Positions 1-64,000 of a stretch of DNA of 64,000 nucleotides are shown one piece after another; position 1 is the first letter of the stretch, and every line of letters starts with the position of its first letter. Below the pieces are notes generated by a model. It saw only the letters and a list, made by a program, of their open reading frames with translations, did no database searches and was not told where the DNA came from. A program made the position numbers and the translations under genes. The DNA is from a virus. The stretch lies in IMG/VR virus record IMGVR_UViG_3300044959_000237, positions 1-64,000 of that record. One strand, written 5' to 3'.

Positions 1-1
1 G

Positions 2-937
2 GTAAACATTTCTCTTACACAAACGGGTGTAACTGCCGGTACATATACGAGACTTACAGTCGATTCATATGGTAGAGTGACTTCTGGTACTACAGCAAGT
101 TTGAGCAATCTCAATTCACCTACAGCCGATTTCAGTTTTGCCGGTTTCAAGTTGACCGACCTTGGTACTCCCACGGCTGCAACCGATGCGGCAACAAAGG
201 CATACGTGGATAGCATTATGGTTTCTTCAGGTGGTGGTGTTTTTGAAATGTCGTCACGGTTTTTCAATATCCCCGGAACATACAATATTCAGGTACCATA
301 TAATTTCAATGCATGTGAAGTTATCGTGATCGGCGGTGGTGGTGGTGGGGGTCCCGTAAGCAATAATTTTAATGTAAAAGGAATTGCTGGAGGAGGATAT
401 GCCGGAGCATTTTGTTGGGCATACATAAGCGGTTTTCCCTTGGGGACGAACATTCAAGTGGTCATAGGTAGTGGTGGAAGCGGATTTTATACAAACTATG
501 ATGCAAGTGCTCAACCCGGTGGATTTTCGAGATTCGGAAACTACGTATATTGCGAAGGTGGTGCTGGTGGCAGATCATTGGATCAAGAACGTAATAATAT
601 TCAACCATACTTGAGTGCCGCAAGTTTCGTGGTAAGTGGTGTAAAATATTTTCATGGAATGGAGGGTGAAGAAGGTTCTTTTTCACTTTGCTCAAGTTCT
701 CCGGCAAACATTTTTCTCTACAATAACAGTCAAATAGCATTTTTTTCGAAAAGTGGAGGAAATGTTCCGGGATTCGGTATCGGCGGAAAAACACAACCTA
801 TCACTGCGAACAACCAAGGGAAAAACGCACGGGGATATGGAGCTGGAGGAGGAGGAGCAATTCGATTAAATTCTGCAAATCGTTCGGGAGGAAATGGAGC
901 TCCCGGATTGGTGTTGGTCAAATGGTATAGAAAATAA
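2..937 (+). CDS. Tail fibre protein, C-terminal part with glycine-rich domain (5'-truncated by window edge)
   Basis: The frame is open from base 2 (VNISLTQTGVTAGTYTRLTVDSYGRVTSG, a typical fibre repeat). It also has the DAATKAYVD fibre motif and a GGGGGGG/GAGGGG Gly-rich C-terminal domain. Confidence 0.85.
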   Translation, partial: VNISLTQTGVTAGTYTRLTVDSYGRVTSGTTASLSNLNSPTADFSFAGFKLTDLGTPTAATDAATKAYVDSIMVSSGGGVFEMSSRFFNIPGTYNIQVPYNFNACEVIVIGGGGGGGPVSNNFNVKGIAGGGYAGAFCWAYISGFPLGTNIQVVIGSGGSGFYTNYDASAQPGGFSRFGNYVYCEGGAGGRSLDQERNNIQPYLSAASFVVSGVKYFHGMEGEEGSFSLCSSSPANIFLYNNSQIAFFSKSGGNVPGFGIGGKTQPITANNQGKNARGYGAGGGGAIRLNSANRSGGNGAPGLVLVKWYRK

Positions 938-981
938 AATTTTAATAGTTTTCATAAACAGAAAATCAGAGTAATCAGAAA

Positions 982-1371
982 ATGAATTTCGAATTTTACG
1001 ATTATACCGAAGAAGAATTGAATATTTTATTGGAAGAAACGTTGAAAAGATATAATTTTCTTTGTAAATTCAATTACAATAACGAAACAACGAAACTTCT
1101 CGAAAAAAGATTGGAAAATATCAGAAAAGCTTTGGAAATCAAGATGAGAGAAAGATTTCTGTCGACCAATCCGAACCAGAATCTGATCAATTTGAACAAA
1201 AATAAAAGTATCGTAATACCATTGCCTGAAAGAGGAACAAAAGCATCATACGAAAATAATGAAAATAATGAAAATATTTTCAAGAAAGGAATAGTAATTG
1301 AAACCGATCCATATCTTGCAAAATTGAACGAACTTCAGGAAAAAAGAGACGATTTGATAGATTTGGAATGA
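982..1371 (+). CDS. Hypothetical protein
   Basis: 129-aa ORF co-oriented with its neighbours; no motif recognised. Confidence 0.6.
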   Translation: MNFEFYDYTEEELNILLEETLKRYNFLCKFNYNNETTKLLEKRLENIRKALEIKMRERFLSTNPNQNLINLNKNKSIVIPLPERGTKASYENNENNENIFKKGIVIETDPYLAKLNELQEKRDDLIDLE

Positions 1372-1417
1372 AGTCGACAAACTTGATAAATATTTTCAGG
1401 AGAGCAACAATTCAAAA

Positions 1418-2092
1418 ATGGCAAATTTTCTGTTCTATTGTTGCTCTCCATCCGAATGGTTTGAAAAAATGAATTATTACAATATAATAAACAAGAAAAT
1501 CAAAATAATAAGAATTTTCGAAAATTTCATTCAGCCGTGTGAAATAGAAATTTCATTCAAGGCAAAATCTCTCGATGATGAAAATCAAACTGTTTCATGT
1601 ATAAAAAAAATGAACATTTTCATAGATGAAATTTTGGAATGTTCCGTTTTTATTTCTCATGATTCTCCATTGATTGATCTGTTTTTGGAAAATGATAATT
1701 TGAAAGTAGCAAACAATGTTGTTTTACTTCCAAAAGATCCGTTGGATGATGTAATAGCTGCGGTTCTGTTTTCCAAATTGAAATCATTATTCAAAGATTT
1801 CATTGAAATCGATGATTTTCGTCTGACAAGTTCTCTTTTCTACGAATCGGAAATAATATTCGAAGATGATTCCGATGATTACATAAAATCATTTCCGTAT
1901 GTCGAAAATGTCGAAATTCCATGGTGGAAGAGAAATGATTTTACAACCAGAGATTATCTGGAAGCACACGAAGAAGAAAACAAACCGAATTTGGAAATGT
2001 TGAAATTGATGATTGAAGAAGAAAAAGTAAATTTCAACAAAAGGTTCACTGAAATAATACAATTGGGAAGCAGAGAAGAAGAGGATTTTTGA
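1418..2092 (+). CDS. Hypothetical phage protein
   Basis: 224-aa ORF with AGGAG RBS and ATAAATA motif at 1386-1392. Confidence 0.75.
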   Translation: MANFLFYCCSPSEWFEKMNYYNIINKKIKIIRIFENFIQPCEIEISFKAKSLDDENQTVSCIKKMNIFIDEILECSVFISHDSPLIDLFLENDNLKVANNVVLLPKDPLDDVIAAVLFSKLKSLFKDFIEIDDFRLTSSLFYESEIIFEDDSDDYIKSFPYVENVEIPWWKRNDFTTRDYLEAHEEENKPNLEMLKLMIEEEKVNFNKRFTEIIQLGSREEEDF

Positions 2093-2271
2093 ATTGAAAT
2101 TATCGATATTTTTCAATTTTGTCGATTGAAATTCGAATATTTTCGACCTTTCGAGTAAATTCATAATATCCTTGTAAAAAAGTTGCGATTTCAGTTGCAG
2201 TTGATTTATTTGAATACAGTTTCCAATTTACAAGATTTTTGATTTTTTCAATTTTTGTAATTCGATCGATA

Positions 2272-2502
2272 TCAATTGACTTTGACTGCTTTCATTCTGA
2301 TGGTTTTTTTGATATTTTCCAAAAGAAAATAGTTTTCTTCTTTTTTCGAAATTTTCATAATTTCAATATATGTGGAATTTCTTCTTTTTACTATCATAAA
2401 TTCATCGTTGATGGGAATCAGATAGAAAAGATCTCGAATCTTGTTGTCATTCAGATAAATTTCATATAAATCTTCAAGTTTGAAATCAAGAGAAATTTTC
2501 AT
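2272..2502 (-). CDS. Small hypothetical protein
   Basis: 76-aa ORF with ATG start, downstream of the 2560-2907 gene. Confidence 0.45.
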   Translation of the reverse strand: MKISLDFKLEDLYEIYLNDNKIRDLFYLIPINDEFMIVKRRNSTYIEIMKISKKEENYFLLENIKKTIRMKAVKVN

Positions 2503-2559
2503 GATTTTTCATCGAAAAAAGTTTCGAAGAAATGCAATTGTTTTTCATTTTTGAAAATT

Positions 2560-2907
2560 TCACTGTTGAACATAAGGAGTAATTTTCTTTATGTTTTTTA
2601 TCACACTATCCACCAAATCTTCCGGTACATACATGATGATGTAATTCAATTTTGGCAACCATTTTATTGGAAAGTTTGGATATACTTTGCTCAATTCCAG
2701 TAAATACTTGCCCGGATGCGGCCAGTTTTTTTCATGTCTTTGAAAAGTTTCGAACCATTCTTCGTGACCACCTCTGATGAACATTTCATATTTTTCTGGT
2801 TCGCTTTTTTTCAAAGCCGCCAGACTTGATCCGAAAATTTTACCATCTTTCCAAGCTTCTTCATCGTTTCCATAATGAATGATAAGACTTGTAATTCTTC
2901 TTTCCAT
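2560..2907 (-). CDS. Hypothetical protein (start revised to ATG at 2907)
   Basis: The track start at 2964 lies inside the tmRNA. ATG 2907 (MERRITS) is preceded by AAGGA. Confidence 0.7.
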   Translation of the reverse strand: MERRITSLIIHYGNDEEAWKDGKIFGSSLAALKKSEPEKYEMFIRGGHEEWFETFQRHEKNWPHPGKYLLELSKVYPNFPIKWLPKLNYIIMYVPEDLVDSVIKNIKKITPYVQQ

Positions 2908-2925
2908 TTTTTTCAGTCCTTGAAG

Positions 2926-3220
2926 AGGGGAGTATTCTGTTGCTGGGAACTCCCCGAACCCCACTTGATTCTGCGTCGAATCAAGAATTAATTTTTTCGA
3001 TGTATTGGCTGCATTATGCTGCCAATGCCATCTTCGCTACATTGTCGTTTGCAGCTATTTTCAAGGTTATAGGTAACCACCCGGCATCTCCGATGTTATT
3101 TTTCCATTGCGTCGAACCTTTTTCGCCCCCGCGAAAAAAATATTTTCATATTTCTTTGGTGGAGGCGACGGGTACTGCCCCCGTGTCCGCAATGGTGAAT
3201 AACATCTTCATCGATACCAA
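2926..3220 (-). ncRNA. ssrA: Circularly permuted (two-piece) tmRNA, alphaproteobacterial type; tag peptide ANDNVAKMALAA*
   Basis: The acceptor piece has the T-arm ACGGG-GGCAGTA-CCCGT, then CGCCTCC-A-CCA ending at 3157. A 26-nt intervening segment follows, and the coding piece starts GGGGGCG at 3130, giving a 7-bp acceptor stem with G3.U70. P2 pairs GCAATGG/CCATTGC and AATAACATC/GATGTTATT. The tag ORF is 3052-3014, and the 3' motif is GGGGTTCGGGGAG...GCAACAGAA...CTCCCC. Outer ends are approximate. Confidence 0.95.
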
Positions 3221-3224
3221 TACA

Positions 3225-3253
3225 TATTTATTACCGAATAGAATATTTGTCAA
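3225..3253 (-). promoter_or_regulatory. Promoter for the tmRNA: TTGACA-17 nt-TAAATA (sigma70-like -35 plus late-type ATAAATA)
   Basis: TTGACA at 3253-3248, a 17-nt spacer and TAAATA at 3230-3225, directly upstream of the acceptor piece. Confidence 0.65.
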
Positions 3254-3315
3254 TATGTATTTTTGTCTGAAAATGTGAAAAATCAGGAAAAAGTTTTTCT
3301 TGAAATTCGAAGATT

Positions 3316-3573
3316 TTATTTTACGAAAACGTCATTGCTGCCATTTATGATTGTTGAAGGACAGGTTGTTGTATCTCCTGTTCCAGAAACAGGAATTCCA
3401 TTGACATATACATTGGAAGATCCACTTGCAACGAATCCATCACCACCGTCTTCACAACCAACCGTATCTCCTATTCTCGCAACGGGAATATTGTTTGCGT
3501 ATACATTGAAAGATCCACTTTTTATCGGACGATTTTCATTGGTATTATCTCCAATTCTGGCGACAGGTCTCAT
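3316..3573 (-). CDS. PAAR-repeat spike tip protein (T4 gp5.4-like)
   Basis: Repeated PVARIGD motifs, GS-x-NVY-x-N-x-IPV and a C-terminal GSNDVFV in 85 aa. Confidence 0.92.
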   Translation of the reverse strand: MRPVARIGDNTNENRPIKSGSFNVYANNIPVARIGDTVGCEDGGDGFVASGSSNVYVNGIPVSGTGDTTTCPSTIINGSNDVFVK

Positions 3574-3574
3574 T

Positions 3575-4438
3575 TTATCCTCCCTGTATTATTACCGGAA
3601 CGATATCATCTGGCGAATCAATTTTGGATAAGGTATTGAACGCACTTTTGACTTCATCGCTTCCAATGGCTTCGACGACTGCTCTTATACATGGATTTGT
3701 TATTACAGATAATGTAAATGCAAGAGCTTGATCCAGCAAATCCTGAGTCAGTTCCTCAAGTTGTTCAACTTCCTGTTTCAATTTATCGTAAAGAGGTTTG
3801 ATGGCTTCTTTGATAGGTTCCAAAAATTGATTTACAACATTTACTATAGCTTGTATTCCAGCTGCAATTGCTGCATTTATTGCTTGTAAAAATGTTTGAA
3901 GTATACTGTTGGCAGCATCCAGAAGTTGTTTTCCGATTCCCAAAAGAAGTCCCATGATTCCAAAATATTCGGCACATTGTTCTACTGCATTCAAATAAGT
4001 CAAATTGAAATTGTCCTTTGCACCTATTGCCGATAGTATGTTTGGCATACTTTCTGTAATGGTATTGGTATGATTCAAAATTCCCGGCAATGGAATTCCC
4101 ATTCCCTGTACTACGGTAGAAAGATCGCCATTGCTCGATAAAAGATGTTTCAAAGGAGGATAAAGACCATCGAAGACAGTTGGTTGTGCAAATCCACCAC
4201 TTCCCAAGTAAGGAGCATCCAATATCTTTACGACTTCGTTCAAAACATTGAAATTTGGATCACCCGGTCCTGTTATCAAAGATGGATTATCCATGATTCC
4301 GGTCAGAACTCCGACAACTTGACCACTCAGGTTCGTAGTTTCGGAAATTGGACCCGCCATCGTGTTGACAAAAGGCTGTCCTGCTTTTATTGCACGATAC
4401 ATCGATGCTACATTGTTGATATAAGGAATATTTGGCAT
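3575..4438 (-). CDS. Hypothetical virion/baseplate-associated protein
   Basis: ~287 aa with AAGGAG RBS before ATG 4438; abuts the PAAR gene. Confidence 0.7.
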   Translation of the reverse strand: MPNIPYINNVASMYRAIKAGQPFVNTMAGPISETTNLSGQVVGVLTGIMDNPSLITGPGDPNFNVLNEVVKILDAPYLGSGGFAQPTVFDGLYPPLKHLLSSNGDLSTVVQGMGIPLPGILNHTNTITESMPNILSAIGAKDNFNLTYLNAVEQCAEYFGIMGLLLGIGKQLLDAANSILQTFLQAINAAIAAGIQAIVNVVNQFLEPIKEAIKPLYDKLKQEVEQLEELTQDLLDQALAFTLSVITNPCIRAVVEAIGSDEVKSAFNTLSKIDSPDDIVPVIIQGG

Positions 4439-4496
4439 ATTCACTCCTTTTTTGATTTTTTTTAATTTATTTAACTAATTTTCGACATATTCCTTT

Positions 4497-5425
4497 TCAT
4501 TTGTAAAATTTTTGTATCATGCAATCATGACATGAAGTATTTCTTATGTCGAAAGAAATATGAGCCTTTCTCGATTTCTGAAATTATGATGAATGTCATG
4601 TTTCCATGAAATTTTGTTTTTTCGAATCTTCCATTATAAATTCATCAACAATAGAAAAATAACAAGCATACATTGTACTATCGAAGTTTATATGTGCTTC
4701 TTTGAAAGTTCCCAACACGATGCAGGATCTACGAGATTTTCTGTTCTTTCCCGATTTTCACCAGAAAATAACCATTTTTTCTTATTGCTTCCTGATTATA
4801 CAAAGAAAGAGAGTATATTTCATCAAAACAAGAAGACAGTTTTTTGTGGTTTTTTGATTCTTTCTTTTTGTTCACCGTTGTACAATAATACGAAGCATAA
4901 ATTCTACATTTATGATTGTGTTCATCTCTTGTTTCTCGTGTTTTTTGAAATTTTTTTTTTCATTCTTTTTCAATTTATAGAATTGACTTTTGCAATGTTG
5001 GAAAATTGTTCTTCATCGGTGTAATTTAATGAGAATTTCAAGAAATTCAAACTGGCTTGAAAATATTTTTCAACTTTATCGGGAATAGCTACAGAAAGAC
5101 CATTTGTTGTCAAAAACATGTAATCGAATTCAATATTTTCTTTTGCATATCTTATTACTTGTGACAAGTCGGAATTGAGAAAACTTTCTTCAAAAAAGGA
5201 GCAATTTGTTCGACACCAATATTTTTTCAATTCTTTACAATTTTTTATAAAGTTGTATATTCATAAAAATCTTTTTTTCAAGTCGTAAATGAAAGCAGAA
5301 GGAGCAACTATAGTTGCAAGTTCTTGACAAGTCAATTTTCAACTGATATTGGCGGCGTTGTTGGTATCAGATAATCTTCGGCAATATGAACAAAGTGGTT
5401 TATTCTTCGAGTTATTGTCTTGTTT
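4497..5425 (-). pseudogene. Degraded radical SAM/SPASM-domain protein
   Basis: CNYSCSFC (CxxxCxxC) at 5318-5295, then LTTNG and LKFSLN, SPASM-like remnants (PASCW, YACYF) and terminal CHDC. These are spread over several frames with stops. Confidence 0.85.
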
Positions 5426-5525
5426 TCTTTTCTTTATGATGTCAAGCCTTGTTAACTTGTGAAAAGAAAAACAATGTCAATTCTATTTATTATTTTCATT
5501 TTTTTTGAAAAATGATTTTAGTCTT

Positions 5526-6572
5526 TTAGTCAATTATATTCAGTTTCTTTCTTGCCAAAAGTACCGCAGTATAGTTTGTAGGAACATTGTTTTTTTCACT
5601 TTCTTCCAGAATTTCTTTCAATATGACTGGAATGTTTTTCAATTTTCTTTCTACAATATTTTCATGATACTTACCATTTACACTACCAGAAACTTGTATG
5701 ACTCCGCCGGCGTTGATGACAAAATCAGGCAAATATATGATATTGTTATTTTTGAGTTCCCATCCGATCGAGTTTGTTTCCAATTGATTGTTCGCTGATC
5801 CTGCTATTATCTTGATGTTGTTTTTCTTCATTTTTTCGATAGATTGGCGAGTTACCACATTTCCTCGGGCACATGGAGAGAAAACATCATACGAGAAATC
5901 GAAAATTTTTTCACTCGGAACAAACTCGATTTGCGGAAATTTGTTTCTGACTTCTTCGTTTATGTCACTTATGTAAACTTTGAATTCATTTTCGACGAGA
6001 AGTGACACAAGAGACGAACCTACAGAACCGATACCTTGTACCAATACTGAAATTTCTCTTGATTCCTTACCAAGAATGGAAGGAACAATTTCCTTTATTC
6101 CAAAAAATACACCTTTTGCAGTAACAGGTCCCGGATCTCCGGCAATTTTTTCCACAACATGAGGAGTAATTTCTCTTACTACATCCAAATCGTCACAGCT
6201 TATATTCATATCTTCTGCTATTATATATTTTCCATTCAGATCGTTCAAAACATGAGAAATACATTTCAGATAACTCGATTTTTTTTCTCTGTTTCTGAAA
6301 TAGGGTGTATTTATTACAGATTTGCCACCCCCAAACGGCAAATCAGCCAAACAACTTTTGTAAGTCATGGCTTTCGATAATGCGAGAGCATCGGTAAATG
6401 CAGATTCATTGTTTTCATAGAACAAACATCTACAGCCACCCAATGAAGGGCCTCGATGTGTGTTATGAATTGAAATGTAAGCTGTAAATTCCTCTTCAAC
6501 TTCAATTTTTACAATTTTTTCGTAATTTTCCATATGAATTTCCGAAACTTTCATTTTGAAATCGTCTTTCAT
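5526..6572 (-). CDS. Glu/Leu/Phe/Val dehydrogenase, most like leucine dehydrogenase
   Basis: Motifs GPSLGGCR, MTYK, GGGKSVI (catalytic Lys), AEDM, TAKGV, VQGIGSVG, PCARG, AGSANNQL and PDFVINAGG. AAGGAG RBS before ATG 6572. Confidence 0.93.
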   Translation of the reverse strand: MKDDFKMKVSEIHMENYEKIVKIEVEEEFTAYISIHNTHRGPSLGGCRCLFYENNESAFTDALALSKAMTYKSCLADLPFGGGKSVINTPYFRNREKKSSYLKCISHVLNDLNGKYIIAEDMNISCDDLDVVREITPHVVEKIAGDPGPVTAKGVFFGIKEIVPSILGKESREISVLVQGIGSVGSSLVSLLVENEFKVYISDINEEVRNKFPQIEFVPSEKIFDFSYDVFSPCARGNVVTRQSIEKMKKNNIKIIAGSANNQLETNSIGWELKNNNIIYLPDFVINAGGVIQVSGSVNGKYHENIVERKLKNIPVILKEILEESEKNNVPTNYTAVLLARKKLNIID

Positions 6573-6595
6573 TGTGTTTCTCTCCTTTGGAAACT

Positions 6596-6937
6596 TCATG
6601 AATCTTTGAGAAAATTCATATTCGAGATTACTCTCAGATTCGAAATTTGTTGAAGATAATTGATTCTGACGTTTTCGTTACTTTTTGTTATCATAATGAC
6701 AAAATTTTTATTCAATATTATTTCATCTTTATCTGTGTCAGCTGAAAATAACCAAGGTAATAGCATAAGTTGAATATTACCTTCCAACGAACCAGTTACC
6801 GCAACAAGTCGGGGTTTGGATATTTTGTAAGATTCTTGTGTTTGTTCCACAAATTTTGCAATTATTTCATCGCCATTGATCAATTTCATTGTTATCACGT
6901 CGTTTTTCAAAAATTGAAAATTTTTCTCTATCAACAT
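6596..6937 (-). CDS. Sm-like fold phage protein
   Basis: N-terminal KLINGDEIIAK...ISKP...LLPW pattern typical of small T4-like Sm-fold proteins; AAGGAG RBS. Confidence 0.65.
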   Translation of the reverse strand: MLIEKNFQFLKNDVITMKLINGDEIIAKFVEQTQESYKISKPRLVAVTGSLEGNIQLMLLPWLFSADTDKDEIILNKNFVIMITKSNENVRINYLQQISNLRVISNMNFLKDS

Positions 6938-6989
6938 ATTTTTTCTCCTTGTTTACAGTTTGAAAAAAATTGTAGAAAACCATGGAAAT

Positions 6990-7115
6990 TCCATATGATT
7001 TTTTCTTTGAAAGTAATTTTGATTGGTTCACAAGAACTCCTGTGTTCCTGCTTGCATTTATATCTGCATTTATTTTTTTGCCATATATTGAACATTCAAA
7101 TTCTTCCCGGTCCCG
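6990..7115 (-). mobile_element. C-terminal relic of a TnpB (IS200/IS605 OrfB) gene
   Basis: The minus frame reads RDREEFECSIYGKKINADINASRNTG...VNQ. This matches the TnpB zinc-ribbon end F-x-C-x2-CG plus RuvC-III NAD-x-NA-x-RN (7070-7044), with one Cys lost. Confidence 0.65.
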
Positions 7116-7156
7116 AATACAATTATATTTTTTGTATTGTAATTTTCAAATAAAAA

Positions 7157-8053
7157 TTATTCAATTTCGATCAATCCTTTTTTGATTTTGTGATATTTTC
7201 GATCATGATTTACGAAAACTACTTTCGAACTTTTTTCATCGACAAAGTAGAAACAATCGTTCAGTTTTTCTGCGAGAGTTCGAATGAAAACTCTGTTTTC
7301 TTCTTTCAGATTTTTTTCTGTCAAAATTGCTTGTAATACTTTTTCTGTTTTTTCTATGGTAGTGAAAATATTTTCTGACATGTTTTCATAATTTTTACCG
7401 CCACAAAAACGAAATTCAATGAAATTGTATTGTTGTTTACCGAACGCAATGTTCGCATATTTTGTTTTCCAGAAAGGTTCTTTGAAAGGAATCAAAGTGT
7501 TGTGAACATTGTTCACAAGTTTTTCCAATTTATCGATATCATCGAATTTTTCTTTTGCATTTTCCCATTTTATGTTGAAAAGAATTTCCTGAATAATTCT
7601 CCAATTTTCTCTGTTCACATAGCAAACATTTTCCTTCTCTTTGTTTTCTTGCCATTTTTTGTGTATTTTTTCTTTTATTTCCAGTTTGTACACAAGATTC
7701 AACGCTTGTTGAAAATTCAGAGAAAAATTTCCCAGAGAAAAATGAAAACCGCAACTTCCGTTTGTATATCCGTTTTTCTTGATGAAATCGAGACAAATGA
7801 ATATTTCTTCGAAAAATTTATCTCTGTTTTCGAATATTGGTGATATTATTTCTATACCTGTTTCATTTGTATTGTACGGAATTATGCTTCTGTCATGGAA
7901 GTACGAATAATTCGATTTGGAAATATGAGGAAAATGATTGTGATTTTTCGATTTTATATTTCTGTGGAAATTTTTCAGATTTTCGAAAAAATCTTTTTTT
8001 CTTCTGTTACAACAAAACTCTGCTTCGAAACCATAGGTGAAATGAAAATTCAT
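7157..8053 (-). CDS. Putative amidoligase (COOH-NH2 ligase type 2)
   Basis: Motifs YGFEAEF, DRSI, GIEIISP, TNGSCGFHFS, KY and IEFRFCGG. Confidence 0.8.
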   Translation of the reverse strand: MNFHFTYGFEAEFCCNRRKKDFFENLKNFHRNIKSKNHNHFPHISKSNYSYFHDRSIIPYNTNETGIEIISPIFENRDKFFEEIFICLDFIKKNGYTNGSCGFHFSLGNFSLNFQQALNLVYKLEIKEKIHKKWQENKEKENVCYVNRENWRIIQEILFNIKWENAKEKFDDIDKLEKLVNNVHNTLIPFKEPFWKTKYANIAFGKQQYNFIEFRFCGGKNYENMSENIFTTIEKTEKVLQAILTEKNLKEENRVFIRTLAEKLNDCFYFVDEKSSKVVFVNHDRKYHKIKKGLIEIE

Positions 8054-8100
8054 GACCGTTCTTCAAATAAACTTGCAATTTCTCTCGTGATTGACAATTT

Positions 8101-8580
8101 TCATTTTTCTAAAATTTTCCATTTTCCTTTTATTTTTGCAAAACGATACAATTCCGACATTTTACAGATTTCGCTTTCTAGAATGATTTTACCTTCATGT
8201 GTCAAAAAAACATTTTCATCTTTTCCTTTGTAGTGCAGTATATCAATTATTTTCGAATTTTTCAAGTCTTTCATTGTCAAAATTTCCAAACGATCTTCCA
8301 ATTGAGGAATTGCCTGTATATGAAGCTCGGCAATAATGTAGATTATCGAAAAATCATCGTAATCGTTGTCTTTCAAAAGTTCCCATATTGTAGGCCAAGT
8401 ATCTGTATTTTCTTTTATCATCGATATTTTTACTTTCGGACATGATTTCAGAAAATCGAAACAATTCAGAAAAGATTTTTCAATTTCTTTGAAATTCGTC
8501 CCTTCTGTTTTGGAAATTTTCTCTCGAAGATTTCTGATATAATTCAGTCTCTCGTAGTATGTCAAATTGAAAGGATTCAT
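8101..8580 (-). CDS. Hypothetical protein
   Basis: 159-aa ORF with GAGG RBS. Confidence 0.7.
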   Translation of the reverse strand: MNPFNLTYYERLNYIRNLREKISKTEGTNFKEIEKSFLNCFDFLKSCPKVKISMIKENTDTWPTIWELLKDNDYDDFSIIYIIAELHIQAIPQLEDRLEILTMKDLKNSKIIDILHYKGKDENVFLTHEGKIILESEICKMSELYRFAKIKGKWKILEK

Positions 8581-8630
8581 GTTTTGATTCCTCTATGAAA
8601 ATATGAACAAAAAATTCGAAATTTTTCAAA

Positions 8631-10631
8631 TCAATTTTTGTACCACTTTATTTCGAATCTCATTTTGGCATTATTTGCATTTGGATTTCTATATCTGATT
8701 TTGGATGGATTCGAACCTATGGCACTCAATTCTATTCCAGTGTTTCCTCCAACTTCGGAATATTCTTCATCGAAAATAACCTGTGTTTCATTTATGATGA
8801 TTTTTGCTGTTCCTACTCTTTGAATCGAATTTCCGCCTGCGGAAACATTTATGGAATAATTCATGAAAGCAACATTTCCATTCGAATATCTGAATTCTAT
8901 TCCAGTATCCGTAAAAATGTTTTTCGAAGACAACAATATTATTTCCCTTTGTATTCCATCGACTTCATATTGATTGATTATCAAATTTTCTCTTCGATTT
9001 GTTGCGAATATTCTGCTATTTGTCGGATTTCCAATTTCAATGGTTGTTGCCAGTTTTTCTTCTTCGAAACCACGTTCGAAGCTATCTCCTATACTTACAT
9101 TTTTGATCGAATTGGAAAAGTTTATTGCAGGAGATATTGGAAACGAAGGAAAAGATGAAATTTCCGGATCGTAATATTCTTTTCCTTTATTTGTATTGTT
9201 GTATCCTACATTTTCGAAACGGTTGAAGTTACTTATGATAAATGAAGAATTATGGAGCTGTGCATTGACAGAATTTGCAGAGAAGCTTGTTTTTGTGGCA
9301 AAGTTTGCTTCTCCTTCTCTTTTTATATTTCTGAATATGTTTTTGATCGAAACAACATTCTGTGGTCCTCGAAATCCTTTGGTAACCGAACCAAAAGTCG
9401 AACCGGGCGGCACAGGTATGATTTCATTCAATGAAATACCACGGTATAATCTGTTGAATATGTTTTCTTCGAAGAAAATATCGTTGATATCATCTGTCAA
9501 TAAGCAACCATATGTTGTGTTTCCAATTTCACAGTTCGAAATCAGAATGTTTCTCGGTTTGAGATTTTCATCGAAAAATCCAAAACTATCGAATACCAGA
9601 CAAATGGTGTCAGTATTGTAATGATAAAAATTTCCATTTGTTGTCGATTTTGCTTCCGTTCCTATATCTCCAATGTAAGGAACCGACCAATTTCCAATGA
9701 ATCGACAATTTTTCAAAATAATGTTTTTTGCTCCTATGAATCTTATCACATCGTAGTATCTGGCATTTTGCAGATTGACAACGAAACTGATATCTTCGAA
9801 TATGATATATTCTGGAGCAAATTCCGGGTCCATGTTTTGATATGATTTGGAAACATATTCCGGAATATTGTTACTGTCTACGGATTTCAATCTGCCGTCT
9901 ACTGTGAAAGCCAAACAATTGAACTGTGGCAGATTGGTAATCGAACTTGTCAAAGCAATGAAAGTATTACCTTTTCCCTCTCCGATCCAATGAGAATAAG
10001 GAGGAATTGGCAAACTGTCATTTATATGATAAATTCCGGCTGGAAAATGCAATTTTTTAGGGTGAAATCCATATTTTCTGCTTTTGTCCGTATTGGTATT
10101 GTATACATCGAGTATTGCTCTTCTCAATGCTGCTGTTTCTGCATTCATTTTTGCATTTGTCGGCGTTTTACTCCAATCGTAATTTGCAGATAACATCAAA
10201 CTTTCGAATATTCCATCGCCAGAAGCACCATAATCTTTTACACTTACATATTCGTCGAGTTTTTCCTGAAGTTTTCTGACAATTGTTATGTTTTTTGCCG
10301 AAATTCCGGTATTGTATTCCAATGATGGAATTGCACGCGAAGAAACAGGAACAAATTCGGCAGAAAGTTCTTTGAATTCTATATTACGGTCCAGATATTT
10401 GTATCTGAGAAGATTTTTTACGTTATCTGACCATTCTGTCAAAATTTGTGTATTTCCAAATGGAAATTCATTCTTGTTTTTTCTTTCGATAGCCGGCGGA
10501 AAGTTTGGTGTTCCTATAAATACCTCACCGGTATCCAGTGTTAAACCTATTTCGCCTTCTTCCAAAGATTTTGGTAAATCGTTTCTCAAACCGCGACGAT
10601 GTTTTATTTGTGATATTTGAATAATTGGCAT
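8631..10631 (-). CDS. Virion protein with pectate-lyase-3-type beta-helix (tailspike-like)
   Basis: N-terminal IKHRRG...LEEGEIGLTLDTGEVFIG anchoring motif, VSVKDYGASGDG, LHFPAGIYHI and beta-helix repeats. Late motif at 10662-10668. Confidence 0.8.
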   Translation of the reverse strand: MPIIQISQIKHRRGLRNDLPKSLEEGEIGLTLDTGEVFIGTPNFPPAIERKNKNEFPFGNTQILTEWSDNVKNLLRYKYLDRNIEFKELSAEFVPVSSRAIPSLEYNTGISAKNITIVRKLQEKLDEYVSVKDYGASGDGIFESLMLSANYDWSKTPTNAKMNAETAALRRAILDVYNTNTDKSRKYGFHPKKLHFPAGIYHINDSLPIPPYSHWIGEGKGNTFIALTSSITNLPQFNCLAFTVDGRLKSVDSNNIPEYVSKSYQNMDPEFAPEYIIFEDISFVVNLQNARYYDVIRFIGAKNIILKNCRFIGNWSVPYIGDIGTEAKSTTNGNFYHYNTDTICLVFDSFGFFDENLKPRNILISNCEIGNTTYGCLLTDDINDIFFEENIFNRLYRGISLNEIIPVPPGSTFGSVTKGFRGPQNVVSIKNIFRNIKREGEANFATKTSFSANSVNAQLHNSSFIISNFNRFENVGYNNTNKGKEYYDPEISSFPSFPISPAINFSNSIKNVSIGDSFERGFEEEKLATTIEIGNPTNSRIFATNRRENLIINQYEVDGIQREIILLSSKNIFTDTGIEFRYSNGNVAFMNYSINVSAGGNSIQRVGTAKIIINETQVIFDEEYSEVGGNTGIELSAIGSNPSKIRYRNPNANNAKMRFEIKWYKN

Positions 10632-10750
10632 TTGTTTTTCTAACTTTGAATTTTCTTCGTATATTTATTATTTTTTTTCAGTTTATTATTGATAAGATAA
10701 ATGTTTATGTATTATATTTCATCAAGTAGCAATTATACAAGGTAATTGAA

Positions 10751-11632
10751 ATGAGTAGAAAAATAGCAATAGTATCAACAAATTCTCTGGATAATTTTAT
10801 CAAAACAAAAGGCATCATGATCAGCACTTTTTTGAATTGTTGGCCAGAGAAATGCAATTTTTACGATGAATGCAATTTGTTTTTTTACTGTGAAAATTTC
10901 GATTTGAAAAAAATTCCGGAAAGAGTGAAAACTTTCGACATATACGAAAGAATTCCCGATTTACTGAATTTCAAGAAAAGAAATTCCAATATAGATTATC
11001 TGAATGGTTATAGAGAAAAAGAAAAATACAATATTTTGTATGATTTTGTAAAGTTTTCTCATAAAAGTTATGTCATGGTTGATGCATTGTTGAATTTCGA
11101 AGATTACGATATAATAATATGGTTGGATTGTGATATCTTGACTCATACCAAAGTCAATGACATATTGTTCGAATATATATATGATGAAAATTCATATGTT
11201 TCCTATTTGGGAAGAGACTTTTTCGGTTTTCGAAAACTTTACACGGAAACCGGATTTCTTCTCTTCAATAGAAGAAATTCATTTGCATTGGAACATGCTC
11301 GAAGAGTCAAGAATATATACGATAATGATTTGTACGAAGAAGTTTTTCAGTACACTTCGAAAAATTATCAACATGGAGGTTATACTGATTGTCATGTTTT
11401 CGATTATGTGAAGGATCGACTTGTAAATGAAGGTGCAAAAACTTTGAATATTAGCAAAATTTTCAATATACCTTCTTCTCATCCGTTTATAAATTCAATT
11501 CTGGGCTGGTATTTCGATCATTTCAAAGGAGACAGAAAAGAAAAACTGTCATCTTCGAAAGAAGACATAAGATGGAAACAATTGCTGAATCATCCTTACT
11601 GGCGAGAAAAATACGAAAACCATGAAATATGA
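10751..11632 (+). CDS. Glycosyltransferase-like protein (GT-A fold)
   Basis: Motifs KFSHK, IIWLDCD (DxD), ETGF, DCHVFD and DHFKG. Confidence 0.7.
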   Translation: MSRKIAIVSTNSLDNFIKTKGIMISTFLNCWPEKCNFYDECNLFFYCENFDLKKIPERVKTFDIYERIPDLLNFKKRNSNIDYLNGYREKEKYNILYDFVKFSHKSYVMVDALLNFEDYDIIIWLDCDILTHTKVNDILFEYIYDENSYVSYLGRDFFGFRKLYTETGFLLFNRRNSFALEHARRVKNIYDNDLYEEVFQYTSKNYQHGGYTDCHVFDYVKDRLVNEGAKTLNISKIFNIPSSHPFINSILGWYFDHFKGDRKEKLSSSKEDIRWKQLLNHPYWREKYENHEI

Positions 11633-12326
11633 ACCGATATTGAGAAAATTGTTACCAGAATACAAAAGAATCACGATCGACAACAAAAGAATGTATTACG
11701 ATTCTGTCAATAACATTTATGTTCCGTCGGTCACTACAATTTTAAGTGAAACAAAAAATGAAAAAGACAAACAGATTCTGGAAAACTGGAAAAGAAAAGT
11801 AGGCGAGGAAGAATCGGAAAAAATTATAAAAAATTCTACAGATCTCGGAACTTTGATGCATTCTTTTCTGGAAGATTACATCAAAGGAAAAAACATTCAT
11901 GAAGGCATAAAAAGAAAAAATTTGATATATCAAAATGCGTATAGAATTGCTTTGAAAATAATCGAAAATGAAATCGAAAACTGGGATGTTGTACTTGCTT
12001 CCGAATTGGAATTGTGTTGTCCAAATTTGTATGGTGGTACAGTCGATCTGATTTTCATTCAAAACAACAGTTTGTTCGTTGGTGATTTCAAAACTGCGAG
12101 AAAAATGAAAGAAGAAAGTCAAATAAAAGATTATCAGTTACAACTGTCGGCTTATGCTTTGGCTATAAATGAACATAAGATAGAAGATCTTCATATCGAA
12201 AATGGAAAAATAATCATGGTCGATCATGAAGGCAATTTGAAAATATGGAAATATGGTAAAGAAGATATGAAAAGATTCGAAAAAGAATGGTTGACAAGAT
12301 TGAACAAATATTTTTTTCGGAAATGA
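11622..12326 (+). CDS. PD-(D/E)xK exonuclease (phage Cas4/RecB-like)
   Basis: Motifs PSVTTIL, GT-x-MH, GTVDL, DFKT and QLSAY. Confidence 0.88.
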   Translation: MKYEPILRKLLPEYKRITIDNKRMYYDSVNNIYVPSVTTILSETKNEKDKQILENWKRKVGEEESEKIIKNSTDLGTLMHSFLEDYIKGKNIHEGIKRKNLIYQNAYRIALKIIENEIENWDVVLASELELCCPNLYGGTVDLIFIQNNSLFVGDFKTARKMKEESQIKDYQLQLSAYALAINEHKIEDLHIENGKIIMVDHEGNLKIWKYGKEDMKRFEKEWLTRLNKYFFRK

Positions 12327-12353
12327 TTGTCGAAAGGGAAAATTTCGATAATG

Positions 12354-12686
12354 TTATTTCCTGCTTTTTGTTTTGTTTTTATTACTTTTTTTGCTTTTAC
12401 ATTCTGGATCATCACCAAAAAGTTTCCAAGCTGTAGCATAGAGAATTGGTTGCCATCTTTTTCCATATCTTTTTTTGAAATCTTTTTTTGAATTTTTTAT
12501 GAATCTTTCTGCTTTTGGACAGGGAGGAGAAGATTCCATTATATCATTGATCAGTTCGTTTGGAGTTTTTCCGTAAAATAAACAGGTTTCGAGCAAAGCT
12601 TCTTCCATTGGCATTTGCTTCGATTTTCTGGCATAAAAAATCAAAGCATCTTCTTTGTTTTCTTTGAAAAGTTCTTCCAGAAGCAT
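12354..12686 (-). CDS. Hypothetical, probable internal head protein
   Basis: MLLEELF N-terminus and KKRYG-x-RW-x2-ILYATAWK motif. Confidence 0.7.
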   Translation of the reverse strand: MLLEELFKENKEDALIFYARKSKQMPMEEALLETCLFYGKTPNELINDIMESSPPCPKAERFIKNSKKDFKKRYGKRWQPILYATAWKLFGDDPECKSKKSNKNKTKSRK

Positions 12687-12690
12687 TTTT

Positions 12691-13761
12691 CTACCTGTTT
12701 ATTGCCTTGAGTATTTCCTTCAATATTTTCTTTATATTATTGTTGGTTATACTGAAACCATAATTATTGAATATGTCCGTCCTGTATTTATTTATCAAAT
12801 TCAGGCATTTGACAACAATATCTTTTTTTGTGAGAGATTTTCTTTCTTCTTGGCTTATGTTTTTCAGAATGAATGCAGCTATTTTTCTGATTTCGAAATT
12901 TATGAAATCTCTTGCATATTCCATATCGATTTCATATGGTTTTTCAAAGTGATTTTCCAGTTTTTTTTCAATTTTTGCTTCCAATTCTTTTGTTTTTTTC
13001 ATGTTTTTTCCAGTTATATTGCTGTATTTCCCCAGATTGTAATTCTGTTGAATATCTTCGAGGTTTGCAAATCGATCTGAAGAAAATTTCGAATTTTTCG
13101 AATATAAATGTTCCGTATTCAAAGAAAAAACATCATTGTCAGTTTTGATTTGACTTTTCATATTGTTCGAATATTTTGTAAATTCGAATTCATCGAAATC
13201 CAGACTTATGTTATGTAATGTATCGATATTTCCAGAAATGAAATATTTTGGTCTGTAGATATTATCCATACATTTATAGAAGTCGTAAATAAAGTTTCCA
13301 TGAGCTACATTGTGATAAGATTCATCGACAATTTGACTGTCTTTCAAAAACTCGTAATCTTCTTTGCATGAAATGACCGGTTTTTTGTAATTTTTGGCAT
13401 TGTTGAAAACTGTTTCGAAAATGTTCACAGAAAATTGTTCCATACCACAAAAAGTAAGGTTTGCATTCGGAAAATAATTGATGAAAGTTGTGAAAGCTTC
13501 TCTCGGAGTTTTTTTACCAAAAAACAGACATTCGAGATCAAGTTTTCTTTCCGAATTTGTGACATGAACCACGTAAAAATATTTGTAATTTTTCAAATCA
13601 TCATTCTCTTCTTTTGCAAAAATTCTCCAAAAAGGAACTTGATCACTGTAGTAGTAATTGTCGAAAAGATATTGTTTGTGTAATTCACCGTCATATGAAT
13701 CGGTAAAATAATAATAAGTGCCAGAAGGTCTTTTGATATTGAAAAAACTACTCAGATACAT
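12691..13761 (-). CDS. Hypothetical protein
   Basis: 356-aa ORF in the minus-strand operon. Confidence 0.7.
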   Translation of the reverse strand: MYLSSFFNIKRPSGTYYYFTDSYDGELHKQYLFDNYYYSDQVPFWRIFAKEENDDLKNYKYFYVVHVTNSERKLDLECLFFGKKTPREAFTTFINYFPNANLTFCGMEQFSVNIFETVFNNAKNYKKPVISCKEDYEFLKDSQIVDESYHNVAHGNFIYDFYKCMDNIYRPKYFISGNIDTLHNISLDFDEFEFTKYSNNMKSQIKTDNDVFSLNTEHLYSKNSKFSSDRFANLEDIQQNYNLGKYSNITGKNMKKTKELEAKIEKKLENHFEKPYEIDMEYARDFINFEIRKIAAFILKNISQEERKSLTKKDIVVKCLNLINKYRTDIFNNYGFSITNNNIKKILKEILKAINR

Positions 13762-13785
13762 TTTATTCGATTTCTTGTTTTTTGA

Positions 13786-14415
13786 TCAATTCATTTTTGC
13801 TCTGTAACTTGTTCCTCCAACATAATCCCAAATACCTGTAGTTCCGAGATATTTTTTGAAATCTTCTGCTTTGAGATTGAAATCCCTTGAAATATCATTG
13901 GCCAACGTAATTTTGTTCTGTTTGGGATTCCAATCCAAAGCTTCGATCCATGCTTCTGCTGCTTCTCTCATTTTTTCCAATGTTTTTTTATCAAATCCCA
14001 AATCAGTAGATTCCAGTTTTTCTGTCGATTGTGCAGTTGATGTTTTTGGCAATATGTTACTGATTTTACTTTCTTCTTCTGCTCTCTTTTGTATTTTTTC
14101 AATTCTCGATGCAAGTTTGTTGTTTTCCATTATTATATTGTCAATTATTCGAGGTGAAACTTCGAAAGCCAAGGACATTTTCCACAAAAGTTTTTCATAC
14201 AATTTATTTGTAGCATTTTTACCAAATTTTTTCTCTACTTTGTCGAACAAATTTTCTGCTATCAATTTGACTTTTACATCATCTACTTCATTCATATTTT
14301 TCTTGAATTTGTTTTTACGCAATCCTGCTGCTTTTTTGAGAACTTCGAGATTTTCTGTTTTTGAAATATTTTCCAATTTTTCAAGTAAAATTTTCATTTC
14401 TTCCGAATTTTTCAT
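13786..14415 (-). CDS. Hypothetical protein (late gene)
   Basis: 209 aa; ATAAATA at 14448-14442 and AAGGA RBS. Confidence 0.72.
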   Translation of the reverse strand: MKNSEEMKILLEKLENISKTENLEVLKKAAGLRKNKFKKNMNEVDDVKVKLIAENLFDKVEKKFGKNATNKLYEKLLWKMSLAFEVSPRIIDNIIMENNKLASRIEKIQKRAEEESKISNILPKTSTAQSTEKLESTDLGFDKKTLEKMREAAEAWIEALDWNPKQNKITLANDISRDFNLKAEDFKKYLGTTGIWDYVGGTSYRAKMN

Positions 14416-14461
14416 TTTCTTGTTCCTTTTTTGTTCATAATTATTTATTTTTTATCATTTG

Positions 14462-14791
14462 TTACCAATTGATTATCCAAACAAAGGTGTTCAATGTACT
14501 GCTATTTTGCCTGACAACAATATCATATCCTTTTTTTGTAAAATATAAAATAACCTGATTTATTTGCTCTTTTTTGACTGCATCATCGATATCGCCGGTC
14601 CATGCACTATAATAATCTCGGGCTATTTGAGTATTTGGTGTCGTCATCAATGTATCGTTTACTGTCACGGACAATTTATGTTGTTCCATCGAAGATAGAA
14701 TTTTCTGTTCAATGGAAAAAATTTCCCGATTCAAGGTTTTCAGATCTATCGAAAATGTTCTCATATCGTTCGACGAAGGCAAAATGCTCAT
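14462..14791 (-). CDS. Hypothetical virion protein
   Basis: 109-aa ORF ending YFTKKGYDIV...W-x-INW. Confidence 0.7.
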   Translation of the reverse strand: MSILPSSNDMRTFSIDLKTLNREIFSIEQKILSSMEQHKLSVTVNDTLMTTPNTQIARDYYSAWTGDIDDAVKKEQINQVILYFTKKGYDIVVRQNSSTLNTFVWIINW

Positions 14792-14804
14792 TTTCTGAAC
14801 CTTT

Positions 14805-15155
14805 TTAAATATCGAATTTACTCTTCAATCCTTTTTTCAACAATTTTTGAAATTCTTTTTCAGACATGTCGATTTCTGGCAAATTCGTACTCGAATTTCT
14901 TGTTCCCGTATCGTTTTTCATAAAAACGTTGTCATTGAAAACACCCAGTACAAAATTTTTTTGTTTGCTTATCAATTCTCTTACATCGTTTTTATCTTCC
15001 TCGTCGACCAAATTCGGAAATATGTTTTTCAAATAATTGAAGATGAAAGAAAAAGGTATTTTTTCCACATTGTTTTCTTTGAGAATCAAAAGTATATCAC
15101 GAATGTGTATTTCCAATTCTTTTTCTGTTCTCGAAAGTAATTCAAATATTTTCAT
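14805..15155 (-). CDS. Hypothetical protein
   Basis: 116 aa with MKIFELL N-terminus. Confidence 0.65.
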   Translation of the reverse strand: MKIFELLSRTEKELEIHIRDILLILKENNVEKIPFSFIFNYLKNIFPNLVDEEDKNDVRELISKQKNFVLGVFNDNVFMKNDTGTRNSSTNLPEIDMSEKEFQKLLKKGLKSKFDI

Positions 15156-15227
15156 TTATTGTTTCTTTTTATTTTTTGTCTTTCATTTTTGTTACAAAAC
15201 ATTTTTTGTTAATTGTTTTTCCATATT

Positions 15228-16562
15228 TTACAAAGTTTTAACTTTGTAATATTTAGCATTTACAAGATATGGTTTACTGGAAAATGAAACCCACAATTCT
15301 TTGTAATCCGGAGAAACCAATGCTCCTGATATATCATCATATTCTGAAGCAGGAACATCAAAATGTTGCAATATTGATTCGAGATCTTCTTTGTTGCCAT
15401 ACAAAAGAATCCAATCAGCATCACCAATTTCACCGGCTTCTTTTTCTTCATCGAAATCAATAACTGCTCGATTTTCATTCATTAGCTTTTTACCAAGTTT
15501 TCTTTTTGGACCTCTATGTGAGTGATCTACACGATATTTTCCAGCACTTGAGCTTTTTGTTTCATCATAAGATTCTTCTATTCCGCAAACTTTCTTTGCC
15601 GAACCCCATTTTTCATGTCCACCATAATATTTTGCACGAATTGCAAAAGCCAGTTCACGAATTGTTTCCAGATCTTTTTCTGTTTTGTTTTTCTTTTCTC
15701 TGAGTTCTTTCCACTTTCTGCAAAGTTCTTCGACAGAATAGGGTGTCCATTTTCCTTTTTCACCTTTTTCCACTTCGAAATCGACACCCCATTTTTCACG
15801 AACTGGTTTTTTACCAGGTTCTTTTTTTGGTCCTCTGTGCGAATGATCTACATAGTCATATTTTCCTGCAGCAAGGCTTTTGGTTTCATCACGTTTCTTT
15901 TCCATGCTACAAACTTTCTTTGCCGAACCCCATTTTTCATGTCCACCATAATATTTTGCACGAATTGCAAAAGCCAGTTCACGAATTGTTTCCAGATCTT
16001 TTTCTGTTTTGTTTTTCTTTTCTCTGAGTTCTTTCCACTTTCTGCAAAGTTCTTCGACAGAATAGGGTGTCCATTTTCCTTTTTCACCTTTTTCCACTTC
16101 GAAATCGACACCCCATTTTTCACTTAATTTTTTCTGCATTTCAATATCTCCTTTATTTTCTGAATTTTTATTTGCATTACTTATTTTTTTTATGAAATTT
16201 TCGTCGTCGATTTTGTTTTCATTTTTGAAATCTATATCGAATTTGGTACTTTCGCCTGAAACCAGTTTTTCCAGTTCCAAATTTACATAGGAAAATTTCT
16301 GTTTCAAATCTTCCAAATTATTCAAGGTTGAATTCAATGTTTCATCGATTGCCGTCATATATTTTTCTGCTATGTTTACTCCGAAAATTTTTCTTATTCT
16401 GTCTACCAATGTATAAAATTTTTTTATTTTCCAATCATTCAGATCTTCGAGAATTTCTTGTAACAAATTGTTGACACCTTCAGCGGCTATAAGTATTTCT
16501 GCCTCTTCTATGTTCTTTTCTTCATTTATTGTTCTTATTTTTTTTCTCGTTTTGTTTATCAT
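15228..16562 (-). CDS. Probable prohead core/internal protein with a 108-aa tandem duplication
   Basis: Helical N-terminus (EAEILIAA...LVDRIRK) and two copies of EKWGVDFEV...SHRGPK. Confidence 0.7.
   Translation of the reverse strand: MINKTRKKIRTINEEKNIEEAEILIAAEGVNNLLQEILEDLNDWKIKKFYTLVDRIRKIFGVNIAEKYMTAIDETLNSTLNNLEDLKQKFSYVNLELEKLVSGESTKFDIDFKNENKIDDENFIKKISNANKNSENKGDIEMQKKLSEKWGVDFEVEKGEKGKWTPYSVEELCRKWKELREKKNKTEKDLETIRELAFAIRAKYYGGHEKWGSAKKVCSMEKKRDETKSLAAGKYDYVDHSHRGPKKEPGKKPVREKWGVDFEVEKGEKGKWTPYSVEELCRKWKELREKKNKTEKDLETIRELAFAIRAKYYGGHEKWGSAKKVCGIEESYDETKSSSAGKYRVDHSHRGPKRKLGKKLMNENRAVIDFDEEKEAGEIGDADWILLYGNKEDLESILQHFDVPASEYDDISGALVSPDYKELWVSFSSKPYLVNAKYYKVKTL
15586..16123. repeat. 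Direct repeat with 324-bp period (identical core 15586-15799 = 15910-16123)
   Basis: Identical core by inspection, with diverged extensions at ~15486-15570 and ~15807-15892. Confidence 0.92.
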
Positions 16563-16833
16563 TTTGTATTTTCCTTAAAATACTTTTTAAATTTATTTTT
16601 GTTCTTCCCGGTTTTATTTCTTTCAATATTTGTCTGGTTATTTTTTCCAATAATAGATATTTCATGTAATTGTTGTTTTTATGATAAGAATTGAAAACAT
16701 CTTCCAAAAGAATATTTTTTCTTTCATTTTTGCAAATTTTCAATATCTCGTTGATTGAAAAATTGTCAAAAAAATAATTCAGATTTTTTTCTCCGAATTT
16801 TTCTCTGAAAATATTTATTAATTTGTCTAACAT
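16522..16833 (-). CDS. Hypothetical protein (late gene)
   Basis: 103 aa; tandem ATAAATA at 16889-16879 upstream. Confidence 0.6.
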   Translation of the reverse strand: MLDKLINIFREKFGEKNLNYFFDNFSINEILKICKNERKNILLEDVFNSYHKNNNYMKYLLLEKITRQILKEIKPGRTKINLKSILRKIQNDKQNEKKNKNNK

Positions 16834-16927
16834 TTTTCTTTCTCGAAAGTAAAAATGAAAAAGTAAAAGTTTTTTATATATTTATTTATCGAAAATATTT
16901 TTCGAAAGATTGGAACAGTCTAAGATT

Positions 16928-17392
16928 TCAGATATGATATTGATCGTTTTTGATTTGATGTAGCAGTAGCTTGAGTTCGAACTGAATATTTTCCAGTTTT
17001 ATCAGTTGCACTTCTTTTCTGAAATCATCGTCAATTCTTTTTATGAAATTTTTGATGAAAATTGCCTTGTTTCTTTTATTTTCGAACAATTTGTCCAGTT
17101 GTATGAGATTTTGTATTTTTTTGTGATGTTTTTTGTAACCTTTGCTCAGTAAATTTGCGATTTTTTCGGCTACATCGAACAGAAAAATATTATCGAATAC
17201 AATTTTGTTGTCAATATCGACTATTTTGTACATGAAACAATCATCGTTTTCCAATTTTATCGGAACAATTGTAAAAGTAAATTTTTTTTCATTCAATTTG
17301 TTTCTCACTACAATGGGTATATTCGAATTTCTCAGAAATTTTTCAAAAAATTCCTCGAAATTTGATAAATCGTATAAAGTCTGTTTTTTCAT
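16928..17392 (-). CDS. Hypothetical protein
   Basis: ATG 17392 with GAGGGG RBS. Confidence 0.7.
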   Translation of the reverse strand: MKKQTLYDLSNFEEFFEKFLRNSNIPIVVRNKLNEKKFTFTIVPIKLENDDCFMYKIVDIDNKIVFDNIFLFDVAEKIANLLSKGYKKHHKKIQNLIQLDKLFENKRNKAIFIKNFIKRIDDDFRKEVQLIKLENIQFELKLLLHQIKNDQYHI

Positions 17393-17586
17393 ATATCCCC
17401 TCTTCGAAAATAAAAACATTTGGAAAATTTTTTGGATCTTTTAGAATAGTTATTATATCGAATCGTTCAGAACGATCAATATTCGAATTTTTTGAAAATT
17501 TCCAATTCTCGAATTTTTTCAATTCTCTTGATTCGAATGATTTGCGAATTTTTCGAATAAATATTCGAAAAAAGGAAAAAAATTCA

Positions 17587-18921
17587 ATGTTGATAAGAGA
17601 AATTCTTTTGGAAAAATTTCCAACTCTCGATCTGAATGAAATAATTGAAAAATTACAAGATGATGATTCGAAATTATATTCCATTCATTTTTCCAATGTG
17701 AAAAAATTGGGAATAGATCCTCTTGTGATGAATTATGTCAATACACCTGTTGGTATATATGGATATCCATTAAAATATACAAAAAACAGATACAAAAATT
17801 TGCTGGAATATCCTTATGCCAATGACAGAAATTACATAATATTTTTTTCCATTCGAAATTCTGCGAAAGTTCTGGAGCTTGACAACAAAATTCCGTTCGA
17901 ATATTTCGAAAAACTCGTAAAATATTATGAAAAAGAAATAAAAGAAAAAATCGACGAAGATGAATTGAATGATAAAAAAGTAAAAAAAGAATTGGAAGAA
18001 ATTGAATTTGTAATCGAAAAAAATATCAATAAAAAACATATAGAAAATTCCTATTTTATAAGATTGATAAATTCTATTTTGAATTTGAAAAAAGAATTTT
18101 TGAATCCTGCATTCAGAACATTTATTTTGAGAAAAATTTTGGGAATTGATGTTCTGATCGATTCCGGATACAGTATGATACACCAAAACGAACCTGTTCA
18201 ATTGGTTGTATTGAATCCCAAAGTTATAGAAAACGTAGAAATTTTCAAAAATCCATTCAAAGAAACCATCGATAAATTGAAAAAAGAAAATAAATCTATT
18301 CCTATTACTGTACCTTCGAAAAAAGATTTTTTAGAAGACGCTCATTATGCATTTTTGAGTTTTTTGAGTTCAAAAGATTTGGAAAAAAAGAGAAGATATT
18401 TTCATAAATTCATCAATGATCTTTTGAAAGGATTTTCTTTGTGGAAAAAAATATTTGATTATGAACAAGTTGTGGAAAAATTTTTCCATTACGTCAAGAA
18501 ATACGATAATGTATTTGATTTCTACAAAGAATTACTTACCAAAAAATCCGAATTTTACGAAATCGTGAAAGAATTCGTTGAAGTGAAATATCTCAAAAAA
18601 GATTCGAGATATATAAGTTATCGCTTGGATATGAAAAATGAAGAAGTTGACAGAAAATATGCAGAGTTTCTCGACTTTTTGAGAAAAAACAAAAAACTGA
18701 ATGAATTTTTCAACAAAGAAAGTCTGAAATATTTTCCAGAGGAACTTGTCGACAATGAAAATTTTCGAAAAGTTTTTGTCGAAAATATCAAAAGCAGATC
18801 GAAATTTTTCGAAATACTTTCGAAGCAATATCCTGAAACATTTTTCGAGATTTTGACAATATTGAAAGATGAAATTATTCGAGTTTCGAAAGAAAAAACT
18901 GTTCACAAACAAGCTTTTTGA
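17587..18921 (+). CDS. Hypothetical late protein, possible ADP-ribosyltransferase-like N-terminal domain
   Basis: Start revised to ATG 17587 (MLIREILLE) after ATAAATA at 17557-17563. IHFS...GIYGYP...NEPVQLVVLNP resembles an H-Y-E ART pattern (inference). Confidence 0.65.
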   Translation: MLIREILLEKFPTLDLNEIIEKLQDDDSKLYSIHFSNVKKLGIDPLVMNYVNTPVGIYGYPLKYTKNRYKNLLEYPYANDRNYIIFFSIRNSAKVLELDNKIPFEYFEKLVKYYEKEIKEKIDEDELNDKKVKKELEEIEFVIEKNINKKHIENSYFIRLINSILNLKKEFLNPAFRTFILRKILGIDVLIDSGYSMIHQNEPVQLVVLNPKVIENVEIFKNPFKETIDKLKKENKSIPITVPSKKDFLEDAHYAFLSFLSSKDLEKKRRYFHKFINDLLKGFSLWKKIFDYEQVVEKFFHYVKKYDNVFDFYKELLTKKSEFYEIVKEFVEVKYLKKDSRYISYRLDMKNEEVDRKYAEFLDFLRKNKKLNEFFNKESLKYFPEELVDNENFRKVFVENIKSRSKFFEILSKQYPETFFEILTILKDEIIRVSKEKTVHKQAF

Positions 18922-19242
18922 AGCTTTTTGTAATTTGTATGGAAATTATTCGAAAAAAAGCTCGAATTACATTTACGATTTCTTGTTTGAACTATTTTTT
19001 ACATCAGAAAAAATACCAAGAAATTGATTATCGAAATTGTACAAAATATTCTCGATGAAAATATCGTTCAGAATTGTGATTTCAATAAAATTGAAAAATT
19101 GGTCTGTTCGATTGTGAAATTGAAAAATTACGATAATTTTTCGAAAGTCTTTTCCACTGAGGAAAACAGGTTGAAATTCGAGAAGAATTTCAGTTTCAAA
19201 TGGAAAGATTTTCAGAAAATCATGAAAAATATTCATGTCTGA

Positions 19243-20154
19243 TTATTCTATGCAATTTTTCAATATTGCACATCTTATCCACAATCCGTTTTCGACCTGA
19301 CGAAAATAAGCAGCTCTCGAATCGTTGTCAAATGATGGATGTATTTCATCGTTTCTTGGTAACGGATGCATGACAATGCAATCATTTTTTGCATTTTTCA
19401 TCAACTCTGGTGTTATTCTGTACATTGAAGTATCGAAAGTCGATGACAATTCTGGATGTCTTTCCCTTTGAATTCTTGTTACATATATTACGTCAAGTTC
19501 AGAAATAACTTTTTTTATGTTATCTTCTTTCGAGATTACATTGCAAAGATTTTCATACTCTTCAGGCAATGATATTTCTTTTGGAGAAATGCAAAAAACA
19601 TTCATTGAATAAAGTTTGGCAAAATGACATAAACTGTGAATGGTTCTGCTATATTTGAGATCTCCGACAAATCCCATGTTGATATTTTCCAGTTTTCCCT
19701 TTTCCTTGTAAATGGTATATATATCCAATAATGATTGAGTCGGATGTTCACCATCTCCATCACCAGCATTGATTACTGGAATATTTACCAAATTTGCTGC
19801 ATTGAATGCCATTCCTCTATGAGGTGTTCTGGTCACAATTATATCACTGTAATACTCTATGGTTTTGACCATATCTTCGAAACTTTCGCCTTTTACCATG
19901 CTACTGTAATTTGGATTGTTTACAAGTATGGCATTACCGCCCAATTTGTATGTTGCTGCCATGAATGATGAAGATGTTCTTGTGCTCGGTTCCAGAAACA
20001 AATGATATACAATTTTGTTCTTCAGACATTTTTCGTATTCTTTGTTATTTTTTCTTATTTTTTCGGCATAATTTATCAGTTCTTCTATGGTTTGTTTTTC
20101 GATGTTTCGAGTTGTCAGCAAGCTTTTTGGATGCATGCTTCGTGCCTCCTTCAA
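19243..20154 (-). CDS. pyrB: Aspartate carbamoyltransferase catalytic subunit
   Basis: Motifs FLEPSTRT, KGES, INAGDG-x2-EHPTQ, GDLKYSRT, TRIQRER and MHPLPR. The actual start may be the second Met. Confidence 0.96.
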   Translation of the reverse strand: MKEARSMHPKSLLTTRNIEKQTIEELINYAEKIRKNNKEYEKCLKNKIVYHLFLEPSTRTSSSFMAATYKLGGNAILVNNPNYSSMVKGESFEDMVKTIEYYSDIIVTRTPHRGMAFNAANLVNIPVINAGDGDGEHPTQSLLDIYTIYKEKGKLENINMGFVGDLKYSRTIHSLCHFAKLYSMNVFCISPKEISLPEEYENLCNVISKEDNIKKVISELDVIYVTRIQRERHPELSSTFDTSMYRITPELMKNAKNDCIVMHPLPRNDEIHPSFDNDSRAAYFRQVENGLWIRCAILKNCIE

Positions 20155-21230
20155 TTTGAAATTTTCATGAAAGTTATCATGTTTTCATCGAATTCGAAAT
20201 TCGTGATTCCATTACTGAACTTTTTCAGAAAATTTTCCAGAAAGGTTTTCCAATTTGCTTTCAAACTTTTTTCTTTTTCTTCGTTTGTCAATTTTCTCGG
20301 TGGATATTCGTGATTCATGAAAAAAGGATGAACCAGAGGAAAATATATTTTTCTTTCTTCATAATAAAGATGATTGAAAAATCCAGATATGAAATATACA
20401 TCAGAAACATTTGTAATATGTATTCGATTCGAAAATTGAAAAGCATTGTTTTTGTCCAATATATTGAGAATCGAGAACATTATTGTTATCGTAGAAACTA
20501 CAGGTAATGAAATATTGAATTTTTTTCTTGTTGGTATCATTAAAAAATTTACGAGATTGAATTCCGGTCGATACATAATCATTATTTTATTCAGAAATGT
20601 CAAACTGATATTGTGAGAATTGTTTTTTCTTGCAAGAAAAGAAATTTTTTCCAGTTCGTAAATGTAAACTTTTTCTTTTGAAATTTTTTTCGAATCATGA
20701 TTTGTCTTTTGAATGAGTGATGTTTTATTCGTAAAGATTTCATTTTCACTTTCTTTGAAAATTTTTTTGTCAAGTTCTTCGAAAATTTCAATTTTCAATA
20801 TTTCGATTGATAAATTTTCCAGAATCAGATTATTGAAAAAAACGTCTTCGTTCGTGTTGGCAAAAATATTCTCTTTTTTCAAAGTTTTTTCGAAATTTTT
20901 CATATTCAAATGATAGTTTTGATTGATTATGATTCTATTTTCATTGTCTTTTAATTCTTCTGAAATAAAATCTTCATCATGGAAAAAATGATTTTTGACA
21001 AGAAATTCCAGAGTATTGAAAATTAAACAAAAAATTCTCTCTATATCGGAGATGAGAATTTTTTTGAGATTCATATCCCTGGTTTCTTGTATTTTACAAC
21101 AAAAGTATTCATCTTCATTGTGAAAGATGAAATATTTTCCATCCAAAAATTTTTTACAAAAATATGGTAAAAATTCATGAGGAACCGTAATTTCATTAGC
21201 TGATTTTTTTATCATGGACAATTTCTCCAA
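20151..21230 (-). CDS. Hypothetical protein
   Basis: 359-aa ORF whose stop overlaps the pyrB start. Confidence 0.65.
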   Translation of the reverse strand: MEKLSMIKKSANEITVPHEFLPYFCKKFLDGKYFIFHNEDEYFCCKIQETRDMNLKKILISDIERIFCLIFNTLEFLVKNHFFHDEDFISEELKDNENRIIINQNYHLNMKNFEKTLKKENIFANTNEDVFFNNLILENLSIEILKIEIFEELDKKIFKESENEIFTNKTSLIQKTNHDSKKISKEKVYIYELEKISFLARKNNSHNISLTFLNKIMIMYRPEFNLVNFLMIPTRKKFNISLPVVSTITIMFSILNILDKNNAFQFSNRIHITNVSDVYFISGFFNHLYYEERKIYFPLVHPFFMNHEYPPRKLTNEEKEKSLKANWKTFLENFLKKFSNGITNFEFDENMITFMKISN

Positions 21231-21524
21231 AAGAAACAGATGGTGTCAACATTTGCCAAAAAAATATATAAAAATATATTCAAACATTTACAATCATTGA
21301 TTTTTGGAACTTTCCCTTAGATTGTGCCTTTTTTTCAGATGAATTTTCCAAAGAAATTCCCAACCATACCATTGAACCGTCCCTCCCTCCTGCCTATTTT
21401 TGACAAGCAGGATAGGTAAAATGAAAAAAATCGATTGAATATTACATTCATATCTGCATTTATTTTTTCGCATACATTCAATTTTCAATCAAATGAAATT
21501 TGTTCGAATTTTTCGAGAAAAATG

Positions 21525-21815
21525 CTAATTATATTTTTTATTTTTTCTTTGATTTTTTTGTTTTTTATTCAGGTTATGTTTATATTGTAATTCATTGTCG
21601 TCCCAGTCTTCGAATTTCTTCGTTTTTTTGTTTCTTGATTCACGATTGTTTGTCAAATTTCTCATCTTTGTTTTGCTGAATCCATGTTCTTCGAGAATGT
21701 CAACTGTTTCTTCATCAAGATCAATATGGTAATTTCTGCTACGAGCCATTTTCTGTTGAAACTCCTCTTTTGAAGTTGGTAAGTTGATTTTATTTGTTTT
21801 CGGCGTTTTTTTCAA
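21525..21815 (-). CDS. Small basic hypothetical protein
   Basis: 96-aa K/N-rich ORF. Confidence 0.55.
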   Translation of the reverse strand: MKKTPKTNKINLPTSKEEFQQKMARSRNYHIDLDEETVDILEEHGFSKTKMRNLTNNRESRNKKTKKFEDWDDNELQYKHNLNKKQKNQRKNKKYN

Positions 21816-21833
21816 TATATTTTTTCGAATTTT

Positions 21834-22859
21834 TCAGTTATTTCCTAAAGATATCAGATTGATGATATTATTGTTAAGCGAAAAATTCAATAAATTTTTA
21901 TTTTCAGATAAACTTTTCATATAATTGATGAATATATTTCTTTCAATTTTCAATAGCGTTCTGCTTATTTTGCTGTCATGATCACCATATAATGAAATAA
22001 AATCGTTGTTTTTATTGGTAATAGGAAAGAGAAAGTTTTTTTCATCATCACTTTTATTATTGAAATATGGAACTATCAGAACATATTTTCCAGTATCGAA
22101 CATTTTAGAATTGATACTGAAAGAAATCTGTTTGTCTATTGAAAAATCGGATATGTATCTGAGTGTGAAAAAAACGGATTCATTCGAAAGAATATGAAAA
22201 TTGTTTTTTCTTTCGAAATCGGATTTTATCAAATCGATATATAACTCGTCAGTCGAAGGAAAATGTTTGACCAGAAATGAATTTTTTACACAAATTTCCA
22301 TTTTTCTGTTTTCGAATGGAAAGAACAATCTTATATTGATTGTATCGAATTTGAAAATCATGAAACTTGTATTCGATTGAAAATTTATTGAAGAAAATGA
22401 ACTCATATATTCATTTTCCAAAGAAATTTCATTGTATATCTGAAAATTTATTTCTCTGGGAAAAGCTATTTTTTCGATAATGATATCATTATCGAAAAAT
22501 CTGTTGATATTGAATTCGTATTTCGAAAAAACATATTTTTTTTCATTGCCGTTTGTGATTTTTTCATATGTTTTTTTCGTATCCAATTTTTCTCTCAGTA
22601 ATTCTGTTTTCTTGTCAATATCATAGTTTTTTTCTTTTATTTCTTCATTGAGATCTTCCAACAAGTAATGAAAGGACTTTTTTACAATTTCGAGAATCGT
22701 GATATAATCTTCGATATTTTTTACAAATATTTTTTCTTTGTTTTTTGCTTTTGTTTCCAACGTGTAAAATTCATTGTAGCACAAAATGGTATAATACTGT
22801 TTTGTTTTATCGATAAAATAATTCATATCCAGACCCGGCATGATTTTCTGAAATTTCAA
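21834..22859 (-). CDS. Hypothetical protein
   Basis: 341 aa, preceded by a sigma70-like promoter. Confidence 0.65.
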   Translation of the reverse strand: MKFQKIMPGLDMNYFIDKTKQYYTILCYNEFYTLETKAKNKEKIFVKNIEDYITILEIVKKSFHYLLEDLNEEIKEKNYDIDKKTELLREKLDTKKTYEKITNGNEKKYVFSKYEFNINRFFDNDIIIEKIAFPREINFQIYNEISLENEYMSSFSSINFQSNTSFMIFKFDTINIRLFFPFENRKMEICVKNSFLVKHFPSTDELYIDLIKSDFERKNNFHILSNESVFFTLRYISDFSIDKQISFSINSKMFDTGKYVLIVPYFNNKSDDEKNFLFPITNKNNDFISLYGDHDSKISRTLLKIERNIFINYMKSLSENKNLLNFSLNNNIINLISLGNN

Positions 22860-22889
22860 ACTTCTTTGATTTTTACTGAAATTGATATC

Positions 22890-22917
22890 ATAATATCATA
22901 AAAAAATTATTTGTCAA
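22890..22917 (-). promoter_or_regulatory. Sigma70-like promoter TTGACA-16-TATTAT
   Basis: TTGACA at 22917-22912 and TATTAT at 22895-22890. Confidence 0.55.
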
Positions 22918-22960
22918 TTGTAAATCATCTGCAATCTTGAGTTACGGTTTTTTTTCTTGA

Positions 22961-23002
22961 GAAGATACTATCCTATGAAGATACTATTTTGTGAAGATAC
23001 TA
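22961..23002. repeat. Three copies of GAAGATACTA at 16-bp period
   Basis: Copies start at 22961, 22977 and 22993; the last overlaps the kinase stop codon. Confidence 0.85.
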
Positions 23003-23617
23003 CGATGACAACCATTTGTTGATTGTCTTAATGTATTTTTGCCAATCTACCTCTTCGCTATTGTTGTTATTGATAACCAATATGTTTTCCTTTCCGAAAA
23101 GTTTGACATAATCCGATATTGATCTGATGACACTTTCATATATACTTTTCAATATATCTGGTCTTATGCTTCTATCTCTTTGTTGATTTCGTTGCATTGC
23201 TACATCGAGAGTTGTAAAAACATATACGAGATATGTTTTGTAACCAAGTTTTTCCAACATTTCTTTAGTTGACCGTATCAATGATACATTTCTTCCTGTT
23301 CCGTCCAAAACGATACCAAGATTGTTTTTTGCATACAAATTCAGAAGTTTTTCGATTAATTCTTTTGCTCTTTGATATATCTCATTGTATTCCGGAGATT
23401 TGTAATCAATGTTTTTCATTTCTTTTACGTTCTTTTTGATTTTTACAAGATGTTCGAAAATTATATCGATATCTACAGGTTTAACTCCATATGGAAATAT
23501 CTTTTTTCTGACAAAAGTTTTACCACTTCCGGGAGAACCGATGAGAAAAAATGCTTTTCTTATATGGGGGTCGTATCTTCCTTCAAAAATTGAATTTTTC
23601 ATCACTTTTTTTTTCAT
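23000..23617 (-). CDS. P-loop kinase (zeta-toxin/AAA_33/PNK-like)
   Basis: Walker A GSPGSGKT, VLDGTG and RNQQRDR lid motif; late motif at 23648-23642. Confidence 0.85.
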   Translation of the reverse strand: MKKKVMKNSIFEGRYDPHIRKAFFLIGSPGSGKTFVRKKIFPYGVKPVDIDIIFEHLVKIKKNVKEMKNIDYKSPEYNEIYQRAKELIEKLLNLYAKNNLGIVLDGTGRNVSLIRSTKEMLEKLGYKTYLVYVFTTLDVAMQRNQQRDRSIRPDILKSIYESVIRSISDYVKLFGKENILVINNNNSEEVDWQKYIKTINKWLSS

Positions 23618-23683
23618 AATTTTTCTTTCCTTTTTATTTTCTATTTATTAAAGTAGAATAAATATTGAAAAAAAGAGACAAAA

Positions 23684-24493
23684 ATGAGAATTGACGAAGT
23701 AGAACAACACGAAGAAAATTCTTCGATTTCTTTCATAAAAGATATGATAGAAAATTGTGGAAAATCACGTGTAGCTTTTCTTATCAGAAAGCCTTTGTTC
23801 AGAGGATTCAGACATACGAATAATCTGAACAGTGATTTTGGAATTTTCAAAATTCTGGAAGAAAGAAAACCAAAAGACATGACATTCTGTATGCAGAAAC
23901 TCGTCGATGAAGAACTGAAAAAAAGAGGGTTCGATGTTTTTCGAAAAAATTCGATATTTTGTAGTGGAGACATAAATTTTGCATCCAGATTTGGAAAAGT
24001 TTACAGAATATTTCCGCCAATGCAGGCAAAATTTCTATGGAACAGAAAATCACAGGATTTTTTCAGTTTTTCTTATCGTGTTTTCGATATCGATGTCGAT
24101 TATCTTGTGAAAAATTACAAAAAAGAAATTTATCCTGTTATTGCAAAATTGTACAAACTCAATGAAAGTTTCATAAATTTCGATAAGGAAAAATTCGACA
24201 ATATTCTGAAAGACGATATGTTGTACAAAACTCTTGTCATTAAAATTGCGGATTTTTACAAAACTACAAAAATGTTTTCGTTTTTTGCAAGTAATCTGGA
24301 AAAAATTCTGAAAGAAGACTGTAATTATCTTGTATTACACAGTAATGACAAAATTTTCGATTATTTCACGAATTCGAATTTCGAAGAGGCAGTAAGATCC
24401 GGAAATGAAATCATGATAAAAAGTGATTATGTTTACTACATAAGTGAAGATCATTTCGTCGATATGATAGAAGATTTGATCGATTTTGTCTGA
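23684..24493 (+). CDS. Hypothetical late protein, possible R-S-E ADP-ribosyltransferase-like fold
   Basis: MRIDEV N-terminus; LFRG...SIFCS...FGKVY...GNEIMI; ATAAATA at 23658-23664. Confidence 0.6.
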   Translation: MRIDEVEQHEENSSISFIKDMIENCGKSRVAFLIRKPLFRGFRHTNNLNSDFGIFKILEERKPKDMTFCMQKLVDEELKKRGFDVFRKNSIFCSGDINFASRFGKVYRIFPPMQAKFLWNRKSQDFFSFSYRVFDIDVDYLVKNYKKEIYPVIAKLYKLNESFINFDKEKFDNILKDDMLYKTLVIKIADFYKTTKMFSFFASNLEKILKEDCNYLVLHSNDKIFDYFTNSNFEEAVRSGNEIMIKSDYVYYISEDHFVDMIEDLIDFV

Positions 24494-24536
24494 TTTTCGA
24501 ATTCAATTTCGGACTTGACACTTCGTGATAATATTT

Positions 24537-25274
24537 TCAAAAAAGCTTTACAGGAAATTTGGTAATTCTATTGAAAAATGATTTTTTCGAATTTGTATAG
24601 TAATCAGATATGATTTCTATCAGTTTTCTATCTTTTTCGATTTGATTTTCCGTTGGAACATAAACATATCCAAAAGTGACAAAAGCTTCTACTTCTTCGG
24701 AATTTTCTATCGGACAACGTAATATATATTTGATATTGAATTTTTTGAGAAAGGAAAGCAATCTGTTTTTTTCGATTTGTTCGAAATTCGAAGTTTCATA
24801 CTCGATGCATTTTCCTTTCAAATTTTCTTCCAAATATGGAAAATTCGAATATGAAATGGAATTTTTCAAATCTGGATCGTTCAAAGTCATGTTCTTGTTT
24901 TTGGATGACAATGCAATTGCTTTTATGGAAAGAACTTTCTTGTTTCCGTATATATCGAATGTATATTTGTCAATTATCGATACGACTATTGTGTCTGCAT
25001 TGGAAATTTTGATGATCTGATTGACAAGATTTTGTATTTTTTCCGAGTTTGTCAACAGTTCTTCGATGTTTTTTTCTTCGTAGAATTTTGAATTTTCATA
25101 ATTTTCGTATATTATACCCAAGAAAAACATGGATATTGCAAATATGATAAAAATTGTCAAAATCAGTATTTGAATGTTGTTCATTTTCAAAAATTTGAGA
25201 ATTTTTTTTGCAATAGAAATAACAGTTTTCAAAAACAGAATCATGTCCATGTTTTTTTTTTGATTTCTGTTCAT
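24537..25274 (-). CDS. Single-TM membrane protein with GAF-like C-terminal domain (T4 holin T-like candidate)
   Basis: One hydrophobic helix (ILILTIFIIFAISMFFLGII), then a soluble domain with two Cys (GKC, LRCPI...AFVTFGY). Confidence 0.5.
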   Translation of the reverse strand: MNRNQKKNMDMILFLKTVISIAKKILKFLKMNNIQILILTIFIIFAISMFFLGIIYENYENSKFYEEKNIEELLTNSEKIQNLVNQIIKISNADTIVVSIIDKYTFDIYGNKKVLSIKAIALSSKNKNMTLNDPDLKNSISYSNFPYLEENLKGKCIEYETSNFEQIEKNRLLSFLKKFNIKYILRCPIENSEEVEAFVTFGYVYVPTENQIEKDRKLIEIISDYYTNSKKSFFNRITKFPVKLF

Positions 25275-25318
25275 GTTTCTGTTTTTATTTATTCAACGGG
25301 AAACAAGAGGTATTTTCG

Positions 25319-26137
25319 ATGATTCCTTTTTATCATAGAAAAAACATAAAATTATATCATGAAGATTGCATGAATTTGATGAAAGAACTGGAAAACGATT
25401 CGATAGATATGACTTTGACGAGTCCGCCATATGATAATCTGAGAAATTACAAAATTGAAAAATCATCGAATTTGAATGTGAAAGAAATAGCAGAAGAACT
25501 TCTGAGAATCACCAAAGATGGAGGTGTAGTCATATGGAACATTTTCGATCAGACTATAGATGGAAGTGAAACAGGAACATCTTTTCGACATGCTTTGACC
25601 TTCATGGAAGTTGGATGGAAATTGAATGATACGATGATATATGTAAAGGAAAATCCTATGCCTACATCGGGCAATCGATATAATCAGTCATGGGAATATC
25701 TTTTCTGTTTTTCCAAAGGTACTCCAAAAACGTTCAATCCGATAAAAAAACCGGTAATTTACAAAGGTTCTTCTACAAGCATTCGTAATTACAACAAAGA
25801 AGGCAATCGTGTCAAAAAAACTTTTGAAATTACAAACAATGAAAAAAAGATTGGAAATGTTTTTTCATATGTAATCGGTGGGAATCACAGTACAAAAGAT
25901 AAAATAGCTCATTTGCATCCTGCGATCATGCATGAACAACTTGCAATTGATCAGATTAAAACTTGGTCGAACAAGGACGATCTGGTTTTCGATCCTTTTT
26001 CTGGAAGCGGGACAACGGCAAAAGCATGTGTTCTTCTCGAAAGAAAATTCATAGGTTCGGAATTGAACGAAGAATATTGTAAAATATTTGTAGAAAGATT
26101 GGAAAATTATATATTGAACGAAGAACTTTTTTCATAG
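25319..26137 (+). CDS. DNA amino-methyltransferase, beta class (N4-C/N6-A)
   Basis: Catalytic TSPPY comes before HPA and the SAM-binding DPFSGSGTT. Confidence 0.93.
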   Translation: MIPFYHRKNIKLYHEDCMNLMKELENDSIDMTLTSPPYDNLRNYKIEKSSNLNVKEIAEELLRITKDGGVVIWNIFDQTIDGSETGTSFRHALTFMEVGWKLNDTMIYVKENPMPTSGNRYNQSWEYLFCFSKGTPKTFNPIKKPVIYKGSSTSIRNYNKEGNRVKKTFEITNNEKKIGNVFSYVIGGNHSTKDKIAHLHPAIMHEQLAIDQIKTWSNKDDLVFDPFSGSGTTAKACVLLERKFIGSELNEEYCKIFVERLENYILNEELFS

Positions 26138-26295
26138 TATTTCTCTGCAAGAAAATCTGCAACTTCGGTCGAGGGGGTGATTTTATGAATTTTTGAAAAA
26201 AAAATCGAGCAATGAATATGTGATTTGCAACTTTTCGACAGTTGAATTACAACAAACAATCGATAAATAATTAAAAATTAACAGGATAGAGAATT

Positions 26296-27567
26296 ATGGC
26301 CATTTTTGCCGTAAAAAACGTTTTCGAAAAACTTGTCTTGATTACTTCTCCAAAAAATGGTGATTTGTTGGTTTACGATAGTAACAAGGGAGCTTTTGTA
26401 AACGTATCTTCTTCTCAATTGAACTTGAGTTCCATACCAACGTTGGATTTTCGATCTGTATCGGGAAACAATTCTGTAAGTTTGATAGAAAGAACCAGTG
26501 GAAACAGCGTCGAGTTTCGTTCTTTGATAGGAAAAAATGGTATATTGATAACGGAATCGAGCGGAAACATAATAGTACAGAATACAAATAATTTTTCGTC
26601 GATTTTCAGCAGAAATTCTTACTCGATAGTAATAGATTACGATGATGATAATTCAAATTCCTATTTTACGGTCGATACTGTCGATTCTACAAGTTCCAAA
26701 AATTTGACGATATCATCATTGCCAGAATTCAACATATCTTCATATGAATTGGTCAACTCTTCATCAACTTCTTTTCTGATCTCGACATTCAATTTTGCAG
26801 GTATAGGATTCGAGAAACAAATGTTGATAACATTGAGCAGTACTCCCGGCAATTTGTATGATGGTGTTTACCAAATACAGGATATTGATGTAATAGTTTC
26901 TGCAAGTTCGATACAAAATAGAATAGATCTTGGTAAAATTCTGGTTTCTTCGTCATCTATCGGTATTCCTCTTTCGAATGTTCGAATTCGGCAAGTTGGT
27001 ATATATGCATCGACCAGTGGAAATTTTTTTGTTTCTGGATATTCTTCGAGCAAACCGTTTTTCTTGAATATATGGAAAGGAAGTTCGTTGAATTTTACTG
27101 ATTTTCCTTCTGGAGTTTTCATTACTTTGAATAATTCTGAAAAAAATATAATTGATTCCAATTACATTGTGGCATCATCGAAAGATGGTAGTTTTCTTGG
27201 AAACAAATGGTTGACTTTGCTTTTGAATCAGGATACACCTCTCCCCCTCGATATTTCTGGAGATATTTCTTTTACAAGTAATAGTGAAAATTTCAGCATT
27301 TCGATTTTGGGAAATATTGTAAATACCGGTTTCAAAGTATCCAAAACCGGAACTGTTTATGGTAACAAGTTTGTCATGTCTGCTTTACCAACAAGCAGTG
27401 ATGTACTGGCCAATAAAGCATATGTCGATATGGAAATATCCAATTTGATCGATGTACATATATCTGCATTGAATTCTATCGTATCGGCCAATATTCGAAA
27501 AATAAATAATTTGGAAAAAGTCAACAAAAAAACATTCAGAATGTTCATGCAATATTCGAGACATTAA
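26296..27567 (+). CDS. Virion structural protein (tail/fibre-associated)
   Basis: Ser-rich beta protein with GDLLVYD, FRSLIG and ANKAYVD; ATAAATA at 26263-26269. Confidence 0.75.
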   Translation: MAIFAVKNVFEKLVLITSPKNGDLLVYDSNKGAFVNVSSSQLNLSSIPTLDFRSVSGNNSVSLIERTSGNSVEFRSLIGKNGILITESSGNIIVQNTNNFSSIFSRNSYSIVIDYDDDNSNSYFTVDTVDSTSSKNLTISSLPEFNISSYELVNSSSTSFLISTFNFAGIGFEKQMLITLSSTPGNLYDGVYQIQDIDVIVSASSIQNRIDLGKILVSSSSIGIPLSNVRIRQVGIYASTSGNFFVSGYSSSKPFFLNIWKGSSLNFTDFPSGVFITLNNSEKNIIDSNYIVASSKDGSFLGNKWLTLLLNQDTPLPLDISGDISFTSNSENFSISILGNIVNTGFKVSKTGTVYGNKFVMSALPTSSDVLANKAYVDMEISNLIDVHISALNSIVSANIRKINNLEKVNKKTFRMFMQYSRH

Positions 27568-27591
27568 ATATAATAGAAACAGGAAAAAGAC

Positions 27592-27921
27592 ATGGCCAAA
27601 AGATTTTCGAATTTTACATTACCTGACAATGTAAATTGGCACAAGATAATCGAAGGCCAAACCGGCAAGGATATAACGGTCAATATTAATATTTCGAATC
27701 ATAATTCAGTAGATGCCAAGGTTACCATTGCCATGGTCGCCAAAGTGAGTGCATCATCCATATCGAATATGGATGATATTCTTTTTCTCGACAGATTGGT
27801 ATTTGCAAGAGATACAAGAGAAATAAGAGGAGTTGTTGTACCTTCTGATATGGCCATTTACGCAAAAGCTGATTATGCCAATGTAACTTTTCTTAGTTAT
27901 GGTTTCGAAGAAGATATTTAG
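27592..27921 (+). CDS. Small virion protein
   Basis: 109-aa beta-rich ORF ending YGFEED, within the fibre operon. Confidence 0.7.
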   Translation: MAKRFSNFTLPDNVNWHKIIEGQTGKDITVNINISNHNSVDAKVTIAMVAKVSASSISNMDDILFLDRLVFARDTREIRGVVVPSDMAIYAKADYANVTFLSYGFEEDI

Positions 27922-27933
27922 AATGTAAAAAAA

Positions 27934-28731
27934 ATGACAGTAAAAATAATACCAAATCCAATAGGAAAGAAAAATACAAGAGATGAAGGATTCTGGAATA
28001 TTTTCTTCAGTATGAACGAAGATGTTCCTAACAGAGCCAACATTTTGGATACTATAAATTATGTAGAAAGAAAACTTATTTTCAGAACCATCGAAGGAAA
28101 AAACGGAATTAATGTATCTGTCGAAGACGTGGATGGTAATTCTTACACAAAAGAAACAAAAATTACCATAGAAGTTGATTCATCTGCCATAAATTCTTTG
28201 TTGGGAATCAATGTTTTGGAAAATGGTGTTACTGCCAATACTGTTCCTGTCAAAACTTTCAATTTTACGGGAGCAGGTGTGTCAGTAACAGAAGCTTCTG
28301 CAGGTATAGTGAATATTTCAATTACAAATATGGGATTATTTGAAGTAAGAGTCGACGGCAGTTCATATCCATCATTTTTTACTACTTTCGATTTCAAAAA
28401 TAATTCGGATGCAATTAAAAATGTTGGTGGCGGTGTTGTTGAAATCGATTTGTCTGCTTTGGGTGGATTTCAAACAATCGAAACCAACAATGTAATTTAT
28501 ACAGGTGCTTTTGTAACAAGCGGCTCTGTTGTTTTGAGTGGTTTTTTTGGACCAAATACACCAGATCCTTCATCGACAATTGTGTCATTGAACGGATTGA
28601 TTCTGAAATATAGTACAAATCCTTCTCAAACAGATTTCAAAATAAGTGGAAACAATTTGGAAATAATTGTTGATAATCTGGATTATGGAATCGATTCGGA
28701 TGATGAAATAATAGCATATTATTGGTTATAA
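27934..28731 (+). CDS. Tail-fibre-associated protein
   Basis: TFNFTGAGV repeat motif and C-terminal VSLNGL...DDEIIAYY. Confidence 0.7.
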   Translation: MTVKIIPNPIGKKNTRDEGFWNIFFSMNEDVPNRANILDTINYVERKLIFRTIEGKNGINVSVEDVDGNSYTKETKITIEVDSSAINSLLGINVLENGVTANTVPVKTFNFTGAGVSVTEASAGIVNISITNMGLFEVRVDGSSYPSFFTTFDFKNNSDAIKNVGGGVVEIDLSALGGFQTIETNNVIYTGAFVTSGSVVLSGFFGPNTPDPSSTIVSLNGLILKYSTNPSQTDFKISGNNLEIIVDNLDYGIDSDDEIIAYYWL

Positions 28732-28825
28732 GTTAGTTGTAAGTTACATAAAAGCAAAAAAAAAATAAATATTAATATGAAAAATAGTAATATTTTATCA
28801 ATATTTTCATATTAGGGAAAAAGTC

Positions 28826-31732
28826 ATGAGTCAGATTAAAGCAAAACAGATTAAATTACAAAATCAAGGTGATTTGATTATTGGAAATTCCAATGGAAAT
28901 GGAAGTATTCTTTCTATTGGTGTCGAGGATCAGACGCTTCATGTCACGGGTTCTGCTGCATTGTGGAGATACAATGAAAAACTTTTCGATTCTGCAGGAA
29001 ATTTGGTACTCAAAGCCGGATCGTCTGTTGGTTCCGTAAATTATTTTACAGTAACCGGCGCAACTTCAGGAAATTCTCCTTCAATAGAAGCAACAGGATT
29101 CGATTTGAACATCGATATAAATCTTACTCCAAAAGGAACAGGACAGGTTCTTTTACCTTCGGGTTACACTTCGAATATTTCTTCACCAAATGCTGTTGTC
29201 AACAAACAGTATGTGGATAGTTTGATTACAGGATTGGATTGGAAAAATTCAGTAAAAGTGGCTACTACTTCTTCTTCCGATTTATCAGGTTATACGTATA
29301 ATCCAACAAACGAACCTGTTGGTTTTGTATGGACAGGTGTTGCGGTAGCTCCAACAATCGATGGCATAACTTTATCGAATGGTGATAGACTTTTGATCAA
29401 AAATTCACCAGATGCCAGAGGAAATGGTATTTTTGTATATGATGCTGCCAATCAGGCTTTTGTCAGAGCCGAGGATGCAAATACAAGTGATGAAGTTTCC
29501 GATGGGCTTGCGGTTTTTGTCGAGCAGGGGACAGTAAATGCTTCAACTGGTTGGTTGATAACCAGTCCCGATGGTCCGGCAAATTTCGGAACGGATAACA
29601 TCATATTTACACAATTTGCCGGACAAAATCTGTATGTCGCTGGTTCTGGTTTGAGTTTGACCGGAAATGTATTTTCCGTGAATGATTCGACAACAATTGG
29701 TATAGATGGATCGAATAATGTTATTGTTCGATCAAACAATGTCAATGGTAATGTTCTTATATCTACCGGATTGGCAGGACAAGAAGCCAGTTGGGGTCCC
29801 CTCGATCTTTCGAATGCAAATTCGGTAACCAATTCACTCAAGGTTGTCAACGGTGGTACCGGTTTGAGTGCTGTTCCTTCGGGTGCGATACTTTACGGCA
29901 ATGGAACCGATAATCTTCGAACTTTGTCCATCGGGCCGGCATCTACAAATAATCTTGCATATGTTTTGCAGACAAATTCAACCGGCGAAGCTCCACAGTG
30001 GAGTACACTTACTCTGAATAAACTTCTGGATGTTTCGGTCCCATCTCCAAATTTTGAAGATATTTTGACTTTTGATGGAACCGAGTGGGTTGCTGTAAAT
30101 ACAAACCAATTGGATAGACTTGTTCGTGTATCGAACAACGATACAACTTCCGGATATTTGAGTGACAAACTGGTTGCTGCAACAAACGGAGCCTTGCAAT
30201 TTACAATAGCAAATCCGTCGGGTTACGAAGATTATGTTGTTTCGGTCAGAGTTGACAATACTACGGTTCGTATCAACGGCGGAAACGATCTTGCAGTTGG
30301 CAACGGAGCGAACAATCAGGTTTTGATCGGACAAGGTGCAGGCAACGATGCCGTATGGAGTTATCTTAACACTTTGAGAAATTCATCAGGAAATGCATTG
30401 TTCACGGTCAATGGAACAAATGTCAGTGGTGCAACAACGTTGTCGGCCGGTGTGAATTCGACAGATCTCACTGTTGGTGGTGGTGATTTCAATATAATTA
30501 CCACGAGCGGCAATATCATATTGAATGGTGTCAGATTTCCTTCTCCCGTACCAGAAAGATCGGTTCTTGTTGCAAATACGAACAATGTGCTGATTGCATT
30601 GCAAGCTTCGCCAAATGAAAATCAGTTGTTGCAATGGAATGTAGCATTGTCGGCGTTCGAATTTATCGATACGAGTGCCGTTGCCGGAAATTCATTTACC
30701 GTATTCAGTTTCAATGGAAATGCATCCGGTGGTAATCTGGTTGCCGATAGTGCATCCGATACACTCACGGTAAGTGCCGGTGTTGGTATTACATTGGTTT
30801 CGGAACCTGCAACAGATAAAGTAAATATTTCATTCTCAAGAGATGGAATGACAGAAGTTGCGGTTCAGTTGGCTGATACACTTCCATACTTCGATTCATC
30901 CAATTCGAACAAACCAGAATATCGTTCATTTGTGGGACTTTTTTCGGATCTCGATGTTCCGTTCAACATTATTTTCGATGGTCTTCTGACAAGAACTGCA
31001 AATGACACATATACTTCGAGAATGATTCTTGCATCGACTGATGATGAGAAGCTTGGTATTTCAGTTGACAACGGTAATGGTGTTGCTGGTAATCCGACAA
31101 TTGGCCTTGATATTAAAGGTTTACCATTGAATCCGGGACAACCCGAGCCAATTGATACGATTGCAATGTATAGTAAATCTTTGGATAAAAATTTCTTTGT
31201 AAGTTTTGATGATATTTTTTCATCTCTATTAATATCGGCAAATTTCAAATGGCAATCCATTACGGATGGAACAACTACAATATTTGCGTTGTATCCAAAT
31301 GATGCGTTGACTGTGGTTGGAAGTGGAATATTTCTCGGATTGAATCCTGCGGCAAGAAGAATAGAATTCAACATAAATATTGCTTCTCTTTCTCCGATAA
31401 CAGTCAGCGGCACACAAGCAAGTGCTTACAGTATACTTGTCTATAATGGTACAAATGGTCATCGTGTTACCAATTTGCAAACGGCGGTCATTTCTCAAGT
31501 CAAGGAAAGTTATGCATCGGCAAATGCTACCGGTGCGGCAAACGAATCATTTATAGGATTTTTTGCAAATTCGAATATTGTGGATGAAAATGTGAAAGTT
31601 TACTTCAATGGACTTGCTCTGAAAAGAGGAGGATGGACAAGAACTGGAACTACCTTGACATTGGTCGATTCTGTAAACGGTTATTCTACAGAGCCGGGAG
31701 ATGTTATTACGGCTACTTATCTTGTTCAGTAA
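28826..31732 (+). CDS. Long tail fibre-like protein
   Basis: 968 aa with VNKQYVD...GLDWK-x-SVK, GDRLLIK, FVEQGT, NGGTG, GVAGNPTI and C-terminal VYFNGL...GDVITATY. ATAAATA at 28765-28771. Confidence 0.85.
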   Translation: MSQIKAKQIKLQNQGDLIIGNSNGNGSILSIGVEDQTLHVTGSAALWRYNEKLFDSAGNLVLKAGSSVGSVNYFTVTGATSGNSPSIEATGFDLNIDINLTPKGTGQVLLPSGYTSNISSPNAVVNKQYVDSLITGLDWKNSVKVATTSSSDLSGYTYNPTNEPVGFVWTGVAVAPTIDGITLSNGDRLLIKNSPDARGNGIFVYDAANQAFVRAEDANTSDEVSDGLAVFVEQGTVNASTGWLITSPDGPANFGTDNIIFTQFAGQNLYVAGSGLSLTGNVFSVNDSTTIGIDGSNNVIVRSNNVNGNVLISTGLAGQEASWGPLDLSNANSVTNSLKVVNGGTGLSAVPSGAILYGNGTDNLRTLSIGPASTNNLAYVLQTNSTGEAPQWSTLTLNKLLDVSVPSPNFEDILTFDGTEWVAVNTNQLDRLVRVSNNDTTSGYLSDKLVAATNGALQFTIANPSGYEDYVVSVRVDNTTVRINGGNDLAVGNGANNQVLIGQGAGNDAVWSYLNTLRNSSGNALFTVNGTNVSGATTLSAGVNSTDLTVGGGDFNIITTSGNIILNGVRFPSPVPERSVLVANTNNVLIALQASPNENQLLQWNVALSAFEFIDTSAVAGNSFTVFSFNGNASGGNLVADSASDTLTVSAGVGITLVSEPATDKVNISFSRDGMTEVAVQLADTLPYFDSSNSNKPEYRSFVGLFSDLDVPFNIIFDGLLTRTANDTYTSRMILASTDDEKLGISVDNGNGVAGNPTIGLDIKGLPLNPGQPEPIDTIAMYSKSLDKNFFVSFDDIFSSLLISANFKWQSITDGTTTIFALYPNDALTVVGSGIFLGLNPAARRIEFNINIASLSPITVSGTQASAYSILVYNGTNGHRVTNLQTAVISQVKESYASANATGAANESFIGFFANSNIVDENVKVYFNGLALKRGGWTRTGTTLTLVDSVNGYSTEPGDVITATYLVQ

Positions 31733-31763
31733 AAAATAATTTTCTTGATTTGTCTACACAAAC

Positions 31764-31795
31764 AAGGGAGATTGAAAAATCTCCCTTATTTTTTT
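31764..31795 (+). terminator. Intrinsic terminator
   Basis: AAGGGAGATT-GAAA-AATCTCCCTT followed by a T run, after the fibre gene. Confidence 0.8.
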
Positions 31796-31825
31796 GACAT
31801 AAATAAAATAAAAAAGGTTTGCCAA

Positions 31826-32188
31826 ATGAACAACAATGATAATGAAAATGGTTTCATTTATGTAGAAAGATGGTATCAGAGAGCATGGAGACCAATGATG
31901 GCCATGCTCTACATGCTTTTGAATTTTTTCGACTATGTTGTTCGTCCGATAATAAATTATATGTATGTAAAAAATGTCGATATAGTAACTGTTTTGTTAC
32001 AGTTGAAAGATTTGGATACGGTTGTTCAAATCAAAATCATAGAAACTTTGGGAAATTCCGTTATTCCTCCCATTATGCCAGAATTTTTGCATATTGCTTT
32101 TGCTGCAGTTCTTGGCGTGGCTGCATATAGTCGAGGTATGGAAAAAAATTTCATACAAGGTTCGATAATAAAAAACAATTCACAATAA
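31826..32188 (+). CDS. Holin-like membrane protein (3TM/GTA-holin-like)
   Basis: WRP-x3-MLY...FD...HIAFAAVLG-x2-AY-x-RG-x-EK; ATAAATA at 31799-31805. Confidence 0.65.
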   Translation: MNNNDNENGFIYVERWYQRAWRPMMAMLYMLLNFFDYVVRPIINYMYVKNVDIVTVLLQLKDLDTVVQIKIIETLGNSVIPPIMPEFLHIAFAAVLGVAAYSRGMEKNFIQGSIIKNNSQ

Positions 32189-32552
32189 TTAAGTAAAGAA
32201 ATTTTTCAATTTATTTGTAATTAATTTATGAAAACAAAATCGATAATAAAAAATCATGAAAGACAATTATACAATTACATTTGAATTGAACTGAAAATTT
32301 ATATTAAAGTTTTGTAAAAAAAAGCATTACAAATTTTTGAAATTCAAAAACTTCAAAAATCATGATAAAAAATTCATTTTTGCAAATTTTATGTTCGAAT
32401 ATCTTCATGAAATCGATTTTTGTATCTTTGATGGAACAATTTCGAATCACTTCGAAAAATCATGAAATTTTTTTATTTTTTTTTTTTAGTTTCCTTTCAA
32501 CTTGTTAAATATTATTGTAATAGTAATACATTCAAAACAAAAAGGTAACAAA

Positions 32553-34508
32553 ATGAAAAAAACCATTTTAAGAAACAATTACAGAAAAGCAGTAGAAATA
32601 ATGGATTTTTCAGAATATATGGAAAAACTTAAAAAAGACAGAAGCTTTTACGCATCACCAGCAGAAAGATTACTCAAGGCGATAGGAGAACCGGAACTGA
32701 TCAATACGAAAGAAGATACAAGATTATCCAAAATATTCGGAAACGAAACAATAAAGTTGTATCCTGCTTTCAAAGATTTTTATGGAATGGAAAAAACAAT
32801 AGAAAATATCGTCAATTATTTCAAATTCGTAGCACAAGGTTTGGAAGAAAAAAAGCAGATTCTTTATTTGTTGGGACCAGTCGGAGGCGGTAAATCATCT
32901 CTCGTAGAAAGAATAAAATATTTGATGGAAAAAGAACCGATATATGTTTTGGCTTTCGAAGTAAAAGACAAAGAAGGCAACAAAATAATTCAACATAGTC
33001 CGGTTTTCGAAAGTCCTCTGGGACTTTTTTCGAAAGAAAACGATGCAGAAATGTTACTGAGAGAATATGGTGTCGAATCGAGATATATTCCATCGGTGGC
33101 TTCCCCTTGGGCAATAAAAAGACTCGATGAAATTGATGGTGATGAATCGAAAATAAAAGTCGTAAAAATGTATCCATGCAGATTGAGGCAAATTGCCATA
33201 GCAAAAACGGAACCCGGTGATGAAAACAATACCGACGTCGGCTCTCTGGTCGGAAAACTCGATTTGAGAAAATTGAATATATATTCGCAAAACGATCCGG
33301 ATGCTTACAATTACTCCGGTGCTCTTTGCAGAGGAAATCAAGGCGTTGTAGATATAGTAGAAATATTCAAATCTCCGAAAGATACATTGCATCCTCTATT
33401 GACAGCCACTCAGGAAGGAAACTTTACCGGAACCGAAGAAATTGGCCCGATTCCGTTCTCGGGAATCATTCTTGCCCATTCGAATGAAACTGAATGGAAA
33501 AAATTTCGGAACAATCCGGCCAACGAAGCTTTCATAGATAGAATCTATAAAATAACCGTTCCTTATTGCCTGAGATATAGTGATGAAGTTAAAATATACA
33601 AAAAAATGCTTTCAGAAAGCAATTTGAAAGATGCTCAAACAGCACCACAAACATTGGAAACATTGGCACAATGGTCGGTTTTGACCAGATTGAAAGATCC
33701 TTCTACAGGATCCATTTATACAAAAATGAAAATTTACAATGGAGATTATATACAAAATACTGATCCGGCTGCAAAAACTTACAAGGATTATGTCGAGGAA
33801 GCCGGTTTGAATGAAGGAATGTTCGGCTCTTCGACAAGAACAGCTTTCAAACTTCTGAGTAAAACATACAATGCAGACAATGAAGAAATTGCAGCCGATC
33901 CAATAACATTGCTTTATATAATAGAAGAGCATATCGACAATGAACAATTGTCCGATGACATAAAAGAAAAATACAAATCTTTCATCAAACGTTATCTTGT
34001 TCCAAATTATTTCGAATTCATTTCGAATGAATTGAGAAAAGCATATCTTGAAAGTTACCATGATTATGGTCAGAACATTTTTGAAACATATTTTACATAC
34101 GCTGACAAGTGGTGTGACAACGAAGAATATGTGGATCCGGAAACAAAACAAACTTTTGATCGTGAATATTTGAACAAGGAACTGGAAAAAATTGAAAAAG
34201 CCGCAAATATTGCAAATCCGAAAGATTTCAGATTCGAAACGGTGAAATGGATTTACAGAAGAAAAGCCGATAATGACGGCAGAATGCCAGATTGGACAGA
34301 ATATGAAAAATTGAAAGATGTAATCGAGAAAAAAATGTTCGAAACAATCGATGATTTGCTGCCAGTAATTTCATTCAGTAAGAAATCGAGCAAGGAAATC
34401 GAAAAGAAACATGAGGAATTTGTAGATAGAATGATAAAAAAGGGTTATACCAAAAAACAAATCAAAAGATTGGTAGAATGGTTCATAAGAGTCAAGACGA
34501 ACAGGTAA
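32553..34508 (+). CDS. prkA: PrkA/YeaG family AAA+ protein (serine kinase/ATPase)
   Basis: Walker A LLGPVGGGKSS, plus KTEPGDENN, DPDAY-x-YSG, LHPLLTATQEG, AHSNE and VPYCLR. Confidence 0.95.
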   Translation: MKKTILRNNYRKAVEIMDFSEYMEKLKKDRSFYASPAERLLKAIGEPELINTKEDTRLSKIFGNETIKLYPAFKDFYGMEKTIENIVNYFKFVAQGLEEKKQILYLLGPVGGGKSSLVERIKYLMEKEPIYVLAFEVKDKEGNKIIQHSPVFESPLGLFSKENDAEMLLREYGVESRYIPSVASPWAIKRLDEIDGDESKIKVVKMYPCRLRQIAIAKTEPGDENNTDVGSLVGKLDLRKLNIYSQNDPDAYNYSGALCRGNQGVVDIVEIFKSPKDTLHPLLTATQEGNFTGTEEIGPIPFSGIILAHSNETEWKKFRNNPANEAFIDRIYKITVPYCLRYSDEVKIYKKMLSESNLKDAQTAPQTLETLAQWSVLTRLKDPSTGSIYTKMKIYNGDYIQNTDPAAKTYKDYVEEAGLNEGMFGSSTRTAFKLLSKTYNADNEEIAADPITLLYIIEEHIDNEQLSDDIKEKYKSFIKRYLVPNYFEFISNELRKAYLESYHDYGQNIFETYFTYADKWCDNEEYVDPETKQTFDREYLNKELEKIEKAANIANPKDFRFETVKWIYRRKADNDGRMPDWTEYEKLKDVIEKKMFETIDDLLPVISFSKKSSKEIEKKHEEFVDRMIKKGYTKKQIKRLVEWFIRVKTNR

Positions 34509-34525
34509 CAACAAAAGTAATACAA

Positions 34526-35821
34526 ATGAAACATTACATAATAGATAGAAGAAAAAATCCAAAAGGTAAAAGTGTAACAAATCGACAGAAATTCATTGAA
34601 AAATACAAAAAACAAATAAAGGAAGTTGTCAAGAAATCAATAAAAGAAGGAAAAATTCAGGATATTGGAAATGATGGTGCAATTGTTACAATTCCGAAAG
34701 ATAATTTATCGGAACCGAATATCGATTATGACAGAAAAACCGGAAAAAAAGATCTGGTTGTTCCTCATAATCCCGGATACAATGAAGGAGATACTATTGA
34801 AAAACCCAAAGGAGGAGGCGGAAACGGTACAGGAAAGGGAAACGCTTCCGGTTCCGGAGAAGGCGAAGATCAGTTTCAATTCAAGATCAGTCGTGACGAA
34901 TTTTTCGACTTGCTTTTCGAAGATCTGGAATTACCAAATCTTGTAAAAAAGAAGTTCGAAGAACTTGAACAATTCAAGTTGAAAAGAGCCGGGTTCAAAA
35001 ATCGTGGTGATCCCGTAAATCTCGACATAAAACAAACTTTCAGAAAAAGTTACATGAGGCGAATAAGTCTCAATCGTCCAGATGAAAGTGAAATCGAAGA
35101 TTTGGAAGTAAAAATCAAAAACGAAAAAGACGAGAACAAGAAAAAGGAATTGATTCGACAACTCGAAGAAATGAAAAGAAAAATTTTAGAAATTCCTTTT
35201 CTCGACAATCTGGATTTGAAATTGAGAAATTTCGAACCCAGACCCTTGCCTTCGAATAGAGCCGTCATGTTTGCCATCATGGATGTTTCAGCATCCATGG
35301 ACGAAGAAAAAAAGACCATTTCCAAAATATTCTTTCTTCTTCTTTATACTTTTTTGAGAAAAAAATACGACAAGGTGGAAATAGTTTTCATAAGACATCA
35401 TTCTGTTGCAGAAGAAACAAACGAAGAAGACTTTTTTCACAAGAAAGAAACAGGTGGTACGGTTGTCAGTTCTGCTCTCGAACTGTCTTTGAAAATAATA
35501 GAAGAAAGATATTCGCCAGAAGAATGGAACATATATTTTTCTCAAAGTTCCGATGGTGACAATTACGAGACAGACAATTCCAAAGTTATTGCTTTGACAA
35601 ATAAAATTTTGGACATATGTCAGTATTTTGCTTATATAGAAATTGATACAAGATATTCCAATTACGATATCTGGAACATGAATACGATACGGGGAGAAAC
35701 AAGTTTGTGGAAAACTTACAAAAAGATCAATAATCCAATTCTTCAAATGTCTGTTATAAGAAACAGAAAAGAAATCTGGAACGTATTCAGAAGTTTGTTT
35801 TCGAAAAACGAAAAACAGTAA
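34526..35821 (+). CDS. yeaH: YeaH/YhbH family (DUF444, vWA-like)
   Basis: Motifs IIDRR-x-N, LFEDLELPNL, MDVSASM, VFIRHH, ETGGTVVSSAL and SDGDN; directly after prkA. Confidence 0.94.
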   Translation: MKHYIIDRRKNPKGKSVTNRQKFIEKYKKQIKEVVKKSIKEGKIQDIGNDGAIVTIPKDNLSEPNIDYDRKTGKKDLVVPHNPGYNEGDTIEKPKGGGGNGTGKGNASGSGEGEDQFQFKISRDEFFDLLFEDLELPNLVKKKFEELEQFKLKRAGFKNRGDPVNLDIKQTFRKSYMRRISLNRPDESEIEDLEVKIKNEKDENKKKELIRQLEEMKRKILEIPFLDNLDLKLRNFEPRPLPSNRAVMFAIMDVSASMDEEKKTISKIFFLLLYTFLRKKYDKVEIVFIRHHSVAEETNEEDFFHKKETGGTVVSSALELSLKIIEERYSPEEWNIYFSQSSDGDNYETDNSKVIALTNKILDICQYFAYIEIDTRYSNYDIWNMNTIRGETSLWKTYKKINNPILQMSVIRNRKEIWNVFRSLFSKNEKQ

Positions 35822-35890
35822 ATTGCTCACAATTTCAGTTGCAGATTATCTGTAAAAATATCATGAAAAGTCGAAAAGAAAATTTTCGGA

Positions 35891-36289
35891 CTATTCGATA
35901 GATACGGGTTTTGAAATCAACTTGAAATAAGCTTTTTCTCTGTCTTCGAAGGTTTTGAACAAAATAACAATTTCCAGAGTATCGTCATTTTTTTCATCGT
36001 AAACAATCGTTTTATATAAAGTCAAGATTGGCAAAATTACATTTTCATAATTGAATTCGTATATTTCTTTTTTCAAAATAAAAGTTATACCATACTCGTA
36101 TGATTTTTTTTCCATTGAAAATGTTTCGAAAAATTTTTTCATGTTTCCATAATTTTCAGATTCATCATCAATGTCATCTTCATTTTCGATAAAAGTTATT
36201 TTTATCGACCAGAATTTCGATGAAATATCGGAAAGTTTTTCGAGCAAATTCGACATTTTATCGAATCTAACTTCGATTTTCAATTTCAA
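35891..36289 (-). CDS. Hypothetical protein
   Basis: 132 aa, overlapping the stop of the upstream gene. Confidence 0.55.
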   Translation of the reverse strand: MKLKIEVRFDKMSNLLEKLSDISSKFWSIKITFIENEDDIDDESENYGNMKKFFETFSMEKKSYEYGITFILKKEIYEFNYENVILPILTLYKTIVYDEKNDDTLEIVILFKTFEDREKAYFKLISKPVSIE

Positions 36290-36546
36290 TCCATAATAGA
36301 TTCGACGATATCGATAATGTTTTTTTCTTCTTCGAGTAGCAACATGTTGTTTTTGTTTTTGACAGTAAACATGACACGAATTGTTTTTCTGAGAATTTTT
36401 TTACTCAATCCGGTTTCCTCTTCGATTTTTTTAATCTCTTCGCTGAGATTTTCTCTCAATTCCTTGATTTGTTCCAAAGTATCAATTCCATATTTTACAA
36501 GTGAACGAACTTTCTCGATCTGAGTATTGTTGAGAACTTCATTCAT
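36286..36546 (-). CDS. Small dsDNA-binding protein (T4 DsbA/GapR-like)
   Basis: Helical pattern IKELRENLSEEIKKIEEETGLSKKILRKTIR; GGGAG RBS. Confidence 0.6.
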   Translation of the reverse strand: MNEVLNNTQIEKVRSLVKYGIDTLEQIKELRENLSEEIKKIEEETGLSKKILRKTIRVMFTVKNKNNMLLLEEEKNIIDIVESIMD

Positions 36547-36572
36547 TTTTTTTCTCCCTTTTCGACAAAAGA

Positions 36573-36601
36573 AGAATACAGTAATAAAATAAAAATGTCA
36601 A
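36573..36601 (-). promoter_or_regulatory. Sigma70-like promoter TTGACA-17-TATTCT
   Basis: TTGACA at 36601-36596 and TATTCT at 36578-36573. Confidence 0.6.
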
Positions 36602-36812
36602 TTACTCGTTTCGAGTATATTTGAAAGCAAAACATTTGTCCATGATTGGTTCGTGGGTTTTTTTCGAAATTGCATTCCATTCACTTTCTTGATTGAAGTG
36701 TTTTTTTGTTTTGTTTCTAATTTCAGTTCGAACAGAATGATTTCAGTTACTTGCGATTTAATGTAAAAAAAAAACTGGAATGAAAATCATTTTCTGTAAA
36801 GAAAAAACCTGC

Positions 36813-36841
36813 TTGACAGATTTTCTTTTCTTGTGTAGAAA
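36813..36841 (+). promoter_or_regulatory. Sigma70-like promoter TTGACA-17-TAGAAA
   Basis: TTGACA at 36813-36818 with TGTG just before the -10 box. Confidence 0.5.
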
Positions 36842-36889
36842 TTTACAAGAATACGAGTTTTCTTCGTTTTTGAGAACGGGAAATATTAC

Positions 36890-37564
36890 GTGAAAAGCAT
36901 TGTAAAAAGAAAATGTGATTTGAAAGAATTCTTTTTGAAACAATTTTTCTTCTATATGGACGAGAAAAAATCGAAAAGTTGTTGTATTGTTCGTTTTTTT
37001 CTGAAAAGATTTTATCTTGCATCGAAAGAGGAAAACAATAAAGACAGATTTCAAATATTGTTCGACATTTTGAAAAAATTTCTGATCGTAACGAAATTGA
37101 TGAATTTGATTCATTTCTATGTTTTTTATTTCTTGTTCATTTCATTGAAATACAACGATTTTACAATTATTTTCGATTATTTTTTGAACTTTTTGAATCA
37201 CAAAAACATTTACGAAATTTTGAAAGAAGAAAAGAAATATCATCTTGTTTTTGTTTTCGAAGAAATTGATCGATTCGACGATGTAAATAGAAATGTAAAG
37301 AATTTCTTCTTCTCCAAAAAAGAACTTGTTCCTTTTTTGAATGAAAACAAGTACGATATTGTTTTCATGAATAAGGAATTCTTTTTTCTTCGAAGATCGT
37401 TCTTTTCCGAAAATAGTAAACATTTCAATTTCAAGAAAATGTTTTTTCAGGATTTTCTCGAAAAAGCGAAACAGAATGAAAAAAGATTCTGGTATCTACA
37501 TTTGTATGTAATTGAATTGAAAGAACATGAAAACAGAATTTTGTTGGATTTGATGAATTTTTGA
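36890..37564 (+). CDS. Hypothetical protein, paralog of 37651-38586
   Basis: Shares C-terminal KKYH-x-VFVF-x-EI...DIVF...FQDF...FWY-x-H-x-YVI with the next gene. Confidence 0.6.
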   Translation: MKSIVKRKCDLKEFFLKQFFFYMDEKKSKSCCIVRFFLKRFYLASKEENNKDRFQILFDILKKFLIVTKLMNLIHFYVFYFLFISLKYNDFTIIFDYFLNFLNHKNIYEILKEEKKYHLVFVFEEIDRFDDVNRNVKNFFFSKKELVPFLNENKYDIVFMNKEFFFLRRSFFSENSKHFNFKKMFFQDFLEKAKQNEKRFWYLHLYVIELKEHENRILLDLMNF

Positions 37565-37650
37565 TATTGACTTCTTGTTTTTTCTTCTTTATTCTGACAA
37601 TGCAACGGGAAATTTTTTTCGATTGCAAATTTTTCTCGAATTTGTGAAAA

Positions 37651-38586
37651 TTGAAAAAAGTACCAAGTTTTCAGACAATGAATCACGTTTATGATTTCGA
37701 AGTCGAAAACAACATGAAGAAATTTTATTGTTTGAACGATTTTCTGTTCGAACAATTCGAACATTATCTCAATAAAAATAAAATCGAAAATTCAATTATA
37801 TACTGTTTTCTGAAAAATCATGGTTATACATGGAAAGATGAAAACAATAGGGAAATATGTAAAAACAAAATCAAAATTTCAATTTTGAGTACAATTTTGA
37901 AAATTTCCAATTTCGATTTTTCGAAATTTTTTTCGTTCTTTTTGTTTTTCATGGCCATTACTTTTATTTTTTCCATGTATTTCTTCCAGAAAAATTCGAA
38001 TATCGTACTTTTGTTATATTTGTCAATTTTCATTGTTTTTTCATGTTATTTTACAATGATCAAAATTTCACATTTTGTCAAAGAAAATCTTATTCGTCAT
38101 CATTTTTTCGAATCGTTGAAATACAATCGAATTTTCAATCTCTTGAATTCTTATCTTTATTATAGAACCATTGATGAAATCTTTTCTTTCGAAAAAAAAT
38201 ATCATGTCGTTTTCGTTTTTCAGGAAATAAACGAATTTTTTGTCGACAAATTTCATTATGAAAAAGTTCATGGTAATTATTACGATTTTCTTCACAAATT
38301 CGAAGACGAGCAATGTTTTATTGTAAATTCTGAAATTGTCAGAGAATTCTACTTTCCAAAAAATGAACTCATCAAAGTTTCAGACGAAAAATGTTTCGAT
38401 ATTGTCTTCAGTAAAAAAAAATTTACAAACATCGAACTTGAAGAGGAAAAACTGAAAAAAAGTTATTTTCAGGATTTTTACAAAGAAGCAAAAGAAAAAG
38501 AAAAAAAATTTTGGTACATTCATGTTTATGTAATAAAGTTCAAAAAAAACGAAGATGAAATTTTTTTGCAGATTCTTTTATCATGA
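37651..38586 (+). CDS. Hypothetical membrane protein, paralog of 36890-37564
   Basis: Two hydrophobic segments plus the shared C-terminal domain. Confidence 0.65.
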   Translation: MKKVPSFQTMNHVYDFEVENNMKKFYCLNDFLFEQFEHYLNKNKIENSIIYCFLKNHGYTWKDENNREICKNKIKISILSTILKISNFDFSKFFSFFLFFMAITFIFSMYFFQKNSNIVLLLYLSIFIVFSCYFTMIKISHFVKENLIRHHFFESLKYNRIFNLLNSYLYYRTIDEIFSFEKKYHVVFVFQEINEFFVDKFHYEKVHGNYYDFLHKFEDEQCFIVNSEIVREFYFPKNELIKVSDEKCFDIVFSKKKFTNIELEEEKLKKSYFQDFYKEAKEKEKKFWYIHVYVIKFKKNEDEIFLQILLS

Positions 38587-38621
38587 ACATTTTTTGAAAA
38601 AAATTTTCGGACTTTCGAAAC

Positions 38622-39029
38622 ATGAGGGTTTTGCACAAAAATTACAATAAGGAGAAAAACAAAATGATGGATATACTATATTCTGGTTCCCTGTTTTTCG
38701 AAAAAATTTCAATTGATTTCGATTTTGACACGAACAAAAACCTGTATCTGTATCCGGTTTTCATGAATTTCAATGACAGAAAAATTTATGTTGGCGATGC
38801 TTATGATCTGAAAACGGCAAATCATATAAGAGAAAATCTGGAACATCTTGTAAAAAATACTTCGGTCGATTTTGGAATAATAAAATTGAAGACGAATTAC
38901 GATCATTTCAATTTTATTGAAAATTTTTTCGAATCGAGAAATATGAATTGCTTGGAAATAGAGAAAAATGAAAATGGAACTTTTGTTGTTTTTATAAAAT
39001 GTTTTTTAATAGTTGAAAAAAATGATTGA
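38622..39029 (+). CDS. Hypothetical protein
   Basis: 135-aa ORF; an internal AAGGAG suggests a start at the MM codons. Confidence 0.6.
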   Translation: MRVLHKNYNKEKNKMMDILYSGSLFFEKISIDFDFDTNKNLYLYPVFMNFNDRKIYVGDAYDLKTANHIRENLEHLVKNTSVDFGIIKLKTNYDHFNFIENFFESRNMNCLEIEKNENGTFVVFIKCFLIVEKND

Positions 39030-39033
39030 AAAA

Positions 39034-39513
39034 TCAAAACAAAAGTTCATCAGGGTGATAATAGGTTATTGCATACTTTATGCAACCATTTATGACATAT
39101 TCACTCAAATCGTCAATTAGAATTCTGCAATTTTTTCGAAAAGCAATCTTTCCTTTCCATTCCTTCAATTGATTTACAATTTCAATATTGTTTTTTTGTT
39201 TGTCGAGAATGTAATTGTTATTTACAATTTTTTCATATTCTTCTATGTATTTTTTCGGCAAACCTGTTATACTTTTGAAATATGATTCGTCGAGTCCGGA
39301 TTCGTTTTTTATATCGTTGAAAGCATTTTCAAAATATTCATTGTATCTGAAAGTTATCAAATGAATGTCATGTTTATCTTTGTTGTTTTTCAAATACTCC
39401 CATATGAATTCCTTGACTTTACTGCAACCAATAAGAGTATGATCGATATCCAAAGCAATATTCTCGTGTTTCGAAAAAATCACAGGAATTTTGGTAATTT
39501 CATAGTTTTTCAT
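39034..39513 (-). CDS. HAD-superfamily phosphatase-like protein
   Basis: Motif I IALDIDHTL, motif II LITFR, a Lys and motif IV ILIDD. Confidence 0.75.
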   Translation of the reverse strand: MKNYEITKIPVIFSKHENIALDIDHTLIGCSKVKEFIWEYLKNNKDKHDIHLITFRYNEYFENAFNDIKNESGLDESYFKSITGLPKKYIEEYEKIVNNNYILDKQKNNIEIVNQLKEWKGKIAFRKNCRILIDDLSEYVINGCIKYAITYYHPDELLF

Positions 39514-39562
39514 GAATTTTCAACCTCGAAAATTTGCAATTTTCATCAAAAAACGATCAATT

Positions 39563-40120
39563 TCATGAAGTTTTTGTATTGAATTTTATTTTTCTTTTTA
39601 CCTTTCTTTCCTTTTTCGAATTTTCGGTATTTTCTTTTTTTGTCGTTTTTCTGGTTTTTCTGATTTTTTCAATTGCTTCGATTTTATTATTTTCGTTTTT
39701 TTCGATGATATTGTTCAAATCAAAAAACACTCGATCATTTTCGACAGAATTTTCACAGTGAATTATTACCAATTCAAAATCATTCGATTTGAAAAATTTT
39801 ATTTTCTTTTGTTGAATTTTCTGTTTTTCCAGAAATGTCGAAATTTCATTTTTCATATTTTCCAAATTTTCTCCTGAAATGACAATCTTGTTTTTGTTTA
39901 TGTTTTTATTTTTCAAAAACATTTTTTGTATATATTGCAGTCTGAAAAATTCATTTTGTAAATTTTCCGGAATGGACAACAAAATAAAATCATCTTTATT
40001 TTCATATTTTACCGAATTTTTTTCCAAAAGATTTTTCAATTGAAACCATTCGAAAAGAAAATCATCGTTTATCGATCTTTCTATCATGAAATGAGGATTT
40101 CTTATCAATACATCGATCAT
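39563..40120 (-). CDS. Hypothetical protein
   Basis: 185 aa with a basic tail; ATAAATA at 40148-40142. Confidence 0.65.
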   Translation of the reverse strand: MIDVLIRNPHFMIERSINDDFLFEWFQLKNLLEKNSVKYENKDDFILLSIPENLQNEFFRLQYIQKMFLKNKNINKNKIVISGENLENMKNEISTFLEKQKIQQKKIKFFKSNDFELVIIHCENSVENDRVFFDLNNIIEKNENNKIEAIEKIRKTRKTTKKENTENSKKERKVKRKIKFNTKTS

Positions 40121-40189
40121 CTGTAATTTTCCTTTTTCGAATATTTATGAAACAAAAGGTAAAAATGATTGAATTTTCGAAAAGACAAA

Positions 40190-42580
40190 TCAATAAAGTT
40201 TGTGTGAATAAATTATTGTCTTGTAAATTCTATACAATCTTTTTCCATCAGGACGTACGAATACGGAATCTCCACCATAAGCATTGACGTATTTCAATTT
40301 TGCCGAAGACAAATCCCAGAAATTTTTCAATTCGTAACGCCGTATCAAATCTGGTTGTATGACATAGATAACATTGCCTGAATCATTGAAATAGATATCT
40401 GCTAATCCATAATCATGTATTCCGAGAAAGACATTATCATAAGTTGCAGTAGAAATATTCCAATCAGAACTCAATGTATACGAATGTATTTTTCGACTCG
40501 TTCTTCCCACTATATAAAATTTTTTTCCATCAGGTCTGAAAAACATGCCAGTTGGTTGTAATTCTTCCGTATCTACAGAAAAACTTACATTATCATACGT
40601 TATTGTAGAAATATTCCATGGTATACTCAAAGTGTAAGAATATATACTACGATTATTATATCCAAGAATATACATTTTTGTTCCGTCGGGTTTGAAACGT
40701 ATACTTGTGGGCAAGAAATCTTGTGTAATAGAATAACTCGTACCATCATCAATTGCAGTGGAAATATTCCATGGAGAAGATAATGTATAAGAACGTATGG
40801 TTTTATTGAAAGCAGTTATGATATAAAATTTGGTACCATCAGGTTTGAAAAATAAATCTATAGGATAATCACCCAAAAATGGTAACAAATCCAAACTGTT
40901 TTCGATAATGAAAGGAAAATTCAATTCAAATGGTTTTATTGTACTCGAATGAAGAATTGAACCATTGGCAGAATCGGTTATATAAATTTTTTCTCCATTG
41001 TTCTTCAAAAAAACTCCGGTAGGAAAAGCATTGTAAGTGTTGATGTAGAAAATGTTGTTATCATATGTTCCACTACCAAGATTCCATGGAGTTCCAAGTG
41101 TGTATGAAGCAACAATATTATTGAAAGCATCGAATACGACCACATATACTTTTTTTCCGTCTGGTTTGAAAAATATCGATCTTGGAGTAGAGTCTTCATT
41201 TTCAATGTACAAAGAATCTCCATAACCATCGAAAGTTGCAGTCGAAATATCCCAAGAACTGGAAAGAGAATAAGAATATATTCCTTCAGAATCACCAGTT
41301 ATGTACATTTTTGTACCATCGAATTTGAAAAATAATCCAAAAGGTAATGATTCTTCACTTCCGACATCAAAATCCAAACCATCATATGTTGCCGAGGATA
41401 TATCCCATGCATTACTCAAGGTATAGGAGTATACCCTGGTATTTGTAGAACCAAGAATATACATTTTAGTACCATCTGTTTTGAAAAACAATGAAGTAGG
41501 ATTCGAATCTTCGCTTCCAACATAGAATTCCAAACCATCATATGTTGCAGTATCCACTTCCCATGGAGTGCTCAAAGTATACGAATATACTTTTGCAGTC
41601 GTAGAACCCAAAATATACATCTTGAGACCATCCGATCTGAAAAATATTTCTTCTGGTGTTTTATCTTCGTTTCCAACATAAAAGTTTTCAATGTTGTAAC
41701 TTGCAGTAGAAATTTCCCAAGAATTTTTCAAACTATAAGAAAAAATTTGTGCTTGATTCGAACCCAAAACATATACTCGACTTCCATCATTACGAAAGAA
41801 AAATGAAAAACTTGCCCAATCTTGTCCACCAACGAAAAAACTTTCATCATCGTAACTTGCCGAAGAAATATTCCATGGAGTACTCAATGTATATGAGTAA
41901 ATTCTATCATTGTCATCCCCGATTACATACATCTTTGTACCATCTGGTTTGAAAAATATTTCTTCCGGAAACAAATCTTCCGAAATTACTGAAAAACCAA
42001 AACCATCATAAGAAGCGGTAGAAATATCCCATGGAATACTTAATGTATAGGAGTAAATATTCGAATTGTCTTGTCCAGCAATATAAATTTTTGTTCCATC
42101 GGGTTTGAAATACAATGAATAAACCAAAGTATCTTCATCACCAAAATAGAAATTTACTCCATCATAACTTGCTGAAGATATTTCCCAAGGAATACTCAAT
42201 GTATAAGAATAAATTTGTTTGTTGTCATTTCCGAGTGTATATAATTTTGTGCCATCATTCTTGAAAAACATTGCGGTAAAATACGAATCTTCTGGTCCTA
42301 AAGTAAAACTCGAATTGTCGTAATTTGCCGTGGTAATATCCCACGGAATACTCAAAGTATAAGAATAAATTGTATTGGTATCATAATCGAGCACATACAA
42401 TTTTGTACCATCGTCTCTGAAATACAAATCCATTGGATACGTACTTTGATTTCCTAAAGAAAAAAAGATGTCATTTACAGGAACGGAAATATTGAAAAAA
42501 TTCAATCTTTCCATCAAAAAAAGACCGAAGGAAGAATTGTTTATTTTTATTTTTGCGTTTTCTATTTTCAAATGTACCAT
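40190..42580 (-). CDS. Beta-propeller repeat protein (~15 repeats of ~52 aa), likely virion-associated
   Basis: Repeats of FFKPDGTKMYI...IYSYTLSTPWDISTATYD; late motif at 42616-42610. Confidence 0.85.
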   Translation of the reverse strand: MVHLKIENAKIKINNSSFGLFLMERLNFFNISVPVNDIFFSLGNQSTYPMDLYFRDDGTKLYVLDYDTNTIYSYTLSIPWDITTANYDNSSFTLGPEDSYFTAMFFKNDGTKLYTLGNDNKQIYSYTLSIPWEISSASYDGVNFYFGDEDTLVYSLYFKPDGTKIYIAGQDNSNIYSYTLSIPWDISTASYDGFGFSVISEDLFPEEIFFKPDGTKMYVIGDDNDRIYSYTLSTPWNISSASYDDESFFVGGQDWASFSFFFRNDGSRVYVLGSNQAQIFSYSLKNSWEISTASYNIENFYVGNEDKTPEEIFFRSDGLKMYILGSTTAKVYSYTLSTPWEVDTATYDGLEFYVGSEDSNPTSLFFKTDGTKMYILGSTNTRVYSYTLSNAWDISSATYDGLDFDVGSEESLPFGLFFKFDGTKMYITGDSEGIYSYSLSSSWDISTATFDGYGDSLYIENEDSTPRSIFFKPDGKKVYVVVFDAFNNIVASYTLGTPWNLGSGTYDNNIFYINTYNAFPTGVFLKNNGEKIYITDSANGSILHSSTIKPFELNFPFIIENSLDLLPFLGDYPIDLFFKPDGTKFYIITAFNKTIRSYTLSSPWNISTAIDDGTSYSITQDFLPTSIRFKPDGTKMYILGYNNRSIYSYTLSIPWNISTITYDNVSFSVDTEELQPTGMFFRPDGKKFYIVGRTSRKIHSYTLSSDWNISTATYDNVFLGIHDYGLADIYFNDSGNVIYVIQPDLIRRYELKNFWDLSSAKLKYVNAYGGDSVFVRPDGKRLYRIYKTIIYSHKLY

Positions 42581-42622
42581 TTCGACTTTCCCGATATTTT
42601 AATTTCAAATATTTATTTTATG

Positions 42623-42661
42623 AAAAAAAAAGGAGGAAGATGTAAATTACATCTTCCTCCT
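42623..42661 (-). terminator. Intrinsic terminator
   Basis: Inverted repeat AGGAGGAAGATGTAA/TTACATCTTCCTCCT followed by a T run on the minus strand. Confidence 0.85.
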
Positions 42662-42686
42662 CGAAAATTGATTTATTATGATAATT

Positions 42687-43094
42687 TTATATCATAAACT
42701 GAGTCAAAACGACAGAAACGTTGTTGTTGACGGTTGGGGTTGTATAAACAAACCCTGCAATTCCATGAAGTGACTCTTCAAGTGATATATCCGGGCTTGT
42801 CCATGCATCCGGATGTTCGATGGCAAATCTGAAATTATAGACTGGAACAGGTCCAAGACCTGCTGCAGCTGGAAGATCGAGTGGATCTGTTTCTGTTGTT
42901 GTAGTTACACTTCCAATAATGACTGGCTGTGCACGTGTACTGATTATCTCGATCAATTTTTCGAAATTTTTTTGTGAAGTATCTGCAAAATTACCAGTCG
43001 GAGTTATATCGACCAAAGTACGGAGTAAAAAGAAATCCATATCTTTGGTCAAGAATTCTTTTGGTACCGCGGCTCCATGTACTCTTTCTACCAT
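42687..43094 (-). CDS. Virion structural protein (small, MVERVHG-type)
   Basis: AGGAG RBS, ATAAATA at 43134-43128 and its own terminator. Confidence 0.75.
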   Translation of the reverse strand: MVERVHGAAVPKEFLTKDMDFFLLRTLVDITPTGNFADTSQKNFEKLIEIISTRAQPVIIGSVTTTTETDPLDLPAAAGLGPVPVYNFRFAIEHPDAWTSPDISLEESLHGIAGFVYTTPTVNNNVSVVLTQFMI

Positions 43095-43140
43095 TTTATT
43101 TCTCCTGAAAAATAGTTTGGTTGTAAATATTTATTATTTT

Positions 43141-43371
43141 TCAAAATCTTTTTATCAATAAACCTTTTATTTTCGAATTTTTTTGTTTGGTTTTTTCATT
43201 TTCTTTTCTTTTATCGTAATTTTCACGATGATTGTATATACTTCTCCAATATTCATTCGAAAATCCAGCAGAACCAAGAGGGAAAGTCAACGTAGCGACA
43301 TTTCCGGAAGATGTACTTCCGGCAGTGGATGTTTCATAAAGAATATCTTCGAATAATTCTACCAACCTCAT
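43141..43371 (-). CDS. Small hypothetical protein, probable internal head protein
   Basis: N-terminus MRLVELFEDILYE-TSTAGSTSSG. Confidence 0.65.
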   Translation of the reverse strand: MRLVELFEDILYETSTAGSTSSGNVATLTFPLGSAGFSNEYWRSIYNHRENYDKRKENEKTKQKNSKIKGLLIKRF

Positions 43372-43387
43372 TTTATTGTTTCCTTTT

Positions 43388-45580
43388 CTACCATGGTATT
43401 TCTTTGTAAAGATTTCTCGATTCCATCGATTCTTTCCATTCTTTCATTACATCATCGACAATATTTTTTCTGTTTTTTCTCAGTAATTCCATTATTCTTT
43501 TGATACTTTTGAGATCTTCGGCTTTTGCATCATTTCCGAGCAAAATTTTGGCTATTTTGTTCTTGTCCTTGATTTCTGGGGAAATTATCGTATCTTTTCT
43601 GTTTTTCAAAGGTTTTCCATCTTTTGTTCTTATTTCGGAAATTATTCTGATCAATCCGTCTTTTGGACTGTATCTCCATCTTTCTATTCGTACGGGAATT
43701 CCATCTATTTTTTCTTCAGAAACCTTTCTGTCCAAGAATTTTGCTATGGAACCTAACAGTGAGTTGAGATGAGCTCCTTTGAATTCTTCTTCGATTGGAC
43801 TTACATAATACGATTTCAACCAATTTACATCACCAAATATCAAATCGATCTGAACATGATCTTTTGTTCCTGCTACAGGATATTTCAGATGTATCATCGA
43901 TGATAATATCTTATGTGCATAATTCGAATTTTTTACTTTTTGTTTAATTTCATCATACATGCTTTCCGGAAGAGCGATATCTATATCACTCGATATCTGT
44001 TTTACAAAAGCACTTCCAAGAAGATTGTTTTTCAGAATTTCGAAAGGTATATCGAGATCTTTGGACAAATTTTCAAGAGTTGGTAATATTTTGCTTTTTT
44101 CTATTTTCACTGTTTCAGGAAAGACGTTTCCTCCTTCTTTCAGCAAGTTTCTCGAATATCTTTTTTCAACCAGTTTTTCTTTTCCCGAAAAAAGTATGAA
44201 AACAACATCTTCGATATTTTTACCTTTATCAAGTTGTTTCAACATTTCTTCCAAATCTGCTCGAAATTCTGCAAAAGTTTCCAACGTTTTTCTGTGTTGA
44301 GCATTGGTATATTCGAACGTTCTGTCTATTTTTTCGAGATATATTTTGATTCTGTTTCTGTTTCTTTTGTAATATTCCAACATTGCATCGAGTGCTTTGA
44401 TTGCTTTGGTCAGAATTTCTTTTATTTTGTTTTTGACTTCATCTACGGGTTTGTTTATTTCTATTCTTTCCCGATTCTTTATTTTATTTCTCAATTCTAT
44501 TGGTTTGTAACCAAGAACATTCGATATTCTGGATACAATTTTGGAGAAATAAGAACCGGTTTTTTTGGATAAATTACTGTCTTTCAGTAATGATCTTACT
44601 TTCCAGTTGAATTTGTTCAATTCTGTAAAAATATCTTTATCTACCAACTTGAAACTTTTTCCTGTAATTCGATCCCGGAATACTACTCCTTCTATCCATC
44701 CACCTTCTTCGAATTTCGGACCAAATTTGCTTTCGAGATTTCTTACGAAATGATTCAACAAATCTTCCTTGATATTGAGTTTCATTTGCATTATCTGATC
44801 TTTTATTCTGTTTTTTTCTTCTTTTATCTTTTCTTTCAGAATTTCCCAATCATTTCTTTCGATGTTGTTTGGTTTTCTATTCAGTGGAATGGAAATGATG
44901 TCTATGTTATTCAGTCCTTTTATGTTGGAAGGATGTGAAAGATAATTTTCGATGTTCCTTATTTTCTTTTCCAAAACATTTCTCAAATGTTCTTTATCGA
45001 TAATATTCGGGTTTATTCTAGGCGTAACATCGAACAACCAGACATGTTTTTCTGCAATTTTTCTGATTGTTTTTCCATCGTCTGTAAAAGGAACGTCCAA
45101 TACGACCTCGACTCTTTTTCCTTTCAGATAATCGACCAGTTTTTCAAATCTGTCTTGTAATTTTTCTTTTTCTTTCTGAGCAGAAAATGGATTCAACAAT
45201 ACTACCTGATTTTCATCGCCTTTGTAAGGAACAGTGTTGGGAAGTTCTCCGAATAGTATTTCAGCCACGAAAGAATCACCGGGATATACTATTTTATTCA
45301 ATATATCGAATAAGACTTTTTCAAGAGCCAGATGAGCACTTCTGAATCCTGTTGTCCAAAATTTCAAAGGATAATCTTTTTCATTGTAAAATCTTTTACC
45401 ACCTTTCATTTCTCTGGAAGTATAAAATTTGCCATTTTCGTCGAAACCAAATATTATATTTGCACCATCTATTTTTTCAGTTATTTCGAATTCGTTGATT
45501 TTTTTTATTGTTTCCAGAAAATCCAAAACGGGCAGATCTTCTATATGTACAAGTCCTTCTGTCAAATGTTTCAAAAACAT
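43388..45580 (-). CDS. Two-domain protein: ATP-dependent ligase-like nucleotidyltransferase fused to a Pol-beta-like nucleotidyltransferase
   Basis: N-terminal half has TEKIDG (motif I), AEIL, EGVVFR and KLVDK. C-terminal half has EGGNVF, LGSA, SSDIDIA and VQIDL. Confidence 0.7.
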   Translation of the reverse strand: MFLKHLTEGLVHIEDLPVLDFLETIKKINEFEITEKIDGANIIFGFDENGKFYTSREMKGGKRFYNEKDYPLKFWTTGFRSAHLALEKVLFDILNKIVYPGDSFVAEILFGELPNTVPYKGDENQVVLLNPFSAQKEKEKLQDRFEKLVDYLKGKRVEVVLDVPFTDDGKTIRKIAEKHVWLFDVTPRINPNIIDKEHLRNVLEKKIRNIENYLSHPSNIKGLNNIDIISIPLNRKPNNIERNDWEILKEKIKEEKNRIKDQIMQMKLNIKEDLLNHFVRNLESKFGPKFEEGGWIEGVVFRDRITGKSFKLVDKDIFTELNKFNWKVRSLLKDSNLSKKTGSYFSKIVSRISNVLGYKPIELRNKIKNRERIEINKPVDEVKNKIKEILTKAIKALDAMLEYYKRNRNRIKIYLEKIDRTFEYTNAQHRKTLETFAEFRADLEEMLKQLDKGKNIEDVVFILFSGKEKLVEKRYSRNLLKEGGNVFPETVKIEKSKILPTLENLSKDLDIPFEILKNNLLGSAFVKQISSDIDIALPESMYDEIKQKVKNSNYAHKILSSMIHLKYPVAGTKDHVQIDLIFGDVNWLKSYYVSPIEEEFKGAHLNSLLGSIAKFLDRKVSEEKIDGIPVRIERWRYSPKDGLIRIISEIRTKDGKPLKNRKDTIISPEIKDKNKIAKILLGNDAKAEDLKSIKRIMELLRKNRKNIVDDVMKEWKESMESRNLYKEIPW

Positions 45581-45614
45581 ATCAATATATCCCCCTTGTT
45601 GTTTTTGTAATTTT

Positions 45615-46802
45615 TCATTCTTGTATACATTTTTTCAAGGAATACAAACATTTGTAAAATTTGTCGTCATTGAATTTCTTGTTGTTTAGTTCTTCTTGTA
45701 TTACTTTTCCCAAACATTTGAAAACTTCTGCCATAAATTCGAGATTGAATGGAGTGAAACATTTTGGATTTCCCAGTATATTATCGAAAATCTCTTTTCT
45801 TATTTCCTTTCTTCTTTTTATCAAAATGAATATTTGAACAGGTTCGTATTTTTTGATTTCGTTTACACTGATATATTTTTTTATATCTTCTCTCAAGGAG
45901 TCAAGTAAATCTTCTTTCGATTTTGCACTTGATGATGATTTTTCAGTTTGTCGAGTTTGTTGAGTTTGTCGAGTTACCGATTTCATATCAGCTGCCAATT
46001 TGTCATCAATATTTTTATCGTATGTTCCTTTCAAAACTTTTTTCCATCCTCTACGAACAGCAATTTCTTTTGCAATATAAAAAATGAAATCTCGAATCAA
46101 AGGTAAACTTTGTGGTAATGGAGCAGTCAACTCGTCTTTTAATACTTTGTTGTCTTTTGTAAATTTGTCATAATAGAAATTTACGAAAAACGGATCCAGA
46201 TTTTTCTCATTGATAAGATATTCTTTGAAAATTTCCAAATTCATACTTTCACTGTCTTTGGAGCCAGGTAATCTGAATTTTATGTTTGCAGTGTTTATCG
46301 ATCTTACCAATTTTTGAAAATACGACCACAAATCTTCGGCAATTCTTCTCGATTCTATTTCTATTGCTTTTTGTTCCCATACATTTGGATCCAAAAGTTT
46401 CTTGATTTTCTCGATAGTGCTTCCTTGCTCACAAACTTTTTCTTTTCTTTCCGTTTTTTCTATGCCAGCATGTCTTTTTATATCCGAATAAACACTGTCG
46501 TCGTTCTCGTCACAAGTATATCTCAAACCCAATTCCCATGCTCTACGATCCAATGCATCTCTGGCAAATGCAAAAGTATCATATGAATGATCGAAAAAAC
46601 TGGAATATTGTCTTGCAAGATCATTGATAACATCTATAGGATATTCTCCATTTTCAATTCTTTTTTTCATAATTTCCGTACATGCATCCAGCCATTCCTT
46701 GACTTTTGGAATGGAACAAAATTTTTTCATGTCTATTTCATTTACATATAATTCAGAGTTACGAATCGATTCGAGTTTGTCCAGAATATCTCTCATTTTC
46801 AT
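45615..46802 (-). CDS. Hypothetical protein, probable internal head protein
   Basis: MKMRDILDKLE start, DIKRHAGI motif and a 9-bp TRQ/TQQ micro-repeat at 45945-45975. Confidence 0.7.
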   Translation of the reverse strand: MKMRDILDKLESIRNSELYVNEIDMKKFCSIPKVKEWLDACTEIMKKRIENGEYPIDVINDLARQYSSFFDHSYDTFAFARDALDRRAWELGLRYTCDENDDSVYSDIKRHAGIEKTERKEKVCEQGSTIEKIKKLLDPNVWEQKAIEIESRRIAEDLWSYFQKLVRSINTANIKFRLPGSKDSESMNLEIFKEYLINEKNLDPFFVNFYYDKFTKDNKVLKDELTAPLPQSLPLIRDFIFYIAKEIAVRRGWKKVLKGTYDKNIDDKLAADMKSVTRQTQQTRQTEKSSSSAKSKEDLLDSLREDIKKYISVNEIKKYEPVQIFILIKRRKEIRKEIFDNILGNPKCFTPFNLEFMAEVFKCLGKVIQEELNNKKFNDDKFYKCLYSLKKCIQE

Positions 46803-47050
46803 ACCTTTTTGTTTTTCGAATATTCTTTTATGATTTTGTCCAGTTTTTTGATAAATTTTTCAGAATCGCCTTTTTTGACCGATAAAATAAACTTCGAAAG
46901 AAGAATATCACAATTTTCATCTCCAAATTCTTCACGAATGGAGTCGAAAAGATTTATGGTAGATTCTACTATATTTTTTGCTTTCGAACTTATAAGCAGA
47001 TCTTTTCTTGGTATTTTTATATCTGCCAGTTCTTCTAATAATGATCTCAT
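46799..47050 (-). CDS. Small hypothetical protein
   Basis: MRSLLEEL start; an exact TATAAATA lies upstream at 47142-47135. Confidence 0.65.
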   Translation of the reverse strand: MRSLLEELADIKIPRKDLLISSKAKNIVESTINLFDSIREEFGDENCDILLSKFILSVKKGDSEKFIKKLDKIIKEYSKNKKV

Positions 47051-47075
47051 TTTTTTCTTTTTTGTTTTTTTTTCC

Positions 47076-48680
47076 TTACAAGAAATCAATTTTTTTCAGA
47101 ATATTCTTCAAACTTGTGTCGTTTTCTTCTAAACTATTTATATTACTAATATTTTTCGAATATAATGTATTTTTTTTATCAATTGTTTTTTTGTCACTTT
47201 TCTGTTTTATTCTTTTGTTTTCTATCATGTTTTCTATTTCTTTTTCAAAATCTTTTGCATTTACAACATTTCGAACTTCTTCTTCGATACCGTTTTCATC
47301 ATCTGAATTTGTGTTTTTTTCCATAATTGTATTATCTGTTTTTTCTGAATTTCGATTGTGTGTTTCTTTCAAAACAAACTTTTTTATCAAGAGTGAATTT
47401 CTTTCTTCATGTTCTTCTTCATCATAGTCTGGAGAATCATCGATTCTCATACAAAGAGGATCATAATTCATTACAATTTCTTTTCCTACACCAGAACTGC
47501 TACGAGTTTTGATGAACTTGATTTTGTATTTTTCGTCTTTGGTAAGTCTTTTGATGGTTATGACATTATCTGCTGTATTTATTTTACTGATACCACCGGC
47601 AATATGACTCATTTCATGTTCATCTGCATCTATGGCAGAACGATTCAACTGACTTGCAGTGACGCATAAAATGTTTTTTTCTACAGCCAATCCTCTTACT
47701 TCTTCGGAAACAAATTTGTCTTTTATGAACAAATCGCTCGGATCGACTTTTTTGTTCGATGGATACATCAAATCCAGATAATCGACAATTATTGCATCAG
47801 GTAAATATCCACGTTGTATTTCATACTCTTTCAAATGAGACCTGAGATCATTTATGTTTGCTCCGGCTGGCAGAACTTTTATATCCAAATTGCCAACGTT
47901 GGGATCTTTTTTCAGATGTTTCAGAAACATATCAACGGCTTCAGCATTTCGAAAGTTTTCTTTTGTAGATTTTTTCAAAATCATTGCATCGATTCTCGAT
48001 GCAACCAACAGATCGGACAATTCCAATGTGTAATATACAACGTTCAGTCCTTTTGAAATTTTTTTGTTTATTTTCGGTCCCAATATCCAATTTACTGCAA
48101 TATTTTGTAAAAACAAACTTTTTCCTTCACCGGAATTGCCAGCAAATATTGTTATTTCGCCTCTGTTCAAACCACCATAGAGAACTTTGTCTATTGTATT
48201 CCAACCCGTAGATATGGTGTTGTTGTTATTGAGTAATTTTTCGATTCTTTCTTTCGGGGATTCGAAATAGTTCAAACCAATATCGAAATCGAATTTGACA
48301 GATAAAGCATCTTTGATACTTTGCTCGATACCCTCGAATATTCCTTTTTCTATTTTTTCCGAAGATTCCAGAATGGAATGCATCAAAGCTTTGGTTTTAC
48401 AGAATTTTTCCAGTTCTTCGAGAAAATATTCTCTTTGTTTTACAATTTTTTCTTTTGATAAATCTACTTTTTCCAGATTTGAAAATTCGGAATAAAGCAC
48501 TTCATCTGTTGGAAGTGAATTGTATTTCGAGGAAAAATCCATGATGAAACTGACAACGTTTTTGTATATTCCATCGAAATACTTCGGTTTTACGATTTTC
48601 AGACACTTTATGAAAGAATCTTGGTCTTTCAACAGAAATTCTATCAATAATCTTTGTTTTTCTTTACTTGTTTCCATCAA
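47076..48680 (-). CDS. Replicative DnaB-family helicase (T4 gp41-like)
   Basis: Motifs AGNSGEGKS, TLELS, IIVDYLD, TASQLNR and KTR; low-complexity C-terminal extension. Confidence 0.93.
   Translation of the reverse strand: MMETSKEKQRLLIEFLLKDQDSFIKCLKIVKPKYFDGIYKNVVSFIMDFSSKYNSLPTDEVLYSEFSNLEKVDLSKEKIVKQREYFLEELEKFCKTKALMHSILESSEKIEKGIFEGIEQSIKDALSVKFDFDIGLNYFESPKERIEKLLNNNNTISTGWNTIDKVLYGGLNRGEITIFAGNSGEGKSLFLQNIAVNWILGPKINKKISKGLNVVYYTLELSDLLVASRIDAMILKKSTKENFRNAEAVDMFLKHLKKDPNVGNLDIKVLPAGANINDLRSHLKEYEIQRGYLPDAIIVDYLDLMYPSNKKVDPSDLFIKDKFVSEEVRGLAVEKNILCVTASQLNRSAIDADEHEMSHIAGGISKINTADNVITIKRLTKDEKYKIKFIKTRSSSGVGKEIVMNYDPLCMRIDDSPDYDEEEHEERNSLLIKKFVLKETHNRNSEKTDNTIMEKNTNSDDENGIEEEVRNVVNAKDFEKEIENMIENKRIKQKSDKKTIDKKNTLYSKNISNINSLEENDTSLKNILKKIDFL
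47135..47142 (-). promoter_or_regulatory. T4-type late promoter TATAAATA
   Basis: Exact consensus inside the helicase 3' end, upstream of the 47050-43141 gene block. ATAAATA variants precede at least 14 other genes. Confidence 0.6.
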
Positions 48681-49717
48681 TTTTCTCTCAATGAATTATA
48701 AATGATCTTGCTTTTTATGTAATTTTTACTTTTGTTTTCCAAGAGAGAATATATTGTATACAATTTTCCATATTTTTTTACGGCATCGGCACAATCCTTG
48801 ATATCTGGTTCCCATATTGGATTATTATTGTAATGAATATAAGGAACAACACTTATCCACCAATTGTTTTCTTCTGCAACTTCGATAAAATTCGTAACAG
48901 TTTTCAATCTGTCAGGAACTACGATATATTCTTTGTCGAATTTTTTCAATAATTCGATTTGTTCTTTATTTATCTTGCTTCCACAAACAGCTATGCCATT
49001 TACGGAAATTGCATCGAAAGGACCTTCGACAATAAAAACATATTCCTGATCGGAAAAAAGAATATCATAATTGAAAAACAAGTTTTTTGGTCTTTTCATG
49101 AAATATTTCTGTTTTTTTGTCGAATCGATGTATCTTGCAGTAAAACCGACAATTTCTCCATTCTTGAAAAAGGGTAAAATCAAGGATCGAGTAAATTTCA
49201 CATAAGGTGTCCAATAATATTCGTAAGAATTCAATAAATGTTCTCCTCTTTCAATCAGATATTTGCACGTATCGATGAAATTTCTGTTTTCACAATTCAA
49301 ATTCAACCATTTTTCAATGGTCTTGGATTCCTTTGGCAGTTCGAATTTCTCTTCTTTCAAAGTCAAGGAAAATTCAATTTTGGAATTATTTCTTGTTTCA
49401 CTGTTATTTTCCGTAATCGAATATCTTAGTATTTCAAAGGATATTCTTTTGATATCATCGACATTCAAACCTAATAATACGAGAAATTCTTCGTGTTTCG
49501 AATTGAGGGGCGAATAAGGTTTCCAATAGAATGTTATTTTACAACGAAAACAATGATATTTTATTTCTCCATTGTAATTTACGATGTAAGATGCACTTTT
49601 CTTTTTATCCGGTTTTGTTTCTCCTCGATAAACACAAAAAGGACAATTGATTCTTTTCCAATTGTCCGTGTACATCAAATTTGGTATGTTTTTCAACAGA
49701 ACATCATGTAGTATCAT
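48677..49717 (-). CDS. DNA primase (T4 gp61-like; Zn ribbon + TOPRIM)
   Basis: CPFC...HCFRC, GFTARY and IVEGPFDA; adjacent to the helicase. Confidence 0.88.
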   Translation of the reverse strand: MILHDVLLKNIPNLMYTDNWKRINCPFCVYRGETKPDKKKSASYIVNYNGEIKYHCFRCKITFYWKPYSPLNSKHEEFLVLLGLNVDDIKRISFEILRYSITENNSETRNNSKIEFSLTLKEEKFELPKESKTIEKWLNLNCENRNFIDTCKYLIERGEHLLNSYEYYWTPYVKFTRSLILPFFKNGEIVGFTARYIDSTKKQKYFMKRPKNLFFNYDILFSDQEYVFIVEGPFDAISVNGIAVCGSKINKEQIELLKKFDKEYIVVPDRLKTVTNFIEVAEENNWWISVVPYIHYNNNPIWEPDIKDCADAVKKYGKLYTIYSLLENKSKNYIKSKIIYNSLREN

Positions 49718-49906
49718 ATCATTTTCGAATTTTTGATTTTCGGAATGGAATGAAACAGGTCGAAGCAGAATTCTTTATCACAAAATCATTTTACTGTTTT
49801 TCGGAAAAAAATTCAAATATTATGAAATTTACGCATGATAGGTAAAAAAGTTGTCGAACAATCGAAAATTGAAATTTTACAAGAAAAATTTTTTCGAACG
49901 AAAAAA

Positions 49907-50734
49907 TCAAACAACTATAATTTTCTTAATTTTACCGGAATTGTTCACGTCCGGTTTGAAAATCAAACGGAACCAATTGAAATTTCCATAGAAATTGAAA
50001 GCATCGATTCCAGTGAAAGAGTTGTATATTTTCTCTGTATTTGTTCCTGATATCAAAAGTTCGTCCCATAGAGACGGGACGTTCATGTTCGAAGGAACTT
50101 CGACCTCCAAAGTAGATTCTGCTTTGAAAATTCCACTGAAATTATCGAAATAAATTGCTACTGTTGTCAAATTTTTCGATGCGGATCTCTGAATGGTGCC
50201 TCTTATTGCTCCTGTAGTTAACCATGTTTCCGGAATATGGGAACTGTTCATTCTGGTAAACGGAGTCAACTCGTCTATGACAATCGAATTTATCGGTTTC
50301 AAATCTATATTGTCATTGATTTGTAAATAACCCCATGAAATTCCGGAATAATCATTTGCCAATGGTATCTCTTCGCCTGTAACATCATCGATCATTGTAA
50401 CCGCATATTTCAAGGTAGAAGCATTGATATTGAACAAATCACGAGGATCGATTTTGAGTTTATATCTTCCTCTCGAAGAATCGACAACTTCAAGAGGTTT
50501 CGAAAACAGAAATTCTCCGGTTATCAGATCGAAAAATTTGGCTTCCAAAAATTTGTTCGTTTCAATTTTGACGGGTCTTCTGTCAATATCTTTTATACTG
50601 AATTCGATTATGTTATCATAACCTTTGTAAATTATGGTGTCAGAATCACCCCAATTGAAATTCATTTTATCTCTCCCGATTTTTCCAAGAGTAAGCTTTA
50701 TTATTTGTCTGTTTAAATATAGAAATTTTTTCAT
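49907..50734 (-). CDS. Probable virion structural protein
   Basis: Beta-rich, IYKGYDNIIEF-x-IKD-x-DRRPV; ATAAATA at 50784-50778. Confidence 0.65.
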   Translation of the reverse strand: MKKFLYLNRQIIKLTLGKIGRDKMNFNWGDSDTIIYKGYDNIIEFSIKDIDRRPVKIETNKFLEAKFFDLITGEFLFSKPLEVVDSSRGRYKLKIDPRDLFNINASTLKYAVTMIDDVTGEEIPLANDYSGISWGYLQINDNIDLKPINSIVIDELTPFTRMNSSHIPETWLTTGAIRGTIQRSASKNLTTVAIYFDNFSGIFKAESTLEVEVPSNMNVPSLWDELLISGTNTEKIYNSFTGIDAFNFYGNFNWFRLIFKPDVNNSGKIKKIIVV

Positions 50735-50816
50735 ATTTTTTCAACTTTGTCATTAAATAATTGTAAATAGTTTCAAGTATTTATTTCTGCCAATAAGGAA
50801 AAAGGGCCGGAATGCA

Positions 50817-51221
50817 ATGATCGAGGAGGAAAAATATAAAAAGTTCAGAGAAATTTTGTGTGAAGATGATTATAATAAATTTTTGATGTTGAGAAAAAAA
50901 TTTTCATATCTTTCGTTTTTGATCTACAATGATGATTTGTACTATGGTATTATTCAAAAATCCACAAAAGAGTTTTTGAGTATTTATCTGTACACAGAAA
51001 TCAAAGATCATAAAGCAAGAATTTTATTCTTGAAAATAGGAGAGAATTGGTGGTGGGAAAGTAACAGAAAATTTCCCATAAATTTTTTTTACACAAAATG
51101 GGATCTACTTTTTCGAAAAACACTGAAAAATTTTTCATGGAATGGAATAGTTTGTTACGATGGACCTCTTTTCTACATCGAGCAAATCAAAACAAAATCC
51201 AAAATAATATCCTTGTATTAA
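50817..51221 (+). CDS. Hypothetical protein
   Basis: 134 aa with GENWWWESNRKFPIN motif. Confidence 0.7.
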   Translation: MIEEEKYKKFREILCEDDYNKFLMLRKKFSYLSFLIYNDDLYYGIIQKSTKEFLSIYLYTEIKDHKARILFLKIGENWWWESNRKFPINFFYTKWDLLFRKTLKNFSWNGIVCYDGPLFYIEQIKTKSKIISLY

Positions 51222-51805
51222 TTTTTTTCTTTCAGTGAAAGAAGATTCATTTTAACGACAATCATCAATGCATAGGCATATGCGTGACTTTTCTTGAAGA
51301 AATAAGCATTTTCATTTTTTGATTTTTTCCATACCTCTTTCATTGCCATGTCTTTTGGTTTTTTTCTGAGATAGCTTTTTCCGGGACGAATTATGGCCAA
51401 AAATGCTGCCAATTCGTGAATATTACCGACCTGAAATTTTTGAAGATCGTCATAATAATTGTGAATATGTGGTAATTGTTGCACAATATCTTTTCTTTTC
51501 AAAAGATTCCAATCAGGAGTCATATTCAGCAAATAATCGAGTTCTTCTGGAGTTTCAATGTCAAAATAAGAATAATTGTTCAGAATATCTATTTTGTAAA
51601 AACCAAATTTTTCAGCTTTTTCATAGGAAATAGATGACAAATCTGTTTCTGGATCGACTGGAATATCTTGCAAATAAATTCCGGAAGGATGTTTCGATAC
51701 ATTGTTTTTCTTGATTACAGAAGCGTTTATGTAATTGTTCAATTTTTCGAGAAGATCGTTACGATCTTTGATATCGATATCGATATCCATTTCAGTTATC
51801 CACAA
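51218..51805 (-). CDS. Miniature DNA polymerase III alpha (DnaE)-like catalytic domain
   Basis: Motifs DIDID, KHPSGIY, KIDILN, LAIIRPG and FKKSHAYAYA in ~190 aa. Confidence 0.85.
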   Translation of the reverse strand: MWITEMDIDIDIKDRNDLLEKLNNYINASVIKKNNVSKHPSGIYLQDIPVDPETDLSSISYEKAEKFGFYKIDILNNYSYFDIETPEELDYLLNMTPDWNLLKRKDIVQQLPHIHNYYDDLQKFQVGNIHELAAFLAIIRPGKSYLRKKPKDMAMKEVWKKSKNENAYFFKKSHAYAYALMIVVKMNLLSLKEKN

Positions 51806-52193
51806 AAGTACAATGTGATGAAATACTGCATGAAAAGTAGTTATCGTATTTGTTTATTACTACTGATAAAGGATGAATTCCTGTTGTCATTTCATAGGAG
51901 ACCGCAAACAAGGCACAGAAAAATACAAAAGTTTTTGTAATTTCATTATCGAAATTCCGTCTTTTTTCATTACTATCCAGTTGCATATACATGTTGGCGT
52001 AAGATACCACAAATTGCAAGATCTTTTTTGGATCTTTTTCATCGAAAACTCTTTTTTTGATTTCAGAATCCATATGAGCAAATTTGTTTTTCATTTCTTC
52101 CATGAAATTCAAGATCGATTTTTTTTCTTCACTGTTCAAACTTATTACATATTCCGAATTACTATCGAGATCGTTGAGGTAATATGATATCAT
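51792..52193 (-). CDS. Hypothetical protein
   Basis: 133 aa with GGGAG RBS. Confidence 0.6.
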   Translation of the reverse strand: MISYYLNDLDSNSEYVISLNSEEKKSILNFMEEMKNKFAHMDSEIKKRVFDEKDPKKILQFVVSYANMYMQLDSNEKRRNFDNEITKTFVFFCALFAVSYEMTTGIHPLSVVINKYDNYFSCSISSHCTFVDN

Positions 52194-52220
52194 TTTATTT
52201 TTTCTCCCTTTCGAAAGTTT

Positions 52221-52478
52221 TTATTGAATCCATTTTGTTTTCTCTTCCAAATTCTGAATTTTTCTCTGCATTTCTCTTTCCTTTCTTTTCATGACAAAAA
52301 TTTCCGAATCCATTCTTTTTATTTTTCTATCTTGCATGTCCAAAATTCTTTTCATTTCATTCAATTGTTTTTTCAGATTTTCAATTTCATGATTGTCGTT
52401 TTTGACGAAATTATGTTTCTGTTTTTCTCTGTCTTTTATTTCTTGAATTTTCGTTTTATATTGATTTTTGTCACTCAT
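52221..52478 (-). CDS. Coiled-coil hypothetical protein
   Basis: 85 aa, heptad-rich; AGGAG RBS. Confidence 0.6.
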   Translation of the reverse strand: MSDKNQYKTKIQEIKDREKQKHNFVKNDNHEIENLKKQLNEMKRILDMQDRKIKRMDSEIFVMKRKEREMQRKIQNLEEKTKWIQ

Positions 52479-53253
52479 CGATTTCTCCTAAAAATTTCGA
52501 AACATGATCTTCGATGATTTTCTTGTTGAAATTGGCTTTCAATTTGATTTTCTCGAACATGAATTTTCCTATTTGTTTCTTGAACAAATTCAATGTTTCT
52601 TCATTTTGTTCCTGTAGAAACTTTTTTCCTTCCAACGTACCGAACATGACAACAGGACTGATTTTTTTGGATATTATATGTTGCAGTATTACATAATATG
52701 GAGAGTCGAAGTATATTTCGATAATATTTTTGTCAATTTTTCCTTTTTTGAAATTACTGGTTTTTTCGACAAAGGTCTTGATGAATTTCAACGAATAATT
52801 CAACTCTTCTTCCAAATTGTTTTTATAATAATGAATTTTCATGAATTTTTCAATATTGTTTCTTTTTTTCCAAAAACGAAAATTGATCTTTTTATCGAGA
52901 CAATAGATAACATATTTTTTCTTTACGTTTTTTATATTGTCATTTTCTGGTAAAATTTCATTCAACCATTTGTTCAAATCTTCGAAAAAATGAAAGAGTT
53001 GACTTTTGGCATATTTGTCTATGGTGATTTTATTTTTTGTCAATTGATTTTTATATTCTTTTACCGTAACGAACAAATCGTAACCTGTACCATTTTTTTC
53101 ATTGTAATGTATATTTTCTATGACTTTTCTGACTTTGCATTTTTCATTGACATGATTTATCAATGATTTTTCGTAGAAGAATTCCTTTTTGCACATGAAA
53201 CAAACAAATTTTTTTCTTTTTCGACTTTCGACCTGTTTCACATCTTTTTTCAT
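52471..53253 (-). CDS. Protein with N-terminal C2H2/C2HC-like zinc finger
   Basis: FVCFMCKKEF-x6-NH-x4-C; ATG 53253 after GGGAGG. Confidence 0.7.
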   Translation of the reverse strand: MKKDVKQVESRKRKKFVCFMCKKEFFYEKSLINHVNEKCKVRKVIENIHYNEKNGTGYDLFVTVKEYKNQLTKNKITIDKYAKSQLFHFFEDLNKWLNEILPENDNIKNVKKKYVIYCLDKKINFRFWKKRNNIEKFMKIHYYKNNLEEELNYSLKFIKTFVEKTSNFKKGKIDKNIIEIYFDSPYYVILQHIISKKISPVVMFGTLEGKKFLQEQNEETLNLFKKQIGKFMFEKIKLKANFNKKIIEDHVSKFLGEIDE

Positions 53254-53303
53254 GAATCCTCCCACAAGAAAATCTTCGATTTCAGTTACGGGAGAAATTG
53301 TAA

Positions 53304-53639
53304 ACAGAAGCCGGTTGAATTTGGTCTCGTCGTCTTGTATATGCCAGAAATCTGCAATTGAATGTATAACTTCTGTCCATTCGACAATTTATGGAGGCTG
53401 ATTTTCTTTTTGAGAAAACCTGCCATATGACAGATTCTCCATTTCGAACGTTCGATTGAATTGCCTCTTTCGAAATTCAGATTCATCGTTTTTCCTTATG
53501 ATTGGCTGACATCGTTATCGGGCCGCGTTGTTCGTTCACTCAAGTCTTTTCATTCTTTTCAGAATGCTTGAAATTTCTATTTGGCAAGATTGTACTTCTT
53601 GCAATCTCTCGATTTCTGGAGAAGGTAATTGGCTTCCGT
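53304..53639 (-). ncRNA. Candidate structured ncRNA of unknown class
   Basis: Two nested 9-bp long-range stems and several hairpins. G.U pairs and a GAAA tetraloop occur only on the minus strand. Confidence 0.55.
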
Positions 53640-53640
53640 A

Positions 53641-54333
53641 TCAAGCATTTTCTTGTTCTATGTATTCTTCTATCATTTTTCTCAATTCTACGCTGTTTTT
53701 CAAAATTTTTTCAAGAATGCTTTTTTCTTCCTTTTTCAACTCTGGAAATTTGTTTTCAATGAAATAATTTATTTTGTCTTCCTTGTTCATTTTTCTTTTT
53801 GTTTTTTTGGAGAAAATTGGCAAAAATTTTTCTTCTCCAGTCATATATTCATTGAATTTCAATGCTATTGTATACGACACAATACAAAAAAGTTTGTACT
53901 GTATTTTTGGAAAATTCACCAGTGCCCAAAAATTTCTATTTACTATATCATTGACAACATACACATAAGCTGAAGTAACTTTTTCTATATTGTCAATCGT
54001 TGTGGGCCATTTACCTTTGCCATCACCTTTTTTTCTTCCTTGTTTTTTTGCTTCCTCGAAATTTATTGTTTCTTTGATACACGAGGAGATGTTTTTCAAA
54101 ATCAAAAATGAATTTTTCTTCCAAAACTCAGCTAATTCCTGTTCTCCAATTTCTTTTTCCAGTTCTTCATAAAAGTTCGTTTGAAAAAGTCGAATGTTTT
54201 CGAGAATATCATTGAACAATTTCCAATGATTTTTTTTCTCGTTCTTTGTATTTATTTCTGTATTTATTTCTTCTTCAGCAAATTCTTGCCAGTTTTCGAA
54301 CAGTTGATTCATGTTTTTTTCCTTTATCCACAT
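53641..54333 (-). CDS. Hypothetical protein, possibly clamp-loader small subunit (gp62)-like
   Basis: VNDIVNRNFW...PKIQYKLF pattern, within the replication gene block. Confidence 0.5.
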   Translation of the reverse strand: MWIKEKNMNQLFENWQEFAEEEINTEINTKNEKKNHWKLFNDILENIRLFQTNFYEELEKEIGEQELAEFWKKNSFLILKNISSCIKETINFEEAKKQGRKKGDGKGKWPTTIDNIEKVTSAYVYVVNDIVNRNFWALVNFPKIQYKLFCIVSYTIALKFNEYMTGEEKFLPIFSKKTKRKMNKEDKINYFIENKFPELKKEEKSILEKILKNSVELRKMIEEYIEQENA

Positions 54334-54406
54334 TATAGAAAAAAATTTTTATCAATCAAATAAATAAATATGAATGGTAATTCAACAATCAAAGGGAATT
54401 CAAATA

Positions 54407-54754
54407 ATGGGAAGACCACTGAATAAAAGATTTTTTGGAAATCCTACGACAAAACCTGGTTTGCAAATAAAAGTATCTGCAGATTTGGGATCAGGAAAAG
54501 TTCCCGCTTGGATCGTAGAACAGGTCGGAACGAGACAATTTATTGTCACTGATGGCACCACGACAACAAGATGTTTTCTTGTTCAAAACGTTACTCAGCC
54601 CGGCGAAGCCGTGGTAAGAGTATATTTGAGTGGTGGTGTTGTGGAAACTGCAAGAACGATACAGGCACGTAGAGTCAAAACTTTCGAAGGTTCCGATGTG
54701 GTTTGGTCGTTCGATCCTCCTGCCAACGATAAAGCTCAAATACTCGGAGCCTGA
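54407..54754 (+). CDS. Virion structural protein (MGRPLNKRFFG-type)
   Basis: ATAAATA at 54364-54370 and AGGGA RBS; beta-rich. Confidence 0.7.
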   Translation: MGRPLNKRFFGNPTTKPGLQIKVSADLGSGKVPAWIVEQVGTRQFIVTDGTTTTRCFLVQNVTQPGEAVVRVYLSGGVVETARTIQARRVKTFEGSDVVWSFDPPANDKAQILGA

Positions 54755-54765
54755 AATATCATTTT

Positions 54766-55284
54766 TCATAACAAATTGCTTACACATATTTCTACATTCG
54801 TTTTATTCTGTTCTGTTGATACTATTATACATTCCGGATTATCCTCTTTCGAAAGAGGATATATCAGGTAATGATTGTTTTTTACTTTTGGATTGAGCCA
54901 TTCTATGTTTGGATATATATTGGATACTCTCAAGGAATGCCATTTTGGAATATAGCTGGTTATTGGATTTATTGAAATACAGGTATGATCACTTGACATG
55001 AGATCTTGTATACTTATAAATTCCAAATTTTCGTAATGAATCTTGTCACCGCACAAAATATGCCAACTTATTGGTAGTTTGATCACATATTTTTCTTTTA
55101 TTATTAATTCGGCAAGAGTGGTTGTTTTTTTCTCTATGAATTTCAATGGAAAACATTTGAAATCGACATTTTCTTCTTCAAAATCGAGAACAAAAAACAT
55201 CAATTTTTGATTCGGATCGAAATTGTACAAAAATGTCAAATCCGATAAATTTATGGATTTATTGTATTCGTTCAATATGAACAT
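54766..55284 (-). CDS. Hypothetical protein downstream of uvsW
   Basis: 172 aa; GGAG RBS. Confidence 0.7.
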   Translation of the reverse strand: MFILNEYNKSINLSDLTFLYNFDPNQKLMFFVLDFEEENVDFKCFPLKFIEKKTTTLAELIIKEKYVIKLPISWHILCGDKIHYENLEFISIQDLMSSDHTCISINPITSYIPKWHSLRVSNIYPNIEWLNPKVKNNHYLIYPLSKEDNPECIIVSTEQNKTNVEICVSNLL

Positions 55285-55295
55285 TTTTATTACTC

Positions 55296-56816
55296 CTATA
55301 TTTTATTGTATGTAAAAGGATAATTTGCTTTTTTGTAAATTGCTTTTCTCATCGAGACATGTCTTTTGCTTCTTTTGGTAGAACCACAAATATCATATAT
55401 TATGACATGATTTTTTTCCTGTGTTTTTCTCAAACCTCTTCCTATGCTCTGTAATACTCTTATTATGCTTTTTCCTGCTTCGATCAGAACAATATTGTAT
55501 ATTTTTGGAATATTGATTCCTACCGATGCAACTCCATAAGTTGCAATCAGTACAACATTGTCTTTTTCTTTTATCATGTTGAATTTTTCAATTTTTTCTT
55601 TCATTTTTACCGAACCTGTAACAACATGGCTGTTTTTTGTCATTTCGCCAAGTTTTCTTGCTGTTTTTACAAAATCGACCAAAACCAGAGTATTACCATC
55701 ATTCGATATTTCATTTATCAGATTCGAAATAATTTCAAGTCTTCTCGAATCGTTCAAAAGATAATTCTTTTCTTCCTGATAAGTTTCGAAATTTTTCTTG
55801 TCATCGGATATTTCTATAATGTGAACATCACAACTACTCAGAATACCTTTGTTTTGCAAATCATTTGCGGACATGAAATTTATCGGAGGACCGATCAACG
55901 ATTTTATTGCATAGAAAAGATAATTTTCTTCTGGAAGTGTAGCGGTGAGTCCCCAACGAATTGGAACATTTTTGTACATGTTTCCCAATATTTTTTTGAG
56001 AGAAGGTGCTTTTGCAATGTGACATTCGTCAACTATCACTGCAACCATGTTCTTTGTAATTTTTTCATATATATCTTCTTCTTCTTTTTTACTTTTTCGA
56101 ATTTTTTCAAGTGATTGCCATGTTGCTATTATATGTTTGTTTTCAGTATCCTTTTGATCACCGAAAAATACACCAACATCCAGACCAATATTTTTGTAAT
56201 CTTCGTAAGTTTGTTTGACCAAGGTTTTGCTCGGAACTATCGTGATCGTTCTTCCTTCTTTTTCTACTATTTTTGCCAAAACTGCAGTAATGATGGTTTT
56301 GCCTGCTCCGGTAGCTACTTCCTGAACAGCGTGTCTTCTTTGCAAGAAATAGTTTACAACTTCGACTTGGTAATCTCTCAAGATAATATCTTTTCCTGCC
56401 AAATGATGTGTTTCTGGCCATTTTATATTCTGATTTTTCAAATAATTTTCATCTATCGCATCGAAAGTATAAATTTGTTTGTTTTGTCTTCTGTCTTCTT
56501 TTTGTATTTTGTATTTGAATTCATCCAGAACTTCCAGTATTTCTTTCAACAAATGAAAATAACTTTTTCCGTTCAAATCGAAGTAGGAAATTTTTCCGTT
56601 CCATCGTCCTATTTTATAGGAAGGAAGATATTTTGCAGAAGGATCATAGAAACTCATTTTTTTGTTCAGACTCGAAAGAATATGGGTCTCGACGTTTTCA
56701 AGTTTTATGTTGACTTCATCGAGTATTATCAATTTGCAAATCTTTTCATCTTTTCTAAGTTTTCTGATATCCGGTTTGTTTTTTGTTTCGACTTTTTTCA
56801 TATTGAATTTTTCCAT
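55296..56816 (-). CDS. uvsW: SF2 DNA helicase UvsW
   Basis: Motifs LRDYQ, ATGAGKT, VDECH, GLTAT, GINIP and QSIGRGLR. Confidence 0.92.
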   Translation of the reverse strand: MEKFNMKKVETKNKPDIRKLRKDEKICKLIILDEVNIKLENVETHILSSLNKKMSFYDPSAKYLPSYKIGRWNGKISYFDLNGKSYFHLLKEILEVLDEFKYKIQKEDRRQNKQIYTFDAIDENYLKNQNIKWPETHHLAGKDIILRDYQVEVVNYFLQRRHAVQEVATGAGKTIITAVLAKIVEKEGRTITIVPSKTLVKQTYEDYKNIGLDVGVFFGDQKDTENKHIIATWQSLEKIRKSKKEEEDIYEKITKNMVAVIVDECHIAKAPSLKKILGNMYKNVPIRWGLTATLPEENYLFYAIKSLIGPPINFMSANDLQNKGILSSCDVHIIEISDDKKNFETYQEEKNYLLNDSRRLEIISNLINEISNDGNTLVLVDFVKTARKLGEMTKNSHVVTGSVKMKEKIEKFNMIKEKDNVVLIATYGVASVGINIPKIYNIVLIEAGKSIIRVLQSIGRGLRKTQEKNHVIIYDICGSTKRSKRHVSMRKAIYKKANYPFTYNKI

Positions 56817-56831
56817 TTCACATTTTTTCGA

Positions 56832-58157
56832 TCAAGATCGAGCCGATCGATTTACGATAATTCCATTGAATTCCAATATATTTTCTGCCAAATCATCATA
56901 TAAATTACAATTTTCTTTTTCAACATGCAATTTATCTACAAAATAGATGAATTTGTAAAATGGAAGATAACTGTAATTTCTTTTTTTCATATTGAAATTC
57001 ACGATATATTTTATGATACCATCGAAATCGAGATTGTTATCATTATCGAAAACAAAAGAATTGTATTTACAAGGAAACAATTTGTCATAAATGCTATATT
57101 GATGAGTTATGAAAGATAGCAAAATGTTGCTTCTGTCTTTATTGATGAAATCTTCGAAATTGTAATCCTGAAGACGATGCATCAAATTTACCAGATTGAA
57201 AACCGAATCATTGGAATAAAAAGAAGGATAATATAGATCGTAATTCAAATTTGTAAAATTTTTACTTTTTTCAATAGAAATTTCTTTGTCTATGAAATAA
57301 AGAACCTGTTTTATGATTTTTCTCAAATCGAGAAAGTCGATATTCATGTCGTATTCATTTTCGAAAAAAAGTCGGTTTTTACTTTCACAAACAAAATCGA
57401 AAGCATGTTTGTGAAAACATCTTCCCCGAATAAATTTTATTTTCATATTGTTCACTATCGAATATAGAAACAAGGACAAAAGATAATTGAAAAAATCGAA
57501 TCCAACAGAAACAATTCTACCGTCGTGTATCTCCATGAAAGTCAGTAATTTTGATACACTTTCGTCAATTTTTTCCAATTTGAAAAATTTTTCGTATTTT
57601 TTAAAAACAAAATTTCTGTAATTGATGAATTTTTCCTTGTGTTTTTCTTTTTTCAGAATATTGTTGATATATTCTATGTAAACATCGTTTTTTTCATTGA
57701 AACAGATTGTAAAATCGTGATTGTCGTATTCATTTATTTTGTTGCTTTCGTACAGTTGAATATTATTGAAAAAATATTTCAACTGAAAAATATTTGTATG
57801 TATTCTGATTATATTGTTTTTTCTGTCGTAATCAACCATGAATTCTTCGTTTCTGTATTTTCGATCCAAGAAGTCGATCAATTCGTTTTTGTTCTCGAAA
57901 TCATTTTTAAGCAAAAATTTTCTGATATATGAATAATTTTCATTACATATTTTCACACACAATATCTTGTCGTCATGACTTTTGTATCCCATGTTTACAA
58001 ATTTGAGATTATAAGGAGTCAAAAATTTCATATATTTGAAACTTTTTACAATATTCGAATCTTTTTTCTTCAATTCCAAGAAAAGATATCCGTTTTTGTA
58101 ATCGATAAAATCTATAATGGATTCTTCTTCATGATTTGATTTACGAATGAACTCCAT
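56832..58157 (-). CDS. Hypothetical protein
   Basis: 441-aa ORF between uvsY and uvsW. Confidence 0.65.
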   Translation of the reverse strand: MEFIRKSNHEEESIIDFIDYKNGYLFLELKKKDSNIVKSFKYMKFLTPYNLKFVNMGYKSHDDKILCVKICNENYSYIRKFLLKNDFENKNELIDFLDRKYRNEEFMVDYDRKNNIIRIHTNIFQLKYFFNNIQLYESNKINEYDNHDFTICFNEKNDVYIEYINNILKKEKHKEKFINYRNFVFKKYEKFFKLEKIDESVSKLLTFMEIHDGRIVSVGFDFFNYLLSLFLYSIVNNMKIKFIRGRCFHKHAFDFVCESKNRLFFENEYDMNIDFLDLRKIIKQVLYFIDKEISIEKSKNFTNLNYDLYYPSFYSNDSVFNLVNLMHRLQDYNFEDFINKDRSNILLSFITHQYSIYDKLFPCKYNSFVFDNDNNLDFDGIIKYIVNFNMKKRNYSYLPFYKFIYFVDKLHVEKENCNLYDDLAENILEFNGIIVNRSARS

Positions 58158-58214
58158 GAATTTTCTTCCACGGAAGTTTCGGAACTTTCAGGAAATATTG
58201 TAACAAGAAATCCG

Positions 58215-58673
58215 TCAAATGTCAAAGTTCATGCTTTTGAGTTTTACCAGATTTGTTATTTGATAGGCTTTTATGTCCAAAGCTTTGATTATTGCCGTAT
58301 ATCTTCCTTTTATATAATTGAACGTGTTGAGTAAATCATAAAGAGCCAAAACATCATCTTCACCTTCTGCATATTTTTCTGCTTCTCTTATTGTCAAACT
58401 TCTATTGTAATTTTCCAGATAATATTTGAGTTTTTCTGTTTTCAGTTTGTTGAGTCTTCTTTCTATGAATTCTACAATAGAACATATATCCTGAAGTTGT
58501 GAAAATCTATACTCGATGGAACCGGGAAGTTCTATGGCATTTTTTTCGAGACTGTTTGTTATCTTTACATCTTTTTTGGCTTTCTCGATTTCTTCTTCGT
58601 AGAATTCCAGAGCTTTCGCCAATATGTCGAAGTCCAATTCACTTTTTTCTATTAATTTTTTGAAAAAGAACAT
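58215..58673 (-). CDS. uvsY: Recombination mediator UvsY
   Basis: Helical 152 aa with YLENYNRSL-x3-EAEKY-x2-GE and KALD-x-K-x2-QI-x-NLVKL; lies between uvsX and uvsW. Confidence 0.8.
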   Translation of the reverse strand: MFFFKKLIEKSELDFDILAKALEFYEEEIEKAKKDVKITNSLEKNAIELPGSIEYRFSQLQDICSIVEFIERRLNKLKTEKLKYYLENYNRSLTIREAEKYAEGEDDVLALYDLLNTFNYIKGRYTAIIKALDIKAYQITNLVKLKSMNFDI

Positions 58674-58745
58674 TCGAAATTACTCCCTTGAAATATCACA
58701 AGAAAAACTGACAATTCGAAATCATGAACAATCATCGAATCGATC

Positions 58746-58775
58746 CAAGAGAGGAAAAAAATTTTTCCTCTCTTG
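58746..58775. terminator. Strong hairpin, possible terminator
   Basis: Inverted repeat CAAGAGAGGAAAAA/TTTTTCCTCTCTTG; direction unclear. Confidence 0.55.
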
Positions 58776-58916
58776 AATTTTTATCATGATTTTTTCATTT
58801 TGAAAAGTATGAATTCATTTTTTTTCGTAATAAATCATATTGTGCACGAAATTGCAAATTTATTTGTAAATCTGTAAAAGCATTATTGAAATTTTACAAA
58901 TCTTTTCAAATTTTTT

Positions 58917-59153
58917 TCATTCTTCCGAAAACTTTTCATCGAAAATCGAATCTTCTTCCGGAAATATGTTTTCAACAGCCAAATTCATATGTTTATCAAT
59001 TCCGAACAATGATTCTTTGGTCAGATGATCCAGAAGATTGTGATCGAAAAAAGTTTTCAACATCAAATAACAAACTTCCGTTCTTTGTTTCGATGGTATC
59101 AAATCCTTGAAATTGTTCCATAGATCTTCAAGAAATTCCGGAGTTATTTCCAT
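58917..59153 (-). CDS. Small hypothetical protein
   Basis: ATG 59153 after AAGGAG. Confidence 0.65.
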   Translation of the reverse strand: MEITPEFLEDLWNNFKDLIPSKQRTEVCYLMLKTFFDHNLLDHLTKESLFGIDKHMNLAVENIFPEEDSIFDEKFSEE

Positions 59154-59199
59154 TATTTTATTTCTCCTTTCGAAGCTTTCGAATATCAATTTTATATAT

Positions 59200-60237
59200 T
59201 CATTTTGAAAATTTTTCTCGAATTATAAGATCGATAATTCCATTTTCGTTCCTGTTGTATTCTTTTTCGTAATACTTGTGTTCATTTCCTTGCAAATCGA
59301 CGTACAGGTATTTGTTTCCATTTTTCGTTACAATATTTTCTTTCAACAGAATGTCGAAAAATCCGGAATATGGATCCATTCCGGTATTGAAGGGAATTTT
59401 GATTTCAACTTCTCTGAAAGGTTTGGTAAATCTTGTTTTCATGACTTTACATTTTGTTCTTACACCAAATACTTCGGATGTTTTATTACCGTCTTCGTCT
59501 TCTTTCAGCTTCCATTTTTTCATTGCCACCACAATAGAAGAAGCATAAATGAATCCCTGTCCGCCAGATATTTTATCTTCTGGATCGAAAATATCCTGCG
59601 AAGCATAAGTATGATTTGTTGCCACGAGACCTATATCGAGATTACCAAATTTATTCACACAATTTCTTACCAAAGAAGTCAAAGCTTTAGCTTTTCTTCC
59701 CATATCACCTTTCATGTCTCCTTTTTCGAATTGCTCCACCTCCGATTTTGTAAGTAACATTCCGAGAGAATCGATGACAAACAGAAGCTTTGGTTTTTGT
59801 TCTTCACTCTTGTCATGATATTTTTCAGTGTAATCATGAACGATTCCATATATTATTTTCGATACATCATCGACAAGAGAAACATTTACCTTGAACAGTT
59901 TGGATTCATCGACAGATACACCCAATTTGATCAACCATTTTTCATCCAAAGCATTTTCCGAATCCAGAATGATGCAGAAAGCTCCCTGTTTTTGTGCTTC
60001 TCTTACAATATTTCCTGCTGCGATGTAACTTTTTCCAGACCCGCTTTCACCAGCAAAGACCACTACTTTGCCCAAAGGAACTCCTTTCATTGGATCTCCG
60101 GAAATTATGTAATTCAATGCATAATTGCCAGTGCTTATCCAATGTTTCGGATCATTGAAACCCAAAGATGCAGATTCTGTTTTGTTTATTATCTTTTCTA
60201 TTTTCGACAAATCGAAAGGCATATTTGTTGGCGACAT
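59200..60237 (-). CDS. uvsX: RecA-family recombinase UvsX
   Basis: Motifs AGESGSGKS, DSENA, VIDSLG, NHTY, SGG and KTR; start revised to ATG 60237 (AAGGGAG RBS). Confidence 0.94.
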   Translation of the reverse strand: MSPTNMPFDLSKIEKIINKTESASLGFNDPKHWISTGNYALNYIISGDPMKGVPLGKVVVFAGESGSGKSYIAAGNIVREAQKQGAFCIILDSENALDEKWLIKLGVSVDESKLFKVNVSLVDDVSKIIYGIVHDYTEKYHDKSEEQKPKLLFVIDSLGMLLTKSEVEQFEKGDMKGDMGRKAKALTSLVRNCVNKFGNLDIGLVATNHTYASQDIFDPEDKISGGQGFIYASSIVVAMKKWKLKEDEDGNKTSEVFGVRTKCKVMKTRFTKPFREVEIKIPFNTGMDPYSGFFDILLKENIVTKNGNKYLYVDLQGNEHKYYEKEYNRNENGIIDLIIREKFSK

Positions 60238-60280
60238 TTCGGTCTCCCTTTTCTGCTGATTGAAAAACATGGGAAAAACA

Positions 60281-60317
60281 TGGAAAAGGTTGCACTGCAA
60301 TCAATTGCAGTGCAACC
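60281..60317 (-). terminator. Hairpin/terminator after the SSB gene
   Basis: GGTTGCACTGCAAT/ATTGCAGTGCAACC (60288-60317) followed by TTTT on the minus strand. Confidence 0.7.
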
Positions 60318-60322
60318 GAGTT

Positions 60323-61390
60323 TCACTGAGAGTTGATTCTTTTCTTCAATCTTGCCAAGATATCATCGGGATTTGTTTTTGTTTTGTTTTCCGAGACCAC
60401 AATCTTTCTGGATGAATTTTTGTTTTCCAAAAGTTTTTCTTCAATATCATCCTCGAATTCATCGATGTCGTCGACATCGACAAAACCTGTTTCAGTCAAT
60501 TCATCATTGTTTTCTTCTTCTGCAAATTTTTCTTTTTCAATTTTCTTCTGATCGGTTTTCACAGAAGTCTCGTTCTTGGCCTTTATGATTGGAATGCTAT
60601 CAGTTTCATCGTCCTGCTTTCTTTTCTGCTTCAACCATCTTCCCCATTTTTGAATATCGAACAGCTCACCATTGACACTGGCAACGAACATTTCGTAAAT
60701 TTCTTTCAAATCATCAGAATCCGGTTTTGCTGGAATGAAATCTGACAAATTGAACAATCCATAGGTTTCGATGGCTTCGAGTTCTTCTTCACTCAGGTTG
60801 CGAGATTTGATCGACCAAGTACTTGTAGAATAATCGGCATACTTGCCACCTTTCTTTGTTTTTGTAATACGAAAATCTCTACCGTCCTTGTAATCTACTG
60901 GTATGATTTCCATTTCAGGATTCATCAAACTTGATTTTATGATGTTGAAAAGACTTGTATTCAATACAAATCTTCTGATCGGATTTTTTGGTGGATTATC
61001 TTCTTTGAATGGTGAGGAAACAACAAAACCCTGAAAAATATAAGATTTCTTTTTCCAGTATTTTTTAGCTGATTCTTCCAACTCCGGGTCCTTGAACCAG
61101 GTTCTGACTTCTTTCAATATCGGACATGGAAGACCATACATTTCCACACAAGGAACCCTGACTGTCAACGGAGTGTTTTCATTATCTGTCGATCCGGAAA
61201 AATACAGATTTATCGTAAGTTTTTCAACCCAGAAAAATGGATTCGATTCATTGCCATCTGGAAGAAATCTTACTATTGCGGTTTTATCATCAGGAATGTT
61301 CCAAAACTGATAAATGGCATTGTCAGCAAAATTGTTCTTTTTTTCATCATCTTTTGCAAGTTTACGACGTATTTCTTCTAATGAAAGCAT
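60323..61390 (-). CDS. Single-stranded DNA-binding protein (T4 gp32-like)
   Basis: Motifs VRFLPD, PC-x6-CPI, YWKKKSY, G-x-DF-x-I-x-K and YADYSTS; acidic tail. Confidence 0.9.
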   Translation of the reverse strand: MLSLEEIRRKLAKDDEKKNNFADNAIYQFWNIPDDKTAIVRFLPDGNESNPFFWVEKLTINLYFSGSTDNENTPLTVRVPCVEMYGLPCPILKEVRTWFKDPELEESAKKYWKKKSYIFQGFVVSSPFKEDNPPKNPIRRFVLNTSLFNIIKSSLMNPEMEIIPVDYKDGRDFRITKTKKGGKYADYSTSTWSIKSRNLSEEELEAIETYGLFNLSDFIPAKPDSDDLKEIYEMFVASVNGELFDIQKWGRWLKQKRKQDDETDSIPIIKAKNETSVKTDQKKIEKEKFAEEENNDELTETGFVDVDDIDEFEDDIEEKLLENKNSSRKIVVSENKTKTNPDDILARLKKRINSQ

Positions 61391-61621
61391 TTTTTTCTCC
61401 TTTCTTCAGCCTTGTTGAGTTTCATGTTAGCCAGCATGAGTTGTAATTCAACCTGCGTAACTAACAAAAGAATTATATGTTTCACTTGTTCTGAATTCAA
61501 TATAAAAGTCGAACGAAAAAAAATTTTTCGTGAAACTTTTCAATTTGTTCGAAAAACAAAGCAAAATTCTTCCAAGTTTTCTAAAATGAATTTTCGAAAA
61601 AAAAAACTTGCAAGATACATT

Positions 61622-62482
61622 TCAGAACAACCATTTTTTCAATTTGTTTTTTATTTCCACTTTTTCTGTTCTGGATAATTTGTCACTGTTTTCTATTTCT
61701 CGAAGAACAAAAGATTTGTTTTGTACATATTTGAATATCATATCGAGAACATCATGTGTCAAATCCACTGAATTCAATATATAATTTTCCCATGCTTCTA
61801 TCGTCATGGGAACATATGGTCTTACAAGTTCGAGAATTGAATTTGCCAAAACTCTTATTTCGAACTGAGCATGTTCATCGATTCTCAATGAAAGAAATTT
61901 CAAAAGATTGTTCAAATCGATTTTCCAATACATTTCTGTGTAATTGGACACTGGTAGAACAATTCTCGACAATTCTCTTGCCAAATCTTCTTCCAACAGA
62001 TTTCGATAAATCTCGTATGCCTTGTCGTTGAAATCTTTTATTGTATTTCGAATTCTTTTTGCCGTATTTTCGTCGAAATTTTCGCTTCTTCCCTGTTTGT
62101 TGTTTTTCGACTGTTTTCCCAAACAGGTCATGTCCGGAACATAAAATTCGTCTGTCATTACAGAATATCGACCAGAATATTCATTGACGTTTGCAGTTCT
62201 GTGTCTTATCAATTGACGAGCCACAAAAATTGGTATTTTCAGATGAAATTTGAATTCTACCATTTCAAAAGGAGAAGTATGTCTGTTTCTCAACAAATAT
62301 CTTATCAATGCTCTATCTTCGGATACTTTTCTGGTACCTTTGCCATATGATACTCTTGCTGCTTCTACAATAGCTCGATCACCATCACCATCCGAAGGCA
62401 TTCTGTCGACAAGACCAACAAATCCATGGTCGAGAATTCTTATATACGAAGAATTGTTTTCTACATCTTTTGCATTTGTCAT
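61622..62482 (-). CDS. thyX: Flavin-dependent thymidylate synthase
   Basis: Motifs AARVSY, HTSPFE, RHR-x7-S (RHRTANVNEYSGRY) and HAQFEIR. Confidence 0.96.
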   Translation of the reverse strand: MTNAKDVENNSSYIRILDHGFVGLVDRMPSDGDGDRAIVEAARVSYGKGTRKVSEDRALIRYLLRNRHTSPFEMVEFKFHLKIPIFVARQLIRHRTANVNEYSGRYSVMTDEFYVPDMTCLGKQSKNNKQGRSENFDENTAKRIRNTIKDFNDKAYEIYRNLLEEDLARELSRIVLPVSNYTEMYWKIDLNNLLKFLSLRIDEHAQFEIRVLANSILELVRPYVPMTIEAWENYILNSVDLTHDVLDMIFKYVQNKSFVLREIENSDKLSRTEKVEIKNKLKKWLF

Positions 62483-62551
62483 GGAAATTCCTTCTGATTA
62501 ATTTTCACACAAAAATAATAATGACAAAGAAAGTTTATTTCAATATGAATT

Positions 62552-62809
62552 TCAATGTTGAAAATTTTGAATGCCGAGAATTTTTTTCAAATATTGTTTT
62601 GCAAAATCTTTTCCTTTTATTCTTTCGATAAGTTGCCAACCTTTGTTGAAGGTTATCAATTTGTCATAAATGCAATTCAAATCACCATCACATTTCAAAT
62701 AATAAGATTGTATTTCATTTTTGTTTGGAACTGTTTTCAGCAGAATGTAAATTGCATCCATATCTTCATCATAATTCAAGGTTTGATCGAACAATTCGTA
62801 TAATTTCAT
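62552..62809 (-). CDS. Small hypothetical protein
   Basis: MKLYELFD N-terminus. Confidence 0.6.
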   Translation of the reverse strand: MKLYELFDQTLNYDEDMDAIYILLKTVPNKNEIQSYYLKCDGDLNCIYDKLITFNKGWQLIERIKGKDFAKQYLKKILGIQNFQH

Positions 62810-62811
62810 TT

Positions 62812-63999
62812 TCACAATCCTATTGCTTTTCTCAAAAAGTTCGAAAAATCGACTTCTTTCCTGTCAAGAGCAACATCATATATGAGTTCGAGTGCCTTTC
62901 TGTTTTGTTCATTCGATGGAAAACCGTTCATCAATTCCAGACATTGTTCTGCAATATAAATTCCATAACGATTTTTCACTTCGGAAATAATATCTATCGG
63001 ATTGTCGATTGTTCCTTCGAAAGTCAAATTTCCAGCATAATTGTATTCATTGTTTCGATCCACGGCATTTATGTAATCTTCCAATTCGTTTGCCATATCT
63101 TTATAACCATACATGTTTGCAAAATTTGCAATCATTTTGAGACTTTTGATATCACATGTACTGAGAGGATTGTTTGCAAACAATCTTTCTGCTTGTGATG
63201 CTACAGCTGCTCCCTTGTTGAATTCGAGTTGTGTCAGAAATTGTTTTTGTTCCAGAACATTCTTTGGATAATTTTTCAATGTTACGAACTTGATAGGATC
63301 CATTTTGAGATCATCGACATATTCATCACGACTATTGGAAGAAGAACAAAAATCGCAATTGCATTTACAAGAAGGATCATTGGGACATTTACATCCACAA
63401 GAACACTCTTTCAACAAGTTTCTGTTGTTTTTTATCAGGTTCTTCATGATAGAAGAACAGATCATATTCGCTGTTTCTTTTCTTATATCATTTTTTATGA
63501 CATTCATCAATCTCAATATCTGTTTTTCACTCAAGAAAGAAGTAATTCTTCCGAGTCGCAAGGGATTGTTTTTCTCTCTTATCATTTCTGTAACAATTTG
63601 AGAGAAAAATTCTCTGTCTCCCCTGAGAATTTCTTCTGAAAGTCTTTTTTCGGCAGGAATCGATTTCAGTGGACCTACGACTTTTTCCGAAACGTAAATA
63701 TGAAAAGGATAATCGATGACAAACGTAAGATATTCATGTTTCATTACAGGCAAATCACCGATTTCCTTGGGAGGAAATCCTATTTTTTCCAATATTTTTC
63801 TTGCTTCGTCTCGCAAATAATTTTTCAGAACCATGTCGTCTTTTATTTTGTCATAATGAAAATTCATGAAATGTAACTGTCCGCCAACAAATTTCTTGGA
63901 ATTTTTTTCTTCTTCCGTCATTTCTTTTACAACAACATCGTATTTTTTTCCACCAACTTCGACATGATATTCTTCTGTCTTGGAATTTACGTCGTTTCT
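62812..63999 (-). CDS. Hypothetical protein with Cys-rich insert (5'-truncated by window edge)
   Basis: The frame stays open upstream of the track ATG to the window end; it contains CSCGCKCPNDPSCKCNCDFC. Confidence 0.7.
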   Translation of the reverse strand, partial: RNDVNSKTEEYHVEVGGKKYDVVVKEMTEEEKNSKKFVGGQLHFMNFHYDKIKDDMVLKNYLRDEARKILEKIGFPPKEIGDLPVMKHEYLTFVIDYPFHIYVSEKVVGPLKSIPAEKRLSEEILRGDREFFSQIVTEMIREKNNPLRLGRITSFLSEKQILRLMNVIKNDIRKETANMICSSIMKNLIKNNRNLLKECSCGCKCPNDPSCKCNCDFCSSSNSRDEYVDDLKMDPIKFVTLKNYPKNVLEQKQFLTQLEFNKGAAVASQAERLFANNPLSTCDIKSLKMIANFANMYGYKDMANELEDYINAVDRNNEYNYAGNLTFEGTIDNPIDIISEVKNRYGIYIAEQCLELMNGFPSNEQNRKALELIYDVALDRKEVDFSNFLRKAIGL

Positions 64000-64000
64000 T

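Follow-up and report, generated by a model that had tools for sequence, protein, structure and literature searches.

Morons, a concept of the Hendrix laboratory, are small independent cassettes lodged between genes that are immediate neighbours in related phages, and are usually of deviating base composition. T4-like phages carry, between conserved genes, the remnants of free-standing homing-endonuclease genes (seg/mob). The mycobacteriophage elements known as MPMEs have an inverted repeat of 11 bp. Two of them, MPME1 and MPME2, are presented in their description as ‘ultra-small mobile genetic elements’ of 439 bp; closely related phages harbour numerous copies of them at numerous positions, the pre-integration sites being precise and 6 bp of sequence being added (PMC3029335).

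Here, we analyse a 387-nt, ORF-poor gap in the replication operon of an uncultured jumbo phage, which shares traits with all of these. Like the MPMEs, the gap measures a few hundred base pairs, has short inverted repeats and at most a small ORF, and lies among genes that relatives have intact and side by side. Like morons, it separates genes that adjoin each other in relatives and its GC content is about 10 points above that of its flanks. With the seg/mob remnants, it shares a lineage-specific intergenic position inside a T4-like replication module that is conserved, the same orientation and stops in every frame. The gap further resembles GOLLD, ROOL, HEARO and the ORF-less group I introns (Rfam 15) in its length of 300–400 nt, in standing out as GC-rich within an AT-rich phage genome and in its long-range closing helix. 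An earlier note on this DNA had proposed a highly structured RNA, a ribozyme or a non-autonomous mobile element. We consider a relic non-coding insertion, delimited by an inverted repeat and transcribed along with the rest of the operon, to be the best explanation, with a likelihood that falls somewhat short of even.

Genomic context and composition of the gap

The window, that is, the whole stretch of DNA that was analysed, comprises the first 64 kb of an IMG/VR virus record of 111,268 bp, with a GC content of 32%. The completeness of this record is estimated by CheckV at 35%, so that the whole phage is of jumbo size, and the DNA comes from an uncultured member of the Rak2/PA5oct/Atu_ph07/Phosso group of jumbo phages. 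Its mini-DnaE (195 aa; PHROG 11778, E 6.5e-62) is 38%–44% identical to those of Sinorhizobium phage Phosso, Pseudomonas phage PA5oct, Agrobacterium phage Atu_ph07, XacN1 and the Rak2 group, and the order of genes near mini-DnaE is the same in Phosso and Atu_ph07. The minus-strand replication run begins with a UvsW-type helicase (55296–56816; Pfam ResIII, DEAD and UvsW_N) and a gene for a 172-aa protein, which are followed by a GC-rich plus-strand gene for 126 aa (54374–54754). The two genes that flank the gap come next, both on the minus strand: upstream, p230 (53641–54333; 230 aa; PHROG 11758, E 2.8e-5), which ends in TGA, and downstream, p260 (52471–53253; 260 aa; PHROG 11058, E 2.7e-10), the product of which has a C2HC-type zinc finger at its N-terminus. 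Past p260, the run continues with two small ORFs and mini-DnaE.

The gap extends from 53254 to 53640 (minus strand), between the TGA of p230 and the Shine–Dalgarno sequence and ATG of p260, and contains a core of 336 nt, or 112 codons (53304–53639), the ends of which are formed by a 9-bp inverted repeat that doubles as the closing helix. The long, GC-richer gap in a minus-strand operon that the earlier note had pointed out is thus borne out: the GC content is 0.375–0.39 against 0.25–0.30 in the flanks, with overall values of 39% and 27%–29%, and is the highest of all gaps of at least 100 nt between the ORFs picked in the window, where it exceeds that of every other intergenic gap that carries no tRNA. 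This GC-rich island in an AT-rich operon, a classic mark of structured RNA in genomes of low GC content, is one of the observations that speak for a functional structured RNA, given that the other GC-rich non-coding spots are occupied by tRNAs and the tmRNA; the GC-rich gaps elsewhere in the record are tRNA-bearing, and the tmRNA (2926–3257) is the sole match in the whole window at the Rfam 15 gathering threshold. Among all 387-nt windows of the genome, a GC content of 0.39 corresponds to only the 90th percentile.

The dinucleotide odds of the gap are close to those of the genome (TA, 0.40 vs 0.48; CG, 1.22 vs 1.36; GA, 1.43 vs 1.42; TC, 1.60 vs 1.36). Since this signature is phage-like, the gap can hardly be a fresh import from an unrelated genome, and its composition argues for DNA that would be of the phage lineage or long resident in it. 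The gap is present in a single copy in the 111-kb record, which represents ~35% of the genome, and no repeat family to which it might belong was found in that record.

An insertion between genes that overlap in relatives

p230 is the orthologue of Phosso gp432 (phmmer, 3.4e-7) and of the ORFs that precede the zinc-finger gene in IMG/VR relatives, and p260 is the orthologue of Phosso gp433. Orthologues of both are present in Phosso (L010) and at ten IMG/VR loci, including L025–L029, L050, L052, L054 and L055. The junction between the two was read in seven relatives, namely, Phosso, L025, L026, L050, L052, L054 and L055, and in all seven, the stop of the p230-like gene overlaps the start of the p260-like gene, through ATGA, GTGA or TAATG, with an overlap of 17 nt in Phosso. 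These relatives are distant, their mini-DnaE being 44%–48% identical. In Atu_ph07, the orthologues of p230 and p260 are separated by a spacer of 73 nt. The empty site that the earlier note had suggested looking for therefore exists, and the overlap of the flanking genes in the seven relatives identifies the gap as a lineage-specific insertion; judging from these junctions, the lineage studied here carries ~390 nt of additional DNA between p230 and p260.

Both flanking genes are complete in this phage. A hidden Markov model of p230, built from 19 distinct relatives, matches with an E-value of 2.3e-16, and its alignment runs as far as residue 224 of 230 without entering the 34-codon open tail past the TGA; read-through into the gap, or a C-terminus lost to it, was rejected on these grounds. 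The N-terminus of p260 matches that of the Phosso protein, including the basic N-terminal tail, which has a Phosso counterpart. We accordingly discarded an N-terminal extension of p260 into the gap, where 45 open codons offer no start codon. Closer relatives were detected at the protein level, with 92%–93% identity on an 11.4-kb JGI contig and 65%–67% on two Logan contigs, one of 42 kb (65%) and one of 9.8 kb (67%); the mini-DnaE identity of these relatives is 65%–93%. In the 92% relative (P0004), the clipped start was considered as a hint of presence/absence polymorphism and set aside, as the call starts inside the CxxC motif and is therefore probably an artefact of the contig edge.

In relatives, p260 starts by way of the ATGA coupling, whereas in this phage it has an independent initiation site, with the Shine–Dalgarno sequence GGGAGGA at 53263–53257 and the ATG at 53253–53251 (minus strand). 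p230 and p260 lie in the same reading frame and the core is exactly 336 nt, that is, 112 codons, long, as would befit a translational bypass, or a self-splicing intron of group I or group II, that joined the two genes; the size and GC enrichment are also like those of ORF-less phage group I introns. Yet p230 and p260 are two separate, complete genes in all relatives examined, four in-frame stops lie between the ORFs, the intron families give no match at E<=10, and the sole GCU codon on which a gene-60-like hop could land is not in frame. Effectively refuted by the separate, complete flanking genes and the in-frame stops, an intron or bypass is barely credible.

Coding potential

Coding potential was scored with a 3-periodic Markov model trained on two thirds of the long ORFs of the record, which gives 0.15 +/- 0.13 per codon for true frames and -0.52 +/- 0.24 for off-frames. 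All frames of the gap score between -0.13 and +0.04, none of them prominent, and the nearby plus-strand gene (54374–54754) scores 0.14. The lack of a coding frame counts in favour of a functional RNA, and it weighs against the alternative that the insert is a ‘moron’-type cassette, in which the longest sense-strand ORF of the gap (66 aa; 53486–53286, minus strand) would be a real, lineage-specific gene for a basic protein and the rest would be untranslated flank. Such a cassette would conform to the classic moron definition, an insert of deviating GC content between genes adjacent in relatives; moreover, the ORF starts in an AAGGA-N6-ATG context, with the Shine–Dalgarno-like AAGGA well spaced, and an ORF as long as 66 aa arises in only 7% of dinucleotide shuffles. 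Nevertheless, long open frames are cheap in this genome because of TA depletion, and the ORF scores -0.124 per codon, which places it at about the 5th–6th percentile of true frames and no higher than the other frames of the gap. Its codon positions show GC1<GC2<GC3 and flat purine periodicity, without a purine excess at the first position, unlike all genes checked.

The earlier note had named protein-level conservation of this ORF as a point that would count against an RNA. An exhaustive search of 1.84 billion representatives with HMMER found none, the sole match being to 25 residues of a 1455-aa protein, and the exact 66-aa sequence is absent from a 15-billion-protein collection in which both neighbours from the same contig are present. 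The AlphaFold2 model of the product has a pLDDT of 55, and protein-language-model recognition is low, with an Atlas score within the range of shuffled sequences. The 66-aa ORF is thus probably no gene, and we regard a moron encoding it as quite unlikely. The gap also differs from morons in having no convincing ORF or terminator, a promoter match at chance level and a native dinucleotide signature.

Searches against Pfam and PHROG gave no match in any frame of the gap, whether translated from stop to stop or read through with each stop rendered as X, and no homologue was found for the read-through frame that is shared with p230 and p260 (P0127). A pseudogene of a known family was rejected on this evidence. 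The GC1 excess of the read-through frame is weak (0.47/0.35/0.36 at the three codon positions) and only marginally significant; it would be in keeping with an ORF that has decayed. In contrast to the seg/mob remnants, the gap retains no similarity to GIY-YIG or HNH in any frame. An alternative genetic code was also considered, as TGA ends 60% of the ORFs, yet the frames mostly close a few codons later, and code 11 was kept; the preference for TGA follows from genome-wide avoidance of TA (odds for TA, 0.48; for CTAG, 0.11; for TTAA, 0.25).

Predicted RNA structure

The outer helix is formed by a 5′ arm, ACGGAAGCC (53631–53639, minus strand), which starts 2 nt past the stop codon of p230, and a 3′ arm, GGCUUCUGU (53304–53312, minus strand), which ends 51 nt upstream of the p260 ATG. 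It comprises 9 bp with one G.U, 8 of the 9 positions being complementary at the DNA level, and its predicted pair probability is 0.96–1.0 for eight pairs and 0.72–0.86 for the terminal A-U. The helix holds with 50–300 nt of flanking sequence, and this indifference to flank length can be counted in favour of a structured RNA, although a closing helix follows from the inverted repeat as such. The inner stem joins CCAGAAAUC (53611–53619, minus strand), a 9-mer found 6 times in the genome, with its perfect 9-bp complement GAUUUCUGG (53344–53352, minus strand). Its predicted probability is only 0.15, because GAUUUCUGG favours a local partner, CAGAAGU. Thus, both nested stems described in the earlier note lie where it had placed them, and the outer one is robust, but the inner one would seldom form. 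The wobble pairs had been read there as being confined to the minus strand and hence as evidence of selection on the RNA; this argument depends on one G.U among the 18 bp that make up the two long stems. Of the genome windows, 3.8% contain at least two long-range 9-bp helices with at least four G-C pairs, and 61% contain perfect 9-bp inverted repeats of any composition.

Three short hairpins, all on the minus strand, are predicted, the first two near positions noted earlier: H1 (53584–53602; GCAAGA/UCUUGC with a 7-nt loop; p = 0.88–0.97), H2 (53541–53570; CAUUCU-GAAA-AGAAUG with a GNRA-type loop; p = 0.83–1.0) and H3 (53504–53524; p = 0.91–0.95), which lies in the most G+C-rich part of the gap. 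The outer stem of H2 consists of the 4-bp CAAG/CUUG rather than of the UCAAG/CUUGA proposed before. The GNRA tetraloop would suit a functional RNA; only ~30 of some 100 predicted pairs exceed a probability of 0.8, however, and in this model, the outer helix and the three small hairpins would be the only robust elements.

The minus strand folds at -79.1 kcal/mol, with a z-score of -2.50 and none of 100 shuffles as stable, whereas the z-score of the plus strand is -0.76; the strand asymmetry is therefore real and lends some support to an RNA acting from the transcribed strand. The background was drawn from 23 coding windows of 336 nt in the same genome, folded as the sense strand and submitted to the same shuffle test. 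Their z-scores average -0.58 (sd 1.46), and 2 of the 23 (-4.92 and -2.50) are as low as the candidate, which has -2.46 in this comparison, while the phage's own tmRNA, used as a control, reaches -6.2. The mean positional entropy is 1.09 for the candidate, 1.06 for the coding background and 0.38 for the tmRNA, and in the same order, a proportion of 0.14, 0.14 and 0.42 of the bases is paired at p>0.9. By these measures, the predicted ensemble is as ill-defined as that of mRNA from the same genome, and the predicted fold exceeds chance only marginally: the expectation that it would be better than shuffled controls holds, but it is not better than the genomic background. The lower free energy of the gap is accounted for by its extra GC.

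The highly structured RNA or ribozyme of the earlier note is not supported by this comparison. A functional, previously undescribed and lineage-specific structured RNA, either an ncRNA released from the operon mRNA by processing or a domain that acts in cis and is closed by the 9-bp helix, nonetheless deserves some weight, as the 387 nt are kept in a compact operon. Set against this, its z-score lies inside the mRNA background and its ensemble is diffuse, unlike that of the tmRNA, and we judge such an RNA to be unlikely. The more specific proposal that the 336-nt core would represent a new class of phage RNA, cut from or acting within the operon mRNA in a regulatory, decoy or catalytic capacity and without an Rfam counterpart, is a little less likely still.

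A degenerate IS200/IS605-like end hairpin at 53265–53303, which had been placed next to the core, is not favoured by the prediction. The segment carrying the p260 Shine–Dalgarno sequence (53266–53254) is instead predicted to pair with 53172–53184 inside p260 in a 13-bp helix, with p = 0.97. Sequestration of this ribosome-binding site could indicate that the region serves translational control, as a long leader for the zinc-finger gene, or acts at the DNA level, as an origin-like or protein-binding site; the gap is situated inside a helicase/mini-DnaE/primase cluster and includes the 12-bp perfect palindrome TCGAACGTTCGA (53444–53455), which occurs once in the genome. The sequestering helix lies outside the insert, however, and relatives manage without the insert altogether. 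Palindromes of the TTCGAA type were dismissed as a special signal, being fully explained by lower-order composition (398 observed vs 380 expected from pentamers), and the gap contains neither iterons nor an AT-rich unwinding element and is GC-richer than its surroundings. A control region of either kind is improbable.

Searches for homologues, RNA families and transcription signals

A search of Rfam 15 at E<=10 over positions 52900–54000 returned three noise matches, none of them within 53254–53640, in agreement with the earlier note, which had matched the gap to none of the RNase P, group I/II intron, HEARO/omegaRNA, 6S and SRP motifs. The gap has no homologue in blastn searches of 50,697 phage records and 72,556 plasmids, nor by nhmmer and blastn among 53 related mini-DnaE loci. 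It is absent at the site in the seven relatives and from the whole records of five relatives, and scans anchored on the p230, p260 and helicase proteins recovered no homologue of it. Exact-pattern scans of viral, metagenome and GTDB genome collections, the collection scans leaving out very near records, gave nothing, or chance matches of 18–29 nt in unrelated GC-rich contigs. With no homologue in any collection searched, a structured RNA draws no support from covariation. Compared with GOLLD, ROOL, HEARO and the group I introns, the gap differs in having no covariance-model match and no homologues, in its ill-defined ensemble and in interrupting no gene.

A sigma70-like site is located just upstream of the gap, at 53714–53685, as might be expected if an RNA were transcribed from here, but such promoter-like sites are near chance in number (22 found vs 14.4 expected), and no terminator was found. 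A search of the gap for phage late or sigma70 promoter motifs found no TATAAATA, and k-mer enrichment was uninformative.

Comparison with mobile elements

The gap was compared with miniature inverted-repeat elements (MITEs) and MPMEs in four respects. The terminal repeat is 9 bp long and begins 2 nt past the p230 stop, with 50 inserted nucleotides lying beyond the right arm. The element is bordered by ...TTGAT on one side and TTACA... on the other, and no target duplication exceeds 1 nt. No copies were found elsewhere in the 111-kb record or in the phage, plasmid, viral, metagenome and genome collections. The empty site is encountered in seven distant relatives. Of the non-autonomous mobile element suggested earlier, the insertion itself is supported by these relatives, but mobility is unproven, with one copy and no target-site duplication. 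Unlike the MPMEs, the gap is single-copy, has no second site, bears them no sequence similarity and has a 9-bp repeat. MPMEs, morons and decayed homing-endonuclease genes are the nearest described things, and we claim membership in none of them, because there is neither a second copy nor a target duplication, and no trace of an ORF or an endonuclease can be detected.

Discussion

The scenario that we favour, at slightly less than an even chance, is that of a relic, non-coding insertion bounded by an inverted repeat and carried along in the operon transcript. An insert of ~390 bp would have landed, or grown, between two genes of the replication module that are translationally coupled in related jumbo phages. 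It may be a decayed small phage gene or an inactive MITE-like element, passively carried, and would be transcribed within the minus-strand operon mRNA. In this mRNA, the inverted repeat is predicted to form a stable closing helix, accompanied by three short local hairpins, the remainder having no defined fold. The insert would have broken the ATGA coupling, and p260 would consequently start from its own strong GGGAGGA Shine–Dalgarno sequence; we infer that the lost coupling is the reason for the strength of this site. The word ‘relic’ is an argument by elimination, as neither a pseudogene parent nor a second copy was found.

Several observations run counter to a relic. A useless stretch of 387 nt should vanish fast from a compact phage operon. 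The GC content is 10 points over that of the flanks, the z-score of -2.5 is confined to the transcribed strand, and less than 4% of windows contain two nested long-range helices. The target site is not duplicated, and for a MITE, a repeat of 9 bp is short.

The evidence does not separate the gap from mRNA, and it therefore has no priority as an RNA candidate before close relatives have been compared. Were it a functional RNA after all, it would give the jumbo phages a large class of ncRNA, located in a replication module from which no ncRNA is known. If, on the other hand, the insert is a relic, it would be an ordinary case of a coupled phage operon that was split and patched, the downstream gene gaining a strong ribosome-binding site, with little wider consequence.

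Genes and predicted structures flanking the non-coding gap

Immediately upstream of p230, the 230-aa gene at 53641-54333 on the minus strand, lies an island of even higher GC content than the gap, which might wrongly be taken for another RNA candidate; it is explained by a 126-aa gene (54374-54754) which runs on the plus strand within the minus-strand operon. This gene, with a GC content of 0.43, has a good coding score and a homologue, gp429, in Sinorhizobium phage Phosso (E = 1e-18).

On the other side of the gap, folding predicts a base-paired helix between the Shine-Dalgarno sequence (UGUGGGAGGAUUC) of the 260-aa zinc-finger gene p260 (52471-53253, minus strand) and codons ~24-28 of the same gene. 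This predicted helix (53254-53266 with 53172-53184, minus strand) comprises 13 bp, including four G.U pairs, leaves the AUG in the loop and is formed with p = 0.97 when folded in a 700-nt context; such sequestration, as modelled, would represent a possible translational control of p260. Further downstream, the minus strand encodes a mini-DnaE of 195 aa (51218-51805), a widespread protein matched by at least 247 clusters of the protein collection at E ≤ 1e-20 and contained in 96 cultured jumbo-phage records. Downstream of mini-DnaE there are always a small gene on the opposite strand and one for a virion structural protein.

Internal repeats and compositional signature

Two ORFs in the window contain internal repeats. 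The 796-aa ORF at 40190-42580 (minus strand) consists of approximately eleven tandem repeats of 156 nt (52 aa), which are 60-77% identical, and probably encodes a structural or fibre-like protein made up of repeat domains. Within the 444-aa ORF at 15228-16562, two copies of a 266-nt direct repeat (15534-15799 and 15858-16123), 93% identical and 324 nt apart, have the appearance of a recent internal duplication.

Over its full length, the 111-kb record, with a GC content of 32%, carries a strong signature in its dinucleotide usage, with odds of 0.48 for TA, 1.36 for CG and ~1.4 for GA/TC, and the tetranucleotides CTAG and TTAA are nearly missing, at 0.11 and 0.25 of expectation, respectively. 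TGA terminates 60% of the ORFs, a figure that might wrongly suggest stop-codon recoding; the excess of TGA follows from the dinucleotide signature.

tRNA and tmRNA genes

Beyond the window, most of the GC-rich gaps around positions 100776-103626 of the record (2776-5626 in the coordinates of L014, a second handle for part of it) are explained by a cluster of five tRNA genes, namely, Ala-UGC, Gly-UCC, Ser-UGA, Ser-GCU and Thr-UGU. Other GC-rich gaps are located at 103966-104348, 107502-107734 and 108125-108346, the last of these with a fold z of -2.8 on the minus strand, and may simply be uncalled genes. Within the window, ARAGORN called a 99-nt tRNA-Glu(UUC) at 61493-61591 (minus strand), with the anticodon at position 39. 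Given that the Rfam tRNA model found no match there, even at E ≤ 1, the call probably represents either a false positive or a tRNA that is highly aberrant or contains an intron.

The literature on huge and jumbo phages mentions tmRNAs, and Rfam and ARAGORN identified a complete two-piece (permuted, alpha-type) tmRNA at 2923-3257 on the minus strand (RF01849, 149 bits; RF04321, 104 bits). Its fold z is -6.2 and the tag peptide, according to ARAGORN, is ANDNVAKMALAA. This tmRNA may hint at an alphaproteobacterial host.
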